Made by a program: the position numbers and the translations under genes. A DNA stretch of 64,000 nt from a virus. Positions 1-64,000 of this stretch are shown piece after piece. The DNA lies in the IMG/VR virus record IMGVR_UViG_3300045049_000234, positions 32,001-96,000 of that record, one strand, 5' to 3'. How positions within the stretch are numbered: the first letter of the stretch is position 1; the number at the start of each line of letters is the position of its first letter. Under the pieces are notes generated by a model that saw only the letters and a list, made by a program, of their open reading frames with translations, was not told where the DNA came from and did no database searches.

Positions 1-1007
1 CGGCCATCGCGGCGCTGGTGGCGGGTTTCATCTACCTGTGGAATCACAGCAAGGCGTTTCGAGACTTCTGGATCGATCTGTGGCATGGCATCAAGGACGC
101 AGCCGAGGCCGTGTGGCACTTCCTGGATCAGGCGTTCCACGACATCGTTCAGTGGACGAAAGATGCCTGGCATGGGGTGCAGGACGCCACGGAGGCTGTG
201 TGGCGATTCCTCAAGCGCGCCTTCAATGACATTGTTCAGGCGTTGAGGGACGCCTGGCGTGCAGTTCAGGACGCAACCGAAGCCACGTGGAACTTCATCA
301 AGCGGATATTCGACGACATCGTGCACGCGATCGAGGCCGCCTGGCATGCAGTCCAGAACGCGACGCGCACCGTTTGGGGATGGATCAAGGACCTCATACA
401 AGGCCAGGTAAACGCGGTCCGAAGCATCCTTGATTGGTTCGGATCACTGCCGGGCAAGTTCTATGACTGGTTCCAGCGTGCTAGAAACGCGATCATCGAC
501 CGGGTGCAGGACGCGCTCAACTGGCTCGGGGGGCTGGGCGGACGCATCCTGGGCGCCATCGGCGATCTGGGCAACCTGTTGTACAACATCGGCGCGTCGA
601 TCCTCAACGGCCTGTGGAGCGGCATGAAGGACGCGTGGAACAGCATGACCAGTTGGATTGGCAGCATCGGCAATTGGATCTCGAACCTGAAGGGTCCGAT
701 CGAGGTTGACGCCGTGCTGCTCACCCCGCACGGCCACGAGATCATGCAGGGCCTGATGAAGGGCATGAAGGCCGAGATGCCAGCGCTCGAAGCCCAGCTC
801 GGCGGCATCACGGCCACGATCAAGGGCGGCGTCGCCGGACCGTCGCTCGCTCCCGCCGTGGGCGGCGGGGGAGGCGGTGGCGTGTACATCGACCTGCGCG
901 GCAGCCAGGTGATGTCCGATCGCGACATGGACAACCTGATCAACAAGCTGGGCCGCGCATTGGCGGTCCGGGTCGGACCGCAGGGCGGCCTGCGCGTGGC
1001 GATGTAG
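1..1007 (+). CDS. Tape measure protein, C-terminal part (5' end outside window)
   Basis: Trp-rich amphipathic ~29-aa repeats (AVWHFLDQAFHDIVQWTKDAWHGVQDATE...), typical TMP C-terminus (KGP...LLTPHGHEIMQGL), directly upstream of tail genes. Confidence 0.85.
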   Translation, partial: AIAALVAGFIYLWNHSKAFRDFWIDLWHGIKDAAEAVWHFLDQAFHDIVQWTKDAWHGVQDATEAVWRFLKRAFNDIVQALRDAWRAVQDATEATWNFIKRIFDDIVHAIEAAWHAVQNATRTVWGWIKDLIQGQVNAVRSILDWFGSLPGKFYDWFQRARNAIIDRVQDALNWLGGLGGRILGAIGDLGNLLYNIGASILNGLWSGMKDAWNSMTSWIGSIGNWISNLKGPIEVDAVLLTPHGHEIMQGLMKGMKAEMPALEAQLGGITATIKGGVAGPSLAPAVGGGGGGGVYIDLRGSQVMSDRDMDNLINKLGRALAVRVGPQGGLRVAM

Positions 1008-1018
1008 AAGGGTGCGAC

Positions 1019-2413
1019 ATGCCTACACCGGCCGCCAGCATCAGCGTCACGGTCACACCGCCCGGCGGGTCGCCGACCAACTACACCAACAACCTCGCGT
1101 ACAGCGGCGCATATCAGCAGTTCAGCATCACGCAGAACTTCGGACGCCAGGGGGATACCGCCACCATCCCCCTGGTGGACGACTGGCAGGGGCGCACGAC
1201 GCCGCACTTCTACATCCCGGTGCTCTCACAGGTCTCCGTGGTGGACAACAACAGCGGAGTGAACCTGTTCTCCGGCGTGGTGAACAACCCGACGCTGACG
1301 GTGGACGGCCCGAACCGCAACGAATGGACGTTGCAGTGCACTGACTACACGTTCTACGCGGACAACGCCATCGTGCAGGGCGTATTCAACGGCCTGTCGG
1401 TGGACCAGATCGCCATCGCGCTGACACAGCAGGCGAACTGCGGCATCACCGCCGCGTCCACGCTGCACGGCGGGTTCGTCGCGCCAGCACCCGTGTTGAC
1501 GCAGGTCAACTTCAACTGGGTGAAGCTGTCCGACGCGTGGCGCAAGCTGGCGCAGCTCGCCAGCTCGTCCACGCCATACGGCTGGTACGTGGACCAGAAC
1601 AGGGCGCTGCACTTCTTCGACTCCACCACCGCCATCAGCTCCGGTGTGACGCTGACGACGAACCCGACCGGCACGGCGGGTTCCACGACGCAGGCACACA
1701 TCGCCCTGGACGGGTCGATGGGGTACAACTTCGACGGCACCACGATCCGGAACCGGATCATCGTGCAGGGCGCGAACCAGACGGTGATCACCAGCCTGAC
1801 GGGGCGGCCCACGGACACGTGGCGGGCCGACGGGGTTCAGAACTCTTGGCCGCTGCGCTACACCGTCACCGGATCGCCGGTCCTGACGGTCAACGGGACG
1901 GCCACCAGCGTGACCGTGGTCAACGCGGGCGGCAGCGCGCCGTCGTCCGGATGGTCCATCCAGCAGAACGCAATCGGGCAGTGGTTCCTGATCGACACCG
2001 CCACCCCGGCGGCGGGCACCTCGATCAAGATCTGGTACAACTACCAGATTCCCATCGTGGCGCAGGCCAACGACACCACCTCGCAGGCGACGTACACCGG
2101 GCCGAACGGCGGGGTGTACACGGAGTACATCCAGGACACGTCCCTGATCACCACATCCATGGCGGTGTCCCGCGCGCAGCGCGAGCGCACGGAGTACGCG
2201 TTCGCCGCCGAACGGCTCACGGTGAACACGACAGAGGACTTCCTCGGGTGGATTCGCGCCGGGGAGACGTTCCAGTTCGTCAGCTCCCTGGTCAACGACT
2301 CGCAGAACAGCAACACGTGGTCGATCAACGACACGTTCCTGTGCATCTCGAATCAGGTCACGTTCGGCAGCGGCGGTTACCGCACGATGAGCCTGAGCGG
2401 CGTGCGCATCTAA
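1019..2413 (+). CDS. Minor tail protein (distal tail/hub-like)
   Basis: 464 aa, beta-rich and T/S/G-rich, follows TMP, WYVD..RALHF motif of tail hub proteins. Confidence 0.7.
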   Translation: MPTPAASISVTVTPPGGSPTNYTNNLAYSGAYQQFSITQNFGRQGDTATIPLVDDWQGRTTPHFYIPVLSQVSVVDNNSGVNLFSGVVNNPTLTVDGPNRNEWTLQCTDYTFYADNAIVQGVFNGLSVDQIAIALTQQANCGITAASTLHGGFVAPAPVLTQVNFNWVKLSDAWRKLAQLASSSTPYGWYVDQNRALHFFDSTTAISSGVTLTTNPTGTAGSTTQAHIALDGSMGYNFDGTTIRNRIIVQGANQTVITSLTGRPTDTWRADGVQNSWPLRYTVTGSPVLTVNGTATSVTVVNAGGSAPSSGWSIQQNAIGQWFLIDTATPAAGTSIKIWYNYQIPIVAQANDTTSQATYTGPNGGVYTEYIQDTSLITTSMAVSRAQRERTEYAFAAERLTVNTTEDFLGWIRAGETFQFVSSLVNDSQNSNTWSINDTFLCISNQVTFGSGGYRTMSLSGVRI

Positions 2414-2423
2414 GGGGGTCACC

Positions 2424-2648
2424 TTGCCCGGCGTCCTGCGTCCCTACACACTGGTGGACGTCCTATCCACCATCAACAGCCAGAACGGCCAGGGGTCGAT
2501 GGGCAACCCGACCACGCTGACGGTGCCGCTCAGCAGCATCGCCGAGGCGGACGAGACGGTGGTCAGCGCCGACAGCGCGTTCGTCTCCACGCAGACGGGC
2601 GCCGCGTTGTGGGATCAGGGGGTGTGGAGTGCGGGTACGTGGAGTTGA
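2424..2648 (+). CDS. Small tail-associated protein
   Basis: RBS AAGGGGG plus TTG start; C-terminal WDQGVWSAGTW; in tail operon. Confidence 0.55.
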   Translation: MPGVLRPYTLVDVLSTINSQNGQGSMGNPTTLTVPLSSIAEADETVVSADSAFVSTQTGAALWDQGVWSAGTWS

Positions 2649-3156
2649 TCACGTCGCGTTCCGGGGGCGCCTGAAGCTCAGCGTCCTTGACGCGGCGGGC
2701 CGCGTGGTGGACGAGCGCGAAGGCGACAATGTGGTGTGCACCACCGGCTATACGGCCATCGCCGCCGCGCTGGCGTGGTCGGGTATCCAGGACCAGGCGG
2801 CGAACCTGGGCATCACCACACCCACGTACCTGACGCCGCTGTACGGCGCGGTCGGCTCCGGTGCGGGGGCCGTCGCGAAGGCGGATACGCAGCTCCAGAC
2901 GGAGTTGGGGCGCGTCGTGGTGTCCGGTACCGGGGCCACGCCCGCGTCCGCGAGCATCGCGGCGCAGACCACATGGCTGTTCTACTTCCCGAACCCACCG
3001 TCCACGTGGACGGTGGCCGAGGCGGGCGTCTTCGCAAACGCGTCGGCGACGGCGAACTCCGGATCGATGATCGACCACTGGTCGTTCTCGCCGTCGGTGC
3101 CCGTGCCGACCACGAACACGCTCGTGCTTGAGGTAAGCCTGCTGTTCGGCCCGTAG
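2629..3156 (+). CDS. Minor tail protein (start uncertain)
   Basis: GSG...DTQLQTELGR and TVAEAGVF motifs of tail fibre/baseplate N-terminal-like proteins. Confidence 0.65.
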   Translation: MRVRGVDHVAFRGRLKLSVLDAAGRVVDEREGDNVVCTTGYTAIAAALAWSGIQDQAANLGITTPTYLTPLYGAVGSGAGAVAKADTQLQTELGRVVVSGTGATPASASIAAQTTWLFYFPNPPSTWTVAEAGVFANASATANSGSMIDHWSFSPSVPVPTTNTLVLEVSLLFGP

Positions 3157-3164
3157 GAGGGGAC

Positions 3165-3905
3165 ATGGCCGGTCCCTCGTGGCTGGCGGCAACCGCCGGG
3201 CAGCCCGCCTATGCCGGGCAGCTCAATCAGTTCCTGGCGAGCCATGGGGCTACATGGCTGTACGCGGGTACCCAACAGGCCGCGCAAACCACCGGTAACG
3301 CCGTCTATTCTGCGAGCAACGGGCAGTACATCGCGCAGTCGTTCACCACCGGCGTGTCGCAGACCGCTGTCGGCCAGGTGTGGCTCCAGGTCAGCGCGGT
3401 CGGCGGCTCCCCCGTTACGCAGGCCATACCGCCGCTCACCCTGGCGCTGTACGCAAGCTCCGGGGGCGCCCCCACCGGTGCAGCGCTGGGCAGCGTCGCC
3501 GTGAACGAGACATACGTGTACAACGCCCCCTTCTGGGTGCAGTTCCCGCTCGCGGTGAGCGGGCTGACGCCGAGCACGGTCTATCAACTGGTTACCTTCC
3601 CCGCCGGTGCATCCGCGAACTACTACGCTTGGCAGCACTCGAACCAGGTCATCGGCGGTTCCCTGAGCGCGGACGGCGTCACCTGGACGACACAGGCATT
3701 CGGCTTCATGTACCAGGTCTTCGATCAGAGCGCGGGCGGCAACCTGCTGTACATCACCGAGGACGGCGGTGCGCGCTGGACCAGCCTCACCTATGACGCG
3801 TTCAACCGGGTGAGCACCATCACGGAGTACACCACTGGCGCGACCGCACTGACTTCGGTGCGCACCTTCGCCTACAGCAACGGCAGCTTAACGGGGGTGA
3901 GTTGA
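3165..3905 (+). CDS. Minor tail protein, paralog 1
   Basis: RBS AGGAGG; similar to 5493-6218 and to the ends of 6228-8564. Confidence 0.7.
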   Translation: MAGPSWLAATAGQPAYAGQLNQFLASHGATWLYAGTQQAAQTTGNAVYSASNGQYIAQSFTTGVSQTAVGQVWLQVSAVGGSPVTQAIPPLTLALYASSGGAPTGAALGSVAVNETYVYNAPFWVQFPLAVSGLTPSTVYQLVTFPAGASANYYAWQHSNQVIGGSLSADGVTWTTQAFGFMYQVFDQSAGGNLLYITEDGGARWTSLTYDAFNRVSTITEYTTGATALTSVRTFAYSNGSLTGVS

Positions 3906-3906
3906 A

Positions 3907-5493
3907 GTGCCCTACCTGGCCTCTTCCGTGTCGGTGATGGACTACGGGGCCGACCCCACCGGGGTAGCGGACTCCACCAGCGCGTTCAACAGCGCGCTGG
4001 CCGCCGTGAACACGGCTGGTGGCGGTGTGGTATACGCCCCGGCGGGAACCTTCAAGATCAGCCCTTCGGGTAGCCCTGCGGTGGGAATCAGCTTCATGGG
4101 GGGCGGCGCGGCCGGATACCAAGGTGTGCGCCTGGTGGGCGCCGGGAACGATGCGACGTTCCTTTCCCGTAACGGCAACGGCACGTTGGTGCAGTTCTCC
4201 GGGCCGTCCACTTCGCCGGGCACCGGCTCGACCCACACGCGGTATTGCTCGCTGGAGTCGATCGCGATCAACGGCAACAACGGGACGGGCGCTGCCATCC
4301 AGTGCTACTACGTGGACAACATCCTGCTGCGCGATGTGTTCGTGAACAACAACGGCGACATTGTGCTGGATTCGACGGAGTTCTGGGACAGCCGCATCCT
4401 GTCGTGCGTGTTCGGCGGCTCCGGCAGCACCACGCCGAGCGCCGCCGCGCCCAATGTCTACCTGCGCAATTCTTCGGCTGCCAGCGGGTTCGGCAACTCG
4501 ACCGGAACCACCAACAACATCGTGGTTGACAACTGCCGTTTCGAGGCTTTCCTTACCGGCGCGCTGTGGGTCGCTCAGGGGACCGGCAGCAGCTCCGGCC
4601 CGAACACGATCTTCGTCAAGAACTGCAAGATGGAGACCAGCACGGTCAACGGCGGCTCCCACCTGTCTGTGGACGCCAACACCCGCGCCGCGTTCGTGGA
4701 CGGCTTGTACATCTACTCCGGCGGCTTCCAGGGGGGATTCTCCACGGCGCAGGACACGATCACCTGGTCCGGGCAGGACAGCGCGTTGACCAACGTACTG
4801 ATCTCCACCGGTTCCCCCGTAACGGTCGCCAACGGCGTCACCGTCAACTCCACGGTCTCGGGGCAGAACGCGGTGCTGCGCAACGTCTACGGCACCTACA
4901 CCAGCGCGCCAACCGGCAAGCACGTGAACATCGGAACGTCCACCGGCAGCTTCGTGATCGACAACTGCCATTTCAACGGAACCGACCCGAGCATCCTGAA
5001 CCAGATCACCGAGTGGATCGCGTCGGCCTCCTCCGTGAACGTGTACGGTTCCTCCGTGGCCGGGGACACCGTCCACCGGTTCACCTCCAACGCCAAGGGC
5101 GACTTCACCTGGAGCAGCGGCACGGCCACAGCGGACGTGGTGATGTCGCGCACCGCCGCCGGGGTGATGTCATTCACCTCCGGCATCCTTGACCCGCAGG
5201 CGGGCACCAAGACCGCAGCAGCGGCGGCGGCGCTCACCCCGACGTTCGCGAACGGGACGGCCGCCCAGCTCACCGACCTCACGCGCGACTACATGGTCTA
5301 TTTCACGGTGGGCACGGCGGGCACCGCCATGACCATTGCGATCGGCCCGACATCCACACCGGCGAACACGATCGTTTCATCTTCGACCGCCACCTCCGGC
5401 GAGGTGTACTCATTCAGGCTGCCCGCCGGTTGGTTCGTAAAGTGGTCGGCGACAACGGCGACGCTGGCTAACCAGATCGCGATCGGCTGCTGA
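3907..5493 (+). CDS. Tailspike / receptor-binding protein with pectate-lyase-like beta-helix
   Basis: N-terminal SVMDYGADPTGVADSTSAFNSAL...GGVVYAPAGTF motif, then N/G-rich beta-helix repeats. Confidence 0.75.
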   Translation: MPYLASSVSVMDYGADPTGVADSTSAFNSALAAVNTAGGGVVYAPAGTFKISPSGSPAVGISFMGGGAAGYQGVRLVGAGNDATFLSRNGNGTLVQFSGPSTSPGTGSTHTRYCSLESIAINGNNGTGAAIQCYYVDNILLRDVFVNNNGDIVLDSTEFWDSRILSCVFGGSGSTTPSAAAPNVYLRNSSAASGFGNSTGTTNNIVVDNCRFEAFLTGALWVAQGTGSSSGPNTIFVKNCKMETSTVNGGSHLSVDANTRAAFVDGLYIYSGGFQGGFSTAQDTITWSGQDSALTNVLISTGSPVTVANGVTVNSTVSGQNAVLRNVYGTYTSAPTGKHVNIGTSTGSFVIDNCHFNGTDPSILNQITEWIASASSVNVYGSSVAGDTVHRFTSNAKGDFTWSSGTATADVVMSRTAAGVMSFTSGILDPQAGTKTAAAAAALTPTFANGTAAQLTDLTRDYMVYFTVGTAGTAMTIAIGPTSTPANTIVSSSTATSGEVYSFRLPAGWFVKWSATTATLANQIAIGC

Positions 5494-6218
5494 TGGCGAC
5501 CCCCTCCTGGATCGCCGCCACCCCGGGATTCGCACCGTTGGCGAGCGAAGTGAACCAGCTCTTGGCAACGCACGCTTTCAACTGCGTGTATACCGGCACG
5601 CTGCTGGGCTCGTCCACGACGCTGTCCGGCTCCGCCACAAACACGAACGGCCTGTACATCGCGCAGTCGTTCACGCCGGGCGCGCAGACTGCGCAACGGT
5701 GGATTTTCACCCTTGCCGTGACCGGTACCCCGACGGCGCTGACGTTGTCGATTCAAACCGACAACGCCGGGGCGCCGTCGGGTACCGCGCTGTCCACCAC
5801 TGTGATTCCGGCGCTGTTCGTGCCCGGCGCGGCGGGGCAGGTGAGCGTGCCGACGGCGCCTGTCACGTTCGCCGCCGCGACGCAGTACTGGGCTGTGTTC
5901 AACGCCGTCGGCGACGTCAGCAACTTCTACTCGGTCAGCCGCACCACGGCCGCGTCCGGGGTGTCCACGTCGCCGAACGGCACAGCGTGGACAGGGCAGG
6001 CGTACGGGATGTACTACCAGCGGTTCGACAACAGCGTGACCGGTTCATTGCTGCACACGTACGAGGACTCCGGGGCGCGGTGGACGTCGCTGGCGTGGAA
6101 CGCGACCAACACCCCGTCCACGGTGCAGGAGTACACCGTCGCGCAGGGTGCCAACCAGTCGTTCGCGTCATCGCGTGCATTCTCATACACCAACGGCCTG
6201 ATTTCATCGATTGCATAG
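5493..6218 (+). CDS. Minor tail protein, paralog 2
   Basis: Coupled by TGATG; shares NGxYIAQSFT and EDxGARWTSL motifs with 3165-3905. Confidence 0.7.
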   Translation: MATPSWIAATPGFAPLASEVNQLLATHAFNCVYTGTLLGSSTTLSGSATNTNGLYIAQSFTPGAQTAQRWIFTLAVTGTPTALTLSIQTDNAGAPSGTALSTTVIPALFVPGAAGQVSVPTAPVTFAAATQYWAVFNAVGDVSNFYSVSRTTAASGVSTSPNGTAWTGQAYGMYYQRFDNSVTGSLLHTYEDSGARWTSLAWNATNTPSTVQEYTVAQGANQSFASSRAFSYTNGLISSIA

Positions 6219-6227
6219 GGGGTCGCC

Positions 6228-8564
6228 GTGGCCAACACGCCCGCATGGTCCGCACCACGGTCCGGGCTGCTCGGCGACACGGGCGCCGTGAACGCCTCGG
6301 CGCAGGTCAATCAGCTCCTGGGCACGCATGCGAGTAGTGAGATCTACTACGGCAACATGATCCTTCAGCCGGACGGCACCGGCGGCGCGATCAGCGGGCG
6401 GCTGCTCAACGCCTACGACATCGATCAACCGTTCACGATGTCGGGCACGAGTATCGGCCGCGTTGCCATCCCGCTGATGGTCTCCGGGACCGGCAGCGAC
6501 ATGATCGTATCGCTGTGCTCGGACAGCGGCGGCGCGCCGGGCAGCGTCATCACGCAGACCCGCGTCCCGGCGACATGGATCAACCAGCTCAGCGCAGTCA
6601 CTTCCGCCTCGGTGGTGCAGAGCGCTGTCAACGGCGCGTTCGCGGCCCAGATCGCCCCGAACTACACCGGCAGCCCCTTGGCCACGGCGCAGTTCAACAA
6701 GTTCTACATGGCCAGCGTGGTGACGACCAACTGGCCGTATCCGACGTCGAAGAACCTGGGTCCGGGCACCGGCCCCACCTCCTGCTACTACGGTGACTAC
6801 TTCATCCAGATGGGCGGGTACGTCAGCTCCACCTTCCTGGACAACGTGTTCACCATCGGATTCGACACGACGGGGCACATCCTGAGCACCGTCCCGCAGC
6901 CGTCGCTGCCGCAGGCCACGGACGGCACCGCCGGGTGTGTCGTGTCCGTGGACGCATCCGGTAACGCCACGGTCGTGTTCGCGGGGGGCGCCACCGCTTC
7001 CGGCACGCTAACGAACGCGGTGTACACTGCGTCATTCGACCCGACGACCGGCAACATCGGCGCATGGTCTACACAGCAGAACCTGCCGGGCACCAACCAG
7101 TACTTCGGCATGGCGGCCTACAACGGTTACGTCTACACGGTCGGCGGGGCGAACGGTACCATCAACAACACCACCGTCCTCTACGCGCAGGTGCAGAACG
7201 GCCAGATCACGACCTGGACCGCGACCACGCCGCTGCCGGTGGGCCAGGGATTCAACTACGTGGCGGCGTGCGCTGGATATCTGTTCGTGTTCGGCGGGTC
7301 CATTCTGTCCAACATCAACACCTGCTACTACGCGGCCATCAACGCAGACGGCACGCTCGGCGGATGGAGGATCGGACCGACACTGCCGGTCAGTCCTGCG
7401 CTGTTCAACGGCAACCCGGCGATTGTGGCGGGCACGTACGGCATCATCGGCAACGGCAGCGGCACCCTGTTCACGCTCGGCGTCACGGCCAACGGGCCGG
7501 ACCTGGCGTGGCAGGAACAGAACTTCTCGATAGGCGGCAACTTCTTCGCCGGGGTGAACGTCCAGCCGGGCGTGTGGCGGTACTACGGACTGTATGCGAG
7601 CTTCTACAGCACGATGTTGGTATCGCTGTACGCGACCATCTCCGTTCCACTGCCCGCGAGCGGCCTGACCAACGGCGCCACGTACCACGTGCTGATCCAG
7701 TCGCCGTCCAAGGACCTGAACAACGGACTTGCCCTGGCGTTCGACCAGGGCACCGTGTTCCCCGGCAATCCCAAGTACAGCTACCGCGTCAAGGGCAGCC
7801 CGACGTGGACGAGCAGCGTCGGCGGCAGCATCCCCCTCGCCGTCTACGACAACTCGAACAATTCCACGTCGTCCAGCGGCGCCATCGGGAACAACCACGT
7901 GTTGCACACGTGGGAAGACAACGGCGCCCGCATCTCCACGCTGGTGCATTCCACGACGCCCGACAGCCGACTGCTCGGCGTGCTGGACGCCACGTCGCAG
8001 CCGGGGCCGGTGCTCAACTCCAACCCCACGTTCACCGCCGGTACGGCGCCGTGGGGCGGCAACAACGGAACGCTGGCGCAGTCCAGCGCGTTCACGCACG
8101 GCAACCTGCCGTTCAGCGCGAGGTTCACCCCGAACGGCACCAGCAGCCAGGGGTATATCGAGTCGGAACTGATCAGCATCGCGTTGCAGCAGCAGTACAC
8201 GGCGGCGTGCTGGTTCTACTCGCCGACCGGGTACAGCAACTGCGAGATCCTGATCAACTGGTACAACGCGTCGGGGTCCTCCGGCGGGTTCATCTCCTCC
8301 ACCACCGGCGCGACGACCAGCGTGGCGGCCGGGACGTGGACGGCGCTGACCGTCACCGGCTACCCGCCGACCACCGCCGTGTACGGCACCGTGGGCGTGT
8401 ACGAACGCGGCACGCCGCCCGCGTCGGCGGTGTTCTACGCCTCCGCCGTGACGCTCCAGAACACGCAGGGACCGCAGGTCTCGTCCGTTGCGCAGATCGA
8501 TTACAGCGGCGGTTTCAACTCCGGCAATTCGTGGCCGCCCACCGGCGTCACCGTGCTGGCATAG
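6228..8564 (+). CDS. Minor tail protein with Kelch-like repeats and C-terminal carbohydrate-binding-like domain
   Basis: GYVYTVGG and GYLFVFGG Kelch motifs; LNSNPTF...W CBM4/9-like start; paralogous termini. Confidence 0.7.
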   Translation: MANTPAWSAPRSGLLGDTGAVNASAQVNQLLGTHASSEIYYGNMILQPDGTGGAISGRLLNAYDIDQPFTMSGTSIGRVAIPLMVSGTGSDMIVSLCSDSGGAPGSVITQTRVPATWINQLSAVTSASVVQSAVNGAFAAQIAPNYTGSPLATAQFNKFYMASVVTTNWPYPTSKNLGPGTGPTSCYYGDYFIQMGGYVSSTFLDNVFTIGFDTTGHILSTVPQPSLPQATDGTAGCVVSVDASGNATVVFAGGATASGTLTNAVYTASFDPTTGNIGAWSTQQNLPGTNQYFGMAAYNGYVYTVGGANGTINNTTVLYAQVQNGQITTWTATTPLPVGQGFNYVAACAGYLFVFGGSILSNINTCYYAAINADGTLGGWRIGPTLPVSPALFNGNPAIVAGTYGIIGNGSGTLFTLGVTANGPDLAWQEQNFSIGGNFFAGVNVQPGVWRYYGLYASFYSTMLVSLYATISVPLPASGLTNGATYHVLIQSPSKDLNNGLALAFDQGTVFPGNPKYSYRVKGSPTWTSSVGGSIPLAVYDNSNNSTSSSGAIGNNHVLHTWEDNGARISTLVHSTTPDSRLLGVLDATSQPGPVLNSNPTFTAGTAPWGGNNGTLAQSSAFTHGNLPFSARFTPNGTSSQGYIESELISIALQQQYTAACWFYSPTGYSNCEILINWYNASGSSGGFISSTTGATTSVAAGTWTALTVTGYPPTTAVYGTVGVYERGTPPASAVFYASAVTLQNTQGPQVSSVAQIDYSGGFNSGNSWPPTGVTVLA

Positions 8565-8573
8565 GGGGTCATC

Positions 8574-9062
8574 GTGGCATCGACGTTCGAGTCTCTGCTA
8601 CTGGCGCAGACCAGCTTCTCCATGAACCGGCCCATCGCCGTGATGATGCAGGTCACCACGACGACATCGCTCACCAGCGGCACATGGACGTCGATCGGGA
8701 TGGACTCGTCCACGATCGACAACTACAACGGGCACAGCAACAGCACGAACAACTCCCGGTACACGGTGCAGGTGGCGGGCAAGTATGTGGTTTCCGGCAC
8801 GGTGGCGTTCGCGACCAACGCGACCGGCGACCGTGGCGCGAAGATCACCAAGAACGGCGCGGTGGTGCAGGGGCCGTACGCGCTGACCTCATCGGCGAGC
8901 ACCACCCACGGCATCTCGGTAGCTACGGCAGGGTTCATCATTGCCTGCAACGTCGGGGACTACCTGGAGTTGCAGGGATACCAGAACAGCGGCGGCGCCC
9001 TCGCCACTCAGATATCCACCGATCAGGACAGCTTCTTCTCCGTCTATTGGATCTCCAGCTAG
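8574..9062 (+). CDS. Tail protein, C1q-like beta-sandwich
   Basis: SRYTVQVAGKYVV and GDYLELQGYQNSGGAL motifs. Confidence 0.6.
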   Translation: MASTFESLLLAQTSFSMNRPIAVMMQVTTTTSLTSGTWTSIGMDSSTIDNYNGHSNSTNNSRYTVQVAGKYVVSGTVAFATNATGDRGAKITKNGAVVQGPYALTSSASTTHGISVATAGFIIACNVGDYLELQGYQNSGGALATQISTDQDSFFSVYWISS

Positions 9063-9070
9063 GAGGCATC

Positions 9071-9484
9071 GTGACCGCCGCGCACGACCAGGCGGAGAGT
9101 CATCACTACCTGATGCACTTCCCGGAGCATCCTCCGCGCGAGGGCGACCCGCATTACAAGGACTTCGAAGCCTACCGGCGCCGCACGAAGGACACCGCGC
9201 GGTGTCAGTTCGCCGTGGAGACGGGCGACGAATCCGAGTGCCACGGCGGGTTGGAGCTGCACCATACGCACGTCGAGTTCTCGCTCCAGAACGGCGTCGA
9301 ACTCTCACGGCTGGAGCACGTCTATCCGGGGATATCCAACCCCGACGAGGTTGGCGCGTGGGTCGAAAGCGCCGACAATCTGACGTGGTACTGCGCGTTC
9401 CATCATCGGGGCCACGGCGGGGTGCACACGGCCGCCGCAGCCGACTTCGAGGCGTCCAAGTGGGTCAAGGGGCTCATCTCCTAG
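9071..9484 (+). CDS. His-rich HNH-like protein
   Basis: RBS AGGAGG at 9061, GTG start; LELHH...NL..YCAFHHRG.GGVH. Confidence 0.6.
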   Translation: MTAAHDQAESHHYLMHFPEHPPREGDPHYKDFEAYRRRTKDTARCQFAVETGDESECHGGLELHHTHVEFSLQNGVELSRLEHVYPGISNPDEVGAWVESADNLTWYCAFHHRGHGGVHTAAAADFEASKWVKGLIS

Positions 9485-9539
9485 AAACGGACCCGCGATG
9501 ACGGCGACCGGGCATGCTGCGATAGGAAGGCCGACAAAG

Positions 9540-9845
9540 ATGGCTGACGACCCGACGATCGTCTTCAGCGTCAAAGAGCTGATCAGCCGTCTCGACGGCA
9601 AGCTGGACATGATGATGAAGGTGCTCACCGACAAGGCGGACCGCGCGGACGTCAACGCGCTGGACCGCCGGGTGGGCGCCGTGGAGGTGCAGGTCAACGA
9701 CCTGGTGATACAGCGCAAGAGCGAAGCGAAGGCGGAAGAGGACGGTACGGCGCGCGGCCGGTTTCTGATCACCGCGCTCATGACCGTCATCGGCCTGCTG
9801 ATCGCGCTGGCCGCCGTCGTCGTCACCATCCTGGTAAAGGGGTGA
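9540..9845 (+). CDS. Coiled-coil membrane protein (holin-like / lysis accessory)
   Basis: C-terminal transmembrane helix, upstream of endolysin. Confidence 0.55.
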   Translation: MADDPTIVFSVKELISRLDGKLDMMMKVLTDKADRADVNALDRRVGAVEVQVNDLVIQRKSEAKAEEDGTARGRFLITALMTVIGLLIALAAVVVTILVKG

Positions 9846-10327
9846 GCGTCATGGCGCCGCACACCCGCCATCCGTGGCGCGACCACCGCCGCGCCCACGG
9901 ACCGGTCCGCGTGGCCGACCAGCACCCCACCGCCACGGCCGTACAGCGGTTCAACGCCCGGTTGGCCGTCGCCGTCACGCGCGTAGTCGGCTCGATGTGG
10001 TGCGCCTACGCCTTCGCCGCGTTCGACTGCATCTCGCTGCCAACCGCGATCCGCACCGGGACGGCGGCGATCGTCTCATGGATCGCGCAGACGTTCCTCC
10101 AGCTCGTCCTGCTCTCCATCATCATGGTCGGCCAGGACGTCCAGGCGAAGGCCGCCGACGCACGCGCGGAGCACACGTTCAACGACGTGGAATGCATGCT
10201 CGCAACCATGGATCAACTCGCATCGCGCCTAGGCCATCAGGATGAGCTGCTAGACGTCATCCTGCGGGCCGTCCAGGATCATGCGCCATGTGACGCCTGT
10301 AGCGATCATGCTGATAGTGGCTCGTGA
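9842..10327 (+). CDS. DUF1003-like membrane protein (possible holin)
   Basis: GSMWCAYAF...WIAQTFLQLVLLSIIMVGQ; two TM segments. Confidence 0.6.
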   Translation: MSVMAPHTRHPWRDHRRAHGPVRVADQHPTATAVQRFNARLAVAVTRVVGSMWCAYAFAAFDCISLPTAIRTGTAAIVSWIAQTFLQLVLLSIIMVGQDVQAKAADARAEHTFNDVECMLATMDQLASRLGHQDELLDVILRAVQDHAPCDACSDHADSGS

Positions 10328-10849
10328 TACGCCGAACTCACGAGCCAATGCCGCCTGACTTCCCCTCACGGTAGTTATCCGGGACCGGATGTCCTGGACC
10401 TGTTCGGCGCTGAGCCGCGAAGAAAAGCGCAGCTTGCTATCGCGATCCACATTGTTGTCGGTCTTTGTTCCGACGAACAGGTGCGCAACGTTGCAACACG
10501 GCGGGTTGTCGCATCGGTGAAGTACGCACATCCCGCGCGGGATCGGGCCGTGTTCGAGTTCGTAGGCGACGCGGTGTGTTGACATTGTCCTGTTGTTGAT
10601 GGTGATCAATCCATGGCCCGAATTACGCCGCGCGCCGGTCCATTCCATGCACCCACCTGGCGTGTGTTCTAGACCCCCGATCAGAACGCGCCTAAGTACT
10701 TCACCGTCCCGGTTCGACCTGCGCGCAGCCCCGGCACACAATGTGGAGCAGTATCGACCATCTCCGCGCGCTAGTCGGGACGGCGGCACGTATCGCTCGA
10801 ACCGGGACGCGCACATAGCGCAGTCCCGGAGTACATTCGGCTTCGGCAC
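10250..10849 (-). CDS. Free-standing HNH homing endonuclease
   Basis: CMEWTG...THRVAYELEHGPIP.GMCVLHRCDNPPCCNVAHLFVGT; N-terminal Cys cluster; C-terminal HTH. Confidence 0.85.
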   Translation of the reverse strand: MPKPNVLRDCAMCASRFERYVPPSRLARGDGRYCSTLCAGAARRSNRDGEVLRRVLIGGLEHTPGGCMEWTGARRNSGHGLITINNRTMSTHRVAYELEHGPIPRGMCVLHRCDNPPCCNVAHLFVGTKTDNNVDRDSKLRFSSRLSAEQVQDIRSRITTVRGSQAALAREFGVSRATISMIATGVTWRMILDGPQDDV

Positions 10850-10897
10850 ATCTCATGTTAACCGATGCCACGGGTACTACATCACCGTGAGGATGCC

Positions 10898-11926
10898 ATG
10901 ACTGTATTCGTCGCCGACATCGCCAGCTACCAACACGGCCTGAACGTGGCCAGCCTGCGCCCCGACTGCGTGGGCGTCCAGATCAAGTGCACCGAGGGCG
11001 CCTCGTACGTGAACCCGGACTACGCCGGATGGCTGGCTCAGGCGAAGGCCGCCGGGCTGCTCACGGTGGCGTACCACTACGTCAACGGGGACGACCCGAC
11101 GGCGCAGGCGGCGAACCTGGCGGCGCACATCGGCGACAAGTCACTGCCGGTGATGCTGGACACCGAGAAGGGTTCCGGCAACCTGCCGCACGTCTTGGAC
11201 GTCTGCGACGCGATGGATGCGGCCGGTCTGCGCCCGAAGCTGATCTACCTGCCGCAGTTCTACTGGTCGCAGATCGGTTCGCCGGACCTGCGCGCCCCGC
11301 TGGCGTCGCGCGGCCTGATGCTGGTCTCGGCGCACTATCCGAGCACCGCGCCGGGATCGCCCGCCGGTCTGTACCCCGGCGACTCCTCGCCGCTGTGGAA
11401 CGGCTACGGCGGCGCCGTGGTGTCCATGCTCCAGTTCACCGACGCCGCCGTGGAAGGCGGGCAGCAGGTGGACATGAACGCATACCGGGGCACCGCCGCC
11501 GCGCTGGCCGCCGCGCTGGGCGCACCGGTTCAGGACGCCCCGCCGCCCGCCTACTCGTGGCCGCAGCAGCGCGAGTGGTCGGCCGGTCCATGGGCGGGGA
11601 TCTTGCAGCGCGCCCTGATGCTGGCCGGACTGAACCCCGGCGCCGTTGACACGATGTTCGGCCCGTCCACCCTCGCGGCCGTCCTGGCGTTCCAGCGCGC
11701 CCACGGGCTCGCCGTGGACGGCGTCGTAGGCAAATACACGTGGGCGGCCCTCGCGTCGCGTGTGGAGGCCGTACAGCGCGCCCTGAACCGCCACGGCGCG
11801 CACCTGGCCGTGGACGGCGAAGCGGGATCGCTCACCGCCGCCGCCGTCACCGACTTCCAGCGCGCGAACCACCTGGCGGTTGACGGGATCTGTGGACCGT
11901 TGACGAGCCACGCGCTCGGAATCTAG
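10898..11926 (+). CDS. Endolysin: GH25 muramidase plus peptidoglycan-binding domains
   Basis: DIASYQ, KCTEG, AYHY, LDTE, QFT, VDMN GH25 motifs; repeated AFQRAHGLAVDGVVG PG-binding motifs. Confidence 0.9.
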   Translation: MTVFVADIASYQHGLNVASLRPDCVGVQIKCTEGASYVNPDYAGWLAQAKAAGLLTVAYHYVNGDDPTAQAANLAAHIGDKSLPVMLDTEKGSGNLPHVLDVCDAMDAAGLRPKLIYLPQFYWSQIGSPDLRAPLASRGLMLVSAHYPSTAPGSPAGLYPGDSSPLWNGYGGAVVSMLQFTDAAVEGGQQVDMNAYRGTAAALAAALGAPVQDAPPPAYSWPQQREWSAGPWAGILQRALMLAGLNPGAVDTMFGPSTLAAVLAFQRAHGLAVDGVVGKYTWAALASRVEAVQRALNRHGAHLAVDGEAGSLTAAAVTDFQRANHLAVDGICGPLTSHALGI

Positions 11927-11970
11927 ATGTAGACTTCCCTGCGGGTTGAGGGCACGAGACGGACTCCGTG

Positions 11971-12018
11971 ACACCGCACCCCCGGTAGCCTTTCGGCCGC
12001 CGGGGGTGCGGTGTTTTT
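11971..12018 (+). terminator. Intrinsic terminator ending the late/lysis operon
   Basis: ACACCGCACCCCCGG...CCGGGGGTGCGGTGT stem followed by TTTT, between convergent genes. Confidence 0.8.
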
Positions 12019-12024
12019 CGCGTT

Positions 12025-12615
12025 TCAGGCCGCGACCACTTCCACGTTGTCGGCGCTGGTGAACACGCGCTGGCCGTCGATCATCAGGCCGACGCGGTAC
12101 TTGGTCAGCCACTGCGTGCTGTTGTACTTGTCCTCGCCGAACCACACGACGACGGCCACGGTCCCCTTGGGGATCTTGCGGCCCTTGGTCACCTTCACCG
12201 TCTTGCCCTCGCGCGGGGTGGCCGCCTCCGCCGCGTCCCGCGCCGCCTGGCGCTCCACCGCCCGGTCATGCTCCCACGCCTTGAACTTGGCCAGCGTCTC
12301 CTCGTCGGCGTCCACGGCGGCGTTGTTGAAGTACGACCACCCGCGCGTGCTGGCGTACTCGACCTCGCGCGGCCCGCCCTTCGCGTCGTCCCACACCACC
12401 GCGTAAAAGTCGCTGTCGTGGTAGTGGTTGTGTTCGCCCAGGCGCAGCACGCGGCCGGTATAGGTGAACTCCACGACGTCGTCACCGTGCCACGTGCCGG
12501 TGGTGGTGGAACCGTCCAGGTACTTGCGCTCGGCGGCGTCCAGTTCGCGGTACTGCGGGTTGCCGGGGTTGCCGGGGTTGATGTTCTCGCGGTGGATGAG
12601 CATCTTGATCGCCAT
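12025..12615 (-). CDS. Hypothetical protein
   Basis: ATG with GAGGAGG RBS, own promoter upstream. Confidence 0.7.
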   Translation of the reverse strand: MAIKMLIHRENINPGNPGNPQYRELDAAERKYLDGSTTTGTWHGDDVVEFTYTGRVLRLGEHNHYHDSDFYAVVWDDAKGGPREVEYASTRGWSYFNNAAVDADEETLAKFKAWEHDRAVERQAARDAAEAATPREGKTVKVTKGRKIPKGTVAVVVWFGEDKYNSTQWLTKYRVGLMIDGQRVFTSADNVEVVAA

Positions 12616-12658
12616 CGGGTCCTCCTCGATCGGTGCGGGTTCCTCTCCCGCAACCCCT

Positions 12659-12687
12659 ACGGTACGCCGACGCGATAGCGTAGTCAA
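12659..12687 (-). promoter_or_regulatory. Conserved phage promoter
   Basis: TTGACT-ACGCTATC..-TACCGT, 17-nt spacer. Confidence 0.75.
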
Positions 12688-12743
12688 GGGACATGCCGGA
12701 ACCCGCCACCGGCGTTCCGGCAGCGGGTTCCGCGTGATCATCC

Positions 12744-13547
12744 CTACGCGCGGCCGTCCACACTCCAGTGGATCTCGTCCACCAACTCACCGGCGCGCGG
12801 CCCGTCGGCGATTCTCACCACCGTCGCGAAGTGGATGAACTCCCGGTCGTCCGTCTGCGCCGCACATCCAGCCGACATCAGCACGCGGTGCAGTTCGTAC
12901 TCCCCGCGCAGGTGGATGTACGTGACGGCGCGCTCGTCCACGTCGGCGCCGTAGTGCTCCTGTTCGAATCTGTACGCCATCTCGCGCCTGGTGTAGGTCC
13001 GTACGCCGTCCGCGCTAGCCTCCACGTATCCGGTAACGCGGTCCTGTGGCTCATCCAGGTCGGGCTGCGCCTGCGTCCATGCGAGCGCGTTCACGCGGTC
13101 CGCCTCAATGCCGCAGTAGTCCGTGGCGTCGGCCGCGTGGTAGGCGAAGATCGAGGTCTGCGTGTCGTTGCGCGCCGCCGGAAGTAGCGTGTCCACGTAG
13201 GTCGTGCGGGCGGTGGGCGGGGCGCCCGGCACGAACAGGTCGTACGTGTGCGCCAGTGGGCACAGTGCGCGGTCCCGTCCGGACAGCGTGCCGTGGAACA
13301 CCATCCCCTCGTCCGTGATCCACACCTCCGTGGCGAGCCCGCCGCTGGGCGCGTCGTGCGCGATGTCGGCCAGGCCGTACTGGATCGCGGTCGCGAGCGC
13401 GTCATCCACGCCGCTCAGTTGCGAGCGCATGGTGTGGCACACTGCGGATGCCAGCATGCGGGGCGCCGTGCGTCCGTCGTTCACCATGCGGTGCGGCAGC
13501 TTGTCCAGGACGTCCGCGACGGTGGCGCGGCGTTTCACGTCGGTCAT
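12744..13547 (-). CDS. Hypothetical protein
   Basis: RBS AAGGAGG, 267 aa. Confidence 0.7.
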   Translation of the reverse strand: MTDVKRRATVADVLDKLPHRMVNDGRTAPRMLASAVCHTMRSQLSGVDDALATAIQYGLADIAHDAPSGGLATEVWITDEGMVFHGTLSGRDRALCPLAHTYDLFVPGAPPTARTTYVDTLLPAARNDTQTSIFAYHAADATDYCGIEADRVNALAWTQAQPDLDEPQDRVTGYVEASADGVRTYTRREMAYRFEQEHYGADVDERAVTYIHLRGEYELHRVLMSAGCAAQTDDREFIHFATVVRIADGPRAGELVDEIHWSVDGRA

Positions 13548-13585
13548 GATTCCTCCTTCGGCGGGTTCCTCTCCCGCGTGTCCCC

Positions 13586-13614
13586 AAAGTACTACGTGTT
13601 GTTAGCGGAGTCAA
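13586..13614 (-). promoter_or_regulatory. Conserved phage promoter
   Basis: TTGACT-CCGCTAAC..-TACTTT. Confidence 0.75.
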
Positions 13615-13876
13615 TAGAAACGCCCCGCTCCGGCATCCACCGTGCGGGGCGTTCGCGTGTCGCCGGATACCAATCCAGGGTCCACTCGTCCATGCCGCCG
13701 ATGGCGGCGGCCATGGCGGCAGCGGCGGCGTCGTGACGGCCGATGTCGGGAATCGCGTCGGACAGCGACTGCGACGCGTCGTCGAGTGCGCGCACCGACA
13801 CGGCGTCCATCGGCGTGCAGTCGCCCGAGACGGCGCCGAGCGATTCGAATACGTAGTCGGGTCCGGCGTTAAGCAT
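13592..13876 (-). CDS. Hypothetical protein
   Basis: GGAGG RBS before ATG at 13876. Confidence 0.5.
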   Translation of the reverse strand: MLNAGPDYVFESLGAVSGDCTPMDAVSVRALDDASQSLSDAIPDIGRHDAAAAAMAAAIGGMDEWTLDWYPATRERPARWMPERGVSIDSANNT

Positions 13877-13998
13877 CAATTCCTCCATGGATACGGGTCG
13901 AAGCCCCCCGCGCCGGGGATGTGCGCGGGGGGCAGATCGTGCGGTCAGGCGTAGTGCTTCACACACACCGGGCCGATTCCCCGTCCGCCCATGGACAC

Positions 13999-14027
13999 AA
14001 CATACACCCGTCGGATAGCGTCGTCAA
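13999..14027 (-). promoter_or_regulatory. Conserved phage promoter
   Basis: TTGACG-ACGCTATC..-TATGTT. Confidence 0.7.
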
Positions 14028-14197
14028 GGCATATGACCTGGAACAGGCCCCGGCGTCCACGTCGCCGTGTTGTACGGCGTCGCCACCGGCCCGTAGTGCG
14101 GCATCACCGGCATGGACGTTGGGCGCAGCGCCCACGCGATGCCGAGGGCCGCGCCCATCAAGAGCGCGGCCGTAAGGGCGTTGTACAGGATGCGCAT
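14024..14197 (-). CDS. Small membrane protein
   Basis: Coupled to upstream gene by TGATG; N-terminal TM helix. Confidence 0.55.
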   Translation of the reverse strand: MRILYNALTAALLMGAALGIAWALRPTSMPVMPHYGPVATPYNTATWTPGPVPGHMP

Positions 14198-14817
14198 CAC
14201 GGCCCCGGCCACGGCAAGATCGTTATGTGCGAAGTGCGCCCGTCCTCGGGTGCGAGGCGGTACCCGGCGGCGGTCAGTTGGTCGCGCATCTCCGCCACCG
14301 CGTCGCGCGCCTGCGCGGGGGTCCATTCGTCCACCCATATGCGCACGGCGACGTGTGCCAGCACCCCGCGCCCGATCTGCACCACGCGGATGCCGCTGCG
14401 CATCGCGCCGGACTGGTTGGAGATGATCCACCACCCCGCCTTGCGCAGCATGCGCGAGACGGACGCGGCGTTGGGCGGCTTGGGCGGCGCGCACAGCGTC
14501 CCGCCGGGGAACTGCATCACCAGGTAATCGATGATCTCGGCGCGCGTGGCGCCCTCGAAGGGGTTCAGCATGCCGTCGGTGCCGTAGAGCTTCCATCCGG
14601 ACCACGTGTCGCCGTCCGCCTGCGTGGACTTGATCGCGTACGCCGGGACCTGGAATCCGCAGTTCTTGGCGACGGAGTCCAAGTTCACCGTGTCGGGGGT
14701 GTCGTTCATGTTGTCGATCGCCACGGCGGTGATCGAACGCGCCTTCTCCACGATCCACAAGTTCGGGTAGAAGGTGTGGCCGACCACGCGCCGCGCGGTG
14801 CGGTACTGGTCTCGCAT
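14197..14817 (-). CDS. Hypothetical protein
   Basis: GAGGAGG RBS, promoter upstream. Confidence 0.7.
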   Translation of the reverse strand: MRDQYRTARRVVGHTFYPNLWIVEKARSITAVAIDNMNDTPDTVNLDSVAKNCGFQVPAYAIKSTQADGDTWSGWKLYGTDGMLNPFEGATRAEIIDYLVMQFPGGTLCAPPKPPNAASVSRMLRKAGWWIISNQSGAMRSGIRVVQIGRGVLAHVAVRIWVDEWTPAQARDAVAEMRDQLTAAGYRLAPEDGRTSHITILPWPGP

Positions 14818-14862
14818 TGGGTCCTCCTCGGTCGGCCCGGTTCCTCCGCCGGGCGCGTCCCT

Positions 14863-14891
14863 AATGTAGCGTCGCCGGTTAGCAGAGTCAA
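14863..14891 (-). promoter_or_regulatory. Conserved phage promoter
   Basis: TTGACT-CTGCTAAC..-TACATT. Confidence 0.75.
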
Positions 14892-15073
14892 GGGCCAAGG
14901 AACACGAGCTGCGACGGCGGGTAGAACCGGTGGTCGTTCGGGAAGTCATCCCACGATACGCGGAATGATCCGTCGCGTTCCTCAACGACAGTGCCCGGCG
15001 ACGGGCAGTCCACAAGGGCCACCCTGTCGCCGGGCACGAACGCCGGGCCGGACCTACGCCGCCGGGCTGTCAT
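14888..15073 (-). CDS. Small SH3-like hypothetical protein
   Basis: FVPGDRVAL...GTVVE...FRVSWD pattern; overlaps the Ro60 stop. Confidence 0.45.
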   Translation of the reverse strand: MTARRRRSGPAFVPGDRVALVDCPSPGTVVEERDGSFRVSWDDFPNDHRFYPPSQLVFLGP

Positions 15074-16772
15074 CCTGCTCCCACGGCCAGCGGTCGCCGC
15101 GACCAGCCGCCGCCCACGCGAACATCTTGAACACCGCGTCCGAGAAACCGCCGACCTCGAACCGGTTCGGCTGCTTGGTGTCGATCGACGCCTTGGAGTA
15201 GCCCGTGGTGTCGATCCCGAACAGCGGCACCGACGCCGGGACCGCGTCGGACACCGACGTGGCGCGCGGCGCGACCAGCCCGGACCGGCGCACGCCGTAC
15301 CCGCCGCTGTAGTACCCGCCGTACGCGAACGCCTGGCCGTCGGTGACCACGATTACCCGGTCGTGGCCCTTGAACGTGGCCTCGATGGCGCCGATGGTCT
15401 GCGTGCCGTGGCCCACCTCGCCGATGCGCTTGGTGAACCGGTCGATCTCGCGCAGCATGCTGCCGCCCAGCGCGATGTCGTGCTGGAACACGCCGTCCGC
15501 GTAGCCGTACAGGCTCACTTTGCCGCCGGTGCGGTACGCCAGCGCCACGCCGATCAGCGCGCCGATGTCCACGTGCCGGATCTGCGACTTGCCAGACACC
15601 GGGGACTGCATGGAGCTGGAGGTGTCCACCAGCACCAGCGTGCGCCCGTCCAGGAGCGGGATGTTCGCCGTGGCCGCTGCCAGCGCCTGCTCCAGCGCGT
15701 GACCCCACCGCAGCGACGGTGCGGCCTTGTACGCCGACAGGAACCGGTACGGGAACTGCCGAGAGCGCGCCACTTCCGCCGGGTCGGCGATCTTCGCCGC
15801 CACCTGCGCCGCGACCTTGTCAGAGACCTTCGCCTCGTCGAAGTTGCGCAGGTTGCGGATCAGCGCCATGTAGCCCATCGACGGGATGATCGCCTCCCAC
15901 GCGGCGCGGTCCATCGGACCCTGAAGCCAACCGGCCAGGATCTCCCACGTGATGCCCGCGTCGTTCAGACGCTGCGCCCCGCCGTCGGCCAGCAGGACCG
16001 CACGGCGCTCCGCCACCGGCAGCGCCATCAGATCGCGGTTCGCGCGCAGGATGCGCAGCGACTCGGGAACGTCCAGCTCCGGCTCGTGCGGCTTGGACAC
16101 CACGTAGTCGAACAGGTCGTGCTGCCACGGCGCCTTGATGGTCTGCGCGGAGTCGTCGCGGTCGCCCGAGTGCGTCAGGTCCAGCACGCGGCGCCACGAG
16201 AAGCCGGGGTGCGCCACGTCGCCGTACTTGATGAAATTGCGCTCGTTGCCCATGCGGATCATGGCGTCGGCGATACCGCGCTTGAGCGGCTTGGGCAACG
16301 CCATCCCGTAGCGCGACGTCCAGTACGCCAAAAGCTCGCCGGGCTCGTCCGGGCGCTGGAGCGCGTCGCGCACGACGCTGCGCGCGGAGATGGTCGGCAG
16401 CGGGTACTGCGTGCCGGTGCGGCCGGTGCCCATCTCGTCGCGGCGCGCGTGGACGTACTCCGCCGCCGCGACGACCGACGCCGAGCGCATCAGGCCCTCG
16501 CTGCGAAGCCACTTGATGAACCGCGCGGTCCAGTCGGGGTGCTGGACGGCGCACTGACGCACCAGGTTGCGGAACCGGACGTCGCGGTCGCCCGCCTTCT
16601 CGTAGAACGTGTCCTCGCCGACCATGTTCGTCACGGCCAGCAGGAACAGATCGGACTGCGGGGTGCGGGTCCACGCGGCGCCGCCCTCGTGGGTGGTGGT
16701 GCGCTCGTCGGTGGTCCGGATGACGCCCGGCGCAGTGGTCTGCTTGCCGAGCTGCTTGGTGAACTTCGCCAC
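15054..16772 (-). CDS. rsr: Ro60 / TROVE-domain RNA-binding protein (Rsr-like) with C-terminal vWA
   Basis: THEGG, DTFYE, MRS, KY, TWE, MGYMALIRNLRN, SRQFPYRFLSAY TROVE motifs; vWA MIDAS LVDTSSSM and VIVVTDGQ. Confidence 0.93.
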   Translation of the reverse strand: MAKFTKQLGKQTTAPGVIRTTDERTTTHEGGAAWTRTPQSDLFLLAVTNMVGEDTFYEKAGDRDVRFRNLVRQCAVQHPDWTARFIKWLRSEGLMRSASVVAAAEYVHARRDEMGTGRTGTQYPLPTISARSVVRDALQRPDEPGELLAYWTSRYGMALPKPLKRGIADAMIRMGNERNFIKYGDVAHPGFSWRRVLDLTHSGDRDDSAQTIKAPWQHDLFDYVVSKPHEPELDVPESLRILRANRDLMALPVAERRAVLLADGGAQRLNDAGITWEILAGWLQGPMDRAAWEAIIPSMGYMALIRNLRNFDEAKVSDKVAAQVAAKIADPAEVARSRQFPYRFLSAYKAAPSLRWGHALEQALAAATANIPLLDGRTLVLVDTSSSMQSPVSGKSQIRHVDIGALIGVALAYRTGGKVSLYGYADGVFQHDIALGGSMLREIDRFTKRIGEVGHGTQTIGAIEATFKGHDRVIVVTDGQAFAYGGYYSGGYGVRRSGLVAPRATSVSDAVPASVPLFGIDTTGYSKASIDTKQPNRFEVGGFSDAVFKMFAWAAAGRGDRWPWEQDDSPAA

Positions 16773-16821
16773 GGTCGGGTTCCTCTCTACGTGCGTGTGC
16801 TGTGCGGGAGGAACCGGCAGG

Positions 16822-16961
16822 GGTGACCCGAGATTGAAGCGACGGCGGCTGTTTTGACTGATGCTCTACCAAGTGAGCTACCGAGGGTAAAGCCCCCCGG
16901 ATTGGGATCGAACCAATAACCTTCAGTTCCGAAGTATCCGCCATCAGGGCACCGGGTCACC
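16822..16961 (-). ncRNA. Y-RNA-like unit (YrlA-type permuted tRNA: T arm, closed acceptor, D arm)
   Basis: Terminal 9-bp stem; AUUGG-UUCGAUC-CCAAU; CCGGGGG/CCCUCGG; GCUC-ACUUGGUA-GAGC. Confidence 0.85.
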
Positions 16962-16970
16962 GGTGCTGGA

Positions 16971-17099
16971 CCTCCCGAGGTTGGGGTGTGCGGGACTAAG
17001 TTGCCTTAGACCATCTCGGCCACACGCGGCGGACCGCGTGACAGGATTCGAACCTGCGTTCGTTTGCACGAAGTAAGTTCCGCACGGGGCACCGGGAGA
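16971..17099 (-). ncRNA. Y-RNA-like unit (GCAA hairpin, T arm, closed acceptor, D arm)
   Basis: Scaffold CCGGUGCC..UACUUC..CAACCUCGG; GCAGG-UUCGAAU-CCUGU; CACGCGG/CCGCGUG. Confidence 0.82.
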
Positions 17100-17133
17100 T
17101 GCCTTTACTGTCAGTGTTCAGTTGTCAATGGGG

Positions 17134-17279
17134 TCGCGCCCGAGGTTGAGTCGGTGATCGTTGTTCTCTGTTGTGCTGCCGTTACACCACACGCCCCAGG
17201 TGGGGGGCGCGCCGGATTCGAACCGGACCTCCGGTTCCCTAGACCGGTGAAGTAACGATCTCCTTGGCACCGGGCGCGA
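17134..17279 (-). ncRNA. Y-RNA-like unit (anticodon arm AGG, T arm, closed acceptor, D arm)
   Basis: CCGGU-CUAGGGA-ACCGG; CCGG-UUCGAAU-CCGG; CGCGCCCC/GGGGCGUG. Confidence 0.82.
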
Positions 17280-17288
17280 TGTCTGTGG

Positions 17289-17435
17289 GCCGTGTCCGAG
17301 ATTGAGGTCGGACGATCGTGACGTTAGGTGCTCTGGGCCACTGAGCCACAGGGGACACAGTCCCCCGCCGGGATTCGAACCCGGGTCACCCGCTTAAGAG
17401 GCGAAGTAACGATCATCCTGGGCACCGGACACGGC
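17289..17435 (-). ncRNA. Y-RNA-like unit (anticodon arm CUU, T arm, closed acceptor, D arm)
   Basis: UUCGC-CUCUUAA-GCGGG; CCGGG-UUCGAAU-CCCGG; GCUC-AGUGGCCCA-GAGC. Confidence 0.82.
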
Positions 17436-17445
17436 ATCCGTTTAG

Positions 17446-17592
17446 TCCACCCCGAGGTTGAATCAGAGACCGGTATTCTTAAAGAAGGACTCGAACCTTC
17501 ACCTCCGGCTTTTCAAAGCCAGCGTGCTGCCAATTACACCACTCGGCCATGAGTGGCCGAGGAAGTATCGGTATCAATGGCACCGGGATGGA
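17446..17592 (-). ncRNA. Y-RNA-like unit (closed acceptor, D arm, anticodon arm, T arm)
   Basis: CUCGGCCA/UGGCCGAG; GUG-UAAUUGGCAG-CAC; CUGGC-UUUGAAAA-GCCGG; GAAGG-UUCGAGU-CCUUC. Confidence 0.82.
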
Positions 17593-17600
17593 TGCCTGGC

Positions 17601-17712
17601 CCCTCCCGAGATTGAGGTGGCCGACGGAGAACGGGACTTGAACCCGCAGCGTTTCCTTGGAAGGGAAATTTCGAACCATTCGAAGTAACCGTAGACCTGG
17701 GCACCGGGAGGG
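17601..17712 (-). ncRNA. Y-RNA-like unit (D arm, anticodon arm UCC, T arm in canonical order)
   Basis: UUUCC-CUUCCAA-GGAAA; GCGGG-UUCAAGU-CCCGU. Confidence 0.82.
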
Positions 17713-17721
17713 AATTCTATG

Positions 17722-17800
17722 GTGTCCCCGAGATTGAAAGCGGCGGCCGGTGTGTTTCCATTTGGAGTGAAGTAACCGATTGCCTGGGCACCGGGGACAC
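17722..17800 (-). ncRNA. Minimal Y-RNA-like unit with Trp-type anticodon loop
   Basis: Scaffold plus UUCA-CUCCAAA-UGGA. Confidence 0.75.
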
Positions 17801-17806
17801 GTACGC

Positions 17807-17929
17807 GGCATTCCCGAGGTTCACGGTGGATCGACGACGGGGGTTCTCCGTCCCCACGCTCCGCGTGAGGGTTCCCCCTATGGTGCACTGGTGGAGGAAG
17901 TATCGCCGGTCCGAGGCACCGGGAATGCC
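17807..17929 (-). ncRNA. Y-RNA-like unit with non-tRNA insert
   Basis: 10-bp terminal stem and same scaffold motifs; no T-loop. Confidence 0.7.
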
Positions 17930-17953
17930 CACTGTTCAGTTATCAAGAAGCGC

Positions 17954-18033
17954 GTCCCCGAGATTAAGGGCGACGTCCGGAACGGGATTCAAATTTACAG
18001 TTTGAAGTAGCCGGTCGTCTGGGCACCGGGGAC
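17954..18033 (-). ncRNA. Minimal Y-RNA-like unit with Tyr-type anticodon loop
   Basis: Scaffold plus UUCAAA-CUGUAAA-UUUGAA. Confidence 0.78.
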
Positions 18034-18081
18034 AAAGTCGGTGCGTTTCGGCGGGGGTTGGGTTCCCGTTTCAACACGCAT

Positions 18082-18112
18082 AGCGTAGCACATGCGTTAG
18101 ACGGTCACGCAA
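18082..18112 (-). promoter_or_regulatory. Candidate promoter for the Y-RNA array and Ro60
   Basis: Extended -10 TG-C-TACGCT with CTAAC upstream; weak -35. Confidence 0.45.
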
Positions 18113-18118
18113 CACCAT

Positions 18119-18637
18119 TTAGCCGCGCGCCGCGATGTCGGCGAACATGCGCACGCTGTCCACGATGTCGTCCGTCAGCCCCGTCGCCGGGTCCGCCGTG
18201 ATCAGCAGCGTGGGCGCGGTGTGCGCCGTGCGCCGGTTGCCGCGCGTGAGCATGCCCATGGTGAACCCGTCGTCGATCCACGCGAACGGCCGGATGCCCG
18301 CGTACTGCAACACGTGATCCCACTTCCATTCGGCGGTCACGTCGTACTCGGAGAACCGGCGATTCATCGGCGCCACCGGCATCGGGTCCAGCCCGATCAG
18401 CGGCGCCAGGTGGGTGTTCGCGCGGTCGTTCCACGTGGTCGCCCACACGTGTTCCACGATGTCGTCCAGCGACCGCACGCGCTTGACGTCGCCGGGGTCC
18501 AGCACGAGCGGCACCGGGCGCGGCATGCCGGGCAGGTCGATCGTGTGGCGCAGCCACTCGCCGCCGGTCACGTTCTGGAGCGGGTAGCGGTTGAACACCC
18601 CGTCCACATCCCAGAACAGCAGCGGCTTGCCGGTCAC
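18119..18637 (-). CDS. HAD phosphatase, RNA-repair (Swiss-army-knife HAD) type
   Basis: LLFWDVDGV, VWATTW, PFAWIDD, DPATGLT motifs. Confidence 0.8.
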   Translation of the reverse strand: MTGKPLLFWDVDGVFNRYPLQNVTGGEWLRHTIDLPGMPRPVPLVLDPGDVKRVRSLDDIVEHVWATTWNDRANTHLAPLIGLDPMPVAPMNRRFSEYDVTAEWKWDHVLQYAGIRPFAWIDDGFTMGMLTRGNRRTAHTAPTLLITADPATGLTDDIVDSVRMFADIAARG

Positions 18638-19683
18638 CGCGCCTCGGCCGGGATGATCAGCAGCTTGTCGCCGTCGTACATCTTGCGGTTCACAGACGTG
18701 GACTGCACGAAGATCGTGTACTCCGGGTTGATGTCCGGGCTCACCCGCGTGTCGATGTCCGGCAGCCCCAGGATGTCCCGCGCGCCGTCGCCGACGTACA
18801 CGACGCCGGTCTTCTTCTCGTGGACGGCGATGCGCTTGGTGCGCTGGATCGTGACACGGCGCTTGAGTTCGTAGAAGGCCGCGCCGATCCGGTAGTCCAT
18901 GCGCAACTGATCCACAACCCAGTCACGGATCTCCGCGTCCTCGGTCACCGTGGTCAGCGTGTAGGCGCTGCCAGGCAGCGGGGTGAGCGTGGAACGTACG
19001 GTGTCCCGGTTGACGGCGTCGATGCCGGTGGAGAAGATCGCCCGGCTGCCGCGCACGCCCTGCGCCCGGTTCGCCATGAACCGGTCGGTGGCGGCGCGGA
19101 TCGTGTTGCCGACCTCCCGCACACCGTGCGCGGACGTGGTGTCCCACACGGCGATGTTGTCGGCGGCGAACCCGAACCGCTTGGCCTCGAACACGCCCAT
19201 CTGGTTCGGCACCATCACGGCCACCGTCCAGTTGTCCGGCAGTGCGCGCAGCCGCGCGGACAGGTGCGCGGAGGTGTGGATGCGGCTGCGGTTCTCCTCG
19301 CCGTCGGTGATCACGTAGACCAGGAACGCATGGTCGCCGTAGATCTCCGGCGTCTTGGCCAGATCATCCAGCGCCGTCATGGTCGCGTCGATCAGCGCCG
19401 TGTTGCGCTCGGCGCGGTAGTGCTCCGCGATCGAAGGCAGGCGCAGCACGTCCCGATCGTAGAACACGCATTCGGCGGCCTGTTTGACGCCGGGCACGGC
19501 CTCGTTGAACACGTAGACCGTCGCCCGCGTCTCCTGGTCCATCACAGTGGACCGTTCGGCCAGGTGGGACACCATGCCATCCGTGACGGCCACCACGTCG
19601 CGGGCGAACCGGGACATGGACAGCGAGCCGTCCAGCACGATGGCGATGTGGTTGATGTAGCCCTGTGTGGGGTGTTTGTTCAT
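18634..19683 (-). CDS. vWA domain protein
   Basis: IVLDGSLSM, TALIDA, VITDGEENRS. Confidence 0.8.
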   Translation of the reverse strand: MNKHPTQGYINHIAIVLDGSLSMSRFARDVVAVTDGMVSHLAERSTVMDQETRATVYVFNEAVPGVKQAAECVFYDRDVLRLPSIAEHYRAERNTALIDATMTALDDLAKTPEIYGDHAFLVYVITDGEENRSRIHTSAHLSARLRALPDNWTVAVMVPNQMGVFEAKRFGFAADNIAVWDTTSAHGVREVGNTIRAATDRFMANRAQGVRGSRAIFSTGIDAVNRDTVRSTLTPLPGSAYTLTTVTEDAEIRDWVVDQLRMDYRIGAAFYELKRRVTIQRTKRIAVHEKKTGVVYVGDGARDILGLPDIDTRVSPDINPEYTIFVQSTSVNRKMYDGDKLLIIPAEAR

Positions 19684-19693
19684 GGGTTCCTTT

Positions 19694-20050
19694 TCAGCTC
19701 AGATCGACCACGGTAGGCAGGGGATCGGGACCGGTGTACCGCTGGCACGGGCACCGCACGTCGGGGAGCGGCACGATTTCGACCTGGTACTGCACATAGC
19801 CGTAGGAGTCTTTGACCACCCTGCCGTCGTCATTGCGGATGGCGGTCTTCTGCTTCTCATGCCGGGATGCCACGTGCTGACACACGCCGCTGTCGGCGGC
19901 GTGGAACGCGTACAGGTGACCACACTGGCACACGGGTCCGACAGGGGCGGCCGGTGGCGGCACGGACGCCCTGCGGGGGCGGCGCAACAGCCATCCGGCG
20001 ATCACGCCGCCCGCCGCGTACGACAGGTCGATGCCGTGGATGATGATCAC
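19694..20050 (-). CDS. Membrane-anchored Cys-containing hypothetical protein
   Basis: N-terminal TM; CQCGH, CPCQRY. Confidence 0.6.
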   Translation of the reverse strand: MIIIHGIDLSYAAGGVIAGWLLRRPRRASVPPPAAPVGPVCQCGHLYAFHAADSGVCQHVASRHEKQKTAIRNDDGRVVKDSYGYVQYQVEIVPLPDVRCPCQRYTGPDPLPTVVDLS

Positions 20051-20913
20051 GGGATATCCGCCTCATGGCCGCGCATCGCGCGCCACCGATCCCGCGATCC
20101 CGCGATACCCATGACGTCGCCACGGAGCATGTGCAGGAACTCGTATTCGGCTTCCGTGAGTGCGTCCAGGTCCCACCCGTCGTCCTTCGCTTCCTCGGAC
20201 GTCTGCGGGTGCGGCGGCCTGCCGATCTTCGGAACGTGCTGCCACATGTCGGACCATCCGCTATCGACGTCGCGTGACCCTTCGCGTGCGACGTCGATAG
20301 CCTTCAGCGCGCCGTTGCGATCCCACAACGCCCACGCGTACGGGATGCGCGGCATGGGCTTCACTACGCCATCCCGCATGGCCCGCCACGTGTCGCGGTT
20401 GACGACGTGGCTTGGCCTGATGGACAGCGCGGGCAGTGACGCCTTGTGCAGGTGGTAGCGCAGGAACTCCGCCTCGTGTGCGTTGACGGACTCCATCAGC
20501 CCCTTGTGGACCGCGTGATCGCAGTCCGGAACGCGAAGCTCGATGCGGTGTTCGGGTGCCAGCGCGTTCCACGCGTCATCAACCTTGCGGCCGTGCGCCA
20601 CCGCAAGCAGCGTCCCATCGGGGCGCCACACCGCCCACGCGGTCGTCTGGAATCCCTGGAACTTGAACTCGGGACTCTTCGTGTGGCGGTCTTCCCACTC
20701 GAACGCGACGATGACGTCCTCGCCGTCGCCGCCGATCGTGATCATGTTGTCGGGGGCGTCCTTGCCGTCCCGGATGCGTCCGAGCGCGACCAATTCCTGA
20801 TGTGCGGCGCGGACCGCCTTCATCACCTCGGCCCACGGGGCACCGTCCCCGCGATCGGGGACGGTGTATTCCGCGCGATGGGTGGTGACCTCCCGACGGG
20901 AGTAGGTGGCCAC
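20047..20913 (-). CDS. Hypothetical protein
   Basis: GTG coupled to the stop of 20913-21125. Confidence 0.6.
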   Translation of the reverse strand: MATYSRREVTTHRAEYTVPDRGDGAPWAEVMKAVRAAHQELVALGRIRDGKDAPDNMITIGGDGEDVIVAFEWEDRHTKSPEFKFQGFQTTAWAVWRPDGTLLAVAHGRKVDDAWNALAPEHRIELRVPDCDHAVHKGLMESVNAHEAEFLRYHLHKASLPALSIRPSHVVNRDTWRAMRDGVVKPMPRIPYAWALWDRNGALKAIDVAREGSRDVDSGWSDMWQHVPKIGRPPHPQTSEEAKDDGWDLDALTEAEYEFLHMLRGDVMGIAGSRDRWRAMRGHEADIP

Positions 20914-21125
20914 TAATCGACCACCTTGAAACCGGCGGCGACCAGGAACGTCAGGTGTGCGCCCAGCGCCTCCTCGAAGTCGCCTTCGGGCGTCTGCTCG
21001 CGGTACAGCGACACCTGGCCGTCGATGACCTTCTTCGTGACGATCGTGCCGTTCTGCGCGACGACGATCATGGCCTGCGGGTCGCCGGGACCGACGGCCG
21101 TGGGGTTCTCCAATTCGATGATCAC
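20913..21125 (-). CDS. Hypothetical protein
   Basis: GGAGGAACCC RBS plus GTG. Confidence 0.65.
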   Translation of the reverse strand: MIIELENPTAVGPGDPQAMIVVAQNGTIVTKKVIDGQVSLYREQTPEGDFEEALGAHLTFLVAAGFKVVD

Positions 21126-21165
21126 GGGTTCCTCCCTCCGCGCGGGTCCTCACCCGCGCGTCCCT

Positions 21166-21194
21166 AAACTACACCCGTGCGTTAGCGCCGTCAA
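21166..21194 (-). promoter_or_regulatory. Conserved phage promoter
   Basis: TTGACG-GCGCTAAC..-TAGTTT. Confidence 0.75.
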
Positions 21195-21540
21195 TAGGGT
21201 AGATCTCCACGGACAGCCGCAACGGCTTCGCCGGAGAACCGATCACCATAGACACCTCGACCAGGTGTGACGCGTCGTCGTCAACGAGGACACCCGCCAT
21301 CACGATCCCGTCGATATACGCCTTGAGCGTGGGGTAGAGGTTGTGAGGGTCGCGCCGCCGCCGGTCCGGCGGATGCACCACGCCCACGACCCGTATACGG
21401 TCCATACGCGGCACACGGGCGGCACGCGCGACCCGGAATGCATCCGCCTTCAGATCGCGCGTCCTACGCGCCCGTACGGCCCAATGCAGCCGCTCGTTCG
21501 CGTTGATCAGATCTCCCGGCGGAATGTCCAACACCCACAT
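21169..21540 (-). CDS. rusA: RusA-like Holliday junction resolvase
   Basis: RRRDPHNLYPTLKAYIDGIVMAGVLVDDD. Confidence 0.8.
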   Translation of the reverse strand: MWVLDIPPGDLINANERLHWAVRARRTRDLKADAFRVARAARVPRMDRIRVVGVVHPPDRRRRDPHNLYPTLKAYIDGIVMAGVLVDDDASHLVEVSMVIGSPAKPLRLSVEIYPIDGANARV

Positions 21541-21593
21541 GCAACGACGCTAACGCCCCCGGCACTCGTCCGGGGGCGTTGCGCGGTGCGGGA

Positions 21594-22013
21594 CTACCGG
21601 GCCGGAACCGTCTCGATCACGGTGTACGAGCCGTCCGGCAGCGCGGTGCCGATGTCGCCGCGCACGGAGTACGCCAACATGTGCTCCTCCATGTACTTGT
21701 CCGCCGGAACCATGATCGCGATGGCCGTCTCGCCCTTGGTGAACCGGATGCCGCCCTTGGTGCGGATCTGGCGGCGCACGCGGACCAGGTGGACCTCACC
21801 GGCGTGCGTGTCGGCGTACTGCGGGTACCCCATGACCACGGACCGGAAGTGGTCCACGAAGTCGGCGGCGGCGCGGGTGTTGCCCTGCTGGATGGCGGCG
21901 TAGTAGGGGAGCATCGGCGCGAACACGGCGCCCGCCTCGTTGGACAGGACGGCGGCGCGGTACGCGTCCTGCATGGCCACCTGCGCGGGGGTGAAAGTCA
22001 GCGGAGTGTTCAT
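21594..22013 (-). CDS. Hypothetical protein
   Basis: Cassette with own promoter, leader and terminator. Confidence 0.7.
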   Translation of the reverse strand: MNTPLTFTPAQVAMQDAYRAAVLSNEAGAVFAPMLPYYAAIQQGNTRAAADFVDHFRSVVMGYPQYADTHAGEVHLVRVRRQIRTKGGIRFTKGETAIAIMVPADKYMEEHMLAYSVRGDIGTALPDGSYTVIETVPAR

Positions 22014-22060
22014 CGGGGTTCCTTCCGTCCGGGGCGGTTCCTCGTCCGCCCAGCACCTTC

Positions 22061-22089
22061 AAAGTACCGCCATTGGTTAGCGTTGTCAA
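22061..22089 (-). promoter_or_regulatory. Conserved phage promoter
   Basis: TTGACA-ACGCTAAC..-TACTTT. Confidence 0.78.
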
Positions 22090-22156
22090 GTCGAATGAAC
22101 TGGAAAGACGCACGCCCCCGGCGGGGAACCCGGGGGCGTGCGTTGCGGTGCGGCGG

Positions 22157-22480
22157 TCAGGCGTTGGCGTACGGGCTGTCGTCGTAGACCATGTAGGCGG
22201 TCAGCCCCGCCTCGTACTGCGCCTTCTCGGCGGCATCCCTGTCCGGGAACGCGACCTTGTCCAGCGGGTGACGCTCGGTCCGGTAAGGCGACTCGCTGAT
22301 CACCTTGAACGCGCCGCTGACCGCGCCGGGCTCGGCGTCGTTGGTGCTGATGCTCACGTACCAGTCGCCGTTTCGGACCGTGGCGGGGCCGACGGGGTAC
22401 GCCGGGAAGTGGCCGAACGGCACGTCCTCGATGGTGTAGAGGGTGTAGGGCTTCCATCCGTCGGTGATGCGGGTGGCCAT
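22157..22480 (-). CDS. Hypothetical protein
   Basis: GAAGGAACCCCC-ATG start. Confidence 0.7.
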   Translation of the reverse strand: MATRITDGWKPYTLYTIEDVPFGHFPAYPVGPATVRNGDWYVSISTNDAEPGAVSGAFKVISESPYRTERHPLDKVAFPDRDAAEKAQYEAGLTAYMVYDDSPYANA

Positions 22481-22531
22481 GGGGGTTCCTTCCGGTCGCG
22501 GTCCGGGTTCCTCTCCCGAACCGACATGTCC

Positions 22532-22561
22532 ATAATACGTCCGACGCGTTAGCGTAGTCAA
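22532..22561 (-). promoter_or_regulatory. Conserved phage promoter
   Basis: TTGACT-ACGCTAAC..-TATTAT. Confidence 0.78.
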
Positions 22562-22626
22562 GGGAAATGTACTGCGGAAAGACGAACGCCCCGGCGCATC
22601 GGCCGGGGCGGTTCGACGGGGACGGA

Positions 22627-22974
22627 TCACCATCCCATAGCGCGCTCCTCGTCGGCGGTCGGGTAGTGGTCCGGACCCCAGCACAGATCCGCCGACAGGC
22701 CGTGGTCGCACGTGGGGAACAGCAGGTGGTACAGCGCGTCCCACTGGTCCGGGACCGGGGAGTCCTCCAGCACGGACCAGACGTACCCACCACCGAACAC
22801 GCCCTCGGCGGTCAGCGCCTCGTTCACTTCCGCGTGCCGCCGGACGAACGCGACCGCGTCGCACTCGCGGTAGAACGTGACGATGTAGCTGCGACGCTGG
22901 TCGCAGATGTGCATCTCCAGCTTGAACGGTTCGGCGACGGGTGCGCCGGTGGCAACGGTCGGGAAGATGATCAC
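22627..22974 (-). CDS. Hypothetical protein
   Basis: AGGAGG RBS plus GTG; CDHGLSADLCWGPDHY. Confidence 0.7.
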   Translation of the reverse strand: MIIFPTVATGAPVAEPFKLEMHICDQRRSYIVTFYRECDAVAFVRRHAEVNEALTAEGVFGGGYVWSVLEDSPVPDQWDALYHLLFPTCDHGLSADLCWGPDHYPTADEERAMGW

Positions 22975-23023
22975 GGGGTCCTCCTGCGTCGGCATCGGGG
23001 TTCCTCTCCCCGGTGCGCTACGC

Positions 23024-23710
23024 CTAGACTACGGCGTCCACGTTAGCGTTGTCAAGGGGATCGGCCTGCGAAGTCATCCGCATTCGCCTGCCCAGTTCGA
23101 TCCATGCGTGCCGTGGCCACATCGTGCGGCACCCACGGCACTGGATCTTCTGCGCGTACGGGTCCGCCCACAGCGACGTCCCGCACACCATCCCGTCGTC
23201 CGCCGTCTGCGGGCACATCCCGATCATCCGTGACTCGCCGGGACCGTTGACCTGAACGCGGCACGCCGCCGCCCACTCCCGGATGTTCGCCGCGAACGCG
23301 TCCGCCTCGGCGTGCTCATCCGCCGCCCACGTCCAGTTGTTGCGCAGGAACGTCACCGCGCCGACCACCGACTGCTGCACCGTCCCCCGGAACGGTCGCG
23401 CCGTCCATCCGAGCACCATGCGCCAGTCCGATTCCCAGTAGTGCAGGACGCTGACGATGCCGCCGTGCGCCCGCAGGCTCAGCGGCTCCAGCCGAACCGG
23501 CACCGGCGATCCCACGCGCCCCCCGCCGGACACGCGGGCGTCGGTGCGCATCCCCCACGACGGTTCCAGCATCTCCCCCAACGCCTCGTACAGCGCCGGT
23601 ATCGCCGTCAGGTCGGCGTCCACGTGCGCGATGCACAGGCCGCACACGCGGCGGGTGGACGATCGGCGGCAGATCATGCACTGGACGGACACGGGCTGGT
23701 CAGTGAGCAC
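23024..23710 (-). CDS. Zinc-ribbon-containing phage protein
   Basis: CxxC pairs at both ends. Confidence 0.7.
   Translation of the reverse strand: MLTDQPVSVQCMICRRSSTRRVCGLCIAHVDADLTAIPALYEALGEMLEPSWGMRTDARVSGGGRVGSPVPVRLEPLSLRAHGGIVSVLHYWESDWRMVLGWTARPFRGTVQQSVVGAVTFLRNNWTWAADEHAEADAFAANIREWAAACRVQVNGPGESRMIGMCPQTADDGMVCGTSLWADPYAQKIQCRGCRTMWPRHAWIELGRRMRMTSQADPLDNANVDAVV
23026..23055 (-). promoter_or_regulatory. Conserved phage promoter
   Basis: TTGACA-ACGCTAAC..-TAGTCT. Confidence 0.75.
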
Positions 23711-23752
23711 GGCGCCCCCTCATGGTGTTTTTTATGAGGGTAGCGCCGTGCA

Positions 23753-24879
23753 TCCATGCCTTGCGCAACGATGCCGAGGCCAGCGCCGCCATGCCGGGCT
23801 CGGCCGTGCCGTGCCACGTCGTGCGGGCAACCACCGACTAGCCGGTGACCACCCGCACGACACGGAACCATGCGTTGCCAAGCCGCGCGCTGCGCTGCCG
23901 AGCCGTTACCTAGCCGGGCCAAGTACCGCCATGCGAAGCCGGACCATGCCGGGCACTGCGTAGCGCCGCCTCGCGTGCGCGCCGGGGCCTCGAACCCCGG
24001 TGACATCCGGTCGCGCGCCATCCATGCCGTGCCGAGACAGGCCGCGCGTTGCACTGCCTAGCCCGGCCGTCCACCGTCCGTGCCTTGCCGTACCTCGCCA
24101 TGCGCCGCCACGCCGGACTGAGCCCAGTTCTGCCGAGCATGGGAACCTTGCCGCGCCTCGCATTGCCAAGCCGAGCGATGCCCGGTCTGGCCACGCGTCG
24201 CCCCGCCGCGACCCCACGGCGGGGTTGTCCTTGCGTTGCCGAGCCACGCCACGCCTAACCAGGCCACGCCGCGCACAGCCGCGCCCCGACCCCAGAGCGC
24301 GGGTATCCGTGCCTTGCCCCGCGTAGTCATGCGTCACCTTGCCACACGGTGCGGCGCCAAGCCATGCATTGCCCGGCCGGGTCGTGCCGTGCGCAGCTAT
24401 GCCGAGCGCAGCGCAGCCCAGGGACGGCACGCGGTGGTCCCGCGTACCAACCTTGGGTTGCGCCCTCGCCGCTCGGCCATACCCCGCCTAGCATGGCCGA
24501 GCGGCGCCGTGCGGCGTCCATGCCTTGCCTGGCGTTGCCACGCCAGTGCCGCGCTCAGCCGAGCGATGCCGGGGCCAGCCCTGCCATCGCCTCTGCCCAG
24601 CCAAGACAGCGACACACCGGTGATGTGCCACCGCCCCGGCTGGGTCCGTGCCTCGCCGCGCGGAGCCAAACCGGGCCAAACGTTGCCGGGTCGTGCCCCA
24701 CCATGCCGCGACCCCACGACATGACGTCCATGCCTAGCCACGCCAGACCTCGCACAGCATCGCCTAGCGTCGCCAGGTCCTTGCCAAGCCGGGTCGCGCC
24801 GCGCTACGTCCAGCGTTGCCGTGCGCTGCCGCGCCGGGCGTTGCGTTGCCACGCCATCGCATCGCGAAGCCAGGCCACG
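23753..24879 (-). repeat. Non-coding 5-nt periodic array (GGC-NN)n, about 12 units separated by linkers/hairpins; candidate guide-RNA array
   Basis: Minus strand reads e.g. GGC TG CGC TG CGC TC GGC AT AGC TG CGC AC GGC AC...; every unit ends A[ACT]-GG[AT]. Confidence 0.85.
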
Positions 24880-25446
24880 TTACGCCGCCGCATCCTCGTC
24901 CGGTGCGATGCCCATGGCGCGCATCCGGCGTTCGATGTCAGCGAGACGGCGATCCGTCGCCTCGCTGTGGTTGCGCGTCTCCGTGCGCAGGTCGTCCAGC
25001 GTCTTCTGCATCCGGGCCGTCTTGGACGCCTGCCGCCGGTTGATCTCCATCTGATAGGCGAACGCGGTGGCGACGGTTTCGAACGCGGCGCGCACCGCCG
25101 GGCTTTCGCCGGACAGATCGACGTTGACCGCCTTCGAGTAGGCGCGCTGAAGCTGCCGACCCGCCTTGCGGCCGTGGCGCCGCGCCAGCCCGAGCTGTGC
25201 GACGGCGTCCACGACGACATAGCCGACGCCGCGTACGGCGTCCACGGCGCGCTTCTCGTCCTCCTCGAACCGCCGCGCGGCGTCCCGGAACGCGACCCGC
25301 AGCGTCTGCCGGTCGCGCACAGGGTCCAGCTCCAGCGCTTCGGCCATCTCCTCGAACGTGATCAGATCGCCGATGGCCTTGGTCCGCAGGAGGCCGTACA
25401 TCACCTTCCAACGGGCGGTGTCGCCGATGGGGGCGAACGGGCTCAT
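24880..25446 (-). CDS. Winged-helix plus coiled-coil protein, partner of the RAMP-like gene
   Basis: GDLITFEEMAEAL...VRGVGY wHTH-like motif; ATGA overlap with upstream gene. Confidence 0.7.
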   Translation of the reverse strand: MSPFAPIGDTARWKVMYGLLRTKAIGDLITFEEMAEALELDPVRDRQTLRVAFRDAARRFEEDEKRAVDAVRGVGYVVVDAVAQLGLARRHGRKAGRQLQRAYSKAVNVDLSGESPAVRAAFETVATAFAYQMEINRRQASKTARMQKTLDDLRTETRNHSEATDRRLADIERRMRAMGIAPDEDAAA

Positions 25447-26027
25447 GCGTTGTCCGGGATGACGGTGACGCTGCCCGCGAACCGGCCGTACCGGGGGCGC
25501 CAGTTGCCCAGGCCGATCAGGCTCCCGGCGATGTCAACGATCTGTTCGAAGTCGCCGAGGTCGATGATCTGCGTGTCCACGTAGATGATCGCGGAGGTGG
25601 CCCAGTCATGGAAGATCGGCCGCGTGCGGATCACGCGGGCGTTGTTGACCTTCACGGACGCCTGGTGCCGGAACGACTCGTCGGCCCACAACGCCTCCGG
25701 GTCGCGCGGACCCTTGTAGACCAGCGGATTGACGTTGGACAGGACGATGACGCCCGTCTGCACCTTGGGTCCGAGCTTGCGCTTGCGCGCGGCGTCCAGC
25801 AGCGCGCGATAGATGTTGTCGCCCGGCATGTACGGACCCTGCTCCGAGTCGTGGTACAGGCCGCCCAGGAACTCGGCGTGTGCCATTTCCGCGTAGTCGT
25901 CGTCGGTCTTGGACCGCTTGGCGCTGATCTTCTTGATGGACTTCGCGATCGGGTCCAGCGGATTGGACAGCCGCGCGTTGTGTACCAGCAACGGGCACGT
26001 GCCCGTAACATCCAACTTGATATCCAT
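25443..26027 (-). CDS. Stand-alone RAMP/Cas7-like RNA-binding protein (Vipr-like)
   Basis: 194 aa from ATG after GAGAGGAACCC; GTCPLLVHN first strand, PYMPGDNIYRAL, RTRPIF..W, C-terminal Gly loop GLGNWRPRYGRF. Confidence 0.72.
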   Translation of the reverse strand: MDIKLDVTGTCPLLVHNARLSNPLDPIAKSIKKISAKRSKTDDDYAEMAHAEFLGGLYHDSEQGPYMPGDNIYRALLDAARKRKLGPKVQTGVIVLSNVNPLVYKGPRDPEALWADESFRHQASVKVNNARVIRTRPIFHDWATSAIIYVDTQIIDLGDFEQIVDIAGSLIGLGNWRPRYGRFAGSVTVIPDNA

Positions 26028-26045
26028 GGGTTCCTCTCGATGATG

Positions 26046-26153
26046 ACCGTGCCTCGCGTTGCCAAACCATGCCGGGCGGTGCCGCGCCTGGCATCGCCGT
26101 GCCTCGCGTTGCATTGCGCCGCGACGCCAAACGCAACCGTTGCCACGCCACGC
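26046..26153 (-). repeat. Single (GGC-NN)n unit in the 5' leader of the RAMP-like gene
   Basis: GGC GT CGC GG CGC AA TGC AA CGC GA GGC AC GGC GA TGC CA GGC GC GGC AC ... GGC AC GGT. Confidence 0.8.
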
Positions 26154-26166
26154 GCTGATGTTGACC

Positions 26167-26196
26167 ACACTATCACCGGTCATGCCATAAATACAA
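26167..26196 (-). promoter_or_regulatory. Candidate promoter of the RAMP/array operon
   Basis: TTGTAT-N18-TAGTGT with extended TG. Confidence 0.5.
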
Positions 26197-26276
26197 ATCC
26201 GCAACACGCTGACCTGCGGATATCCCAAGTCTTGCCGTGCGGCGCCTGACGCTGCCGCGCATAGCCAAGCGATGCG

Positions 26277-27131
26277 TTACTCTGCGTCGGTGTCGGGTTC
26301 CTCGACGTCTTCGACCACATCGCCGTCCACGATGTCGGCGGCGTCCGTCACTTCGGTGGCGTCGGTGCGCGGGTTGACGTCCAACCGCACGCCGCCGTCC
26401 ACGGCCAGTCCGCGCACGTACTGCGTGGACCGGGGCGCCGTCTTGAGTACATCGATAAGCGTTGTTTTCAACGCCATGGCATCAAAGTGATCACGCCACG
26501 GGCCGACGATCTCGCCATTCTTGCGGGCCATCGCGAACTTGTCGCGGTGTTCCTCGCAGTCCTCGCGTGTCCACGCGGAGAACAGCGGCCGGGGACCGCC
26601 CACCAGATGAACCACCGAGTAGTAATCGGTCACCGGTCCGCGAGCGGCGCGGGGCGCCCGCGACGGGATGTGCTCGATACGGCTGTCCGTTCCGTACCTA
26701 ACGTCGAAGAAATCACTTTCGTAACGCTTGTGCGCCTCGATCGACACCACGCGGTCCGACCGGTACGCCAGGTTGATCAATCCCGGATAGCCGATGATCA
26801 AGGTGGCTTCCATGCGCCCCTTGTTGCGCATCGGCAGCAGCCACGCCTCGCCCAGCACCGCCGGGCGCAGACCGAGCTGTGCGCACGTCATCAGGCCGCC
26901 CAGCACGGACATCGGGTCGCACTCCGCCAGGCGCGGCGTCTTGCGCAGGACCGTCATGGCGTCGCGGGCAAGCTGGACGGCGTCGTGGCCGCGCGGCATG
27001 GCCCGCTCGAAATCCGGGATCATCTTCCTGATCTCGTCGGCCAGGGACCGCCGCCCCTCGTCCGGCGTGCGCGGGGTGTTCGGCGCCAGTTCGCCGCGCT
27101 GCGTGCGCATCCGGTTCGCCAGGTCGTTCAT
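26277..27131 (-). CDS. recT: RecT single-strand annealing protein
   Basis: CDPMSVLGGLMTCAQLGLRP...GEAWLLP...IIGYPGLINLAYRS...MALKT. Confidence 0.9.
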   Translation of the reverse strand: MNDLANRMRTQRGELAPNTPRTPDEGRRSLADEIRKMIPDFERAMPRGHDAVQLARDAMTVLRKTPRLAECDPMSVLGGLMTCAQLGLRPAVLGEAWLLPMRNKGRMEATLIIGYPGLINLAYRSDRVVSIEAHKRYESDFFDVRYGTDSRIEHIPSRAPRAARGPVTDYYSVVHLVGGPRPLFSAWTREDCEEHRDKFAMARKNGEIVGPWRDHFDAMALKTTLIDVLKTAPRSTQYVRGLAVDGGVRLDVNPRTDATEVTDAADIVDGDVVEDVEEPDTDAE

Positions 27132-27517
27132 GCGGACTCCTCCTCATCCGGCCAGACGATGTGCGCCTGGACCTTGATCGCCTTGCCGTCGCGGATGACC
27201 ACCCGCCAGATGTCTTCGTTGTCCTCGCCGAAGCAGTTGAACCGACCGGTGAACGTGTGATCGGGGAACGCGTCGATGGCGTCCTGTACGGCGCCGGTCA
27301 GGTCGATCTCCCGGTACTCGTCCTGATAGGTGACCTCCAGCCGCGTCGCGTAGCGGCGGGTCAGGATTCCCTGATCCGTTTCGGTGTCCTCTTCGCGGAC
27401 CGCCAGGCTGACCTCCGAGTCCCCGTTGACGAACTCAGAGTCTTTCATTTCGCCCCATTCGATCGGCGGATCGATCTCGATCGAGTCGGGCGGCCATACG
27501 CGGGTGTGATAGCCCAT
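27128..27517 (-). CDS. Hypothetical protein
   Basis: GAGGAACCC-ATG, acidic 129 aa. Confidence 0.65.
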   Translation of the reverse strand: MGYHTRVWPPDSIEIDPPIEWGEMKDSEFVNGDSEVSLAVREEDTETDQGILTRRYATRLEVTYQDEYREIDLTGAVQDAIDAFPDHTFTGRFNCFGEDNEDIWRVVIRDGKAIKVQAHIVWPDEEESA

Positions 27518-27524
27518 GGGTTCC

Positions 27525-28529
27525 TCACGTCATGGTTGGGTTGAACCGGCGTGACCGGTAGGCGGTGTAGATGTCGGGGTGTTCCTTGGCGAACCGGTCC
27601 TTGTCGAACTCCACGACGGTGCGCGTGTAGGCGTCGTACAGGCCCGGCTTGTCCTCGCGCAGAGCGTTGACGTTCATCGGGCCGGTGTTGCGCCATGTGA
27701 CCACCGGTTTGTCGTCCACGAGCCCCGCATGCGCGGAGCCGAGCGCGGCGCACACGCGCGCCTGCGCGGCGTCCTGCGCCGCCTTCAGCGCTTTGATCTG
27801 TTCGCCCAGCGACCGGTATTCGGCCAGGTCGTACAGCGCGTCGCGGTCCAACACCACGGCCTCGTCAAGGTCCGCCATCGGATGCAGGCGCTTGATCAGC
27901 TCCGGGTCGGCGGCGTGCATCCCGAACTCCGGCGGCACCTGCGGCAGGACGTGCTGATGCCAGAACTCGTCCTCGATCGCGGTCAGGTCGCTGATCAGCG
28001 ACTCGTCGCGGTCCACCCGCCGCACCACCAGTTCCACGCCGACCAGCGCGGCAATCCACACGTGGGTGCGGCCGGTGACCTTCAGCCCGTGCTGGCCCTG
28101 TACCGCCGCGCGGTCCGTCACCGCGCCGTCGGCCCACTCCGAGGCCATGCGGAAGCTCGTGGTCTTCATCTCCAGCAGCCCGCCGTCCTCGGTCAGGCCG
28201 TCGGGCGTGTAGAGCTGCCAGGGGTTCTCACGCGACTGGAGCAGCCCGCACGTGGTCACGCGTACGCCGGTCACTTCGGTGAACCACTCGCGGATCATCG
28301 GCTCGGCGCGGTGGCCGAACGCCATCGCCGGAGTGTAAGGCATCTCCGGAAGCCGCGACGTCTTGTCCAGGTAGACCTTGAGGCGGGATGAGAACGGGTC
28401 CAGACCGGCCACACCGGGCGCGTCCGATCCGCCGATCCCCTGCTGCCGTGCGCGCAGCCACATGTCCCGTGGGGCGCCGTGGGGCAGCAGCTCCTCACAC
28501 TCGTCCGTGGAGTTCACACCGGGGGTCAT
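27525..28529 (-). CDS. YqaJ-like exonuclease (RecE partner)
   Basis: WLRARQQGIGGSD, GHRAEP, YTPDG, LLEMKT, QGQHGL. Confidence 0.9.
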   Translation of the reverse strand: MTPGVNSTDECEELLPHGAPRDMWLRARQQGIGGSDAPGVAGLDPFSSRLKVYLDKTSRLPEMPYTPAMAFGHRAEPMIREWFTEVTGVRVTTCGLLQSRENPWQLYTPDGLTEDGGLLEMKTTSFRMASEWADGAVTDRAAVQGQHGLKVTGRTHVWIAALVGVELVVRRVDRDESLISDLTAIEDEFWHQHVLPQVPPEFGMHAADPELIKRLHPMADLDEAVVLDRDALYDLAEYRSLGEQIKALKAAQDAAQARVCAALGSAHAGLVDDKPVVTWRNTGPMNVNALREDKPGLYDAYTRTVVEFDKDRFAKEHPDIYTAYRSRRFNPTMT

Positions 28530-28559
28530 GGCACTATCCTCCCCGTCGGCACCGACACC

Positions 28560-28949
28560 TCACCGCCGGTTGGCGCCGTCCGCAAGGAACGAGTCGGCCA
28601 GCTTCCACACGCCGCACGGCCATGCCACCGGCGCCCCGTCCATCGAACACGCCTGGCACAGCACCGCCGACGGGTAGCCGTTGGCCATCTGCGCGGCGGA
28701 CGGCATCGGCAGGTGGGTCTGGCGCTGCTTGTCCATCAGCGTCCGGATGCGCGCGATCTCGCCCAAGCACATCAGTCCCGCTTTGATGGCGTCGTCCGTC
28801 TTGCGCCCGAAGTCCGCCACGACGGAGTCCGGCACGTCGCGATCACCGGGGTAGCGGGTGCCGATGGTCAGATAGTCCAGGGTGAATCCCATCAGCGCCT
28901 TGGACGCGAACGCGAGGTCGAAGGGCGGCATCGTGGGGGTTTCGGTCAC
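28560..28949 (-). CDS. Hypothetical protein
   Basis: AGGAGG RBS; CQAC...WPC motif. Confidence 0.65.
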   Translation of the reverse strand: MTETPTMPPFDLAFASKALMGFTLDYLTIGTRYPGDRDVPDSVVADFGRKTDDAIKAGLMCLGEIARIRTLMDKQRQTHLPMPSAAQMANGYPSAVLCQACSMDGAPVAWPCGVWKLADSFLADGANRR

Positions 28950-28975
28950 GTGATCCTCCTGGGGTGAGGTTCACT

Positions 28976-29004
28976 ATCGTACGCCACCGGATTAGCATGG
29001 TCAA
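28976..29004 (-). promoter_or_regulatory. Conserved phage promoter
   Basis: TTGACC-ATGCTAAT..-TACGAT. Confidence 0.72.
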
Positions 29005-29005
29005 C

Positions 29006-29051
29006 ACGACGGCGCCGGAAGGACGGTGTACGTCCTTCCGGCGCCGTCGTG
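29006..29051. terminator. Long inverted repeat, probable terminator
   Basis: ACGACGGCGCCGGAAGGACG / CGTCCTTCCGGCGCCGTCGT. Confidence 0.6.
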
Positions 29052-29060
29052 CCCGGCTGC

Positions 29061-30545
29061 CTACCGGTTGCGCCGCCGGTTTGCCGAGCCCAACGGGTTG
29101 AACGGGACGGGGATGTCCTCGTCCTCGCGCCAGTGGAGCTGTCCGACGCTCTTCCCCGACAGGAACGCGTTCCACGCCTTGACGTAGAGGGCGTACTGCC
29201 CCAGCGTGGTCATGCCGCCTCGGGAGTTGGCCCGCTTCCCGGCGGCGGCGGCGTTGCCCAGTACCCGGATGAGCTTGAGTGCGGGGGAATTCGCCGACAG
29301 GTTCGCGCCGGTGATGAGCTGCTGATGCCAGATCCCGTGCGGGCCGCCGGGGTGCTCGCGGTGCGTCATGAACAACGCCGCGTACGCGGCCGTGCGGGTC
29401 ATGTGCACGTGGTGCATCAGCTCGCTTGTCTGGGTGGTGTAGTAGCCCAGGTCGAAGTACGGCCCCTCCTCCCACGGCTCACCGTCGTCGCCGGGGATGC
29501 GCAGCGCGTCTACGATCTCTTCCTTGCTGTACGCGGTGTGCTCCACCTCGTAACGGCCCAGCGGATTTCCGTTGGCGTCCCGGCGGTCCAGGTTCAGGCA
29601 CAGCGTGACGGCGGCGGCCAGCGCGGTCCGCGTCGGCTTGATCTCCTTGCGTTCGCCCTTGTCCGTGGTGACGTACCAGTGGAGGTCCGCCATCGCGATC
29701 GAGTCACCGGCGGTGCGCGTCTTGCCGTCGTCCATCGCGAAGAACGCCGCCGGGTCCATCCCGTACGTGGCGTAGATAGTCAGATTGAACCCCGCCTTGA
29801 TGGCGGCGAGGAACCGCTGGCGGCCGTCCAACACGCATCCGTGCCAGTCGATCGCAACGCCCTGATGCGTAACGCGCCACTGTCCCCGCCGCATGCGGCC
29901 TTCGTACTTCTCGACGGTGGAGCGCTGCGGCGGGCGCGTGTTGCACACGCTGACATCCAGCAGCTCCGCCATCTGGGCCGGGGTGAAGGTGACCAGGCGC
30001 GGCGGCTGGAGCACCGGGTAGCGCTTGTTGCCGACCCCCGGCTGCTGCGTCAGCGCAGCGGTGACCGCGTCGTTGACCGCCTGCTGATCGAGTTCGTCTT
30101 TGCTCATCACGGGTGCGCCGTTCATGTTTCGACGTTCGGGGGACTCCAGTGTGGCCTTGAGCGCCGCCACCGATGCCGGGATCGACACCTGCTCGGCGGC
30201 GCGCCTCTCCGCCTCGGCCAGGAGCTTGTCGTTCCTGTTGCGGTCCGCCAGCAGCGCCACCTTGCGCGGGTCGGGCTTGTCGTCCACCGGGCGCTCGTCC
30301 TTCCTCGGGGTCCTGCGCTGGACGCGGAAGTCAACGCCCGTGGTTCTGCGCAGATCCGCGATGGCGTTGTTCAAGCTGCGCGCGGACGAGGGTGTGGCGG
30401 AGAACACGCCGTACATCCGCTCGCCGCCGTCCTCTTCATCCCGTGTGACCTTCCAGTGGCCGCTGCCGTTGAGTTCACACGTGAACCCGGCGGCGCGGAT
30501 GCGGTCCACCAGGTCGAGCGTGTCCTGCGTACTGCCTTTGGTCAT
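29061..30545 (-). CDS. ParB/Srx-like domain protein with N-terminal HicA-like domain
   Basis: KYEGRMRRGQW..THQGVAID..G.VLDGRQRFLA; N-terminal GF....GSGHWKV...SATPSS.RSLNN..ADLRR. Confidence 0.7.
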   Translation of the reverse strand: MTKGSTQDTLDLVDRIRAAGFTCELNGSGHWKVTRDEEDGGERMYGVFSATPSSARSLNNAIADLRRTTGVDFRVQRRTPRKDERPVDDKPDPRKVALLADRNRNDKLLAEAERRAAEQVSIPASVAALKATLESPERRNMNGAPVMSKDELDQQAVNDAVTAALTQQPGVGNKRYPVLQPPRLVTFTPAQMAELLDVSVCNTRPPQRSTVEKYEGRMRRGQWRVTHQGVAIDWHGCVLDGRQRFLAAIKAGFNLTIYATYGMDPAAFFAMDDGKTRTAGDSIAMADLHWYVTTDKGERKEIKPTRTALAAAVTLCLNLDRRDANGNPLGRYEVEHTAYSKEEIVDALRIPGDDGEPWEEGPYFDLGYYTTQTSELMHHVHMTRTAAYAALFMTHREHPGGPHGIWHQQLITGANLSANSPALKLIRVLGNAAAAGKRANSRGGMTTLGQYALYVKAWNAFLSGKSVGQLHWREDEDIPVPFNPLGSANRRRNR

Positions 30546-30637
30546 GGGTCCTCCACGGTGTTGCCGGTTCCGGGCGCCGCCGCCGGTAGGATCGGGCGGC
30601 GTTCCCGGACGGTCGGTTCCTCGCGACCGCATCCACT

Positions 30638-30708
30638 ACCGTACGCGTATGGGTTAGCGTAGTCAAGCGTCAATGTGTGTTGACCCTACTATGTCCGGGA
30701 CGTACCCT
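30638..30708. promoter_or_regulatory. Back-to-back divergent promoters
   Basis: Minus: TTGACT-ACGCTAAC..-TACGGT (30638-30666); plus: TTGACC-CTACTATG..-TACCCT (30680-30708). Confidence 0.7.
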
Positions 30709-30743
30709 AGTGATGATCCCGACCACGTACGGAAAGGGGACAC

Positions 30744-31274
30744 ATGACCGCGCGTGAGAACCGCCTGCCCCACCGGGGTGTTCTCGCCGGTGGCCGCGAA
30801 CTGGCCGCATACGCCGAGGTCACCCCGGAGCGGGCTCGCCAGCTCACCCTCAAGAAGTGGTGGACGCTGGAACCGCTCGACTTCATCGGCGGCCGGTTCG
30901 TCTACAGCTACCCGGCGGCCGTCCGGCTGCTGAACGACCACGGCTACCCGCGCCGCCTGCATCCGGATTTCCCGCCGCCGGTGCGCGCCCGCCGGGGCCA
31001 CGCCGCGCAGGAGAACCCGCCCAAGCGCGAACACCGGGGGGTGCTGGCCGGTATCGGCGAGATCGCCCGCACCGCGTGCGTTCCCACATCCCGCGCCACC
31101 AAGATGACGCAGGAGAAGTGGTGGACCGCGCAGCCCCTGGACCATCTGGCCGGAGGCACCGTGTATTCATATCCTGACGTTGCGAAGCTCCTGGAAGACC
31201 AGGGCTACCCGCGCCGGTACAAGACGATCGGCGCCCGGATCGAGGCGCAGAACAAGGTCACTCGCGCAGGATGA
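30744..31274 (+). CDS. Tandem-duplicated HTH DNA-binding protein (candidate repressor)
   Basis: Two internal repeats HRGVLAG..E.A....V...RA......KWWT..PLD...G..VYSYP....LL.D.GYPRR; only clearly + strand gene in the - strand arm. Confidence 0.7.
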   Translation: MTARENRLPHRGVLAGGRELAAYAEVTPERARQLTLKKWWTLEPLDFIGGRFVYSYPAAVRLLNDHGYPRRLHPDFPPPVRARRGHAAQENPPKREHRGVLAGIGEIARTACVPTSRATKMTQEKWWTAQPLDHLAGGTVYSYPDVAKLLEDQGYPRRYKTIGARIEAQNKVTRAG

Positions 31275-31665
31275 GCGAATAGCGCCCGTCGTCGGTCAGC
31301 AGGACCGGCCCCGCCATGGCGCGAACGTACACCGGCGTGCGGGCCGGTTCCTCATGCGCGCCCAGCAGCCATCCCCGCGCGTACGCCTCGCGCCGGTTCG
31401 ACTCGATCCACCCGTGACATCCGGTGGTCCCGCTGCCGCACACGTACATCAGATTGCTGGCCCGGTTGACCGCCGGATCGGTGGTCCCGCCCGCCCGGCG
31501 CGGCTTACGGTGGTGCAGCGACACCGCACCGGCGCCCAACGGCGCCCCGCACCGTTCGCACCGCCCGCCGCACCGTTCCCACACCATTTCGCGTACGTCC
31601 CGGCTCGGTCCGGTGTAGCGGCGCGGCTTGGCGCCGTCGGCGCGGTGCGCGCCCTTGGACTTCAG
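31258..31665 (-). CDS. HNH endonuclease (start uncertain)
   Basis: CERCG...LHHRKPR...SNL..VCGSGTTGCHGWIE. Confidence 0.75.
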   Translation of the reverse strand: MKSKGAHRADGAKPRRYTGPSRDVREMVWERCGGRCERCGAPLGAGAVSLHHRKPRRAGGTTDPAVNRASNLMYVCGSGTTGCHGWIESNRREAYARGWLLGAHEEPARTPVYVRAMAGPVLLTDDGRYSLILRE

Positions 31666-31925
31666 CGGGGTGCGGCGGACAAGTCCTCTGCGTCGCGGGT
31701 CTCCGCCCGCCGTTCCCGGTTCCACATCCGACCCCCCGCCACGCCGATGAACTTGCGGTCCCGCCGCGCCCAGTCTAGACACTGGCGCGAGACGGGACAC
31801 CCGTGGCAGTAGCCCATCGCCGCGACGCGGTCCGCCTCGTTCTCCCCGTCGAACAGCCACGGGTCGGCGCCCCGGCACGCGGCGTCGGCGCGCCAGGGCT
31901 CCCGTCCCATCGCGATCGTGATCAC
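31662..31925 (-). CDS. whiB: WhiB-family transcription factor
   Basis: W..DAACRG.DP.LF...C.GCPV..QCL.WA...GVAGG. Confidence 0.85.
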   Translation of the reverse strand: MITIAMGREPWRADAACRGADPWLFDGENEADRVAAMGYCHGCPVSRQCLDWARRDRKFIGVAGGRMWNRERRAETRDAEDLSAAPR

Positions 31926-32206
31926 GCGTCCGCCGCCGTGCGCGCCTTGCGGATCTGCGCGCGGGCGCGGGCGATGTGCACACGCACCTGATCCGGCCGT
32001 GCGCGCTGGTCCCACCGAGGGCGCCCCGGCACGCGGTAACCCTCCGGCAGCGGCGTGCGCCAGCCGTCGGCCTTCAGGCTGCGCACCACCGCGCGGGCGT
32101 ACGGCGCGGCCTCAGCCTCGTCGCGCGTGAAGCCCCACACGGTCAAGGCGCGTGCGAACCGCGCCTCCAGGTCTCGCCATGCGGCAGCGCTCTGCGGCGC
32201 CATCAC
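31922..32206 (-). CDS. Hypothetical protein
   Basis: Coupled in operon. Confidence 0.55.
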   Translation of the reverse strand: MMAPQSAAAWRDLEARFARALTVWGFTRDEAEAAPYARAVVRSLKADGWRTPLPEGYRVPGRPRWDQRARPDQVRVHIARARAQIRKARTAADA

Positions 32207-32661
32207 GTCACCCCTTTCCGTAAGAGTGCTTCCTGGTACATACCCTGGTATTCGTCCATATGCTCGTCGCGCAGTGTGCGCGCCGCGCGGTACAGCGCCA
32301 CCGACCGCTTGCCGTCCCCGCGCGCCAGTTCTTCGTCCTTCAGCTCCTCATACCGCTGCGGGTAGCGCGCCTTGAGCCGGGACAGCGCCTCGTGGTTGGC
32401 GTTGGACCGGTCGTTGGCGCGGCGGCGGTTGGCAGGGATCTGCCGGTACGCCGCGACGCGGTCCGCCTCTCGCTGGAGGTATCCCGGATCGAACGCGATC
32501 CGGTCGCGCCGCCGCCGCGCCACGTGCTTGTTGTGGCACTCCTTGCACCGGCCGTAGACGTCGATGCGCCCGTCGGCCCGGTGGCTGGAGTAGAAACCGG
32601 TGTCGATGTCCTTGGGCAGACCGCAGCCGCTGCACACCTTCGTATCCGTCTGCGCGGCCAT
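32203..32661 (-). CDS. Zinc-finger protein
   Basis: KVCSGCG.PK...F....GRCKECH. Confidence 0.6.
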   Translation of the reverse strand: MAAQTDTKVCSGCGLPKDIDTGFYSSHRADGRIDVYGRCKECHNKHVARRRRDRIAFDPGYLQREADRVAAYRQIPANRRRANDRSNANHEALSRLKARYPQRYEELKDEELARGDGKRSVALYRAARTLRDEHMDEYQGMYQEALLRKGVT

Positions 32662-32743
32662 ATCCCGCCCTTCGTTCCTGGTCGTTGATCTGTCCCTAGC
32701 GTACTGCACGCTTTGCCAGACAGAACAGATCAACGCAGGAACA

Positions 32744-32962
32744 TCAGAACTGCGGATCGGGGTCCAGCGGACCCCACGGCGGGCGGAACGGCGCCGACTT
32801 CGCGCCCACCGCGTCCGCGCGGGACGGATGGACGAACAGCGTCACCGGCTGCTTGCCCCGGCGGCAGGTGATCACCTTCTCGCACCACTGGCCCGCCGCC
32901 GCGCCGCACCACGGGCAGCGCACGCCCAACGCGGGTGGACGTCCAACACCTGTCATCGTCAT
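32744..32962 (-). CDS. Small zinc-finger protein
   Basis: CPWCGAAAGQWC...HPSR. Confidence 0.6.
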   Translation of the reverse strand: MTMTGVGRPPALGVRCPWCGAAAGQWCEKVITCRRGKQPVTLFVHPSRADAVGAKSAPFRPPWGPLDPDPQF

Positions 32963-33378
32963 TCGCTGCCTCCTGGCGGGAGCGGGAACATTTTCGACAT
33001 CAGTGCGCGCAGCGGGCGGGGACGCGCCGTGCCGTCGTCGTACGGCCGCGTGCGCCCCTCGCGCAGCGCGGCCAGGTACGCGGGCACGTCGTCCGGATCG
33101 GCGTCCGGGATCGCGTCCTCAATCGTTTCCATCATGGTCTTGCCGGGGTCCACCCGCGCCGCCGCGTCGGCCTGCCGGTTCTTCACGAAGATCACGATGT
33201 GGGCGGGCATGATCCGGTCCTGTGACGCCGCGTAGTGCGCGATCACCGCGTCCTTGGCGTCCGCGTAGTCGAACCTCCCGACGATCATCGACCACGCCGC
33301 GATGTCCGATTCCCCGATCTTGCGCTGATCGTACGTCGCCATCAGCGCAAGCAGCTTGCCGACTTCGGATGCGTCCAC
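32959..33378 (-). CDS. Helicase loader/inhibitor-like protein (G39P-like)
   Basis: E..KLL......DQR......AW...DAKDAV..HY....IMPAHI, directly after the initiator. Confidence 0.6.
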   Translation of the reverse strand: MDASEVGKLLALMATYDQRKIGESDIAAWSMIVGRFDYADAKDAVIAHYAASQDRIMPAHIVIFVKNRQADAAARVDPGKTMMETIEDAIPDADPDDVPAYLAALREGRTRPYDDGTARPRPLRALMSKMFPLPPGGSE

Positions 33379-33381
33379 GGG

Positions 33382-34353
33382 TCAGAACCCTTCGATCTCA
33401 CCGCGACGGCGGCGCCGATCCAGCTCGCCGAAATCCACGTTGCCGTACTTCTCGATGAACAGACGGGTGGCCTCCGCCGCCATGTCCACGCGCTCGTCCG
33501 TGGTGGACCGGGGTACCGGCACCGGGTCCGGCTCGTCGTCCCACTGCTCGGCGTTGAGCCACGTCGCGGGGTGCGGAATCCACCGCGCCTCGGTGTGCTT
33601 GTTCCACACCGCGAACTGCCTGGCGGCGTCGATCATCACCTGTGCCGTGGTCTTGGTCAGCGCCTTCTCCCACGCCTTGCGCGCGGCGCCCTTCTTCACC
33701 CGGCGCGGATACGCCCGCCACCACTCTTCGAACCGGTCCGGGTCGTTCTGCGGCGTCAGGGGGCCGTCCACGATGTCGCGGATCACATCGACGGGGATCA
33801 GTTCGGGCTGCTCGTACACGGGTTCCTCCTGCGGCTCGATGTCGATGGGGTCAATCATGGCAGCGGACTTCCACGGCGCAACGGCGGGCGCCATGTGGTC
33901 CATCCACCCGCCTTTGCGCAGCTCGCGCAGCTCGGTGCGGATCGTGGACGGCTTGCACGGCTTGCCGTTCCAGAACCCGCACACCGCCGTCATGGCGTCC
34001 ACCGTCGGGTCCGGCGCGCGGCGCATCCGCGCCTGCCCGACCATCGCCAACACGCGCAGCCCACGGGCCGTGAGCGCCATCACGGCGTCCACCGGGACGG
34101 GGCACCAGTGTTCGAGGCCGTAGGGCGTCACGCGGCGCGGCAGGGGCTTGAACTTGCGCCTGCGCCCGACGCCGACCAACCGGCGGTTCACCAGCCAGGT
34201 AAGGCACTGCTTGACGCGCACCGGGTTCATCCGCAACTGCGCGGCGATGGCCAGCGCACCGGAGCGGCACCATCCGTCGTGGGACGCCAGGTAGCAGTAC
34301 ACGCGCACGGCTTCGCTGGGCGTGGACGGGTCGTTGACCATCCACTGAGGCAC
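33382..34353 (-). CDS. Replication initiator protein (start possibly CTG at 34416)
   Basis: N-terminal HTH; C-terminal FEEWWRAYPRRVKKGAARKAWEKA...IPHPATWLNAEQWDDE. Confidence 0.8.
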   Translation of the reverse strand: MPQWMVNDPSTPSEAVRVYCYLASHDGWCRSGALAIAAQLRMNPVRVKQCLTWLVNRRLVGVGRRRKFKPLPRRVTPYGLEHWCPVPVDAVMALTARGLRVLAMVGQARMRRAPDPTVDAMTAVCGFWNGKPCKPSTIRTELRELRKGGWMDHMAPAVAPWKSAAMIDPIDIEPQEEPVYEQPELIPVDVIRDIVDGPLTPQNDPDRFEEWWRAYPRRVKKGAARKAWEKALTKTTAQVMIDAARQFAVWNKHTEARWIPHPATWLNAEQWDDEPDPVPVPRSTTDERVDMAAEATRLFIEKYGNVDFGELDRRRRRGEIEGF

Positions 34354-34833
34354 CTTGATCCACCGGTTCGAGTGCCGGTCCTCGCGGGGGCGCCGACCAC
34401 GGCGCTTGCGCGTCAGGACGATAAGACAGGCTCCGAACGAGTCTCGGACTCGCGGCCCATAGCAGGGGGGACGGCACCGGCGCTTGTGGTGATCGCGTCA
34501 ATCACGATACAATCCCCTTACTTTGTTGTTGCATATCACCGCCGGTCCGTGCCAACTGATCCGGCGGTGATTTGTTTAGGTTCGCGCCCACGGGTTATCC
34601 GTAGGGATTCGCCCGATGAGCTGGGCGTTCACGTTACCGCCGCCGCTGATCACAGCGCAAGCCCCCCGATCGCCGTGTCGCTGACACCTCGTCAGTGGCA
34701 CACGCCGCGCACGCGCGGCAACGCCGCGTGTATTTAGGGGTGGTCTAGTAGTTGTTCTACCTACCTACGGATTAGACGGGGTACAAAAGCTAACCCCCCG
34801 TCGGTACCTAAAAACTGACGGCGTGTGACGTGC

Positions 34834-34865
34834 AAAAACCCCCGCCCGGCGGTGCGGGCGGGGGT
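34834..34865 (-). terminator. Intrinsic terminator
   Basis: ACCCCCGCCCG..CGGGCGGGGG followed by TTTTT on the minus strand. Confidence 0.75.
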
Positions 34866-34875
34866 CGGCGGGTGC

Positions 34876-35232
34876 CTAGCGGCGGGCCGCGTCGCGGATG
34901 ATGTCGGTCAGGCGCCACGCGGCGTTGTGCGAGCGGCGACCGAGGGATTCGATCACCGCGCGGGCGACACGGCCGCGCTCTGGCAGGCGGTGGCGCACGG
35001 CTTCGACGATCGAGCACACCAGCGCGTCCAGTTCGGCGTCGCCGGTGCGGTACTGGCGGTGGTGCACTCCGTCCGGCGCGGCGCGCGCCGCACGGGCGGC
35101 CAGGACGCGCAGCACGCGCCGCTGTAGTTCGTCCGTGCGCGCGTGCCACGCGAGGCGGAATGCGTACCGGTCGTCGATGCCGGTCAACTGGTCGGCGATG
35201 GCCTGGACGGCGATGCGTTCGGCGTCGTCCAT
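34876..35232 (-). CDS. Hypothetical protein
   Basis: ORF between upstream gene and terminator. Confidence 0.55.
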   Translation of the reverse strand: MDDAERIAVQAIADQLTGIDDRYAFRLAWHARTDELQRRVLRVLAARAARAAPDGVHHRQYRTGDAELDALVCSIVEAVRHRLPERGRVARAVIESLGRRSHNAAWRLTDIIRDAARR

Positions 35233-35235
35233 GCT

Positions 35236-35478
35236 CTATGCCGCAGTGCGCAGCGCGCCGTCCGCGTAGTTGTCCACGTCGCGGAGCACGTCGGCGACCA
35301 CCCACCCCCCGGCGCACATGTTGGCGACGTCGCTCCACCGCTCGATCGCGACGTACTGGGCGCCGGGGCACTGGCGTACGGCGTAGCGCAGTGCGCCGAT
35401 CAGCGTACTTTCCGGATGGAACGTGCGTGCGTTGTCGCGGTGGACAGCGACCTGATAGACGGCCGGACGGTCGCGCAT
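35236..35478 (-). CDS. Hypothetical protein
   Basis: AAGGAGG RBS, ATG at 35478. Confidence 0.6.
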   Translation of the reverse strand: MRDRPAVYQVAVHRDNARTFHPESTLIGALRYAVRQCPGAQYVAIERWSDVANMCAGGWVVADVLRDVDNYADGALRTAA

Positions 35479-35520
35479 ACATCCTCCTTGATCGGTGCCG
35501 TGGTGGGACACGCGTGTGGT

Positions 35521-35549
35521 AACGTAGCGCGTTGCATTAGCACGCGCAA
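35521..35549 (-). promoter_or_regulatory. Conserved phage promoter variant at the strand switch
   Basis: TTGCGC-GTGCTAAT..-TACGTT. Confidence 0.6.
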
Positions 35550-35612
35550 TAGCTAAATGAGGATGGATCGGCTAAGCTAGGCGATCCGCCCCACGGGATA
35601 CAGGAGGAACCC

Positions 35613-35882
35613 GTGATCATCCCTACGATGGAACCCGACCGTCGCGGCCCGAAACGTTCGATGGACCGCGCGCACACCGTGGACGCCGCGTGGACGGCGC
35701 TGATGCTCGACGTCGAGTTCGGCATGGCGCCGATGCGCCCCGTCGTGCGCAGCGCGGCGTACCGCGCCGGTGAGCTGCGCCTGGCCGTCCAGTGCCGCCG
35801 CCGTGTCGCGTCGGTGCGCCGGTTGTTCGACGCCACATTCCCGCCGTACCGCGCCGCCGCCGCGAAGCTGGCGCACCCGTGA
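35613..35882 (+). CDS. Hypothetical protein
   Basis: AGGAGGAACCC-GTG. Confidence 0.6.
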   Translation: MIIPTMEPDRRGPKRSMDRAHTVDAAWTALMLDVEFGMAPMRPVVRSAAYRAGELRLAVQCRRRVASVRRLFDATFPPYRAAAAKLAHP

Positions 35883-36103
35883 CCGCCATGCGCCAGGGGC
35901 GCAACCAGGACGGCGCGCCCGCGTGGTCGTACACGGACGTGGACGGGGACCTGATGGCCGTGTTCCCCGCGCACCTGCCCGACGGACGCAAGGGCGTCAA
36001 CCTGCGCACGGCCGTGCGAGGGTGCACGGTCACCGCCGACGACGTTGAGGACTTCATCGCCTCGGTGCGCGCGGCCGTGGCGAACGCGCAGGGCGCCCGA
36101 TGA
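35879..36103 (+). CDS. Hypothetical protein
   Basis: GTGA coupling. Confidence 0.55.
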   Translation: MTAMRQGRNQDGAPAWSYTDVDGDLMAVFPAHLPDGRKGVNLRTAVRGCTVTADDVEDFIASVRAAVANAQGAR

Positions 36104-36951
36104 ACCGCAGCATGTACCGCCGCGCCGTCCGACACGCGCGGCGCACATGGGACTGGGACGTCATGGACGCCGGACGCGTCACGTTCGTCGCGGTGTTCCC
36201 GAACACGAACACCGGCTATCTCGGCATCGACGGCGACGGCACTCCGTTCGGCGACTTCGCGGGCGGCCTGGACCTGGACGGCTTCCGGCCGATCAGCGAC
36301 TACTGCTGGTGGCGCCCCGACGGCCCGTCGAACGTGTGGGGTGCGGGCACCGCCGCCGTGGCGCTGCGCGGCTACGACATCGACGGGCACGTGAAGCCGG
36401 ACGAGCTGTGGTACGCGCACTTCGATCCGGACGACGACGAACACCGGTACCCCGGCATCGGGTGGTACGGCGGCATCCTGGACAAACCGCACCGCATCCG
36501 CAGCGCGACCGGCGCGCGCCTGGTCACCGATCCCACGGAGTTCGGCGCCGCCACGGCGTTGTGGGACCTGATCGAGAAAGATCACGGGTTCGCCCCGTTC
36601 ATGGACGCGTGGCTGTTCGACTCCCGCGACTTCGGCGGCAAGTGGTACATGCCCCTGGAGTGGGAGGCGGACGAGCGCAGTTGCGAGCTGGCCGACGTCG
36701 TTGAGCTGATGGACGGGTGGCGCCGCCGGTACGGGGCGAAGATCCACGTCTACGGGATGCACGCGCAGAAGCCTTACGCGGTCCCCGAACCCGGCGGGGG
36801 CACCCGCAACGTCAAGCGCGTGCACCACGGCGGGCCGTCCGACGGGCACATGTACCACGCGCAGTCGGCCACCGAATTCCTGCGCTCATATAAGGCGTGG
36901 AAGTCCGGCGACCTCGACAACTGGCATCCGGACTGGCGCAGCTACTGGTAG
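36100..36951 (+). CDS. Hypothetical protein
   Basis: ATGA coupling, 283 aa with strong GC3 bias. Confidence 0.7.
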   Translation: MNRSMYRRAVRHARRTWDWDVMDAGRVTFVAVFPNTNTGYLGIDGDGTPFGDFAGGLDLDGFRPISDYCWWRPDGPSNVWGAGTAAVALRGYDIDGHVKPDELWYAHFDPDDDEHRYPGIGWYGGILDKPHRIRSATGARLVTDPTEFGAATALWDLIEKDHGFAPFMDAWLFDSRDFGGKWYMPLEWEADERSCELADVVELMDGWRRRYGAKIHVYGMHAQKPYAVPEPGGGTRNVKRVHHGGPSDGHMYHAQSATEFLRSYKAWKSGDLDNWHPDWRSYW

Positions 36952-36959
36952 GAGGAACG

Positions 36960-37289
36960 TTGTCCCGTCATTTCAAGAAGTCCGTGAAGGACCCGGCACT
37001 GACGATCGGCTACGGCTACGACCGGCCGATGGGCGGGTTCTTCGCGTGGATCGGCCCCGACGGCGGGGACTGCGAGCCGGAGGAACTGGTGCTGGACGTC
37101 GGCAACCTGCCCGGCGAGGTGCCAGACCCCGAGTATCTGTCGGCGCTGATCGATGCCGCCGGGCACGGCGCGCTGAGCGCGCAGGAGATCGCCGTACTGT
37201 ACGCCGACGCGAACATGGAAGGACCGCCGCAGCGCACGCCGTCACTTCAGGCGCTGATGGACGCGATGACCGGCGTCACGCGCCCGTGA
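36960..37289 (+). CDS. Hypothetical protein
   Basis: AGGAGG plus TTG; GYDRPMGGFF motif. Confidence 0.65.
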   Translation: MSRHFKKSVKDPALTIGYGYDRPMGGFFAWIGPDGGDCEPEELVLDVGNLPGEVPDPEYLSALIDAAGHGALSAQEIAVLYADANMEGPPQRTPSLQALMDAMTGVTRP

Positions 37290-37338
37290 GTGCGTGTACT
37301 GCGGCACTTGCGGTTGCGGTTACCCCGGTGAATATGGG

Positions 37339-37367
37339 TTGTGTCCGCTATCGGATTGCGCTACGCT
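37339..37367 (+). promoter_or_regulatory. Conserved phage promoter variant
   Basis: TTGTGT-CCGCTATC..-TACGCT. Confidence 0.6.
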
Positions 37368-37426
37368 AGTTAACACGACGGGGGGATTGACGAACCCCCG
37401 ACATCCGACGACATCGGAGGAACCCC

Positions 37427-37684
37427 TTGCACTACTGCACTTGCGGTTGCGGTACGCGGATCACCGGCTACAACTACCGCTGCCCGCGCGGCCAGGTCTG
37501 GACGCGCAGCGCGTTCCAGGACGAGTTCGGATTCCTCGCCGCCATGCAGGAGGTCGAGGTCATCGAAGACCTGGCGCGCGGCGACTTCGCCGCAGCGGCG
37601 TTCGACCAGGCGGCGGCGGACGACTTCGCCAGCGGCGACGTGTTCGGCGGCATCACCGACTCGGCGCTGGGCGACCTGCTGTAG
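37427..37684 (+). CDS. Small acidic Cys-containing protein
   Basis: GGAGGAACCCC plus TTG. Confidence 0.6.
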   Translation: MHYCTCGCGTRITGYNYRCPRGQVWTRSAFQDEFGFLAAMQEVEVIEDLARGDFAAAAFDQAAADDFASGDVFGGITDSALGDLL

Positions 37685-37800
37685 CACAGACGCGGGTCGC
37701 GGCGCGCGACCCGGCGGAACACCTGCGCCACCCCCCCCGGCGCGGTCCCGCGAATCCCCTGGGCACACCCCACCCCGTGCCCAGGGGACGCGCCATCCAT

Positions 37801-37910
37801 GGACGTGGCTGGTTTCGGCGCGACCTCACCCGCGCCGTCACGCACAGGCGGGGTTTTCTCACCTGCACTTTCTACCCGTCGCTAAGGGGGTTCGATTCCC
37901 CCTGCGTCCG
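37801..37910 (+). ncRNA. tRNA-like element (acceptor stem plus T arm, non-canonical core)
   Basis: GGACGUG/UGCGUCC 7-bp stem stacked on GGGGG-UUCGAUU-CCCCC. Confidence 0.5.
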
Positions 37911-37975
37911 CTGTGGCGTCCCGACCGTTCGCGCCGGGGCGCCCGTCACCCGATTGATGAGAGGAACCCGAAAGC

Positions 37976-39466
37976 GTGGCCATGCACGAAATCGCAGTCG
38001 GCAACATCCCCCCGGCGCTCGCGGCGCTCCTGGTGAGCGGCGGCGTGGTGGGGACGCCGGTGACCGGCGACGACATCAAGTTCCACAAGGGCAAGGACAT
38101 CGTCCTGCCGGAGGGGTCCACCTACGAGTGGGCCATCGACACGCTGGAGCGCAAGAAGACGGAGCAGGAGACCGTCATCTCCTTCCAGCGCGTCTACCCG
38201 TTCCGCCCGGACGACGGCGCGCACGCCGTGGCGGCGGTCCTGAAATCCAAGTACGGCGTCACGATCGGCAAGCCCACGCCGGGATTCTTCTCCTCCCGCC
38301 CGCCGGAGCTGCGCGCCATCGCCGTCGGGTTCGGCAAGACCGAACAGGTCCCGTGGGGCAAGATCGAGATCCCGTCGCTCCAGAGCGCCGAGATCACGCT
38401 GCACGAGACCAGCCAGGGCAACGGCCCGGTGTTCGCCGTGTCGGTGCAGGCGGCGCGCAAGTTCAAGGAGGAGATCGAGTCACTGTTCGGCGCGATCGAC
38501 GCCGAGCTGCGCGCGAACTCCATCTACCGGGGCAAGGCGCTGATCGGCGCGCACACGCTCCAGTTCTTGGACACCTCCAAGTTCGACGCCACCAAGATCG
38601 TGTTCTCGGACCTGGTGACCGACACGCTCAACGCCGCGCTGTTCGGTGCGATCAAGCACGCCGCCGCGCTCAAGCGCGACGGCGTCCCGATCAAGCGCTC
38701 CGTCCTGCTCTACGGCCCGTACGGGACCGGCAAGTCCTCCGTCGGGATGATGACGGCGCAGGTCGCTGAGATGAACGGGTTCACCTTCCTCCAGGCGCGC
38801 ACCGGCGTGGACTCGCTGGAAGACGTCCTGAAGACCGCGCAGCTCTACCAGCCCGCCGTCGTGTTCGTGGAGGACATCGACGGTCCGGCGTCGGTGAGCG
38901 ACGCGCAGGACGTGGCCAAAATGCTGGAGGCGTTCGACGGCGTGGCCGCCAAGGACTCCCAGATCATCATGGTCGTGACCACCAACCACATCGACCGCAT
39001 CCACGCGGGCATGCTGCGCCCCGGCCGCCTGGACTACATCGTGGAAATCAACAAGCTGGACCGCAGCGGAACCGAACGCCTGCTGCGCGTCCTGCTGGGC
39101 GACAAGCTGGACCGGCATGTGGACTTCGACGCGGTGTTCGCGGAGATGACGGACTTCGAGCCCGCGTTCGCCCGCGCCACCGCCGACCGCGCCGCCACGT
39201 GGGCCATCGCCCGCACCGGCGGCAAGGGCTCGTACAAGCTCGCCACCGCCGATCTGGTCGGCGCCGCGCGCTCGCTGCACCCGCAGCTCAAGCGCTTGCG
39301 CGAGGCGTCCGAGGGCATCCCGGCGCCGCAGATCGAGACGGCGCTGGCGGACCTGACCACCAAGGCCGCGCAGGAGGCGGTCCTGGGCCTGCGCCTGGAG
39401 GACGCGTACGGCGACGTGACCCACACGGTCGTGATGCCGGAGCTGAACGGCGCGTCCGCGTCGTAG
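37976..39466 (+). CDS. AAA+ ATPase
   Basis: Walker A GPYGTGKS, Walker B VVFVEDID, TTNH, LRPGRLD. Confidence 0.9.
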   Translation: MAMHEIAVGNIPPALAALLVSGGVVGTPVTGDDIKFHKGKDIVLPEGSTYEWAIDTLERKKTEQETVISFQRVYPFRPDDGAHAVAAVLKSKYGVTIGKPTPGFFSSRPPELRAIAVGFGKTEQVPWGKIEIPSLQSAEITLHETSQGNGPVFAVSVQAARKFKEEIESLFGAIDAELRANSIYRGKALIGAHTLQFLDTSKFDATKIVFSDLVTDTLNAALFGAIKHAAALKRDGVPIKRSVLLYGPYGTGKSSVGMMTAQVAEMNGFTFLQARTGVDSLEDVLKTAQLYQPAVVFVEDIDGPASVSDAQDVAKMLEAFDGVAAKDSQIIMVVTTNHIDRIHAGMLRPGRLDYIVEINKLDRSGTERLLRVLLGDKLDRHVDFDAVFAEMTDFEPAFARATADRAATWAIARTGGKGSYKLATADLVGAARSLHPQLKRLREASEGIPAPQIETALADLTTKAAQEAVLGLRLEDAYGDVTHTVVMPELNGASAS

Positions 39467-39474
39467 TCCAAACC

Positions 39475-39515
39475 AACGCCCCGCACCTTCGCCGCACCGG
39501 AGGTGCGGGGCGTTT
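39475..39515 (+). terminator. Intrinsic terminator
   Basis: AACGCCCCGCACC..GGTGCGGGGCGTTT. Confidence 0.7.
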
Positions 39516-39535
39516 CCGCAGCGATGGAGGAACCC

Positions 39536-40054
39536 ATGACCACCATTGACGAGCAAGTGGACTTGCTCGACGCCGCGCTGTGTCGCGGCGACAACCTGAA
39601 CGACCTGAGCAACGCGAACCCCTCCGTGGCGTTCCGCGACCAGGTGCAGGCGGCTGCCGCGCACGCGGGATCGGTGGCGCAGAGCAACGCGCGTGCGCGG
39701 GGACTGCGCGTGCGCGACGGCATCCCGCACGCCGACACCCCGGCGTGGCTGCGCCGTGGGATGCTGCGCGCCATCGTGGTGTGGATGGGCCGCATCGGCG
39801 AGACGTGCCCGCACGCCGCCGACCGCAGCAACGTCCAGCCGATCTCGCTGGCCGCGTGGAACCCGATGCGCGCCACGTGCCTGGCGTGCACGGCCACGCT
39901 GGCGGTGGAACACGGATCGGTGGCGGACCGCACATGCGACGGCTGCGGCACGGTCACCGACGGCAGGGCGGGCATGTATCCCGGCACGATGATCTTCGGC
40001 CCGTTCACCTACTTCTACGGCACCTGCGCCGACTGCCGTGTGACGGGGGGCTGA
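39536..40054 (+). CDS. Zinc-binding hypothetical protein
   Basis: CPH, CLAC, CDGC, CADC. Confidence 0.65.
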   Translation: MTTIDEQVDLLDAALCRGDNLNDLSNANPSVAFRDQVQAAAAHAGSVAQSNARARGLRVRDGIPHADTPAWLRRGMLRAIVVWMGRIGETCPHAADRSNVQPISLAAWNPMRATCLACTATLAVEHGSVADRTCDGCGTVTDGRAGMYPGTMIFGPFTYFYGTCADCRVTGG

Positions 40055-40059
40055 ACGCC

Positions 40060-40485
40060 GTGGGGTGGATACTCGGATTCGGCATCCCGGCGGCGTACAT
40101 GGCGGGGTGGGCGGCGTTCGCCCGCGTCCTGTACCAGCGCTACCGCATTCACGAGGTCGAGAAGGCGGCATGCCCGAACCGCCGCACCATGGGCGACCGG
40201 CATGACGTGCGCTGTGACCGATGCCTGATCACGAATAAGTTCTGGTGGCAAGAAAAGGACCGTTCTACCACCGCGCACACGTACACCGACACCGGATGCC
40301 TGGCGCTGGCGTTCCTGCACGCGTTCCCCTGGCCGTTGACCGCTCCGGCGTACATCATGGTGCGTGTGGCCAGCGACCATCCGGCGCTCGCGCCCAGCGA
40401 GGTCAAGGCGCGCGAAAAGGCGCAGTTGGACCGCATCAAGGAGCTGGAAGACCTCAACCGCAAGCTGTCCGACTCGATCGGATGA
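40060..40485 (+). CDS. Membrane protein
   Basis: Two TM segments. Confidence 0.6.
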   Translation: MGWILGFGIPAAYMAGWAAFARVLYQRYRIHEVEKAACPNRRTMGDRHDVRCDRCLITNKFWWQEKDRSTTAHTYTDTGCLALAFLHAFPWPLTAPAYIMVRVASDHPALAPSEVKAREKAQLDRIKELEDLNRKLSDSIG

Positions 40486-40531
40486 CCACCTCCCCACGTG
40501 TTCCAGATCAACCGCAAGGAGCTTCACCGCG

Positions 40532-41203
40532 ATGACTGATCCGCATTACGCCCACGTGTTCCTCGTCGCCGACCGGTCCGGATCGATGGCCGACTGCCGC
40601 GAGGCCACGCAGGACGGCATCAACGAGTTCTTCAACGGGCAGAAGACGGTCCCCGGCAAGGTGACCGCATCCCTGTTCCAGTTCGACGACCACCACGACA
40701 CCGTGTTCGAGCACCTGCCGATCGGCGACGTCCCGGCGTACGAACTGGTTCCGCGCGGCATGACGGCACTGCTGGACGCCGTCGGGTTCGCTTTCACCCG
40801 CGAGGGCGAATGGCTCGCGTCCATGCCGGAGCACGAGCGTCCTGGCATCGTCACGGCGGTGATCGCCACGGACGGCATGGAGAACCGTTCGACCGAGTGG
40901 AAGGCGGACGGCGCCGATCCCGCCTCGCGCATCCGCGCGCTGATCACCCAGCAGCGCGAGGTCTACGGATGGGAGGTGCTGTTCATCGGCGCCAACATGG
41001 ACGCGATCAAGGTGGGCGGCGGGCTCGGCATCCCGGTGTCGCGCTCCATGACCTACAACACCACCGCCACGGGCACCGCATCCACGTACGGGACGCTGTC
41101 GGCCGTCGGCGCCACCATCTCGTCCGGCGTGGCGTTCGCCGGGTTCACCGATGACCAGCGCGCCGCCGCCGTGGACCAGGCGCCCGACAAGGACGCGAAG
41201 TGA
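40532..41203 (+). CDS. vWA domain protein
   Basis: VADRSGSM, PRGMTALLDAVG, ATDGMEN, FIGAN. Confidence 0.85.
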   Translation: MTDPHYAHVFLVADRSGSMADCREATQDGINEFFNGQKTVPGKVTASLFQFDDHHDTVFEHLPIGDVPAYELVPRGMTALLDAVGFAFTREGEWLASMPEHERPGIVTAVIATDGMENRSTEWKADGADPASRIRALITQQREVYGWEVLFIGANMDAIKVGGGLGIPVSRSMTYNTTATGTASTYGTLSAVGATISSGVAFAGFTDDQRAAAVDQAPDKDAK

Positions 41204-41691
41204 CGGCCGGTGACGACGGGGACCAAGCCCCGGCGACACTGGAGAAGGCCATTGAGGACGCCGTGCGGGCGGCGATCGACCGCAACCCCGAAGGCGTGCG
41301 GGACGCGGTGATGCGCGCCACCGAGGAGAGTTTCCCCGCTGGTCTGGGCTACGCGTGCTTCTCGTGGGCGCGCATCGCGGCGGCGGCGATCGTCGGTTCC
41401 CCGGAACAACTGGAGGAGTACACCGCCAGGGGCATGAGCGCGGGAGTCCAGTTCGCCGACGGTGACGGCGCGATCATGAACGCGGAGGACACCCATCCGG
41501 CGGTCCGGTTCGTCGGCCGGATGGTGGCGTGCGCGCTGAACGACGACCACCGCGCGGCCATCGACGTGTGGGCGACGCTGGACGACGACGTGCGCGCCCA
41601 GGCGTGCGTGGAGATGGTCAACTTCGCCGCGTCCATGATAGTCCGGCGCGCGCTGGTCGATATGAACGGGACGCCGGGCAGGCTAATGTAA
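41200..41691 (+). CDS. Hypothetical protein
   Basis: GTGA coupling. Confidence 0.6.
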   Translation: MTAGDDGDQAPATLEKAIEDAVRAAIDRNPEGVRDAVMRATEESFPAGLGYACFSWARIAAAAIVGSPEQLEEYTARGMSAGVQFADGDGAIMNAEDTHPAVRFVGRMVACALNDDHRAAIDVWATLDDDVRAQACVEMVNFAASMIVRRALVDMNGTPGRLM

Positions 41692-41696
41692 GGCGC

Positions 41697-42278
41697 ATGG
41701 CGACGTTCCTGGGGTATGAAACCCTGCGGCTTGACGAACTGATCCCGTTCCCCGGCAACGCCCGGCGCGGCGACGTGGACAAGATCCGCGAGTCCATCCG
41801 TGCGCACGACCAGTACCGTTCACTGGTCGTGCGCCGGACTCCCGGCGGCGATGTGATCCTGGCGGGCAACCACACAGCCCAAGCGTTGATCGCCGAAGGG
41901 CGCGCGGACGCGCGGTGCGAGGTGTTGGAATGCTCCGAATCCGACGCCATCAAAATCAACCTCATGGACAACAAAGGTTCCGACGACGCCACGAACGATG
42001 ACGACGCGCTGGGCGCGTTGCTGTCAGAACTGGACGGCGACTATTTCGGCACCGGTTTCGACGAAGACGAAGCGAACACGATCTTGGCGGCGCTCACCGC
42101 CGAGGAGTTGGCCACTACCGGCGGTGGCGACATGAACCCGTTCATCGGGGACGCCCCCGTGGACGAAATGCGCACCTCGTGGGGCGTCGTCGTCACCTGC
42201 CGGGATGAACTTCAGCAGGTCGAACTCCTCCAGCGGTTCACGGCCGAAGGGCTGTCCGTCCGCGCACTCGTGGCTTAG
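41697..42278 (+). CDS. ParB/Srx-like protein
   Basis: L.PFPGNARRGDVDKI.ESI....Q...VV....ILAGNHT. Confidence 0.8.
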   Translation: MATFLGYETLRLDELIPFPGNARRGDVDKIRESIRAHDQYRSLVVRRTPGGDVILAGNHTAQALIAEGRADARCEVLECSESDAIKINLMDNKGSDDATNDDDALGALLSELDGDYFGTGFDEDEANTILAALTAEELATTGGGDMNPFIGDAPVDEMRTSWGVVVTCRDELQQVELLQRFTAEGLSVRALVA

Positions 42279-42286
42279 GAGCCGCC

Positions 42287-43381
42287 ATGGAATTCGATGT
42301 CACCGTAACCACCCCCGTGGCGTCCAGCCCTCGGTTGATGCAGGTGAGCAGCTTGTTCGACGTGCCGTTGGAAGAAAAGGCCACTAATTCGTGGCACGTG
42401 CGCATGCCGATCGGCGAACGACAGTGGGCGGTCGGTCTGATCACCGGGCCGTCCGGTTCCGGCAAAACCTCGGTGGCCCGCCACGTGTGGCCGGACGCGG
42501 TCGCCCGCGTGCCGACGTGGTCGCCCACGGACGCGTTGGTGGACGGCTTCCCGGCCGGTATGTCGATCAAGGACATCACGGGCATGCTCACCGGCGTGGG
42601 ATTGTCGTCCACCCCGGCATGGTTGCGCCCTTATCACACGCTTTCGAACGGCGAGATGTTCCGCGCCGACGTGGCGCGTACGTTGGCTGACACGCCTTCC
42701 GGATCGTTGTGCGTGATCGACGAATTCACCAGTTTCGTGGATCGGCAGGTGGCCCGCGTAGCGTCGCACACCACGCAGAAAGTGGTGCGCCGCACTGACC
42801 GCCAGCTCGTAGCGGTCACGTGCCATTACGACGTGATCGACTGGCTACAGCCCGATTGGGTCTTGGACATGGCGGACGGCTCGTTCACCTGGAGGTCGGT
42901 TCAACCCCGCCCCAGGATCGACCTCAGCATTCACCGGGTCGGCCGCGAAACGTGGTCCGTGTTTGCACGTCATCACTATCTGAGCAGTTTCCTGTCTCCG
43001 GCGGCGCAATGTTTCGGCGCGTTCACCGACACCGGGGCCATGGTGGCGTTCACGTCATACTTGCACTTCCCACACCCCAACACCAAGAACCTGAAAATGG
43101 CGCATCGCATCGTGGTGTTGCCGGACTATCAAGGGCTGGGGATCTCGTTGCCGTTGTCGCAATGGGTCGGCGAATACCTATGGTCGCAGGGGAAGCGCTA
43201 CCGGATCACCACGGCGCACCCGGCGATGATCAATGCCCTCGCGAGGTCGCCCCGCTGGCGCCACGTGTCGGAGCAAAACACCCACCGCAGCGTCCACGTG
43301 AAGACGTCCGCCATGCCTTCGAGGCACATGAACCCCCGGCACATGGGGACGCGGTCGTTCGAGTACTGCCCCATGGCCTAG
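42287..43381 (+). CDS. ABC-type ATPase fused to GNAT (Mom-like) acetyltransferase
   Basis: GPSGSGKT, LSNGE, VIDEFTS, TCH; HHYL and RIVVLPDYQGLGI. Confidence 0.82.
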   Translation: MEFDVTVTTPVASSPRLMQVSSLFDVPLEEKATNSWHVRMPIGERQWAVGLITGPSGSGKTSVARHVWPDAVARVPTWSPTDALVDGFPAGMSIKDITGMLTGVGLSSTPAWLRPYHTLSNGEMFRADVARTLADTPSGSLCVIDEFTSFVDRQVARVASHTTQKVVRRTDRQLVAVTCHYDVIDWLQPDWVLDMADGSFTWRSVQPRPRIDLSIHRVGRETWSVFARHHYLSSFLSPAAQCFGAFTDTGAMVAFTSYLHFPHPNTKNLKMAHRIVVLPDYQGLGISLPLSQWVGEYLWSQGKRYRITTAHPAMINALARSPRWRHVSEQNTHRSVHVKTSAMPSRHMNPRHMGTRSFEYCPMA

Positions 43382-43429
43382 TGAAACGCGGTCCTCGCGG
43401 TGATCCTTTAAATTCCCAGGCGGAACAGC

Positions 43430-43458
43430 TTGACGGCGCTATCCCACGCGCGTATTGT
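43430..43458 (+). promoter_or_regulatory. Conserved phage promoter
   Basis: TTGACG-GCGCTATC..-TATTGT. Confidence 0.75.
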
Positions 43459-43508
43459 TTGTGGTGAGGGAACGGAGAGGACCGGACCCCAAACACTAGG
43501 AGCCCGAC

Positions 43509-44438
43509 ATGGCCACGCAGATCACCTACACCGCCACCTACGACAACAACGGCACCGAGATCACCAAGACCCGCACCTCCCACCGCGCCTACACCCACGC
43601 GGCCGTGTACGACTACGGCAAGGGGGACGGCCCGTTCATCGGTTCGTTCCACGGCGACGCCGCGAACGCCGCGAAGGGCTCCATCTCCGGTATCAAGCCG
43701 ATCGCCGTCGTGGAGGCGCACCCGGTCACGGACGCCCCCGCCGCCGACGTGGCCCCGGCGGACGCCCCGGTCGAGACCAAGACCACCCCGCAGGAGCTGT
43801 CCGACCGCGTGGACGCGGCTCACGCCGCCGCCGCCGCGAAGAAGGCCGCGCCGAAGAAGACCGCGAAGGTCGCCCCCAAGGCGAAGGCCGCGAAGACCGA
43901 CGCCCCGGCCACCCCGTCGAAGGCCGACATCGAGAAGGCCGCCGCCGAACTGGCCGCCGAGGACGGCGAGAAGACCGACGCGCCGACCAACGGTCACGCG
44001 GTGGTGGAATTCTTCGACCACCTGATCAACACGGACGCGGTGCACGCGACCACCGGCCGCAACTACCGGGGGATCTTCCGGAAGGTGATGGTCGGCGGCC
44101 ACGCTCGCGGCCTGAACGCCGACGTCACGAAGATCAACGTGGAGAACGTGTGGGACCGCTACGCGGCGGCCACGCCGACGCTGCTCGACTCGACCGCGAA
44201 GGTCTACCGGCAGTATTTCCTGCGGGCCGTGAAGCTGTTCCTGGACTACACCGCGAACCCGCAGGAGTGGACTCCCACCGGCCGCTCCGAGGCCCGGCGC
44301 CCGCGCCGCGCGCACCAGGAGTTCACGCTGGCCGACGGCACCACGCTGCGCGTGACCCACACCCCCGGTACCGACCTGAAGGCGGCGCTGGAGACGGCGC
44401 TGGCTTCGCTGGCCGCCCCCGCGCCCGCCGACGCGTGA
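43509..44438 (+). CDS. Protein with Ala/Lys/Pro-rich histone-like linker and helical C-terminal domain
   Basis: AAAKKAAPKKTAKVAPKAKAAK. Confidence 0.7.
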   Translation: MATQITYTATYDNNGTEITKTRTSHRAYTHAAVYDYGKGDGPFIGSFHGDAANAAKGSISGIKPIAVVEAHPVTDAPAADVAPADAPVETKTTPQELSDRVDAAHAAAAAKKAAPKKTAKVAPKAKAAKTDAPATPSKADIEKAAAELAAEDGEKTDAPTNGHAVVEFFDHLINTDAVHATTGRNYRGIFRKVMVGGHARGLNADVTKINVENVWDRYAAATPTLLDSTAKVYRQYFLRAVKLFLDYTANPQEWTPTGRSEARRPRRAHQEFTLADGTTLRVTHTPGTDLKAALETALASLAAPAPADA

Positions 44439-44496
44439 CGGCCACACCGCGCGCCGGATGATCACCGATCCGGCGCGCGGTGTGCTACGCTAGTGA

Positions 44497-44716
44497 CATC
44501 GCCCCGGGACCGCGACACGTGGACCGGGGCGAATGCCAAGCGCAACGCACCGAGAGGAACCCACCCCACCCCCTAGACTTCACAGATTCCGCCGTCGAGC
44601 GCCACGGTTGGGTTCCTCCGCGCTCCGGCGGGACGCCGTCCCGGTTTCCTCCATTCGCGGGACGGCACCCGATCACCCCCGGTTTGCACATGGTGCACCG
44701 GGGGTGATCGCTTTGT
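44497..44716 (+). ncRNA. Candidate small RNA with two anti-Shine-Dalgarno loops
   Basis: Extended -10 TGCTACGCT (44483-44491), no credible ORF, hairpin loops containing GGGUUCCUCC and UUUCCUCC, terminal hairpin plus CUUUGU. Confidence 0.5.
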
Positions 44717-44791
44717 AACCCCTTGATTATGCTAACCTATACGGGAGAACATCGCGCAGCTCAGCGCATGAAACAACCGGTGAGGAACCCC

Positions 44792-45043
44792 ATGGACTCT
44801 GTCCCTTTCGTCGTGAAGTTGGTGGCCGCTGACGCCGTCGCGATGGCCATCTTGGTGCTGGTGATGGCGGCGTACGCGATCGGCGCCCTGTGGTACGCCG
44901 TACGCCGCGTATGGGCACGCGTCCGGCTGGCGCGCGATGTGCGCAACCTGGAGTTCGGATCGTGCGACGGGTTGCCCCGGCGCCGCATCCGCTACCTGGT
45001 GGACGAGCTGTGGTCCATCGACGATCCGGCGCGCATGGACTGA
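44792..45043 (+). CDS. Membrane protein
   Basis: GAGGAACCCC-ATG; TM helix. Confidence 0.6.
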   Translation: MDSVPFVVKLVAADAVAMAILVLVMAAYAIGALWYAVRRVWARVRLARDVRNLEFGSCDGLPRRRIRYLVDELWSIDDPARMD

Positions 45044-45096
45044 CGCGCACCGGCGCGTATGGTACGCTACGGCACCCGAGCGGAGGAGGAACCGCC

Positions 45097-45453
45097 ATGC
45101 CGCTGCCCATCAAGACAGCCGTCCGCATCGGCGGCGCGCACACCGTGCGCGCCGTGCTGGCCACCATGTCGTTCGCCGCCGACGACGTGTCCAACCTCGT
45201 CGGTCAGGACGTGGACCCGCTGATCCGGATCGACACCGCCCCGTCCGACGACGCCTACCCCGCCGCGCGGGTCGTCCTGACGTTCTACTACGTGCCGCCC
45301 GCCGGTCCGCCGGTGCAGCACCACGTGGAGGTCGGTGTTCCCGGCTACATCTTGTGGGACGGTCACCGCCTGGACGCGGTGACGCCGCGCGCCTTCGCGC
45401 AGCAGTACGAGGTGGTCTCGCGCTACACCCCGCCGCCCCGCCATTTGGGTTGA
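45097..45453 (+). CDS. Hypothetical protein
   Basis: GGAGGAGG RBS. Confidence 0.65.
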   Translation: MPLPIKTAVRIGGAHTVRAVLATMSFAADDVSNLVGQDVDPLIRIDTAPSDDAYPAARVVLTFYYVPPAGPPVQHHVEVGVPGYILWDGHRLDAVTPRAFAQQYEVVSRYTPPPRHLG

Positions 45454-45478
45454 CCCTGCTAACACATCGGCGTACGAT
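45450..45478 (+). promoter_or_regulatory. Conserved phage promoter
   Basis: TTGACC-CTGCTAAC..-TACGAT. Confidence 0.75.
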
Positions 45479-45521
45479 AGTCCCGTGCCGCGCGGAGGAC
45501 CGGCACAGGAGGGAACCCCCG

Positions 45522-45707
45522 ATGAAGGTCAAGATCACGGTGGTGATCGACGTGGACGACGACGCCTGGCGCTGCGAGTATGGCACCGACGACGCCACCC
45601 CCGCCGGTCTGCGCGCCGACATCAAGAGCTATTTCGAGGGCGAGATCATGTCGAGCTACCCGGTCATGTCCGGGATCGCCCGCCGCGCCAGCACCACCAC
45701 CCGCTAG
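45522..45707 (+). CDS. Hypothetical protein
   Basis: AGGAGGGAACCCCCG-ATG. Confidence 0.65.
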   Translation: MKVKITVVIDVDDDAWRCEYGTDDATPAGLRADIKSYFEGEIMSSYPVMSGIARRASTTTR

Positions 45708-45774
45708 AACACACCGACCGGCCGCACCGGAGCCCCACGCCCGGTGCGGCCACGTATACGGAGGAACCCGCCCC

Positions 45775-46134
45775 GTGGACTTCTCGGCATTGGAACTGAC
45801 GAACGAGGACAAGGATGCCTTGAACGCGTTCGCCGCCGCGTGCGTGCTCAAGGGCATGACGCCGGATCAGATCATCTTCGCGTTCAAGGCGACCAGGCCG
45901 CTCACGCTCCAGTTCGCCAAGCGGTACACGGAGCTGATCCACGACGCCATCGACGGCCTGGGCGCGCGCATCCACCAGACGGACGACGTGTGGACGGCGG
46001 GATTCCTCGGCGGACTGGCCGCCGCGATGACCATCGTGGACCACGGCCCGGACGCCGCCGACCAGTACACCCCCGGGTTCATGGCCGAGGCGCGTGCCGC
46101 CATCCTGGCCAGCATGGGGGTCACGCAGCCGTGA
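45775..46134 (+). CDS. Hypothetical protein
   Basis: GGAGGAACCC RBS plus GTG. Confidence 0.65.
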   Translation: MDFSALELTNEDKDALNAFAAACVLKGMTPDQIIFAFKATRPLTLQFAKRYTELIHDAIDGLGARIHQTDDVWTAGFLGGLAAAMTIVDHGPDAADQYTPGFMAEARAAILASMGVTQP

Positions 46135-46751
46135 AGAAGCCGAAGATCCTCGACAAGGCGCGCGACGCCGGGATCGGCGTGCTGCGCACCTACGGCGACA
46201 TCATCATGCGGTCCGGCATGGGCGGCCGATTCCCCCGGTTCGCGCACTACGCCCGCCGGTTCACTCCGATGATCCTCGTCGGCGCCGTCGCGTGGTCGTA
46301 CATCCCGGTGCACGGCAACCCGATGTGGTGGCGCGCGGCGTCCGTCGTGTTCGTGTGGGCGATGGTCTATGCGCTGTGGAGCGGCTTGGCGCACACGGCC
46401 CGCTTGTGCGAGTACTGCATCCGCGAGTTCCCCGTCAACGGTTCCGAGTTGGCGGCGGCGCGCCGTGGACGGCTGCGTATGTACCACCGGCACGGAAACA
46501 AGTGGCTGATCATCCCCATCGTGTGCGAGCTGGCGATCAACTACACCGGCCCGCACGTGGGACTGCGCGGGATGCCGCTGGTGGCCGCGTGGACGCCGTT
46601 CGGGCTCGCCTACGCCTGGGCGCTGTACCGCTACCACCTCACCCACGACCGGCTCCAGGCGTGGTGCCCCTACTGCCGCCACAACCGCCCCCCGGAGGAC
46701 GCGCCGGAGCCGACGCCGGACCCGTCGCAGAATCGGCCGGTGCCCGCATGA
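46131..46751 (+). CDS. Multi-pass membrane protein with CxxC motifs
   Basis: About 4 TM segments; CEYC, CPYC. Confidence 0.65.
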   Translation: MKKPKILDKARDAGIGVLRTYGDIIMRSGMGGRFPRFAHYARRFTPMILVGAVAWSYIPVHGNPMWWRAASVVFVWAMVYALWSGLAHTARLCEYCIREFPVNGSELAAARRGRLRMYHRHGNKWLIIPIVCELAINYTGPHVGLRGMPLVAAWTPFGLAYAWALYRYHLTHDRLQAWCPYCRHNRPPEDAPEPTPDPSQNRPVPA

Positions 46752-46975
46752 AATCGGCGGCGGCGTGGATGGCGGCGGCCTTCGGGTTCTTCCTCGCGGA
46801 GGTCGGTACCGTGAAGATTCCGATGCCGACAGTCGCCCACGTCGTCGTCATGTCGTGGTGTTACTTCCTCATCATGGTGTGCGTGTGCGTGTCGAATGTC
46901 ATCGTCGCGCGCACCGTCCGGCAACACGCCCGTATGACCGAGAACGATCTGGATACCGATGAATACGCTCACTGA
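46748..46975 (+). CDS. Membrane protein
   Basis: Two TM segments, ATGA coupling. Confidence 0.55.
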   Translation: MKSAAAWMAAAFGFFLAEVGTVKIPMPTVAHVVVMSWCYFLIMVCVCVSNVIVARTVRQHARMTENDLDTDEYAH

Positions 46976-47312
46976 CATCCCGCCGACCGACACCGCCACG
47001 CTGCCGACGGTGCCGATCGAGTACACCCCCGCCGAACGGGTGTGGCAGGCGCTGCGCCACATCGAGGCCAACCCGGCGCAGTGGGATCAGGACAGTTGGA
47101 CGCGATGCCTGGCCGGATGGACGCTGCGCCTGTCCGGGCGCAACGTCTACCGCATGCACTATGACGAGGTCTACCGGGAGTTTCGCCGGTTGACCGGACT
47201 GGGGCGCTGGCGCGCGAACGCGATCACCCGCGCCCGCAATGACCTGCCGACGCTGCGCCGCCTGACGCGCCGCTACTTCGGGGACGATCCGTGGCAGACG
47301 CCCCGTGGATGA
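46959..47312 (+). CDS. Hypothetical protein
   Basis: HIEANP.QWDQ.SW..CLAGW motif. Confidence 0.6.
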   Translation: MNTLTDIPPTDTATLPTVPIEYTPAERVWQALRHIEANPAQWDQDSWTRCLAGWTLRLSGRNVYRMHYDEVYREFRRLTGLGRWRANAITRARNDLPTLRRLTRRYFGDDPWQTPRG

Positions 47313-47544
47313 CGACACGCGCGCCAGGCGCATGGTCTCGGTGGCGATGGTGGTCTCGATGATGGTCGTGATCATCGCCAGTTCGGTGTTCGTCTGGATG
47401 GTCGCGTCCATCATCGGACTCGGGTTCCCGTGGCGGGAAGTGACGGCGCTGACCTGGGCGACGTGGCACGCCTACCACGCGCAGCGCGACATGGAGGAGT
47501 CCGGGTTCATGTGGCCGTGGCACGAGCAGTACCGTCGTCGTTGA
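47305..47544 (+). CDS. Membrane protein
   Basis: Long hydrophobic segment. Confidence 0.55.
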   Translation: MDDDTRARRMVSVAMVVSMMVVIIASSVFVWMVASIIGLGFPWREVTALTWATWHAYHAQRDMEESGFMWPWHEQYRRR

Positions 47545-47579
47545 ATACGCTACGTTAGCGGACTTTCGAGGAGGTCCCC

Positions 47580-48065
47580 GTGTTCTGGCTCACCCGCAGG
47601 CCGAAGCCCACGCCGCCGCGCCGTCCCGCGCGGATCGGCCGTACCGCCGTGGCCGTACGGCCGCCGGTGGACCCGTCGCGGCGCCCCACGGCCATTCCCG
47701 CGCCCGGCGCGCCGTCCGTGGTCGTCTACGACGCCGGGACCGCATTCGACCCGGAACTGGCCGAAGGCGACACGGCGTTCTGCTCCGTCGGGTTCCGCAT
47801 GTTTCTGACCTCCGCACTGCGCGAGATGGACGGCGCGTTCCGCCAAGGCGTGCACTACCGCGCCGGACTGCGCCAGGTGGAGAACGCCCGGCGCGCCGAA
47901 CAGTGGGCGCGGCGCACCGCGCGCAACCAGGACGCCGCCGCGCACGCCGCCGGGGGGCTGACGCTGTCCACTTCCCCGCGCATCGCACAGACCATCGTGG
48001 CGCGCGCACTGCATGCCAGCGACGCCACGGCGGATACCGGTCTGCTCCCGGCGGTGGCGCCGTGA
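47580..48065 (+). CDS. Hypothetical protein
   Basis: GAGGAGG RBS. Confidence 0.6.
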   Translation: MFWLTRRPKPTPPRRPARIGRTAVAVRPPVDPSRRPTAIPAPGAPSVVVYDAGTAFDPELAEGDTAFCSVGFRMFLTSALREMDGAFRQGVHYRAGLRQVENARRAEQWARRTARNQDAAAHAAGGLTLSTSPRIAQTIVARALHASDATADTGLLPAVAP

Positions 48066-48364
48066 CCCCCATCGAAAACTGCCCGCACTGCGGCGTCAGC
48101 CTGCTGGGCGACCCGATCGACCCCGCGAAGGTGTACACCGAGGAGGAGTACGCGCTGCCGTGGCACGATCGCCCCGAAGGCAAGTACTACCCGCCCGGCT
48201 CCACCCACTTCAAGCGCACCATCGGCGTGGAGATCCAGGGCGTGTACGACGGCGTCTTGTTCTACAAGTGCCCCGACTGCAACGGCCGGTGGCACCGGTG
48301 GTCCATGGAAACCTGGCCGCAGCGCTACCGCGACGCCGAGCCGTACGTGAACGGGGAGAAGTGA
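48062..48364 (+). CDS. Zinc-ribbon protein
   Basis: CPHCG...YDGVLFYKCPDC. Confidence 0.65.
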   Translation: MTPIENCPHCGVSLLGDPIDPAKVYTEEEYALPWHDRPEGKYYPPGSTHFKRTIGVEIQGVYDGVLFYKCPDCNGRWHRWSMETWPQRYRDAEPYVNGEK

Positions 48365-48954
48365 GCGAGGAAGACCCCCGCGACACGGTCACGCGCATGG
48401 CCGACGCGCTTGACGCGATGCTCGCCGCCGACGATGCCAACACCCAGCGCATCGCAGAGCTGGAGGAGTACGTCAAGGAGCTGGAGGCGGACAACGTGCG
48501 GATGACCACCGGCCGCACCGCCGCCGAGGAACGCGTCAAGGATCTGACCACCGAGCTGCGCGGAGTGAAAAAGGTGCTCAGCGCGGCGGACAAGCAGCTT
48601 GCCGACATCCGCAAGAAGGAGATCGATCCGCTCGCCGAACAGGTCGCGCTGCTGAAAGCCGAGTTGGCCGCGATGCGCGAGGCGGCCGACACCGCCGATG
48701 CCAACGTGATCGCCTACCGGTTCCCGGTGCCGGGCGCGCCGGACATCGTAGTGCGGTGGCGCGGCGGCGCATGGTGGTCCGTCACGGACGGCCGCAACCA
48801 CGTGTGGACGGTGGCGCATGGATGGCTTCCCGACACCGTGGAACTGCGTGCGGCACACCCCGAACAGGTGCGGTTCAGCCGTGCCGACGCATTGATGCAC
48901 GCGCAGAACCTGATGGAGGCTGCGCGCCGGAAGAACCCTGAGAGGAACCCGTAA
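48361..48954 (+). CDS. Coiled-coil protein
   Basis: Heptad-rich N-terminal half. Confidence 0.6.
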   Translation: MSEEDPRDTVTRMADALDAMLAADDANTQRIAELEEYVKELEADNVRMTTGRTAAEERVKDLTTELRGVKKVLSAADKQLADIRKKEIDPLAEQVALLKAELAAMREAADTADANVIAYRFPVPGAPDIVVRWRGGAWWSVTDGRNHVWTVAHGWLPDTVELRAAHPEQVRFSRADALMHAQNLMEAARRKNPERNP

Positions 48955-49817
48955 TGCAGGTCGATGTGACGGATGAGTGCCGCGCGGGGGAGATCATGCG
49001 CGGCAACGTGGAACAGGCGGCGAAGGAGGTGATCGACGCCGTGGAGAGCGTCAGCGAGCTGCGCCTGCCCCCGGCGGTGAACGTGCGGCTGGTCTCGCCT
49101 CGATCCCTGCGCCAGGTCAACACGGAGCTGTTCGGCGCGATCTTCGCCACGATCGACCGGCGCCACCCGGAGCTGCCCGGCGATCAGGTGCAGGTCGCGC
49201 GCATCGCGGCCGGTGTCGTGTCCCGGCTGACCATGTCTATGTTCTGGCGCGGTATCGGCGGCCAGTACATCCCGAAGATAGGCGACGCCCCGGCGCAGGT
49301 GCTGATCATGCCGAGGGCGCTGCGCCTGTCGCGCGCCACCGACCGCGAACTGCGTGTGATCCTGGCTCACGAACTGACCCACGGCGCACAGGACCGCGCG
49401 TGCCCGATGATGACCGTGGACGGCATCGCGCAGGTGATCGCGATCCCGACTAAGGACGTGCGCGCCGCGAAGTCGAAGCTGGCGCAGATCAGCCCCGTGA
49501 TCGAAGGGCACGCGCAGTGGGTCCACCTGCGCGTGTGCAACGAGCTGTTCGGGTTGGACATGCGCGGGCGCGAGCACCGGTTCGACGGCAACGGCGCATG
49601 GTCGTACCGCATGTCCAAGGCGATGGCCCGGCACAACCCGGTGATGCGCGCCAAGGCGGGCGACTACGACAAGGGCGAGTACTTCATCGACTACTTGCAT
49701 TCGGTCGGCGGCATGCGCATGGTCAACCGGCTGTGGCGCGGCCTGACCTCGATGCCCGACGCCACGGAGCTGACGGTCCCGGAGATGTGGGTCGATCGGG
49801 TGGCGCCTGATGCCTGA
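48954..49817 (+). CDS. Zincin-like metallopeptidase (DUF2342-like)
   Basis: LAHELTHGAQ, IEGHA, Y.KGE.F, P..WV.RV. Confidence 0.78.
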   Translation: MQVDVTDECRAGEIMRGNVEQAAKEVIDAVESVSELRLPPAVNVRLVSPRSLRQVNTELFGAIFATIDRRHPELPGDQVQVARIAAGVVSRLTMSMFWRGIGGQYIPKIGDAPAQVLIMPRALRLSRATDRELRVILAHELTHGAQDRACPMMTVDGIAQVIAIPTKDVRAAKSKLAQISPVIEGHAQWVHLRVCNELFGLDMRGREHRFDGNGAWSYRMSKAMARHNPVMRAKAGDYDKGEYFIDYLHSVGGMRMVNRLWRGLTSMPDATELTVPEMWVDRVAPDA

Positions 49818-50187
49818 CCGCTCCCGCGCGGAGCTGCTGGCGATCCTGGCCGCGCAGGAACCGCACGACTACCGCGCCCGCGACCTGCCGTTCCCCGCCG
49901 TCGTGATGAACGCCCGGTGCCCCGGCTGCGGCGTCGTGTGGGACTACGACGAGGACGGCGACGGCTACGGCGTGTGGACCGTGGACGGCGTCCTGTGGTG
50001 TTCGGCGGAGTGCTGGGTCAACAGGTACAGGACGCTGAACCGTGCGGTGAAAGAAGCCATCAAGGCGTTCATCACGCGGTCCCCGGAAGTGCCCGCCGAC
50101 GCCGCGATTGGATCGATGCGCAACGCGATCATGAACGCGGCGTTCCCGACGGGAAAGGTCACGGGTGATGGTGGACCTGCTCAGTGA
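49810..50187 (+). CDS. Hypothetical zinc-binding protein
   Basis: CPGC...CSAEC. Confidence 0.55.
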   Translation: MPDRSRAELLAILAAQEPHDYRARDLPFPAVVMNARCPGCGVVWDYDEDGDGYGVWTVDGVLWCSAECWVNRYRTLNRAVKEAIKAFITRSPEVPADAAIGSMRNAIMNAAFPTGKVTGDGGPAQ

Positions 50188-50755
50188 CGCCGGACGCGCC
50201 GGGATCATCCGGCGCAACGCGGCATCGGAACGCCTGTATACCGACGAAGAGTTCGAGGCGGCGCGCCAGGCGTACATCCGTGAGAGGGGATCGGACCCGC
50301 TCATCGACGACACGGCGGTCACCGGCTGGCACAGCGGCACGTACCACCGCACCCGGTGGTGGTGGACGCCGCCATGGCAGCTCACCCGCCCGTGGCTGCC
50401 GTACATCGGCCGTTCCCGTCACGGCGACGAGTGGTGCAACTCAACACTCTTCATCATCCTGCCGTTCATGCTGGGCTCGCTGACGATCCGCTACGGACGC
50501 AAGCTACGCACCCGCGCGGACGGTTCGTGCGACGAGATCGTGGCGGGCAACGGGTACCCCAACTGCCCGCTGTGCGGCTTCGACCACTGGCCGTCCTGTG
50601 TGCCGCAGCGCATCGTGTGCGAACGCTGCGGGCGCAAGTTTGGCGACGTGGGCGACACCGGCAAGTTCGCCCGACAGGACGGGCCACACACCCGGGACGG
50701 CTTCCTGTACTGCTCCGATAAGTGTGCTGACCACACCACGGCCAGCCTGCTGTAA
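50168..50755 (+). CDS. Hypothetical protein (TM plus Cys clusters)
   Basis: CPLC, CERC, CSDKC. Confidence 0.55.
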   Translation: MVDLLSDAGRAGIIRRNAASERLYTDEEFEAARQAYIRERGSDPLIDDTAVTGWHSGTYHRTRWWWTPPWQLTRPWLPYIGRSRHGDEWCNSTLFIILPFMLGSLTIRYGRKLRTRADGSCDEIVAGNGYPNCPLCGFDHWPSCVPQRIVCERCGRKFGDVGDTGKFARQDGPHTRDGFLYCSDKCADHTTASLL

Positions 50756-50776
50756 CCGATTGATGGAGGAACCCCT

Positions 50777-51454
50777 TTGAAGAAGATCATCATGGCGATC
50801 GTCGCCGCGCTCATGGCCGCGTCGGCGCTGACCGCCTGCACCAGCGGCACCACCGGCGGGAATCAGGACACGAACCCGGCGCCGACCCAGAACTCCGAGT
50901 GCCGTGGCTACACCTTCGACCCGCCGGGGTGCCCCGACTCCACGGCCAAGGCCGCGCCGCCGTCGGTGTCCACCGTCAAGGCCAACCCTCCGGCGACCAA
51001 CCCCGGCGTGGGCCACGTGTCGGGCATCTGCCGCTTCAGCATCCAGAGCCCGAGCGGCGACAAGGGCGTCGAAGGATCGGGGCTGCGGCCCAAGAAGATG
51101 AACGAGACTCTGATCAACATCGTCGGTTTCGTCTACGGGTACTGCACCGACATCATCCACGACTTTACTCTGGACATGCACATCTACGGCGGCCCGCCCG
51201 GGACCGCTCAGGGCGGCACCGACTTCACCAAGAACAAGCGCGCGCACGAACTGGTCTACCGGGAAGTGAAGACGCCGATTCCCGGACCGATTCCCGTGCC
51301 GTACGCCATCACCATGCCGTGCGTGCCCGGACTGGAGATGCAGTTGATTTACACACTGACGGCTCGCGACGACCCGGGCAACTTCATCGGCGGCGGCCCG
51401 TACGGCGGCAACATCGTGTCGTTCACCCGCGAGCAGTGCGGCGCGGCGACATGA
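50777..51454 (+). CDS. Lipoprotein, paralog A
   Basis: Signal peptide with lipobox LTAC. Confidence 0.75.
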   Translation: MKKIIMAIVAALMAASALTACTSGTTGGNQDTNPAPTQNSECRGYTFDPPGCPDSTAKAAPPSVSTVKANPPATNPGVGHVSGICRFSIQSPSGDKGVEGSGLRPKKMNETLINIVGFVYGYCTDIIHDFTLDMHIYGGPPGTAQGGTDFTKNKRAHELVYREVKTPIPGPIPVPYAITMPCVPGLEMQLIYTLTARDDPGNFIGGGPYGGNIVSFTREQCGAAT

Positions 51455-52077
51455 TCAACAAGGCCATCATCGCCATCGCCGTCGCGGCGACGCTCGCCGC
51501 CTGCACCAGCGGCACCGGCGCCACCGGCGGTCAGCAGAACCCCGTTCCGGCCAAGCAATCATGCGCGCCCGGCGATAACAACTATTCGTGGTGCATCAAC
51601 AACCCGGACAACGGTCCCACGCTCTATCCGGCCCCGCTTCCGGCCAACACCGTCAAGTCGAAGGCCACTAACCCCGGCGTCGGCCAGGTCACCGGCGTGT
51701 GCCATTTCTCCATCATCGGTCCGATGCCGGACTCGACCGGCGACAGCGGCATCCGGGTGGAGAAGCAGAGCGTGTTGGTCTACATCGCCTTCGGCACGAT
51801 CTGGGGCTACTGCACCGACACGATGCACGACTTCGTCCTTGACGTGTATCTCGCGTACAACGGGAAGCAGGTGGCCCACGTCCCGTTCAAGGGATCGCCG
51901 GGGCCGGTCAACACGTCACACATCGTGTCAACGCATTGCGTGCCGGGCACCTATCAGATCGCCGCGCAGTACGTCGGCAAAGACCCTGCGGGCAACATCA
52001 TCACCGGGCAGCTCGGCGGCAAGCCGAAGTACCTCAGCGCGGCGGACTGCGGATTGAACCCCGCCGGGAGCCACTAG
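51451..52077 (+). CDS. Lipoprotein, paralog B
   Basis: Lipobox LAAC; shares ATNPGVG.V.G.C.FSI, GYCTD..HDF.LD, CVPG, DP.GN.I with paralog A. Confidence 0.75.
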   Translation: MINKAIIAIAVAATLAACTSGTGATGGQQNPVPAKQSCAPGDNNYSWCINNPDNGPTLYPAPLPANTVKSKATNPGVGQVTGVCHFSIIGPMPDSTGDSGIRVEKQSVLVYIAFGTIWGYCTDTMHDFVLDVYLAYNGKQVAHVPFKGSPGPVNTSHIVSTHCVPGTYQIAAQYVGKDPAGNIITGQLGGKPKYLSAADCGLNPAGSH

Positions 52078-52320
52078 CACATGGATTACGGATCATGGGA
52101 GGAGCTGCGCGCCGCGACCGTCGGCGCGCAGCCGCCCCGCGCGCTGGACGTGACCATTTACCCGCCGCACAAGCGCGGCGACGGGCGCGCACAAGTGCAT
52201 CGCGGCGTTGCAGCGGGGGGAGGAGTGCAAGGGGACGCGGATGTGCGCGGATGTGGCGGCCAAGGCGTTCATCCCGGTGACGTGGGTTCCCGCGCCGCCC
52301 GACTCCGCAGGTGGTATCGC

Positions 52321-52350
52321 TTGACTCCGCTATCCGTCCGGGGATAGGAT
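52321..52350 (+). promoter_or_regulatory. Conserved phage promoter
   Basis: TTGACT-CCGCTATC..-TAGGAT. Confidence 0.75.
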
Positions 52351-52401
52351 GTCCGTAGGACGCCGGGACGAGGAACCCGGCACCGGCGGAAGGAACCCGA
52401 G

Positions 52402-52776
52402 ATGGCCACCGAGACGATGGACGCGATCGACCGGGCGCGCAGCTACGGCGTGCGGATGGACGAGGCGCTGAACAGCGCCGAGATCGACGAGCTGCGCGAG
52501 AGCGTCAACCACGGCGTGACCGTGATGTGGAACGACAAGCGGCTGGCCCGGGTGCTGCGACTGCGACTGATCGGCTGCTCGCGGGACTACCCGTTTTGGG
52601 ACGTCTCGTACTGCTACGGCGAGCTGAAGGACGGCACCCGCTGCCGCGTGCAGATGCCGGGCCGCATCAACCGGAATTGGAAGGCGCACCTGGTGCAGAT
52701 GGCCTGCCGCGACGGCGTGTTCGCCAAGGGGCTGGGCCTGCTGGACGAGGGCGTGGTGAGCCGCCTGTACGGCTAG
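52402..52776 (+). CDS. Hypothetical protein
   Basis: RLRL......PFWDVSYCYG motif; self-contained cassette. Confidence 0.7.
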   Translation: MATETMDAIDRARSYGVRMDEALNSAEIDELRESVNHGVTVMWNDKRLARVLRLRLIGCSRDYPFWDVSYCYGELKDGTRCRVQMPGRINRNWKAHLVQMACRDGVFAKGLGLLDEGVVSRLYG

Positions 52777-52784
52777 GCGCCCCC

Positions 52785-52830
52785 GACCAGGAACGCCCCA
52801 GGCAACCGCCGGGGCGTTCCTGGTCTTTCC
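52785..52830 (+). terminator. Intrinsic terminator
   Basis: GACCAGGAACGCCCC..GGGGCGTTCCTGGTC-TTT. Confidence 0.75.
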
Positions 52831-52832
52831 CC

Positions 52833-52861
52833 TTGACTCTACTAACATCCTGCGGTACCGT
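52833..52861 (+). promoter_or_regulatory. Conserved phage promoter
   Basis: TTGACT-CTACTAAC..-TACCGT. Confidence 0.75.
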
Positions 52862-52910
52862 AGTACCAACGGACCGGGAGAGGAACCCGGACCCGACGGA
52901 AGGAACCCCG

Positions 52911-53471
52911 ATGACCGCCACCGCCACGCAGACCGCCGGAACCTACCAGGGCAAGACCGCCGACCAGTGGCGCACCGAGGCCCGCGAGATGATGGCCCGC
53001 CGCGAAGAGTCGTGGGAGCGCAGCGACACCGACGGATTCGTCAGCCAGTGGGCGCTCGGCTCGCTGTCGGAGAACTACCGCCTGTGCGCGCAGCTCGCCG
53101 AGGCCGACGGCCTGACCGAGGTGTGCGCGCTGTTCGACCTGGAGGGCAACCTGGTCCCCTCGGTCCACGGATGGGGCCAGTACGGCGAGTACTTCGCGAT
53201 CCTGGACAACGACGAGCGCGGCTGCGCCCGGTTCTTCAACCCCTCCCGCGCCAGGAACGAGGCGACCGCGCGCAAGAACAACGCGACCAAGGGCTTCTAC
53301 ATCGGCACCGTGCGCACCGCCGGGAAGGTCGAACTACTCGGCGGCGGCACCGGTCTGAGCGGATGCGCCAGTTCGTACAACGCGATCGTGGCGCAGACCT
53401 ACAGCAACAAGAACGGTACGACGCTGATCACCGCCGAGCAGGTCGTGGAGGTCATCGACAACGGCCGGTGA
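52911..53471 (+). CDS. Hypothetical protein
   Basis: ESWERSDTDGFVSQWA motif; self-contained cassette. Confidence 0.7.
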   Translation: MTATATQTAGTYQGKTADQWRTEAREMMARREESWERSDTDGFVSQWALGSLSENYRLCAQLAEADGLTEVCALFDLEGNLVPSVHGWGQYGEYFAILDNDERGCARFFNPSRARNEATARKNNATKGFYIGTVRTAGKVELLGGGTGLSGCASSYNAIVAQTYSNKNGTTLITAEQVVEVIDNGR

Positions 53472-53668
53472 CAAGCCGGACGGCCCGCGTTCCGAACAGG
53501 GGGGAACGCGGGCCGTCCCCACCATCGCCGCCCGCCCCGGTTCCACCACGCCGGGGCGGGCGGTTCGCCGTTTGACACGCCCTGACCTGTACCGAAGAAT
53601 CAGATCCAGAGTGGCACCCCTTTGACCACGGCACCTTGAAGGGGTGCCTTTCGCATGCGTGGGGGTAT

Positions 53669-53860
53669 ATGGATCACTACTTCACACCCGGCGAACTCGC
53701 GCAGTTCTTCCACATCCCCACCGGCACCGTCTACCGTTGGGCCAGCGAGGACGGCATCACGCGCCGCCGCATCAACCCCGGCAACCGCGTGGTCTACCGG
53801 TTCGAGGACTTCCGCACCGCCTACGAGAAGAGGCACAGAGATGAGCAACCTGCTGCATGA
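53669..53860 (+). CDS. HTH DNA-binding protein (excisionase/MerR-like)
   Basis: FTPGELAQFFHIPTGTVYRWAS. Confidence 0.7.
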   Translation: MDHYFTPGELAQFFHIPTGTVYRWASEDGITRRRINPGNRVVYRFEDFRTAYEKRHRDEQPAA

Positions 53861-54056
53861 CCTGGGCGACGTGTTCCACAAGGTCGCCGACGAGATCAAG
53901 TCGCTGGCGGACAAGATGGAGACGGCGATCAAGGCCGACGCCAAGCCGATGGAGCGCGGCGCCGAACACGTCGCCGAACAGGTCGCCGAACAGGTCGCCG
54001 ACGCCGCGCTCAAGAGCGCCGAATCCGCCGTCGAATCGAAGGTCGAGAAGGGCTGA
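53841..54056 (+). CDS. Small helical protein
   Basis: VAEQ repeats. Confidence 0.55.
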   Translation: MSNLLHDLGDVFHKVADEIKSLADKMETAIKADAKPMERGAEHVAEQVAEQVADAALKSAESAVESKVEKG

Positions 54057-54214
54057 TGTTCGCCATAGCATCGTTCGCGCTGGCGCTGCTGGGCTACGTC
54101 CTGGACGGCGTGCACGCGCAGACTAACGCGTGGTTCTCCCCGTTGGCACTTGGCCTGCTGTCCCTGGCCGCGCTGGCGCTGCATGTGATCTCACCTCTGT
54201 GGCCGCGCCGATGA
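54056..54214 (+). CDS. Small two-TM membrane protein
   Basis: TGATG coupling; MFAIASFALALLGY...LALGLLSLAALALH. Confidence 0.55.
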   Translation: MFAIASFALALLGYVLDGVHAQTNAWFSPLALGLLSLAALALHVISPLWPRR

Positions 54215-54717
54215 CCACCGGCCGCTATCCCAGTGCCGGGCTGTACGGCTGTGTGCGCACGCCGGGATTCGGCTCCTGGTTGATCCGCGTGGGTACCCGT
54301 TCGTGGGCCAATCACGTGTTCATCACGCTGGACGACCGGGGCACCATCGCCGAGGCGGAGCCGGGCGGCCTGCGCAAGGCGCACCTGGACGAGTACGAGG
54401 GCTACCGGTGCTCGCTGAACCTGCACGAGATGTACACCCCGGATCAGCGCCAGAAGGTCGTGGACGGCACCACGGCGCTGATCGGCGTGCCGTATGACGA
54501 TCTGGCGATCGTCAACGACGGCTTGGAAGTGCTGCGCGTGCACTGGCGGTGGCTGATCAAGGCCGCCAACAGCGACCACGAGCTGATGTGCTCGCAGGCG
54601 GTTGCGGTGGTCGGCGCGCAGGCGGGGTTCGACTGGCTGTGCGGCCGGTCCGCCGCCGTGGAGGTCACGCCCGCCGATCTGGCCAAGCGCGATGTGATGG
54701 TGCCGTGGCAGTGGTGA
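54211..54717 (+). CDS. Permuted papain-like NlpC/P60 (YiiX/YaeF-like) enzyme
   Basis: S.ANHVFI...EAEPGG...LIGVPYD...MCSQAVA (His before Cys). Confidence 0.75.
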   Translation: MTTGRYPSAGLYGCVRTPGFGSWLIRVGTRSWANHVFITLDDRGTIAEAEPGGLRKAHLDEYEGYRCSLNLHEMYTPDQRQKVVDGTTALIGVPYDDLAIVNDGLEVLRVHWRWLIKAANSDHELMCSQAVAVVGAQAGFDWLCGRSAAVEVTPADLAKRDVMVPWQW

Positions 54718-54922
54718 GCACGGACTGCTGCTGCCCGATGTTCCAGGCGGAGGGATCGGGTCGGCACGTGACGTTCATGGCGTGCTGCCCGACGCACGCC
54801 CCGGACGCGCCGCCTGCCGTGCGCCCGCGCCCCGGTGGTGTTCCGGTGCGTCCCCGGTCCGGATAGGCCGCCCACGGGCCGCGCAAGCCGTGTGGCGCGG
54901 CACTGGTTCGCTAAGGTAGCGT

Positions 54923-55237
54923 ATGCGCATGGAACCCCCCGCCTGGCCGAATCGCTACGTGTCCGACTGCGATCACACGCGCTTCGACGGGAACCTGTGC
55001 CGGGACGCCGACTGCGTGTGGCCGTGCGACCTGTGCGACGCCGACGGCTACGAGAACGACCACGTCCACTGCGACGGGTGCGCCGCCACCCGGTGCCACG
55101 GATTCTGGTGGCGGCTGAAGAAACCGATGCCGCCGAAAGACCCGAACGACACGCGCAGCGGCCTGGGCAAGGTGCGTGACGCCGTCCGCGCGTCACGCGG
55201 CGGGGACGCCCCGGTGCAGATCCGGGGCTACGCGTGA
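54923..55237 (+). CDS. Cys-rich hypothetical protein
   Basis: Multiple C/H clusters. Confidence 0.5.
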   Translation: MRMEPPAWPNRYVSDCDHTRFDGNLCRDADCVWPCDLCDADGYENDHVHCDGCAATRCHGFWWRLKKPMPPKDPNDTRSGLGKVRDAVRASRGGDAPVQIRGYA

Positions 55238-55536
55238 TGTACGACGTCTACGCGAGTATGGCCGCGACGCTGCGCCGCCGGTGGCGCCCCCCGTACTGGC
55301 TGGTACGCGACCGCGAGAAGACCGCGCGGTGGCAGGAAACCGGCCGTGACGCGTGGACGGCGGACGTGGCGCGCAAGCTGGCCTACGCGGTGGCCGACGT
55401 GCGTCGCGGGTCGTGCTGCCCGTCGTGGGGCGACCCGCGCGTGGACGGCGACGCGCGGTTCCTGACCTCGCCGGGCCACCCGCGCGACCCGGTCCACCAG
55501 CCGAGTTGGAAACGGCCCATGGAAGGGCTCGAATGA
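55237..55536 (+). CDS. Hypothetical protein
   Basis: Coupled ORF. Confidence 0.5.
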   Translation: MYDVYASMAATLRRRWRPPYWLVRDREKTARWQETGRDAWTADVARKLAYAVADVRRGSCCPSWGDPRVDGDARFLTSPGHPRDPVHQPSWKRPMEGLE

Positions 55537-55892
55537 TGCAGTACATTGCGATGCTGTGGACGGAGAAGAAGGGCAAGCTCCTTCAGACCTTCGGTCCCTA
55601 CCCCACCGAGAAGGCCGCATGGGACGCCACCGAGCGGCTGAACGACTGGCCCGCGATCCGCGATGGGCAATGGGACGTGGTCGCGCTCTACTCAAACCCT
55701 AAGCAGCCGGTCCAGCAGACGTCTGCGACGCAGGTCTGGACCGGAGGATCGATCACATTGTCGGGCGCGATCGTCAGCCAGCCTGTCGGGCAGTGGACGC
55801 TGCGATCCGATCAGTACATGCCGTACGCGTCGGTATCGGTCGCGGTGCCGGTGGCCAACGCGGCGATCACCGTCAACCGGCCGATGTACTGA
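55533..55892 (+). CDS. Hypothetical protein
   Basis: ATGA coupling. Confidence 0.55.
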   Translation: MMQYIAMLWTEKKGKLLQTFGPYPTEKAAWDATERLNDWPAIRDGQWDVVALYSNPKQPVQQTSATQVWTGGSITLSGAIVSQPVGQWTLRSDQYMPYASVSVAVPVANAAITVNRPMY

Positions 55893-55893
55893 C

Positions 55894-56088
55894 ATGGCCA
55901 CGCGCGTCGTCAGGGACGCCACGCACACGCCGTGGGGTGCACTGATATGGAACCACGCACCGTGCAACCGCTTCGGCTGGGCCGGACGGTGCGTGCACTG
56001 CGGCGGCAACGCGATGCTGCGCCACCCGCTGACGAACCAGCCCTGTCACAAAAGCTGTCAAGATCGGATCGACCGTGCTGCTGGATGA
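55894..56088 (+). CDS. Small zinc-finger protein
   Basis: CVHC...CHKSC. Confidence 0.55.
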   Translation: MATRVVRDATHTPWGALIWNHAPCNRFGWAGRCVHCGGNAMLRHPLTNQPCHKSCQDRIDRAAG

Positions 56089-56153
56089 CAGGTTCTGCCG
56101 ATGTGGCGCGCTAGCCGCGCGCCGCCGCCGCGCCACAGACAAGGCGAACGGAC

Positions 56154-56597
56154 ATGGCAACTGACACGTGGGACCTGACCCCCATCGGCCGGTTCATCCT
56201 CGATCGGCTGGACGAGGAGAACGCCGCCGCCACCGCCGCCACGCCCGACGGCGAGACGTGCGCCGCGTGGCCGCCCCCGGCGCTGAGGCGCTACGAGATC
56301 GCCGACGTGCCGTTCGACGACTGGCAGCGCGCCCGCGTGCCGTTCATCAAGTACTGGTCGCCGCTGCGGGTCATGGCGGAGCTGAACGTCATCCGGACGT
56401 TGGTGATCGCGCACGAGGGCGAGCACTACTGCCCCACGCCCGACCACGATCAGCCGTACTTCAACTACCTGCAAGGGTGGGAAGAAGAACGCGAGCACCC
56501 GCAGATATGCCCGGTGCACCGCCTGGTCGCCGCACTGTGGAGCGATCACCCGGACTACCACGCGAAGGAATGGGAGCCGGTGTATGACCTCGACTGA
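56154..56597 (+). CDS. DUF6221-like protein
   Basis: FILDRLDE...P.RVMAE...C...RLVA..WSDHPDY. Confidence 0.6.
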   Translation: MATDTWDLTPIGRFILDRLDEENAAATAATPDGETCAAWPPPALRRYEIADVPFDDWQRARVPFIKYWSPLRVMAELNVIRTLVIAHEGEHYCPTPDHDQPYFNYLQGWEEEREHPQICPVHRLVAALWSDHPDYHAKEWEPVYDLD

Positions 56598-56856
56598 CGA
56601 TGGCGTGGACGGCGAGTGGTACGAGGTTGACCGCTCCGCCCCGTGGTACGACGAAGACCGCTGCCATCAGGCCGACCACCACGAGCGCCTGCACACGCAG
56701 GGCGCCGCCCACGCCAAGGCCATCGACCTGCTGCGCGAGATCTACGACGAGCCCGACGTGCGGCTGGGCTACCACCTGCACAACAAGGTGCAGACGTTCC
56801 TGCGCGGCATCGACTGGCACGACGCGATGAAGGACTTCACGGAAGGCGCCGAATGA
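56584..56856 (+). CDS. Hypothetical protein
   Basis: Coupled ORF. Confidence 0.55.
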   Translation: MTSTDDGVDGEWYEVDRSAPWYDEDRCHQADHHERLHTQGAAHAKAIDLLREIYDEPDVRLGYHLHNKVQTFLRGIDWHDAMKDFTEGAE

Positions 56857-57095
56857 ACGTGGCCGACATCCCGGTGGCGCTGGAGGCCGTGCGCATCAGC
56901 CCCCGACCGGGCGACGTGATCCTGGTCAAACCGCAGCGGGACTTCCTGACCACGTATCAGGCGCGTGCGATTCAGGAGACGTTGGAAGCGTACCTGCCGG
57001 ACCACCGCGTGTGCCTGATCCCGTTCAGCGCCGACCTCGCGGTACTGAGCGCCGAAGACCTCAAATACCTGATGGAAGAGGACGACACGCAGTGA
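56853..57095 (+). CDS. Hypothetical protein
   Basis: ATGA coupling. Confidence 0.55.
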   Translation: MNVADIPVALEAVRISPRPGDVILVKPQRDFLTTYQARAIQETLEAYLPDHRVCLIPFSADLAVLSAEDLKYLMEEDDTQ

Positions 57096-57655
57096 CCGCC
57101 ATCGCGGCCATCGCCAGCCAGTCCTCCGGCCGCGTCTACATGGCCGGAGACAGCGCGATCACCTCCGGGTGGAACATCAGCTCCCGCTACGGCGGCAAGG
57201 TGTTCCGCACCGGCCCGTACGTCATGGGCGTGTCCGGCGGGCTGCGCGGCGCGCAAATCGTCCAGTACCACCTGGACGTCCCGGAACCGGCGCACCCGGA
57301 CGGCCTGGGCGCGTTCATGGCCACCGTGTTCGTGGACCGGCTGCGCAAGGCGTACAAGGACGCCGGGTACGCGAAGAAGGAATCAGACCGCGAGACCAGC
57401 GAGGACAACATCCTGGTGGGCGTGCGCGGGCGGATCTTCACGATCTGGGGCCAGTACGCCGCCGAGGAGACCACGCTGCCGTACGCGACGATCGGCAGCG
57501 GCGGCGAATACGCGCTCGGCTCGCTGCACACCACCCACGACCTGCCGATGCGTCCGCGTGTCCGCCTGGAGCTGGCATTGCTGGCCGCTGAGCAGTTCAA
57601 CGCCGCCGTGCGCGGCCCGTTCACGTTCGCATCGACACCACGGGACGATGACTGA
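57092..57655 (+). CDS. Ntn-hydrolase (HslV/proteasome-like) peptidase
   Basis: N-terminal Thr after Met; MAGDS, KVF, YATIGSGGEYALGSL. Confidence 0.78.
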   Translation: MTAIAAIASQSSGRVYMAGDSAITSGWNISSRYGGKVFRTGPYVMGVSGGLRGAQIVQYHLDVPEPAHPDGLGAFMATVFVDRLRKAYKDAGYAKKESDRETSEDNILVGVRGRIFTIWGQYAAEETTLPYATIGSGGEYALGSLHTTHDLPMRPRVRLELALLAAEQFNAAVRGPFTFASTPRDDD

Positions 57656-57921
57656 TGCCAGCCGTAGGGTTCGTCACCGACCGGCCCGGCGGCGGCAGCC
57701 GCGAGATCCTGCTGTCCCGTCACGCGCACATCGACTTGGCGCGCGAGCTGGCTGTACGCGGCAAGGACGGCGTGGCCAAGCTGACGATCCGGTGGGGCAT
57801 CAAGCCCCCTGAGATGTTCAGCTTCGAGATCCACGCTGACGGCAGCGTGCACTGCTCGGACGGGTACGAGGCGATCGTCCAGGACGGCAAGATCACCGGC
57901 TTCCGCAAGACCCTGCCATGA
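57655..57921 (+). CDS. Hypothetical protein
   Basis: TGATG coupling. Confidence 0.55.
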   Translation: MPAVGFVTDRPGGGSREILLSRHAHIDLARELAVRGKDGVAKLTIRWGIKPPEMFSFEIHADGSVHCSDGYEAIVQDGKITGFRKTLP

Positions 57922-58268
57922 GGATCAAGGGCATCGCGTACCTGCCGGAGCCGGAGGAGTACCCGCAGACGTGGGAGGTCCCGGACGGACCCGTGCCGCT
58001 GCGCGTCGAGTTCAACCCGGTCCGCATCCCCATCGGCACGGCCCGGCTGACCAAGCATCCGGACGGCACCATCACCTGCACCGCGCAGATCGCCGAAGGC
58101 GAGGAGCAGTTCCTCGGCTCGTTCCCGAAGCTCGCGGTCAGCCTGGCGTTGCGGCCCGGCGCGGTCGAGGACCGGCTGACGGAGCACGCGCGGGTCCTCG
58201 GGGTCAGCGTGTGCCACGAGAACCAAAACCGGGACATCCCGCCGTACAAGATCCTGGAGGACGAGTGA
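57918..58268 (+). CDS. Hypothetical protein
   Basis: ATGA coupling. Confidence 0.55.
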   Translation: MRIKGIAYLPEPEEYPQTWEVPDGPVPLRVEFNPVRIPIGTARLTKHPDGTITCTAQIAEGEEQFLGSFPKLAVSLALRPGAVEDRLTEHARVLGVSVCHENQNRDIPPYKILEDE

Positions 58269-58441
58269 ACACGTACAGCGTGATCTGGTACCCGCCGACC
58301 GCGACCGCCGGGACGCAGGCTACGGTGCAGGCCGCGCAGTTCATTGTGAACGAGGACTACGTCCTGTTCGTGGACAGCGCCGGGGATCCGCTGCTCGCCA
58401 TCCCGCGCAGCCTGAGCCCCGTGGTGACGAAGACCGCCTGA
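58265..58441 (+). CDS. Hypothetical protein
   Basis: GTGA coupling with GGAGG. Confidence 0.5.
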   Translation: MNTYSVIWYPPTATAGTQATVQAAQFIVNEDYVLFVDSAGDPLLAIPRSLSPVVTKTA

Positions 58442-58740
58442 TGCCGTACACGCACCGGATCAACCCGGAGCCGTATCCGGCCGGGACCGTCCTGACGTCC
58501 GGCGACCTAGAGCCGTGCGGCGGGACGATGGTGCGGGACGCCGCCGGTACCGAGTGGATCCGGGACAGCCTGTACGAGGGACCGGCGAATTGGTATCCGC
58601 TCATCCCAGCAGAGCCGGGGTGGTACCGGGATGCGGACGTGGAGACATGGACGCACGTGGCGGGTAATCACGGGCCGGTGACCGTCACCGAGGCCCCTAG
58701 CGATGACGATGTAGAGACGGCGCGCAGATGGCTGACATGA
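58441..58740 (+). CDS. Hypothetical protein
   Basis: TGATG coupling. Confidence 0.55.
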   Translation: MPYTHRINPEPYPAGTVLTSGDLEPCGGTMVRDAAGTEWIRDSLYEGPANWYPLIPAEPGWYRDADVETWTHVAGNHGPVTVTEAPSDDDVETARRWLT

Positions 58741-59069
58741 GCGAGAAGCAGATCACGTACCACGCCGCCGCGCAGTTCGACCAGATCGAGCCCGCACCGT
58801 TCGACGAGATCACCGCGCTGGTCGTCCCGACCCGCGCGGACCGGTTCACCCCGCACGTCGGGCGCGATGTACTGGTGAGTGTGCACGACCTGACGGACCC
58901 GCGCAGCGGGCTGATCCCGGTGGCCGCACAGGTGACCGGCGTCGCGGCGGCGGCGGGCATGGGCGACGGGTACGGCACGATGGTCACGTTCACGCACCCG
59001 ATCATCGTGCCCCGCTCGCCCCGCCTGATGTACACGATCTGCGACGAGTACGGGTCGCTCATCCAGTGA
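58737..59069 (+). CDS. Hypothetical protein
   Basis: ATGA coupling. Confidence 0.55.
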   Translation: MSEKQITYHAAAQFDQIEPAPFDEITALVVPTRADRFTPHVGRDVLVSVHDLTDPRSGLIPVAAQVTGVAAAAGMGDGYGTMVTFTHPIIVPRSPRLMYTICDEYGSLIQ

Positions 59070-59365
59070 ACGCGCACGAGCGGCTGTACGTGATCGCGGG
59101 AACGTACCGGGAGTACTTGGACTGGTGCGCCGATCTGCCGATCGGCCGCAACGATCCGCGCGTGCGGTGCGTGCTCGATTCCTGGGCGTTGCAAGGCGCG
59201 CCGCGCGGTCTGTGGTACATCAAGATCGGAACATGGGAACGCTGGTCCAGCCGGGCGCACATCGATGAGATGCTGTACTGCTGCGAAGCCCGCGACGCGG
59301 ACGCGGCCATGGGTCGGATGGGCTCGGAGCGGAGATCGGCTGTAAACCGGTTGCCATCGGCATAG
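59066..59365 (+). CDS. Hypothetical protein
   Basis: GTGA coupling; 3' end runs into the tRNA-like element. Confidence 0.5.
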   Translation: MNAHERLYVIAGTYREYLDWCADLPIGRNDPRVRCVLDSWALQGAPRGLWYIKIGTWERWSSRAHIDEMLYCCEARDADAAMGRMGSERRSAVNRLPSA

Positions 59366-59389
59366 CAGGTTCGACACCTGCCCGACCCA
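59311..59389 (+). tRNA. tRNA-Tyr(GUA)-like gene with degenerate D arm
   Basis: Acceptor GGGTCGG/CCGACCC plus A73; ATCGG-CTGTAAA-CCGGT; variable arm TGCC-ATC-GGCA; GCAGG-TTCGACA-CCTGC; no encoded CCA. Confidence 0.65.
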
Positions 59390-59402
59390 CGCGGAGGAAC
59401 CA

Positions 59403-59627
59403 GTGAGCACCGTAGATCGGATACGTCGGTATCTGGAGAACACCCGCCACTACGGCGGCAACGGCGACGAACCGCTGATCGACGCGCTGTCCGACGTCGT
59501 GGGATTGTGGTCCCCGCCGGATGAGGACGCGGGCGATGACCTGATGGCGTGGGATGAGGGCTATCAGGAGGCGATGGACGAGGTTGTGGACGTCATCGCC
59601 AACGCACTCGGGATCGCCCGTGAATGA
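59403..59627 (+). CDS. Hypothetical acidic protein
   Basis: GGAGGAACC RBS. Confidence 0.6.
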   Translation: MSTVDRIRRYLENTRHYGGNGDEPLIDALSDVVGLWSPPDEDAGDDLMAWDEGYQEAMDEVVDVIANALGIARE

Positions 59628-59925
59628 CGTCACCACGGCCATAGGCGAGCGTTTGGCGGCGTTGGACGGGATAGACGTCACCGCCGAGCCGGAACGCTCC
59701 TTGCGGGCGATCCTGGCCCTACGCGAGGCCGCCCGCGCCGTGGTGGACCTGCACTGCCCGCGCGAGCCGACGCAGATCGAGGCGGCCGGACTGCCCTCGT
59801 ACGAACGTGGAAAGATGGTGTGTACCGTGTGTATGCCCAGTGGTGGAGCGCTGGGTCCACGCGAGGTCTACCCATGCAGAACGGTGCGCGCCATCATGGG
59901 AATGATCGGGGTGAAAGAACCGTGA
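59620..59925 (+). CDS. Hypothetical protein
   Basis: LH.P...CTVC...YPCRT motif. Confidence 0.55.
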   Translation: MNDVTTAIGERLAALDGIDVTAEPERSLRAILALREAARAVVDLHCPREPTQIEAAGLPSYERGKMVCTVCMPSGGALGPREVYPCRTVRAIMGMIGVKEP

Positions 59926-59972
59926 TCCGTCCGCGCAGCATGAGCGTGTTCCGCCGCATCAAGGAGGACCCC

Positions 59973-60287
59973 ATGGGATTGACCACCAACCCGGACGATC
60001 CGCGCCTGACCCACGGCACCGACGAACACCCGGTGCCGCAGGCGGAGGCATACCTGGTCATGTCGCGGGCCGAACGCGCGAAGGGTTTCGTGCGGCCGGT
60101 CCGGCAAAGCTACGTCCACATGGTGTGCGGCGGCATCACCACCATGGGCAGTGCACTGGCCGAGACGTACGCCCGCGACCCCTCGTTCTACGGCGCCACG
60201 TACTGCGCGAAGTGCCAGATGCACCGGCCGGTGGGCGCGGACGGCGAATTCGTGTGGCAGGGCACGGACCAGCGAGTCGGCACGTGA
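59973..60287 (+). CDS. Hypothetical phage protein (zinc-binding)
   Basis: AAGGAGG RBS; ERAKGFVRPVR.SY.H..CG...ETYARDP.FYGATYC..C. Confidence 0.7.
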   Translation: MGLTTNPDDPRLTHGTDEHPVPQAEAYLVMSRAERAKGFVRPVRQSYVHMVCGGITTMGSALAETYARDPSFYGATYCAKCQMHRPVGADGEFVWQGTDQRVGT

Positions 60288-60625
60288 CCACGATCGACTA
60301 TCCGGGGTTCCTGAACCTGCTGCCGGGTGACGGCCGCCCGTGCTCGATCCACCCGGGGCACTACATCACCGGCGACGGCTGCGACCGGTGCGCGGAGATC
60401 AACTTGGTGCGCAGACTGCGCCGGGAGATCCAATCGCTCATCGAACTCGCGAGCTGCTATGAGGACATGGTCTGCGTGTGCCGGGAGTCGTGCGGCGACC
60501 ACTTGGACGCGTCCGCGATGATCCACATCCAGAACCTCATCAGCGACCTGCGGTTGCGATGGGACTGCGACAACACGGACCCGGACGAGCCAGAAGGCGG
60601 GTTCGTCCAGGACGCGCCGCTGTGA
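60284..60625 (+). CDS. Hypothetical protein
   Basis: GTGA coupling. Confidence 0.5.
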   Translation: MTTIDYPGFLNLLPGDGRPCSIHPGHYITGDGCDRCAEINLVRRLRREIQSLIELASCYEDMVCVCRESCGDHLDASAMIHIQNLISDLRLRWDCDNTDPDEPEGGFVQDAPL

Positions 60626-60834
60626 CACCCGTCGCGGGCGCGCGGATCCGGTTGACCCCGGCCGAACGCGAAGCGCTGGCACGGTGGATCGTGCGCGCGG
60701 TGGTGTGGTTGTCCGAGCGGATGGGCGTCCCGCCGTGGGGCGCGGTGCTGATCGTCACGGGGCTGATAGTGGCCGCCGGTGTGGTGTACGCGTTTTGGGA
60801 CGACATCATGGATTGGATCGGCCAATGGGTGTGA
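60622..60834 (+). CDS. Membrane protein
   Basis: TM helix. Confidence 0.5.
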   Translation: MTPVAGARIRLTPAEREALARWIVRAVVWLSERMGVPPWGAVLIVTGLIVAAGVVYAFWDDIMDWIGQWV

Positions 60835-61004
60835 TCATCGTCCCCGTGGTCCCGGCGTGCACCCGGTACCACACGTGCAAGCCGGTGACCGAGCATGACC
60901 TGATCGTCGCGGTTCTCACGGCGGTCGGCGGGTTGGCGGCACTCGCTGTTCTCGCGGCCGGGGTGATGTGGGCGTTCGGCCGGGATTGGAGGCGCCGCCG
61001 GTGA
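60825..61004 (+). CDS. Membrane protein
   Basis: TM helix. Confidence 0.5.
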   Translation: MGVIIVPVVPACTRYHTCKPVTEHDLIVAVLTAVGGLAALAVLAAGVMWAFGRDWRRRR

Positions 61005-61246
61005 CGTATGAACTCGACACGCGGGCCGTGTTCGTCGGCGGACCGATCGACGGGCAGGTGCAGATCCTGCAAGGCAGGCCGTACGCATGGTTCGTCGCGC
61101 AGGCGCCCGGCATCCCCTCCGCGCTGACGGCCGACGTCGGGTGGCCGAACATCGTCAATCACATGTACCGGATCAAGGTCGTGGACGGACATCCGTCCAT
61201 CACCGACGACGGCCTGACCAGGTACGAGTACGTGGGGGACCGCTGA
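61001..61246 (+). CDS. Hypothetical protein
   Basis: FVGGPIDG motif. Confidence 0.6.
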   Translation: MTYELDTRAVFVGGPIDGQVQILQGRPYAWFVAQAPGIPSALTADVGWPNIVNHMYRIKVVDGHPSITDDGLTRYEYVGDR

Positions 61247-61674
61247 TGAAAGCGCTGTTCCACAGCACAGGCGGCTGCGGGTCGATCCGGTCCCCGCGCG
61301 CCGACGGGACATGGACGTTCTGCGACTGCGGCCAGGCCGCTATGCGCTGGACCGATCCGGCACGGGGACTAGCCGAAGTGTGGGCGGCCGACCCCGGCAG
61401 TGCCCGCGTGATCGGCATGAACAACGCGATGCTGCTGGCCGACCCCCCGAACGGCAGCCGTGCGGAGCAGGGCAAATCATGGCGCGACATGCACGAGCTG
61501 AGCATCCGCGCCGTCAGCCCGCACTACCTGTTCCACGCGGACGACCGCGCGTGCTGGGCCGTGGTCATCCGCCCCGGCGAGACCGGCGACATCAAGCGCG
61601 TGGTCGAAAAGCCCTTCGATCCATCGCGTGCCATGATCGACGAGACGGAACTGTTCACGGGAGGCGACGCATGA
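61246..61674 (+). CDS. Hypothetical protein
   Basis: TGATG coupling; CDCG. Confidence 0.55.
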   Translation: MKALFHSTGGCGSIRSPRADGTWTFCDCGQAAMRWTDPARGLAEVWAADPGSARVIGMNNAMLLADPPNGSRAEQGKSWRDMHELSIRAVSPHYLFHADDRACWAVVIRPGETGDIKRVVEKPFDPSRAMIDETELFTGGDA

Positions 61675-61931
61675 GGTTCCACCGCAGGCCCGACGCCGTG
61701 GACGCGATCCACTACATCGGCGTCAACGAGGAGCAGGTCATGGAGTTCGTCGGGCGCGGCAAGCTGGCGCACTACGGCAACGGCACCCAACTGATGATCC
61801 CGATCGGCGGCAACACCGGCGTGATGATCGTGTCCGTGGGGGATTGGGTGATCAAGCACCCCGACGGCACCGTGAGCACTGCCAGCGATGCCACGTTCAC
61901 CGCCACCTACGAACCCAGTGAGGCATACTGA
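61671..61931 (+). CDS. Small phage protein (RKKPV..EA...GDW.I...F..TYE family)
   Basis: FHRRPDAVDAIHY...VGDWVIKHPDG...DATFTATYE. Confidence 0.7.
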   Translation: MRFHRRPDAVDAIHYIGVNEEQVMEFVGRGKLAHYGNGTQLMIPIGGNTGVMIVSVGDWVIKHPDGTVSTASDATFTATYEPSEAY

Positions 61932-62149
61932 TGGACTTCTCCGCAGCGCTGCACGCGCTGAAGAACGGATCACGCGTCCACCGTGCGGGATGGAACGGCG
62001 CCGGGCAGTGGATCGCGATGCAGACGCCTGACGAGAACTCGAAGATGAGCCTGCCGTACCTGTACATCAGCACGGTGGGTGGCGCACTGGTTCCGTGGCT
62101 GGCGTCACAGACCGATCTGCTTTCCGAAGACTGGGAGATCGCCGAATGA
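61931..62149 (+). CDS. DUF2829 / Tad2-like anti-defence sponge protein
   Basis: MDFSAAL.ALK.G.RV.RAGWNG.GQ.I...LPYLYI...VPWLASQTDLL.EDW. Confidence 0.8.
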   Translation: MDFSAALHALKNGSRVHRAGWNGAGQWIAMQTPDENSKMSLPYLYISTVGGALVPWLASQTDLLSEDWEIAE

Positions 62150-62406
62150 TCCACCGCGAACCGCACACACTGTCCGGCAAGACCGTGACCGCGAACTGGC
62201 GCGGCGAGACCGAGGAATACGACGTCGAAGACTACTGGGACCGTGTCGCCGGTGCCTCGTGGATGGACATCGCGGGCAACCCGGCGGTGATCCACTACGA
62301 GGTGCGCCACCGTACCAAGCCGTTGCCCGACGGCGACGACGTCCTGTACGGCAAGGACCGCTACGGCCTGGGCCACCTGGTGCACATCAGCGAACTGGCC
62401 GCGTGA
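62146..62406 (+). CDS. Hypothetical protein
   Basis: VEDYWDRV.G.SWM...GNPA...Y...D.VLYGK...LGHLVHISEL. Confidence 0.65.
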   Translation: MIHREPHTLSGKTVTANWRGETEEYDVEDYWDRVAGASWMDIAGNPAVIHYEVRHRTKPLPDGDDVLYGKDRYGLGHLVHISELAA

Positions 62407-62828
62407 GCGACGGCCCGCACTGCCGCCTGTGCGGCGACCCGCTCCACCTGGTCGCGATGGCCGACATGGACGAGTACGTGTGGGTGGACGATCACGGCGA
62501 CACGACCGGCATCGACCGGGACCTGCGCGTGTACGGCGAGGGAACAGGCGACGCGTACACGCGGATCGGACGGCTGTTCCGCACGGTGCGCGAGCACCAG
62601 CAGTCGCGCAAAGGCACACTGACACCCGCCGAGTACAAGCGATTGATGGGGGAGTACATCGGATTGAACGTCCGGCTGGGCAACGGCACATGGCACACCC
62701 ACGTGGCCACCGGCACCCCGGTCAACACGGCCCCGGTCCCGCACCACTGCGAGCGCCCGATGTGGCACCGCCCGTCCGGCTGGCACTGCCGCGCGGGATG
62801 CGGCCACGTACAGCACAGCGGCCAGTAG
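62403..62828 (+). CDS. Hypothetical protein
   Basis: GTGA coupling; C/H clusters. Confidence 0.55.
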   Translation: MSDGPHCRLCGDPLHLVAMADMDEYVWVDDHGDTTGIDRDLRVYGEGTGDAYTRIGRLFRTVREHQQSRKGTLTPAEYKRLMGEYIGLNVRLGNGTWHTHVATGTPVNTAPVPHHCERPMWHRPSGWHCRAGCGHVQHSGQ

Positions 62829-62872
62829 ACTGACTACCACTACGCACCATCCACCACACACCGAGGACCACC

Positions 62873-63421
62873 ATGACCACCGACAGCAAGATCGGCAAGC
62901 CCCACAACCCGTTCAACCCCCCGCGCCCGCCCATGCGCGTGTTCGAAGTGCGCTACAGCGTTCCGTCGCAGAACCCGAACCACACCGTCCCGGACGTGGT
63001 GCGCACCTTCGACGCCGCATATTGGGACACCGACGGCGACGCCCGCAGCATCACCAGCGAGGGCCACGGGACGTACGACTTCATCAGCTTCAAGGACAGC
63101 GACGGCAAGCGCGTGTTCTCCGTCCGGCGCGACCTAGTGCAGTACATCGAGATGGTGGGCGAACCGCAGGACGACCGGCCCGCATTCCAGGACATCATCG
63201 ACGCCGACCCGTGGAAGACCGAGACCGGCACGGCGTGGGACGAGGGCAAGATCTTGCGCGGGGTGCTGCGCGGACGCCTGGCGATCGACAGCGCACGGGT
63301 GCTGCTCGGATACGAGCCCTTCCACCTGCCCGAAACCCTGCACCCGTTCACGTACACGCGGTGCCCCAACGGCTGCGACGGCGTGAAGACCGGATGCTCC
63401 GACTGCCCCCCACGGAAGTAG
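62873..63421 (+). CDS. Hypothetical protein
   Basis: GAGGA RBS. Confidence 0.6.
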   Translation: MTTDSKIGKPHNPFNPPRPPMRVFEVRYSVPSQNPNHTVPDVVRTFDAAYWDTDGDARSITSEGHGTYDFISFKDSDGKRVFSVRRDLVQYIEMVGEPQDDRPAFQDIIDADPWKTETGTAWDEGKILRGVLRGRLAIDSARVLLGYEPFHLPETLHPFTYTRCPNGCDGVKTGCSDCPPRK

Positions 63422-63503
63422 GCTCACACCCATGCCGTAAGGACGAGTAGAACCGCCCCCGCCGGGCATCCGTGCGCACGACCGGCTACGCGAAGGAGCA
63501 TCG

Positions 63504-63716
63504 GTGAAGATTCAACGGCGCGACCCGATCCCGATCACCTGGGGCGGCCCCGGCGGAACGGTGGTGGGGTACGCCACCGTCGTCAACAACGAGATCATGA
63601 TGAAGATCGAGGACGAGAGTGTGATCAACGTCCTGTACCCCCGGTCCCTGAACGGATTCAGCGTCAGCGCGGACGACGTCGGCGTGCACGTCCACATCCG
63701 CGACGAACGGCAGTAG
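63504..63716 (+). CDS. Hypothetical protein
   Basis: AAGGAG RBS. Confidence 0.55.
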   Translation: MKIQRRDPIPITWGGPGGTVVGYATVVNNEIMMKIEDESVINVLYPRSLNGFSVSADDVGVHVHIRDERQ

Positions 63717-63777
63717 CATGGCCCCGAGGCGGGATGAGCCTCCTTCCCCACCACCGAATGCAAGGAATCATCCCCGC

Positions 63778-63996
63778 ATGTCGAACATCACCATCGGCCG
63801 GTACGGCAAGGATGAGGCGAAGAACCTCGAAGCCGGGCGCGGCTTCAGCGCCTGGATCGAAGGCACCGACGACGACGGGGCGGGCTGGATCTTCTGGCTG
63901 GACGAGAAGGGCCGCCCGGTCGTGTACTACGGCCAGCGCGAGGAGTCCGGCGCGGTCAAGGGTCTGCCGGTGACGCTGGCCCCGTATCCGGCGTGA
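63778..63996 (+). CDS. Hypothetical protein
   Basis: AAGGAA RBS, ATG at 63778. Confidence 0.5.
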   Translation: MSNITIGRYGKDEAKNLEAGRGFSAWIEGTDDDGAGWIFWLDEKGRPVVYYGQREESGAVKGLPVTLAPYPA

Positions 63997-64000
63997 GTGT

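What the first reader, a model, noticed from the sequence alone, without database searches (positions are those of the whole stretch)
16822..17712. tRNA cargos are grafted into the scaffold in four different circular permutations
Seen, 5' to 3' on the minus strand. 16822-16961: T, closed acceptor, D (opened at the anticodon, classic YrlA). 17134-17279 and 17289-17435 (and 16971-17099 with a GCAA hairpin): anticodon, T, closed acceptor, D (opened between D and anticodon arms). 17446-17592: closed acceptor, D, anticodon, T (opened after T). 17601-17712: D, anticodon, T (scaffold replaces the acceptor stem). Known YrlA, as I recall, uses only the first topology. Inference: each topology exposes a different tRNA face with no chargeable end, as expected for decoys. 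It also implies repeated capture of tRNA sequence via circular or tandem intermediates.
Basis: partly seen in the sequence, partly recalled or inferred. Interest (0 to 1): 0.85.

Follow-up and report, generated by a model that had tools for sequence, protein, structure and literature searches.

The report
Phage Y-RNA array with permuted tRNA modules
A phage carries nine small RNA genes in a row, all sharing one handle for the RNA-binding protein Ro60 but carrying tRNA look-alikes wired to that handle at four different points; two of the wirings were already known and one is new.

Summary
On the minus strand, directly upstream of a phage Ro60 (rsr) gene, lie nine tandem Y-RNA units (A-I, 18034-16821), not six. 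Each has the same handle: a lower stem, a CCGGUGCC-containing internal loop, a variable upper stem, and YUAC-UUC.

Modules of units D-I are tRNA-like with different connectivity:
- I: T, closed acceptor, D (classic YrlA).
- F, G: anticodon arm, T, closed acceptor, D. H is the same with a GNRA-capped stub.
- E: closed acceptor, D, anticodon arm, T.
- D: D, anticodon arm, T, with the handle as acceptor.

Re-circularised cargos E-I score 107-129 in ARAGORN; this phage's real tRNAs score 104-126. Only 1 of 200 shuffles gave a hit.

The I and D wirings are published (YrlA, Yrn1). The F/G wiring is the commonest form in about 160 phage and actinobacterial rsr loci and matches the published "V stem-loop". 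I show that this hairpin has anticodon-arm geometry and a U33/R37/A38 loop signature. Only the E wiring is unique. "No chargeable end" is doubtful: M. smegmatis YrlA is cut by RNase P and receives CCA, and the acceptor loops here keep N73-C74. A decoy role is untested.

Other first-stage readers flagged this same stretch; none was followed up.

The parts
15054..16772 (-). Ro60/Rsr gene (572 aa), immediately downstream of the array
   Evidence: Pfam TROVE E 8.9e-15 and VWA_2. 35-40% identical to annotated Ro-like RNA-binding proteins of Streptomyces, Gordonia and Arthrobacter phages. 47-57% identical to Rsr of cellular Actinobacteria.
17951..18034 (-). Unit A: handle plus a single anticodon-like hairpin (6-bp stem, 7-nt loop, triplet GUA)
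   Evidence: A homologous unit occurs in L032.
17807..17927 (-). Unit B: handle plus a module that is not tRNA-like
   Evidence: no ARAGORN or Rfam hit.
17721..17799 (-). Unit C: handle plus a single D-arm-like hairpin
   Evidence: Similar short units occur in BRock, GiJojo, VanLee and L009.
17599..17712 (-). Unit D, native order. Acceptor-like helix 17692-17686 with 17630-17624, continuous with the handle's upper stem. D arm 17684-17670 (its 5' strand is the conserved CUUC). Anticodon arm 17668-17652 (triplet UCC). Variable loop 17651-17648. T arm 17647-17631.
   Evidence: Rfam tRNA 32.2 bits over positions 1-71. ARAGORN 95.2 at relaxed threshold. Index map. Same wiring in L020 and L032.
17445..17591 (-). 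Unit E. Acceptor 3' strand 17561-17555, loop 17554-17549, acceptor 5' strand 17548-17542. D arm 17539-17524. Anticodon arm 17522-17505 (8-nt loop). Variable loop 17504-17501. T arm 17500-17484. A 10-11-nt linker leads to upper stem 3' strand 17472-17466.
   Evidence: Rfam tRNA 36.7 bits over positions 6-65. ARAGORN 117.4 after re-circularisation. Index map. The only unit of this wiring among about 540 sites surveyed.
17289..17433 (-). Unit F. Anticodon arm 17405-17389 (triplet CUU). Variable loop 17388-17385. T arm 17384-17368. Acceptor 3' strand 17367-17361, loop, acceptor 5' strand 17355-17349. D arm 17346-17330. A 10-nt linker leads to upper stem 3' strand 17319-17310.
   Evidence: ARAGORN 128.9 after re-circularisation. 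Rfam YrlA 29.8 bits, partial match. Orthologous units in VanLee, L005, L027, L032, L015 and L018 carry other triplets.
17133..17278 (-). Unit G. Anticodon arm 17247-17231 (triplet AGG). Variable loop 17230-17227. T arm 17226-17212. Acceptor 3' strand 17211-17204, loop, acceptor 5' strand 17197-17190. D arm 17187-17173. Upper stem 3' strand 17162-17156.
   Evidence: ARAGORN 119.5. The nearest real tRNA is BRock tRNA-Gln(CUG), with the D arm identical but for one base and a similar anticodon arm. Homologues: GiJojo unit 5 and L005 unit 3, the latter with CUG.
16968..17100 (-). Unit H. 5-bp stem with GCAA tetraloop 17072-17059 in the anticodon-arm position. T arm 17057-17041. Acceptor 17040-17034 with 17029-17023. 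D arm 17020-17003. An alternative GCAA hairpin at 17009-16996 competes with the D arm.
   Evidence: MFE fold. ARAGORN 107.4, at threshold. Rfam YrlA 17 bits.
16821..16960 (-). Unit I, classic YrlA. Anticodon-stem 3' strand 16927-16923. Variable loop 16922-16918. T arm 16917-16901. Acceptor 16900-16894 with 16887-16881. D arm 16878-16863. Anticodon-stem 5' strand 16861-16857.
   Evidence: Rfam YrlA 45.7 bits, full length, E 1.5e-8. ARAGORN 115.2 after re-circularisation.
18119..18637 (-). Upstream gene with a HAD phosphatase domain of 'Swiss Army Knife' RNA-repair proteins, same strand. It overlaps by 4 nt a 349-aa gene of unknown function (18634-19683).
   Evidence: Pfam HAD_SAK_2, E 7.8e-7. 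phrog_26613, unknown function, for the 349-aa protein.

Best explanation
This is most of a nine-gene tandem array of Ro60-associated Y RNAs of the actinobacterial YrlA lineage. It is encoded by a complete 111-kb high-GC actinophage, directly upstream of its rsr gene.

Each unit has a constant handle that presumably binds Ro60: a lower stem formed by the unit's two ends, an internal loop carrying CCGGUGCC opposite CAAYCUCGG, a variable upper stem, then YUAC-UUC. Each unit also has a variable effector module built from tRNA parts.

The module is a tRNA body joined to the handle at different points of the cloverleaf:
- through the anticodon stem (I);
- at the D/anticodon hinge (F, G; H is a degenerate form);
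- at the T/acceptor junction (E);
- through the acceptor stem (D).
Units A and C carry a single arm.

Shown here: the anatomy, its tRNA-likeness, its family-wide conservation, and descent of at least G and F from real tRNAs.

Inferred:
- The units are made from one precursor together with rsr and bound by Ro60 at the handle.
- The tRNA-shaped module acts as bait or adaptor for proteins that recognise tRNA, such as nucleases, RNase P, and modification or repair enzymes. Ro60, and whatever nuclease it recruits, is thereby held at a different face of the L-shape in each unit.
- The closed 7-8-bp acceptor hairpins are probably opened by RNase P, as in M. smegmatis YrlA.
- All wirings can be read as differently phased windows on tandem tRNA sequence.
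For: Array and handle:
- Nine exact handle motifs against 0.08 expected.
- Both handle stems pair in all nine units with unit-specific compensating sequences.
- Same strand as, and 48 nt upstream of, a TROVE+VWA gene.

tRNA-likeness:
- Rfam YrlA hit on I and Rfam tRNA hits on D and E.
- Re-circularised cargos score 107-129 in ARAGORN, against 1 weak hit in 200 shuffles.
- R15/Y48 pairing association across re-permuted units, Fisher p 8e-6; the sequences are not independent.

The anticodon arm is real:
- 19 of 35 long-enough phage segments have a perfect 5-bp stem, 7-nt loop and 4-5-nt variable loop abutting the T stem; shuffles give 0.73.
- Among the 25 arms with at least 4 of 5 pairs, the loop shows Y32 22/25, U33 22/25, R37 21/25 and A38 22/25, with 18 different triplets.
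- 44 of 88 bacterial segments show the same arm, with U33 42/44 and A38 44/44.
- Stem covariation: 39 double-change cells against 10.6 in shuffles.
- G's arm resembles that of a real tRNA-Gln(CUG) and F's that of a real tRNA-Arg/Lys.

Family context:
- Related arrays lie upstream of Ro in BRock, GiJojo, VanLee and more than 100 metagenomic and cellular loci.

Processing precedent and signature:
- Closing loops start N-C in 34 of 39 cases, and some spell ACCA.

RNA-repair neighbour: HAD_SAK_2.
Against:
- The best YrlA score, 45.7 bits, is below Rfam's gathering score of 69. That model also gives sub-threshold hits in control genomes.
- The handle's 5' motif differs from the published GNCGAAN0-1G.
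- Unit E is a singleton, so its wiring has no comparative support.
- H is marginal.
- The anticodon triplet matches the isotype of the tRNA body in only 3 of 27 units, against about 2 expected by chance. Most loops therefore cannot be shown to descend from the same tRNA as the body.
- No sigma-70 promoter or terminator was found, so the transcription units are unknown.
Confidence: 0.72

Rival explanations
1. Specific decoy library. The displayed anticodon loops and tRNA faces titrate host tRNA-targeting nucleases (anticodon nucleases, VapC/MazF-type toxins, PrrC/RloC-like enzymes), or deliver them to Ro60-associated decay, and so protect host and phage tRNAs during infection. This refines the best explanation rather than excluding it.
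For: - Intact anticodon-type loops with a conserved U-turn signature but hypervariable triplets between orthologous units of different phages: CUU, UCU, GUU, GAG, UGG, CUG.
- Several loops per array: GUA, UCC, an 8-nt loop, CUU and AGG here.
- Ro genes sit inside phage tRNA gene clusters in BRock and GiJojo.
- An RNA-repair-type HAD gene lies next door.
- This array is the largest of 76 loci, 9 units against 5 or fewer.
Against: - The same anticodon-arm design is equally common in chromosomal rsr loci of Streptomyces and relatives. It is therefore not a phage-specific counter-defence invention.
- Triplet variability is also what relaxed constraint would give.
- No nuclease partner has been identified, and there is no experiment.
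Confidence: 0.28
2. Classical reading. The hairpin 5' of the T arm in F, G and H is the 'V' (variable-arm) stem-loop already described for YrlA, and the handle's upper stem is the anticodon-stem analogue. On this view F, G, H and I share one topology, and only D and E differ.
For: - Chen et al. 2014 (PMC4201824) modelled this stem-loop as the variable arm and noted that the conserved YUAY begins it. Here YUAC directly precedes it.
- The Salmonella YrlA crystal structure has the 5'/3' stem in the anticodon-stem position (10.1101/312249).
- The secondary structure is identical under both readings.
Against: - The hairpin has anticodon-arm dimensions (5 bp, 7-nt loop with Y32-U33 and R37-A38) rather than the short loops of variable arms.
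- It is followed by a canonical 4-5-nt variable loop, often AGGUC, before the T stem.
- The D stem is separated from the handle by a 10-nt linker in F and G, but by 1 nt from the trans anticodon stem in I.
- G's hairpin matches the anticodon arm of a real tRNA-Gln flanked by the same D arm.
Confidence: 0.12
3. Permuted tRNA genes. The units are precursors that are cut and religated, as in Cyanidioschyzon merolae, or cut by RNase P, into functional or chargeable tRNAs that supplement the phage's tRNA set.
For: - Re-permuted cargos score like real tRNAs.
- Acceptor loops carry N73-C74 or ACCA.
- M. smegmatis YrlA receives CCA (PMC4201824).
- Wang et al. raise this possibility.
Against: - The phage has no RtcB ligase and no CCA-adding enzyme.
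- Bacteria are not known to have a splicing endonuclease.
- The anticodon loops include an 8-nt loop, AGG, and a GNRA stub.
- The triplets do not match the tRNA bodies.
- The handle would remain attached at positions that clash with EF-Tu or the ribosome (inference).
- Unit I has no anticodon loop at all.
Confidence: 0.04
4. Non-functional debris. The modules are decaying remnants of a rearranged tRNA gene cluster, and the repeated flanks are merely a duplicated spacer.
For: - Ro genes of related phages sit inside tRNA clusters.
- H and B are degenerate.
- E is unique.
Against: - Helices are maintained by compensating changes in every unit and across about 160 loci.
- Tertiary-pair nucleotides are kept.
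- The position and strand next to rsr are conserved in phages and bacteria.
- The handle motifs are strictly conserved.
Confidence: 0.04

Closest known systems
YrlA Y RNAs (Rfam RF02553; S. Typhimurium, M. smegmatis, mycobacteriophages; Chen et al. 2014, Wang et al. 2018)
   Same: - Encoded just upstream of rsr on the same strand.
- Ro-binding stem formed by the 5' and 3' ends.
- tRNA-like domain in the order T arm, closed acceptor stem, D arm.
- Conserved YUAY before an optional stem-loop 5' of T.
- Unit I matches the model over its full length.
   Different: - All scores are below the gathering threshold.
- The handle motif is CCGGUGCC rather than GNCGAAN0-1G.
- There are nine units rather than one or two.
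- The 5' stem-loop has full anticodon-arm geometry.
- Two units (D, E) have other wirings.
D. radiodurans Yrn1
   Same: Orientation D-like, anticodon-like arm, T, with the Ro-binding stem in the acceptor position. This is the wiring of unit D.
   Different: - Yrn1 lacks a clear D arm and has a 6-nt loop. Unit D has a canonical D arm, a 7-nt loop and a variable loop, and passes the Rfam tRNA threshold.
- No sequence homology to Yrn1 was tested.
- Unit D uses the YrlA-type handle.
Circularly permuted tRNA genes (Cyanidioschyzon merolae and others) and two-piece permuted tmRNA
   Same: The acceptor stem is closed by a loop and tRNA arms are in rotated order. Several break points are known among the permuted genes. 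This rests on my own knowledge and on the discussion in 10.1101/312249.
   Different: - Those precursors are processed to normal tRNAs or tmRNAs by splicing-type endonuclease and ligase, or by RNase P.
- Here the ends are locked in a Ro60-binding stem.
- No ligase is encoded.
- The loops are non-decoding.
Thermus phage phiLo Yrl1/Yrl2 with phage Ro60 (PMC12135203)
   Same: Phage-encoded Ro60 with Y-like RNAs immediately upstream. Binding to Ro60 and to host PNPase was shown there.
   Different: There are two RNAs, with no tRNA-like modules reported. The Ro protein is only about 26% identical to this one.

Membership tests
YrlA-type bacterial Y RNA (RF02553) | Encoded within a few kb of rsr on the same strand | tested here: met
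   The array ends 48 nt upstream of the TROVE+VWA ORF on the same strand.
YrlA-type bacterial Y RNA (RF02553) | tRNA-like domain in the order T arm, closed acceptor stem, D arm, with elbow nucleotides | tested here: met
   Present in units F, G, H and I. R15/Y48 association.
YrlA-type bacterial Y RNA (RF02553) | Score at or above Rfam's gathering threshold (69 bits) | tested here: not met
   Best score 45.7 bits (unit I), then 29.8 (F) and 17 (H).
YrlA-type bacterial Y RNA (RF02553) | GNCGAAN0-1G motif near the 5' end (presumed Ro60 contact) | tested here: inconclusive
   The same position carries CCGGUGCC here. Relatives L005 and L027 carry CGCGAAGCG, L006 and L007 carry CCGGUGCG, and BRock carries CGAUGCG. 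This is a variant of the motif, not an exact match.
YrlA-type bacterial Y RNA (RF02553) | Bound by Ro60/Rsr | not testable with these tools
   Needs a pull-down or gel-shift experiment.
Yrn1-type wiring (Ro stem in acceptor position) | Order D, anticodon-like arm, T between the two strands of the Ro-binding stem | tested here: met
   Unit D: Rfam tRNA 1-71, 32.2 bits, with acceptor pairs supplied by the upper stem. Also seen in L020 and L032.
tRNA (RF00005) | Cloverleaf scoring above the gathering threshold | tested here: met
   Unit D 32.2 bits and unit E 36.7 bits, against a threshold of 29. The others score as tRNAs only after re-permutation.
tRNA (RF00005) | Free, paired 5' and 3' acceptor ends in native order | tested here: not met
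   Native ARAGORN at default threshold finds none. The acceptor is closed by a loop in E-I and continues into the handle in D.
Permuted tRNA genes processed to mature tRNA | Processing machinery and a decoding-competent anticodon matching the tRNA body | tested here: not met
   No RtcB or CCA-adding enzyme in the phage. Triplet and body agree in only 3 of 27 units. Loops include an 8-nt loop and a GNRA stub.

The most novel reading that the evidence does not exclude
The array is a combinatorial display of tRNA surfaces on one Ro60 handle. Each wiring presents a different face: the whole anticodon arm, the elbow, the acceptor/T minihelix, or single arms. After RNase P opens the acceptor hairpins, some units become two-piece, CCA-ended tRNA mimics. 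The phage uses this panel to trap or redirect host tRNA-targeting defence nucleases or tRNA enzymes, and the hypervariable triplets record an arms race. The E wiring, with the handle inserted at the T/acceptor junction, would be a new class of tRNA permutation.
Probability: 0.22. Interest if true: 0.85.

Novelty: new variant of a known kind. Interest (0 to 1): 0.6.

Why it matters
Y RNAs and Ro60 are conserved from bacteria to humans, yet the role of the tRNA-like module of bacterial Y RNAs is still unknown.

This locus is a natural experiment. One handle carries the same kind of tRNA body attached at four different places, plus single-arm versions, all in one operon with Ro60. That constrains which tRNA face matters and gives ready-made constructs for binding and structural work.

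The family-wide result turns a loosely described feature into a testable one. The so-called V stem-loop of actinobacterial and phage YrlA RNAs has anticodon-arm geometry, a conserved U-turn signature and free triplets. This suggests partners that read anticodon loops.

The work also flags mis-annotated "tRNA" genes next to Ro in deposited phage genomes.

Tried and rejected
- **Isotype test.** I asked whether the triplet in the 5' hairpin matches the isotype of the nearest real tRNA body. Only 3 of 27 were concordant, about chance, so I dropped this as general evidence. Single cases are still informative: G and L005 unit 3 with Gln, L006 unit 2 with Glu.
- **Alignment A1.** The MAFFT alignment of anticodon arm, variable loop and T arm put the length difference at the 5' end and mis-registered the stem. 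I replaced it with the gapless 17-nt alignment A2. Its sequences were pre-selected for pairing, so only the covariation counts carry weight, not the percentage paired.
- **MFE loop sizes.** MFE folding of the ACTTC-to-T segments gave noisy loop sizes. I replaced it with a fixed-register test with shuffles.
- **Native relaxed ARAGORN.** It threads the handle's 5' half as acceptor plus D arm in many F-type units. For F the acceptor pairing is poor by my hand count (about 4 of 7 pairs, including one G-U). I reject this as the present-day fold, though it fits an origin from a tRNA dimer.
- **Promoters and terminators.** The sigma-70 promoter and terminator scan found nothing.
- **Neighbouring genes.** Neighbours other than HAD_SAK_2 gave no informative Pfam, PHROG, NCBIfam or PDB hit.
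- **Reviews not held.** Two reviews by Sim and Wolin were not in the library. I cannot exclude that the anticodon-arm reading has been stated there.
- Arm coordinates were derived instead from an index ruler.
Full report
**What is there.** The window is part of a complete 111,179-bp virus record with direct terminal repeats. Its GC content is 67.5%.

On the minus strand an ORF at 16772-15054 encodes a 572-aa protein with TROVE and VWA domains. It is 35-40% identical to proteins annotated as Ro-like RNA-binding proteins in Streptomyces, Gordonia and Arthrobacter phages. It is 47-57% identical to Rsr of cellular Streptomyces, Catenulispora, Nonomuraea and relatives.

Nine head-to-tail units lie directly upstream, 7-32 nt apart. 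I call them A to I, from 18034 down to 16821.

Every unit has the same handle:
- a lower stem of 7-9 bp formed by the two ends of the unit;
- an internal loop with CCGGUGCC on the 5' side and CAAYCUCGG on the 3' side;
- an upper stem of 6-10 bp whose sequence differs completely between units but always pairs;
- the motif YUAC-UUC.

The composite pattern occurs nine times, only here, against 0.08 expected. No sigma-70 promoter or intrinsic terminator lies inside the array, so one precursor is likely; that is an inference.

**Testing the tRNA claim.** Rfam at permissive threshold gives three relevant hits:

| Unit | Family | Extent | Bits |
|---|---|---|---|
| I | YrlA | full length 1-114 | 45.7 (E 1.5e-8; below gathering score 69) |
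| D | tRNA | positions 1-71 | 32.2 (gathering score 29) |
| E | tRNA | positions 6-65 | 36.7 |

In unit D the acceptor pairs come from the top of the handle.

ARAGORN finds no tRNA in the native array. Each cargo was joined to itself, with a range of trimmed ends, and I looked for junction-spanning tRNAs at default threshold. The scores were E 117.4, F 128.9, G 119.5, H 107.4 and I 115.2. The same enumeration on 200 dinucleotide shuffles gave a single hit of 100.9. The ten genuine tRNAs of this phage score 104-126. The stated refutation criterion is therefore not met: the cargos are tRNA-like in rotated order.

**The wirings** (index map):

| Unit | Order of elements | Note |
|---|---|---|
| I | anticodon-stem 3' strand, variable loop, T, closed 7-bp acceptor, D, anticodon-stem 5' strand | handle replaces the anticodon loop |
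| F, G | complete anticodon arm, 4-nt variable loop, T, closed acceptor, D | a 10-nt linker returns to the handle |
| H | as F and G | anticodon position is a 5-bp stem with a GCAA tetraloop; a second GCAA hairpin competes with the D arm |
| E | acceptor 3' strand, 6-nt loop, acceptor 5' strand, D, anticodon arm (8-nt loop), variable loop, T | handle enters at the T/acceptor junction |
| D | D, anticodon arm (UCC), variable loop, T | native order; conserved CUUC forms the 5' strand of the D stem; the handle continues the acceptor helix |
| A | anticodon-like hairpin only | |
| C | D-like hairpin only | |
| B | not tRNA-like | |

**What is already known.** Chen et al. 2014 (PMC4201824) defined YrlA as T, acceptor stem, D. 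[quoted passage not shown] They also described D. radiodurans Yrn1 in the opposite orientation, with a 5-bp anticodon-like arm between D and T. Finally, they showed that M. smegmatis YrlA, which has a 7-bp acceptor stem, is cut by RNase P and receives CCA in vivo.

Wang et al. 2018 (10.1101/312249) call YrlA RNAs circularly permuted tRNAs. They quote a model in which YrlA arose from a dimeric tRNA transcript.

So the I wiring and the D wiring are published. The secondary structure of F and G is the published V-containing form.

**Survey of relatives.** I fetched Ro loci from three sources:
- annotated phages;
- IMG/VR and metagenomes;
- bacterial genomes.

The same re-circularisation pipeline was applied to each.

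| Set | Units surveyed | F/G | I | Other | E | No tRNA-like module |
|---|---|---|---|---|---|---|
| 80 phage and metagenome loci | 207 unique | 56 | 13 | 6 (mostly I variants) | 1 (this window) | 131 |
| 80 cellular actinobacterial loci | 329 ACTTC sites | 64 | 19 | 13 | 0 | 233 |

The D wiring recurs in only two other phage loci, L020 and L032, with other triplets. It was essentially absent from the bacterial loci. This array, with nine units, is the largest of 76 loci with enough upstream sequence; the others have five or fewer.

**Anticodon arm or variable arm?** In a fixed-register test I asked whether the 17 nt that end 4-5 nt before the T stem form a 5-bp stem with a 7-nt loop.
- Among 35 long-enough phage segments, 19 do so perfectly; shuffles give 0.73, with a maximum of 4 in 500.
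- Among 88 bacterial segments, 44 do so perfectly.
- In the 25 phage arms with at least 4 of 5 pairs, the loops read Y32 (22/25), U33 (22/25), three free positions (18 triplets), R37 (21/25), A38 (22/25).
- In the bacterial set U33 is 42/44 and A38 is 44/44.
- The stem covaries: 39 double-change cells against 10.6 in shuffles. The sequences were pre-selected for pairing.
- The connector to the T stem is often AGGUC, a canonical variable loop.
- G's D arm is identical but for one base to that of BRock tRNA-Gln(CUG), and its anticodon arm is similar.
- F's arm closely matches that of a real phage tRNA-Arg(CCU)/Lys(CUU).

I conclude that this hairpin is an anticodon-arm mimic, in several cases by descent. 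The "V arm" label describes the same helix less accurately, at least in Actinobacteria and their phages. I could not read two reviews, so I cannot say that this has never been stated.

One test gave no support. The triplet agrees with the isotype of the nearest tRNA body in only 3 of 27 units. The triplets are therefore free to vary, either under diversifying selection or under no selection.

**Acceptor loops and chargeability.** Among 39 units with at least 6 of 7 acceptor pairs:
- the closing loop has C as its second base in 34;
- eight loops begin ACUC, including unit E;
- four begin ACCA and two CCCA;
- the last base is U in 17.

These loops look like a discriminator base plus the start of CCA, a short trailer, and the next tRNA's 5' end. 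That is the junction of two tandem tRNA genes. It fits both the dimer-origin model and RNase P recognition.

Together with the M. smegmatis precedent, this makes the claim of "no chargeable end" unsafe. The phage encodes neither RtcB nor a CCA-adding enzyme, so any such processing would use host enzymes.

**Origin.**
- Re-permuted E and G are 70% identical. Their D arms are the same apart from a one-base length difference and one substitution, and their anticodon stems and variable loops are similar. Different-isotype tRNAs average 61% identity, with a 95th percentile of 70%.
- All four wirings are differently phased windows on a tandem tRNA repeat (inference).
- In VanLee unit 3 the lower-stem strand nearly repeats the acceptor strand, as a dimer origin predicts.

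**Function (inferred).** Ro60 presumably binds the handle. The module then offers a tRNA shape to some tRNA-recognising partner, with Ro60 held at a different position on the L-shape in each unit.

The gene neighbourhood points to tRNA damage, repair or surveillance:
- a HAD domain of the RNA-repair type lies upstream;
- Ro genes sit inside tRNA clusters in related phages.

A decoy role against anticodon nucleases is attractive. However, the design is shared with chromosomal rsr loci, so it cannot be a purely phage counter-defence device. What the phage adds is number and diversity.

**Verdict.** The feature is real. It belongs to a known kind (the YrlA/Yrn1 Y RNAs) with three new aspects:
- four wirings on one handle in one array;
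- a so far unique wiring in unit E;
- a family-wide anticodon-arm signature.

Other first-stage readers of this scan flagged the same stretch; none of those notes had been followed up.

Noticed in passing
window 17946-17933 and 17128-17115 (minus strand); also L004 about 2986-2999 and spacers in L005-L007: A conserved spacer motif, TTGAYAACTGAACA or more generally ACAACTG-A-A, sits 12-25 nt upstream of units B and H. It also precedes units in VanLee and several IMG/VR relatives. It could be a phage promoter element or a processing signal; the sigma-70 scan did not call it.
   Followed up: partly
L004 3150-3221 (Gordonia phage VanLee, annotated tRNA-Arg(tct)); L003 3269-3343 (Streptomyces phage GiJojo, annotated tRNA-Arg(cct)): These deposited tRNA annotations directly upstream of Ro are F/G-type Y-RNA units. 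The gene caller threaded the Ro-binding handle as acceptor plus D arm. They are probably not tRNAs.
   Followed up: partly
L004 about 3141-3290 (VanLee unit 3): The 5' strand of the handle's lower stem is almost the same sequence as the 5' strand of the closed acceptor stem, and likewise for the 3' strands. Alternative pairings are therefore possible. This is what a tandem-tRNA origin predicts.
   Followed up: no
acceptor-closing loops of 39 units in loci L002-L108 and the window: The loops begin N-C in 34 of 39 cases, with ACUC eight times and ACCA four times, and often end in U. This resembles a discriminator base plus a CCA remnant plus a short trailer, and suggests RNase P recognition.
   Followed up: partly
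G000:C1 2444-2520 (complement), outside the window: The phage's own tRNA set includes a tRNA-like gene with an 8-nt anticodon loop (ctgg; ARAGORN 103.8). Unit E also has an 8-nt loop.
   Followed up: no
window 18634-19683 (-) and 18119-18637 (-): A 349-aa protein of unknown function (phrog_26613, E 6e-89) overlaps by 4 nt the HAD_SAK_2 gene just upstream of the array. It may belong to the same RNA-related operon. It has no Pfam, NCBIfam or PDB sequence match.
   Followed up: partly
window 26277-27131 (-) and 27525-28529 (-): A RecT and YqaJ-type exonuclease recombination pair lies here. An endolysin (GH25 plus peptidoglycan-binding domains) is at 10865-11926 (+). This is ordinary phage content.
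   Followed up: no
L020 about 3420-3490 (BRock-like handle, D-type unit): A native-order unit whose anticodon-like loop carries UCA. ARAGORN calls it tRNA-SeC at relaxed threshold.
   Followed up: no

Follow-up and report, generated by a model that had tools for sequence, protein, structure and literature searches.

What the tRNA-like module does in bacterial Y RNAs has been a question since 2014. In the YrlA family, the module carries a hairpin that was named 'V', read as a variable arm and described as 'less conserved' (Chen 2014, PMC4201824), and YrlA was later said to lack an anticodon loop (Wang 2018, 10.1101/312249); this absence is the published view. [quoted passage not shown] An unknown tRNA-binding effector has been proposed for the family (Wang 2018, 10.1101/312249). 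Enterobacteria encode Ro60 and YrlA in an operon that is induced by cleaved tRNA (PMC7790460), and in a phage, a Ro60-like protein counteracts a defence system (PMC11482910). A role in evading anticodon nucleases has been suggested for phage tRNAs (van den Berg 2023, PMC10264068; PMC11555353).

The locus described here is a tandem array of nine YrlA-family Y RNA genes that belong to a phage Ro60. The array and the units found in its relatives are members of a family that is already known (Chen 2014, PMC4201824). In actinophages and actinobacteria, the module often has an anticodon arm that is faithful to tRNA and whose triplet is hypervariable. A literature search, in which reviews were incompletely covered, found no paper that calls 'V' a self-contained anticodon arm or the module a complete permuted tRNA.

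The Ro60 gene and its neighbourhood

The window, a stretch of 64,000 nucleotides (positions 32,001 to 96,000 of IMG/VR record IMGVR_UViG_3300045049_000234), is part of a virus record of 111,179 bp with direct terminal repeats. The virus is a soil-type actinophage, with a G+C content of 67.6%, an encoded endolysin and actinophages as its relatives. The gene for the Ro60 protein, which combines TROVE and vWA domains in 572 aa, occupies 15054..16772 on the minus strand. Its product matches Pfam TROVE (8.9e-15) and the RNA-binding protein family PHROG 850 (1e-45), with a weak match to VWA_2, and it shares 39% identity with a protein that Streptomyces and Gordonia phages encode under the name 'Ro-like RNA binding protein'. 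The gene adjoins the array downstream on the same strand, so that the array lies upstream of the TROVE ORF across a gap of about 50 nt, and the same layout is seen in about 120 related loci. A scan of both strands from 14900 to 18700 found no promoter or terminator.

Several neighbours were considered as partners of the system and rejected, namely the HAD_SAK_2 protein (18119-18637), a 349-aa vWA-like protein and three more ORFs. Homologues of these ORFs are absent from beside Ro60 in the 120 related loci, bar one weak match. RtcB, an RNA ligase and a CCA-adding enzyme were looked for among the phage genes, and all are absent. The phage has ten predicted tRNAs of its own, one of them with an odd 4-letter anticodon, and the anticodons of the array show no relation to these ten; the single overlap (Tyr) is at about chance level.

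Organization of the array

The nine tandem Y-RNA-like units (U1 to U9) lie on the minus strand at 16822-18034, directly upstream of Ro60. Each unit has its own closing stem, which the folds show to be unit-specific in 9/9 cases, followed by CCGGUGCC near the 5' end, a middle stem and then UACUUC, and UCAAYCUCGG near the 3' end. The 5'-strand motif reads CCGGUGCC(N)AG in the array and GAUGCG, GAAGCG or GGUGCG in relatives. It is like the Ro60-binding motif of YrlA (GNCGAAN0-1G / CGAA) in position, while the two sequences are not identical. The initial annotation had given the array an extent of 17134-18033, which covers U1 to U7; with nine units, the array reaches 16822.

Two units, U1 (17953..18034) and U3 (17722..17800), are short and consist of the scaffold plus one hairpin, much as the initial annotation had recognized when it described two units reduced to scaffold and anticodon stem-loop. 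The U1 hairpin (17988-18006, from the MFE fold) has the stem UUCAAA/UUUGAA and the loop CUGUAAA at 17994-18000, and the U3 hairpin has the stem UUCA/UGGA and the loop CUCCAAA at 17761-17767. Both units are YrlB-like, without the order of T arm, closed acceptor-like stem and D arm that is present in U6 to U9.

Two other units have orders of their own. U4 (17600..17713) is a cloverleaf in canonical order set within the Y stem; its anticodon arm occupies 17652-17668, with the loop CUUCCAA (17657-17663) of Gly-UCC type. U5 (17446..17592) is a permuted tRNA opened at 65/66, in the order closed acceptor hairpin, D arm, anticodon arm and T arm, and its anticodon arm (17505-17522) has an 8-nt loop, UUUGAAAA, at 17510-17517.

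U6 (17289..17435) is a permuted tRNA opened at 26/27. It begins with the anticodon arm (17389-17405; stem UUCGC/GCGGG, loop CUCUUAA at 17394-17400), which is followed by a 4-nt variable loop, the T arm, a 7-bp closed acceptor and the D arm. U7 (17134..17279) is permuted in the same way, with its anticodon arm at 17231-17247 (stem CCGGU/ACCGG) and the loop CUAGGGA at 17236-17242. U8 (16968..17102) shares this permutation too, with a hairpin at 17059-17072 that has a GCAA tetraloop and not a 7-nt loop. U9 (16822..16961) is of the classical YrlA type, in which the anticodon stem is open towards the Ro60-binding stem, with a UUCG-like turn and no anticodon loop. U2 (17807..17929) is Y-like with an atypical three-hairpin core; the loop of its UUC hairpin has 14 nt, and there is no anticodon-type loop.

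Five units (U1, U3, U4, U6 and U7) therefore have a stem of 4-6 bp and a 7-nt loop with U33, R37 and A38. Together with the 8-nt loop of U5, these are the six loops listed in the initial annotation, all of which were found on the minus strand where it had placed them. Its description of the array as a panel of different anticodon loops holds for these six; U2, U8 and U9 do not fit, so the display is not universal within the array.

Relationship of the units to YrlA and tRNA

U9 matches the whole Rfam YrlA model (RF02553, model positions 1-114) with 45.7 bits. The other units reach 17-30 bits, with partial matches for U6 and U8, and all of these values, like that of U9, fall short of the gathering threshold of 69 bits. 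Two units exceed the threshold of the Rfam tRNA model (RF00005): U4, with 32.2 bits across positions 1-71 of the model, has two mismatches in its acceptor stem and a helix that extends into the Y stem, and U5 scores 36.7 bits over model positions 6-65 only.

ARAGORN called no tRNA in the array as it is encoded, U4 included. When units are re-permuted in silico, the program calls a tRNA-Lys(ctt) of 76 nt from U6, a tRNA-Pro(agg) of 75 nt from U7, and a 75-nt tRNA with the 4-letter anticodon tgaa from U5. Across the family, 71/75 re-permuted units are called as full-length tRNAs with the triplet of the hairpin as the anticodon, a count that follows in part from the choice of pieces. U5, U6 and U7 are complete circularly permuted tRNAs, in which the Ro60 'handle' exits at one of two junctions, 26/27 or 65/66. 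In U1, U3, U4 and U6, the loops are identical, letter for letter, to those of real actinophage tRNA-Tyr (GUA), tRNA-Trp (CCA), tRNA-Gly and tRNA-Lys. A loop close to that of U7, UUAGGGA in place of CUAGGGA, was found in two bacterial relatives.

Occurrence in related Ro60 loci

Ro60 homologues were collected from the GenBank phages BRock, GiJojo, Alone3, Satis, VanLee, Rabbitrun, Frankenweenie and Atuin, from 32 IMG/VR contigs and from 80 actinobacterial genomes (mostly Streptomyces, Catenulispora and Streptosporangiales). The exact scaffold motifs of the array, CCGGTGCC ... TCAAYCTCGG, were not found in the GenBank relatives, and units were located by the UACUUC motif because the scaffold ends vary by clade. 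Nearly all relatives have 2-5 UACUUC units on the Ro60 strand, mostly upstream of the gene and in a few cases downstream; the nine units of the present array are the maximum in this set of loci. In BRock, GiJojo and Atuin, Ro60 sits inside tRNA arrays. As a separate matter, several features annotated as 'tRNA' in the GenBank records of phages look like Y RNA modules.

The hairpin recurs in about 40 phage and about 80 actinobacterial Ro60 loci, and an anticodon-type loop is missing from roughly half of the units of these relatives, as it is from 3/9 units of the array. Units reduced to the hairpin recur in many loci, with the loops CUGCAAA, CUGCUAA, CUUCUAA, CUUCCAA, CUCCGAA and CUUCGGA. The same hairpins are present in chromosomal-looking Ro60 loci of Streptomyces and its relatives. 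The feature is therefore not a phage-specific means of counter-defence, and a purely phage role would be too narrow.

The hairpin as an anticodon arm

Selecting the first hairpin by energy alone was noisy, with T arms and alternative pairings being chosen, and counts were made in a fixed register. With the stem register set from the UUC of UACUUC, 5/5 pairs form around a 7-nt loop in 17 of the 117 phage units, versus 0-4 units for the other loop lengths between 3 and 11. Of these 117 units, 30 have a 7-mer at offsets 7-9 that exactly matches one of 66 anticodon loops from real phage tRNAs, and offsets 16-59 give 0-2 each. The spacing to the T arm is also like that of a tRNA, with a 5-bp stem, a 7-nt loop and a variable loop of 3-5 nt before the T arm.

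The initial annotation had suggested examining whether homologous arrays keep U33 and R37 while their anticodons vary, and this pattern holds. Among 96 distinct arms, phage and bacterial pooled, U33 is present in 84%, R37 in 75% and A38 in 75%, and there are 38 different triplets. A consensus of 49 aligned arms reads TACTTCCACTnnnAATGG, and positions 34-36 are the only loop columns without a majority base. The two inner stem pairs show 41 compensatory cells, in a set that was selected for pairing.

Position 37 follows position 36 much as in real tRNAs. G37 accompanies G36 in 19/25 arms, versus 2/71 otherwise (Fisher p = 6e-13, for related sequences and with shared descent uncorrected), and in anticodon-type loops with A36, A37 and A38 follow. 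Moreover, 45/85 distinct loops are identical to a real loop, versus 30.0 +/- 2.6 when triplets are permuted among frames (0/5000; shared descent uncorrected). An anticodon mimic on the partner RNA of Ro60 is well supported by these comparisons of sequence, since U33 and R37 are kept while anticodons vary, G37 comes after G36, A36 is followed by A37 and A38, and frames and triplets match beyond permutation.

Orthologous units show where the variation lies. In 14 such units from Streptomyces, the triplet is CUU, GAU, CAU, GUU, CCU, GCU or CGA, while the stem, the T arm, the acceptor stem and the D arm are constant. The triplet is among the most variable columns, and the loop of the acceptor hairpin is at least as variable; inspection of the 14 units found no complementarity between the two. 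A similar picture emerges from two phages (L010 and L032) that have 1 mismatch over the roughly 60 nt on the 5' side of the arm and are identical over the 24 nt that follow it (3' stem strand, variable loop and T arm). Across the loop and the closing pair, 6 of about 10 positions differ, and the closing pair has changed in a compensatory manner.

The variable triplet might just as well be a stretch of a U-turn loop that is under no constraint. The most serious alternative is a structural relic: a U-turn hairpin that aids the folding of the Y RNA or its docking to Ro60, that owes its appearance to tRNA descent, and in which positions 34-36 drift freely with no reader. The variability of the triplet, which does not exceed that of the clearly unconstrained acceptor-hairpin loop, fits such a relic, as does the fact that U8 (with its GNRA tetraloop), U9, U2 and about half of the relatives' units manage without a 7-nt loop. 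Natural anticodons are enriched among the displayed triplets only marginally, and not significantly given the position frequencies (p = 0.04-0.09). In addition, a model for the origin of YrlA from a dimeric tRNA places the anticodon arm of the first tRNA just upstream of the YrlA T arm, which is the place of the hairpin (10.1101/312249). On the other hand, free drift leaves unexplained both the tie between G37 and G36 and the matching of frames to triplets beyond permutation. It also accounts poorly for a 7-nt loop that is kept, over about 100 distinct arms, within a scaffold-specific stem (UUCNN) unlike the stems of real tRNAs, and for the persistence of hairpin-only units in many lineages. 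We regard the relic as a real possibility, though one with the lesser share of the probability.

Possible functions of the displayed arms

The best explanation for the locus as a whole, to which we assign roughly even odds (a probability of about 0.5), is that the nine YrlA-type RNAs and Ro60 together display anticodon arms, likely as bait or decoys for nucleases. Ro60 would bind the handles and present the arms to proteins that read anticodon loops. The arms would most likely serve as bait or decoys, and possibly also as sensors, for anticodon-loop nucleases in a contest over tRNA, with the variable triplet setting which enzyme is engaged. The loops are probably also substrates of the enzymes that modify position 37 (TrmD, MiaA and the t6A enzymes), since they retain the sequence determinants that these enzymes recognize. 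Nucleases are the leading candidates for the readers, because anticodon loops are a common target of conflict (PMC10264068, PMC11555353), because of the enterobacterial operon that responds to cleaved tRNA (PMC7790460), and because a Ro60-like protein acts in counter-defence (PMC11482910).

That the loops might be decoys for anticodon nucleases had been put forward in the initial annotation, an interpretation that is partly supported overall. Judged from the sequences, a decoy function is plausible: the units have the prerequisites of a faithful loop, U33 and R37. Some caution is called for, because half of the units are without such a loop, the hairpin is also cellular, no partner gene is conserved with the array, and the phage has no RNA-repair genes.

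A broader and more speculative version, which we consider fairly unlikely as stated, is that Ro60 and the YrlA RNAs form a programmable 'anticodon-arm display' particle, in which the triplet is under diversifying selection to match loop nucleases or toxins. Such a particle would act as a shield or sensor in bacteria and in counter-defence in phages, and YrlA would finally gain an effector and a function.

The faithful arm with its hypervariable triplet and the persistence of arm-only units in many lineages point to readers of anticodon loops as the missing partners. The question is directly testable with single units and known tRNases, and it links Ro60 to tRNA-targeting immunity and to the measures that phages take against it.

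The arms could instead be adaptors that connect Ro60 with particular host tRNA-binding proteins, such as synthetases and modification enzymes, and that by way of Ro60 bring PNPase or another nuclease to these proteins, thereby reprogramming host RNA metabolism. Y RNAs are known tethers, as in the complex of Ro60, Y RNA and PNPase in Deinococcus and in the association of phiLo Ro60 with host PNPase (PMC12135203). An adaptor would also be consistent with the tRNA-binding effector proposed by Wang 2018 (10.1101/312249) and with the determinants that the loops keep for enzymes acting on position 37. However, the neighbouring genes offer no candidate partner, nor is one conserved with the array, and the wide panel of anticodons, with 34-38 triplets, is hard to square with one fixed effector, which makes the adaptor improbable.

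[quoted passage not shown]

Comparison with known systems

The tRNA arrays of phages resemble the present array in their actinophage setting and in having the anticodon loop as the contested feature (PMC10264068; PMC11555353). However, those arrays consist of working tRNAs that replace cleaved host tRNAs, whereas the units described here are without a free acceptor end and are carried on a Ro60 handle.

In circularly permuted tRNA genes, such as those of the red alga Cyanidioschyzon, the 3' part of the tRNA precedes the 5' part, and removal of the ends yields a normal tRNA. Re-joining the parts gives a standard cloverleaf both in these genes and in the permuted units of the array. The difference is that the ends of the array units continue into a conserved protein-binding stem.

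Among Ro60-associated RNAs, those of the Thermus phage phiLo are alike in their arrangement, with two Y-like RNAs (Yrl1 and Yrl2) upstream of a Ro60 that is a distant homologue of the protein described here (PMC12135203). The phiLo RNAs differ in being two simple hairpins with a CGAA motif, for which no tRNA or anticodon mimicry was reported, and the effect that was shown for that system is on host PNPase. Closer in structure is Yrn1 of Deinococcus radiodurans, a Ro60-bound Y RNA that has been modelled with an 'anticodon arm' with a 5-bp stem (PMC4201824). That arm, however, has a 6-nt loop, no variable arm and another orientation; it belongs to an independent lineage, and no panel of triplets has been described for it.

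The closest likeness is to YrlA and YrlB, which share with the array the position next to Ro60 on the same strand, the occurrence of several RNAs per locus, a terminal stem with a motif at a similar place in its 5' strand, and YUAY. The YUAY of YrlA (Chen 2014) is contained in the array's UACUUC, with UAC as the corresponding part. YrlA in particular shares the T arm, the closed acceptor-like stem and the D arm, and U9 aligns over the entire Rfam model. The published YrlA loci have two units, compared with nine here. Where the published YrlA has the hairpin 'V', the RNAs of actinophages and actinobacteria often have a self-contained anticodon arm, in which case their module amounts to an entire permuted tRNA from which the Ro60 handle departs at the 26/27 hinge. 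Beyond YrlA, the same handle carries three further topologies in the array: a tRNA in canonical order, a tRNA broken at 65/66, and the hairpin only.

Y-RNA units annotated as tRNA genes

Several tRNA genes annotated in GenBank phage records appear to be parts of Ro60-associated Y-RNA units. Annotated examples are the tRNA-Arg(tct) of VanLee, tRNA-Arg(cct) of GiJojo, tRNA-Ser(gct) of Alone3 and tRNA-Pro(tgg) of Frankenweenie, and the annotated segments lie at L005:3650-3721, L003:3769-3843, L009:3774-3847 and L008:3745-3835 (L-numbers denote related Ro60 loci, in their own coordinates). In each of these four phages, the "anticodon" of the annotated tRNA is the hairpin loop of an overlapping unit that carries the UACUUC motif.

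In the arrays of two closely related phages (L010:3470-4000 and L032:3490-4000), divergence falls in patches at the anticodon-type loop and at the acceptor hairpin, and the handle (the putative Ro60-binding stem), T arm and D arm are nearly identical. The pattern of change looks cassette-like.

Among the ten tRNAs predicted for the phage itself, ARAGORN reports one with a four-letter anticodon (ctgg; C1:2444-2520 of the phage's own genome, outside the window), pointing to an 8-nt anticodon loop. An 8-nt loop also occurs in array unit U5, a permuted tRNA.

Genomic setting of the arrays

Some phages have their Y-unit array downstream of Ro60, not upstream: Arthrobacter phage Atuin, together with three IMG/VR contigs (L006:5771-6223, L030:5847-6181, L031:5949-6268 and L033:5866-6017). 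The ORF directly upstream of the array in the window (18119-18637, minus strand) scores 30 bits against PF18143, the HAD domain of "Swiss Army Knife" RNA repair proteins; no counterpart was found next to Ro60 in some 120 related loci. In Streptomyces phage BRock, a manA-RNA-like element (L002:6079-6242; 49.7 bits, just below the threshold of 55.2) lies downstream of Ro60, flanked by two tRNA-Lys genes.

Units with other hairpins

Short units of a second kind also recur, carrying the hairpin UUC-(N)NUUGGU-GAA(A)C (L002:3712, L003:3704, L009:3706, L014:348, L007:3574, L011:3594 and L040:2221), the loop of which seems closer to a D loop than to an anticodon loop. Array unit U2 (window 17807-17929, minus strand) combines the standard handle with a three-hairpin core, in which one loop is of 14 nt and another of 7 nt (AGAACCC), and this core fits neither tRNA nor YrlA.

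What the first reader, a model, noticed from the sequence alone, without database searches (positions are those of the whole stretch)
23753..26196. Candidate non-CRISPR RNA-guided system: solo RAMP/Cas7-like protein with (GGC-NN)n pentamer arrays
Seen: one minus-strand operon runs promoter (26167-26196), a pentamer unit (26046-26153), a 194-aa gene (25443-26027), a coupled wHTH gene (24880-25446), then a 1.1-kb non-coding array. The array alternates a near-constant triplet (mostly GGC, also CGC/TGC/AGC/GGT/GAC) with a freely variable dinucleotide, roughly 170 pentamers by hand count. Known: the protein has RAMP/Cas7-type hallmarks (first strand ..GTCPLLVHN, the PY.PG..I..AL helix, C-terminal Gly loop GLGNWRPRYGRF), and Cas7 proteins polymerise on guide RNA with a fixed nucleotide step. 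There is no cas1/2/3/5/6 or CRISPR repeat in the window. Inference: one protomer binds each 5-nt repeat, holding the constant triplet and displaying NN, so the NN series spells a discontinuous guide. This could repress or block competing phages or host genes. From memory this matches a recently reported phage system called VIPR (GGY/NN guide RNAs, every third target base skipped). I cannot verify that here, so novelty must be checked against the literature.
Basis: partly seen in the sequence, partly recalled or inferred. Interest (0 to 1): 0.95.

Follow-up and report, generated by a model that had tools for sequence, protein, structure and literature searches.

The report
Phage VIPR RNA-guided silencing locus
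This is a real but already described kind of system: a phage-encoded VIPR locus (a lone Cas7-like protein, a DNA-binding partner and about 15 guide RNAs made of NN-GGC pentamers), here in an uncultured 111-kb actinobacteriophage with an unusually large and oddly punctuated guide array.

Summary
Period-5 repetition occurs only at 23754-24886 and 26047-26157 in the whole 111-kb phage genome, as 186 NN-[G/C]GY units on the minus strand around two coupled genes.

The interpretation also holds, and the system is already published. The 194-aa protein matches the solved SUSP1 Vipr protein (PDB 36pp, E 1e-36). It folds as a Csm3/Cas7-like RAMP and keeps five RNA/DNA-contact residues. The 188-aa gene is a vap1 homologue. 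There is no Cas1 and no CRISPR array. Of 80 IMG/VR relatives, 79 carry pentamer arrays beside vipr. I file it as a type II-like VIPR (bioRxiv 10.64898/2026.04.26.720920), a new member of a known kind.

Four features are particular to this locus:
- It has the largest array of the 81 loci compared.
- The first repeat base is relaxed (G in 66% of units).
- It has a unique D-to-N change at the residue that reads that base.
- Its separators are heterogeneous: three long hairpins and one tRNA-like acceptor/T-arm minihelix.

That minihelix is the recurrent guide tail in about 31 related actinophage loci. None of the four VIPR papers held mentions it.

No natural target was found, and expression could not be tested. 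The scan had noted this stretch before, in overlapping windows.

The parts
26158..26196 (-). Putative promoter region. It holds a -10-like TAGTGT 9 nt before the first repeat.
   Evidence: It is not a sigma-70 consensus hit. The same TAnnGT plus 8-9 nt arrangement precedes the arrays of the closest relatives L009 and L010. This part is inferred.
26047..26157 (-). Upstream vrRNA tract of 22 pentamers. It is probably two guides, each ending AACGC-GAGGC-ACGG, and it runs straight into the vipr ribosome-binding site without a tail.
25443..26027 (-). vipr: a 194-aa solo RAMP (Cas7/Csm3-like).
   Evidence: PDB 36pp_D SUSP1 Vipr at E 1.1e-36. phrog_4652 at E 1.4e-57. AF2 pLDDT 95.5 with Foldseek top hits Csm3/Cas7. 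H16, K32, R136, W176 and R177 are conserved, and N175 replaces SUSP1 D177.
24880..25446 (-). vap1-like accessory gene, 188 aa, translationally coupled to vipr by an ATGA overlap. It is a probable winged-helix DNA binder.
   Evidence: phrog_5926 at E 2e-6, the family of the Felixounavirus gene after vipr (7e-76). BLASTP 3e-6 to HY02 and 2e-15 to LittleE gp33. Weak OmpR-wing hits.
23754..24886 (-). Downstream vrRNA array of about 164 pentamers in about 13 guide units. Most units end ..AAGGC-AYGGA.
   Evidence: There is no coding signal.
24596..24644 (-). Separator: a 23-bp hairpin.
   Evidence: Fold energy -42.1 kcal/mol, z -5.1.
24425..24449 (-). Separator: a 10-bp hairpin with a GACCA loop. 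A similar element occurs in relative L010.
   Evidence: z -2.3. L010 comparison.
23969..24023 (-). tRNA-like tail. It has a 5-6 bp outer stem, an 11-nt linker, a 6-bp T stem and a GGTTCGAGGCC T-loop, then ACG.
   Evidence: CM R1 scores 52.7 bits, E 7.7e-10, and this is the only match in the window. Weak Rfam mascRNA hit. Covariation among 76 homologous tails.
23818..23861 (-). Separator: a 19-bp hairpin.
   Evidence: Fold energy -32.7 kcal/mol, z -5.2.
23707..23751 (-). Terminal hairpin closing the array. Its 3' arm covers the RBS and GTG start of the next gene (23024-23710).
   Evidence: Fold energy -33 kcal/mol, z -6.9. Sequence.

Best explanation
This is a type II-like VIPR (Viral Interference Programmable Repeat) locus of an uncultured 111-kb, high-GC actinobacteriophage. 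The minus strand is transcribed from just upstream of 26157. The transcript covers one or two leader guides, vipr, vap1 and a 1.1-kb array of about 13 further guides. Vipr protomers polymerise on each guide, one per pentamer. They sequester the [G/C]GY triplet and present the NN dinucleotides. Those dinucleotides pair with double-stranded DNA while every third target base is skipped, and the bound filament blocks transcription with help from the Vap1 DNA-binding protein. The most likely targets are competing phages, prophages or satellites in the same host. Guides are delimited by the conserved terminal repeat AYGGA, and then by a tRNA-like minihelix, a long hairpin or nothing. What is shown here: homology, fold, conserved contact residues, repeat grammar, gene order, phage context, conservation of arrays in relatives and absence of self-targets. 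What is taken from the papers on SUSP1 and P. fulva: filament formation, the one-nucleotide-skip code and repression. What is inferred: transcription, processing and the identity of the targets.
For: - Protein homology: Vipr matches PDB 36pp at E 1.1e-36 and phrog_4652.
- Fold: AF2 pLDDT 95.5, and 79 Foldseek hits at E<=1e-3, all top ones Csm3/Cas7.
- Contact residues: H16, K32, R136, W176 and R177 align with SUSP1 H17, K33, R138, W178 and R179.
- Accessory gene: vap1 homology.
- Repeats: 186 NN-[G/C]GY units lie only around these genes in the whole genome.
- Relatives: 79 of 80 IMG/VR relatives have arrays next to vipr.
- Context: a phage record with terminal repeats, 100% complete, and no Cas1.
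- Self-targets: none in the phage's own genome under any skip rule, as the paper reports for other VIPRs.
- NN composition: NN is about 50% GC in a 67.5% GC genome. It fits codon positions 1-2 far better than positions 2-3, 3-1 or intergenic DNA, by 63 and 29 bits over 151 NN. That fits a skipped wobble base, but it is no better than a uniform model.
Against: - Targets: no natural target was found with exact 9-10-unit seeds from eight guides in viral, metagenome and genome collections.
- Expression: no expression data could be obtained.
- G1-reading residue: the SUSP1 residue that reads G1, D177 (its alanine mutant loses function), is N175 here. This is unique among 80 relatives.
- Repeat strictness: the first repeat base is G in only 66% of units.
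- Tails: only one of about 13 guides carries the clade's usual tail, so part of the array could be non-functional.
Confidence: 0.88

Rival explanations
1. It is a VIPR locus, but partly decayed or relaxed. The N175 protein binds repeats poorly, or only a few guides (those with canonical GGC runs and a proper tail) are active. The rest of the 1.1-kb array would be drifting remnants.
For: The D-to-N change at the G1-reading residue is unique. This locus has the lowest G1 share of 81 loci, 0.66 against a mean of 0.90. Only one R1-type tail is present. No targets were found.
Against: - Positions 2 and 3 of the triplet stay at 93% and 98%.
- CGC is itself part of the recurrent 3' motif (TTGGC-AACGC-NAGGC-AYGGA), so it is conserved rather than random decay.
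- Relatives with D also use CGC, TGC and GTC units.
- The protein is otherwise intact, its other contact residues are conserved, and the fold is confidently predicted.
- Both genes keep strong GC3 coding bias.
Confidence: 0.12
2. It is a functional VIPR that regulates the host or the phage's own programme, rather than attacking competing mobile elements.
For: No mobile-element target was found in IMG/VR. The locus sits in the early recombination module after the RecE-like and RecT genes. The final hairpin covers the start of the next gene.
Against: There is no self-match above shuffled controls in the 111-kb genome. Published natural targets of type II systems are satellites and prophages. The host genome is unknown, so host targeting could not be tested.
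Confidence: 0.1
3. The period-5 signal is not RNA guides at all. It would be a protein-coding low-complexity repeat or a DNA structural repeat.
For: None beyond the repetitiveness itself.
Against: No ORF with coding bias is present. A period of 5 is incompatible with a reading frame. The same grammar flanks vipr in 79 of 80 relatives, always on the vipr strand. SUSP1 repeats are shown to be RNA bound by Vipr.
Confidence: 0.01

Closest known systems
SUSP1 / Felixounavirus type II VIPR (vipr-vap1 plus vrRNAs; bioRxiv 10.64898/2026.04.26.720920, .720927 and 2026.10.15.759431; PDB 36pp, 36pk)
   Same: The Vipr proteins are homologous (37% identity, E 1e-36). vap1 is homologous. The gene order is the same, with guides both upstream and downstream. 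The NN-GGY grammar is shared, and the terminal repeat ATGGA marks the start of the tail in both. Both are phage-borne and lack cas genes.
   Different: - Guide number: about 15 guides in 186 units, against 4 guides of 10-12 units.
- Repeat strictness: the first repeat base is relaxed (G 66%, C 23%).
- G-loop: N instead of D177.
- Tail: there is no SUSP1-type pseudoknot tail, and CM R1 finds nothing in HY02 or LESphi2. Separators here are a tRNA-like minihelix, 19-23-bp hairpins or direct abutment.
- Upstream guide: it has no tail.
- Host: a high-GC actinobacterial phage.
Actinobacteriophage Vipr homologues (Gordonia phages MakoManhole gp78 and Trine gp41, Mycobacterium phage LittleE gp34, prophiBWHA-1 gp43; IMG/VR loci L009-L088)
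   Same: Identity is 46-66%. They have vap1-like neighbours and pentamer arrays ending AAGGC-ATGGA. About 31 of the 81 other sources searched with R1 (78 of the 80 IMG/VR loci, the four isolate-phage loci L002-L005, and the negative HY02 and LESphi2 controls) carry tRNA-like minihelix tails.
   Different: These genes are annotated only as hypothetical proteins in GenBank. Most relatives have a tail after every guide (L058 has 8 in a row), whereas the window has one. The window's array is the longest seen within the +/-3 kb compared.
Class 1 CRISPR backbone proteins (Cas7/Csm3)
   Same: They share the RRM/RAMP fold with a G-loop and thumb (Foldseek E 1e-5, TM about 0.5). One protomer binds per fixed RNA step, with periodic base flipping.
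   Different: This locus has no CRISPR repeats or spacers and no Cas1/2/5/6/10. The step is 5 nt with 2 nt read, against 6 nt with 5 nt read. There is no adaptation module. It is not a CRISPR-Cas system.
tRNA-like processing or punctuation elements (MALAT1 mascRNA, tmRNA tRNA-like domain, engineered tRNA-guide arrays)
   Same: An acceptor-like stem is stacked on a T arm with the invariant GGTTCGAnnCC loop. A conserved GG lies in the linker where a D-loop would pair. A, as a discriminator-like base, follows the stem. The only sub-threshold Rfam hits on that strand are mascRNA and tmRNA.
   Different: There is no D arm and no anticodon arm. ARAGORN does not call it. It scores below every Rfam threshold. 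Cleavage by RNase P or RNase Z is untested.

Membership tests
VIPR (type II) | Vipr protein: a solo RAMP homologous to the characterised Vipr | tested here: met
   phmmer to PDB 36pp_D 'SUSP1 Vipr protein' at E 1.1e-36 over residues 4-186. phrog_4652 at E 1.4e-57, shared with the Felixounavirus protein. AF2 plus Foldseek give a Csm3/Cas7 fold.
VIPR (type II) | RNA/DNA-contact residues of SUSP1 Vipr (H17, K33, R138, D177, W178, R179) | tested here: inconclusive
   H16, K32, R136, W176 and R177 are conserved. D177 is N175, unique among 80 relatives. Five of six are met. The effect of D-to-N is unknown.
VIPR (type II) | Tandem YNNGG (GGY/NN) repeats, at least 4 units, flanking vipr on its strand | tested here: met
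   186 units were parsed. Position 2 is G in 93% and position 3 is Y in 98%. Position 1 is G in only 66% (C in 23%), a degenerate variant of the kind the papers already list.
VIPR (type II) | vap1 accessory gene (predicted DNA binder) directly after vipr | tested here: met
   phrog_5926 at E 2e-6. BLASTP 3e-6 to the HY02 gene and 2e-15 to LittleE gp33. ATGA coupling to vipr.
VIPR (type II) | One vrRNA upstream and an array downstream of the genes | tested here: met
   Tracts lie at 26047-26157 and 23754-24886.
VIPR (type II) | Each vrRNA is 9-16 repeats followed by a conserved structured 3' tail | tested here: inconclusive
   Most units have 9-16 repeats and end in the conserved AYGGA. Only one carries the clade's tail. 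Four are followed by other hairpins, and several abut directly.
VIPR (type II) | Placement in the published Vipr phylogeny that defines types I-VII | not tested
   The authors' tree and type table were not available. Type II is inferred from direct homology to SUSP1 Vipr and vap1.
VIPR (type II) | vrRNAs are expressed and bound by Vipr | not testable with these tools
VIPR (type II) | Guides match natural targets by the one-nucleotide-skip rule, and there is no self-target | tested here: inconclusive
   There is no self-target. No convincing external target was found with exact seeds from eight guides. A tolerant search could not be run.
CRISPR-Cas (class 1) | CRISPR repeat-spacer array and cas1/cas2 or other cas genes | tested here: not met
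   No Cas1 in the 111-kb genome while the control genomes were positive. No CRISPR-like tandem repeat. PADLOC gave no hit.
tRNA gene (for element 23969-24023) | Full cloverleaf with D and anticodon arms | tested here: not met
   ARAGORN does not call it. Rfam tRNA does not match, and there is only a sub-threshold mascRNA hit. A 10-11-nt linker replaces both arms.

The most novel reading that the evidence does not exclude
In the actinobacteriophage branch of type II VIPR, the guide tail is a tRNA elbow mimic (acceptor-like stem, GG linker, T arm). It would recruit the host's tRNA-processing enzymes (RNase P, RNase Z) to cut multi-guide transcripts, making it a natural counterpart of engineered tRNA-guide arrays. 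The window's array would then be a mixed or transitional form, cut at one tRNA-like site and at RNase III-type 19-23-bp hairpins. Several guides would stay joined as multi-guide RNAs read by a Vipr variant (N175) that tolerates C, T or A at the first repeat base.
Probability: 0.3. Interest if true: 0.6.

Novelty: new member of a known kind. Interest (0 to 1): 0.38.

Why it matters
The finding re-discovers, from raw sequence alone, a system published in 2026. That is a useful check of the scan, but it is not a new class. Its value lies in the details. It extends experimentally uncharacterised type II VIPR diversity into large actinobacteriophages. These include isolates such as LittleE, Trine and MakoManhole, whose homologous genes are still annotated as hypothetical. 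It offers a natural variant of the G1-reading residue, paired with a relaxed repeat, for testing how Vipr reads the triplet. It also points to how guides may be matured or capped in this branch, through tRNA-like minihelices and long hairpins. The four papers held do not address that question. A 15-guide natural array is also a template for multiplexed VIPR tools in high-GC hosts such as mycobacteria.

Tried and rejected
1. A single-sequence AlphaFold model was useless (pLDDT 38.6). It was replaced by a model built on a 45-sequence alignment.
2. Target searches used exact one-nucleotide-skip seeds of 9-10 units from eight guides.
   - Seven seeds went to viral contigs, two to metagenome contigs and two to genome contigs.
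   - The yield was either nothing or chance hits in low-GC contigs (L008, L089, L115-L121).
   - The best case matched 11 of 12 units of the last guide in L099 and L107.
   - It was rejected because the skipped base falls on codon position 1 and the gene is a T9SS-sorted protein (Por_Secre_tail domain, typical of Bacteroidota) in a 56-60% GC contig. About 0.1 such extensions are expected among 25 seed hits.
3. Guides were scanned against 86 related VIPR loci to look for anti-VIPR guides. Results were no better than shuffles.
4. Guides were scanned against the phage's own genome with skips of 0-3. Results equalled shuffles.
5. Host identification failed. Megablast and two protein searches found only distant actinophage relatives, and relatives cannot be drawn for a virus record.
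7. Rfam at gathering thresholds finds nothing in the locus, and there is no hammerhead ribozyme.
8. The link between N175 and the relaxed G1 is only suggestive, because D-bearing relatives go down to 0.71 G1 and also use CGC units.
9. The short 17-18-nt separators ending TGGGGTC do not fold better than shuffles.
10. No complex-prediction job was sent, because the filament is already solved for a homologue.
Full report
**Observation.**
On the minus strand, 23753-24879 shows identity of 0.42-0.47 at lags 5, 10, 15 and 20, against about 0.26 at other lags. The 26028-26166 stretch shows the same pattern. Across the complete 111,179-bp genome, only these two stretches stand out, at 4-6 SD.

A five-phase HMM parse gives 186 units of the form NN-triplet: 22 upstream (26157-26047) and about 164 downstream (24886-23754). 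The triplets are GGC 97, CGC 36, TGC 12, GGT 12, GAC 7 and a few others. Position 1 is G in 66%, position 2 is G in 93%, and position 3 is a pyrimidine in 98%. All sixteen NN dinucleotides occur. No frame with the genome's strong GC3 bias crosses the array.

**What it is.**
VIPR is real literature, held as bioRxiv 10.64898/2026.04.26.720920.720927, 2026.10.15.759431 and a fourth paper that recovers VIPR arrays.

*The Vipr protein.*
- The 194-aa protein matches the solved 'SUSP1 Vipr protein' (PDB 36pp) at E 1.1e-36 over nearly its full length.
- It matches phrog_4652 at 1.4e-57, the family of the Felixounavirus protein.
- With a 45-sequence alignment, AlphaFold gives pLDDT 95.5.
- Foldseek returns 79 PDB hits at E<=1e-3, and all the top ones are Csm3/Cas7. 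That Foldseek library predates the Vipr entries.
- Residues the cryo-EM paper names as RNA or DNA contacts are conserved. SUSP1 H17, K33, R138, W178 and R179 correspond to H16, K32, R136, W176 and R177 here.

*The partner gene and context.*
- The 188-aa gene belongs to phrog_5926. That is the family of the gene following vipr in Felixounaviruses (vap1), Pseudomonas phages and mycobacteriophage LittleE.
- Its VRGVGY segment gives weak hits to OmpR-type winged helices.
- The record is a complete phage genome with terminal repeats. It has no Cas1, no CRISPR-like array and no PADLOC hit.
- The locus follows a RecE-like exonuclease and RecT.

*Relatives.*
- There are 130 phage records and 304 IMG/VR contigs that encode relatives.
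- Of the 80 best IMG/VR loci, 79 carry pentamer arrays beside vipr.

**Anatomy of the array.**
Guide units end in a recurrent in-phase motif..TTGGC-AACGC-NAGGC-AYGGA. The last repeat, ATGGA, is also where the tail starts in the E. coli phage HY02 and in actinophage relatives. By this mark there are about 13 downstream guides of roughly 9-21 units, and one or two upstream guides.

Between guides there are three situations:
- **Direct abutment with a one-base phase slip (..GGA-C..).**
- **Strong hairpins.** These are 24596-24644 (23 bp, z -5.1), 23818-23861 (19 bp, z -5.2), 24425-24449 (z -2.3) and a terminal hairpin at 23707-23751 (z -6.9). The terminal hairpin covers the start of the next gene.
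- **One tRNA-like element at 23969-24023.**

**The tRNA-like tail.**
In relatives the same element follows guide after guide, for example eight times in L058. A covariance model built from 34 copies finds 76 matches in 82 sources. All lie on the vipr strand. They occur in about 31 loci, exactly once in the window (52.7 bits), and not at all in the E. coli or Pseudomonas loci.

- The T stem is paired in 99% of cells, with compensatory changes in 5 of 6 pairs. The loop GGTTCGAnnCC is invariant.
- An outer stem of at least 5 bp continues directly from the T stem in 87% of copies, against 8% of shuffled controls.
- The linker is 10-11 nt with a near-invariant G, part of a recurrent GG.
- ACG usually follows the outer stem.
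- Sub-threshold Rfam hits on that strand are to mascRNA and tmRNA.
- None of the four VIPR papers held contains 'tRNA', 'RNase P' or 'RNase Z'. No paper in the library combines 'vrRNA' with 'tRNA-like'.

**Features particular to this member.**
- Its array is the longest of the 81 loci compared within +/-3 kb. The next longest have 163 and 108 units.
- Its first repeat base is the least strict, 0.66 G against a mean of 0.90.
- Its G-loop has N where 74 of 79 relatives, and SUSP1, have the D that reads G1.
- The link between those last two features is only suggestive, because D-bearing relatives also use CGC units. CGC is part of the conserved 3' motif, so it is not simple decay.

**Mechanism.**
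By homology to the solved system, one Vipr protomer binds per pentamer and adjacent protomers hold the triplet. NN pairs with the target while one target base in three is skipped, and the filament represses transcription. Both Vipr and Vap1 are needed in vivo in SUSP1. These steps are taken from the papers and are not shown here.

Two local observations are consistent with that mechanism. There is no self-match above shuffled guides for any skip length. The NN composition is about 50% GC in a 67.5% GC genome, and among genome-derived models it fits codon positions 1-2 best. That fits a skipped wobble base, but a uniform model fits equally well.

A TAnnGT hexamer lies 8-9 nt before the first repeat in the window and in its two closest relatives. 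This suggests the transcription start, although the simple sigma-70 scan found nothing on this strand.

**Targets.**
Exact seeds from eight guides gave only chance hits. Guides do not match related VIPR loci. The host is unknown. A mismatch-tolerant search of the kind the authors used could not be run here, so this result is inconclusive and is not evidence of absence.

**Verdict.**
This is a new member of a known kind, the type II-like VIPR. The open and possibly new point is the tRNA-like guide tail of the actinophage branch, together with the mixed punctuation of this array.

Noticed in passing
L002-L005, L010-L081 (for example L058:3688-4557); window 23969-24023: In about 31 related actinophage VIPR loci, each guide is followed by a tRNA-like acceptor/T-arm minihelix with an invariant GGTTCGAnnCC loop and covarying stems. 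The four VIPR papers held do not mention it.
   Followed up: yes
L079:2750-3000 and 3560-3900: A Vipr relative with G-loop GLSEWRP is flanked by 163 pentamers, of which 146 are GGA/NN. The third base is a purine instead of the canonical pyrimidine.
   Followed up: partly
window 15054-18112: A Ro60-like gene with TROVE and vWA domains lies at 15054-16772(-). It is preceded by structured RNA units, one of which scores as tRNA in Rfam (17482-17543). Earlier notes of the scan describe a Y-RNA-like array here.
   Followed up: partly
window 23700-23752: The 17-bp hairpin that closes the array contains the GAGGGGG ribosome-binding site and the GTG start of the next gene (23024-23710, phrog_1467, function unknown). 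Array processing and translation of that gene may therefore be linked.
   Followed up: no
window 26277-28529: A RecT gene (26277-27131) and a YqaJ/RecE-like exonuclease gene (27525-28529) lie directly upstream on the same strand. VIPR therefore sits at the end of the recombination module.
   Followed up: partly
L010:2540-2590 and 2816-2866: The second-closest IMG/VR relative (61% identity) uses a T-loop variant, GGTCCGAnTCC, in its tails. It mixes these with GC-rich hairpin tails carrying a GACCA loop, like the window's 24425-24449.
   Followed up: no
window 59311-59390: The phage carries a tRNA-Tyr(GTA) gene.
   Followed up: no
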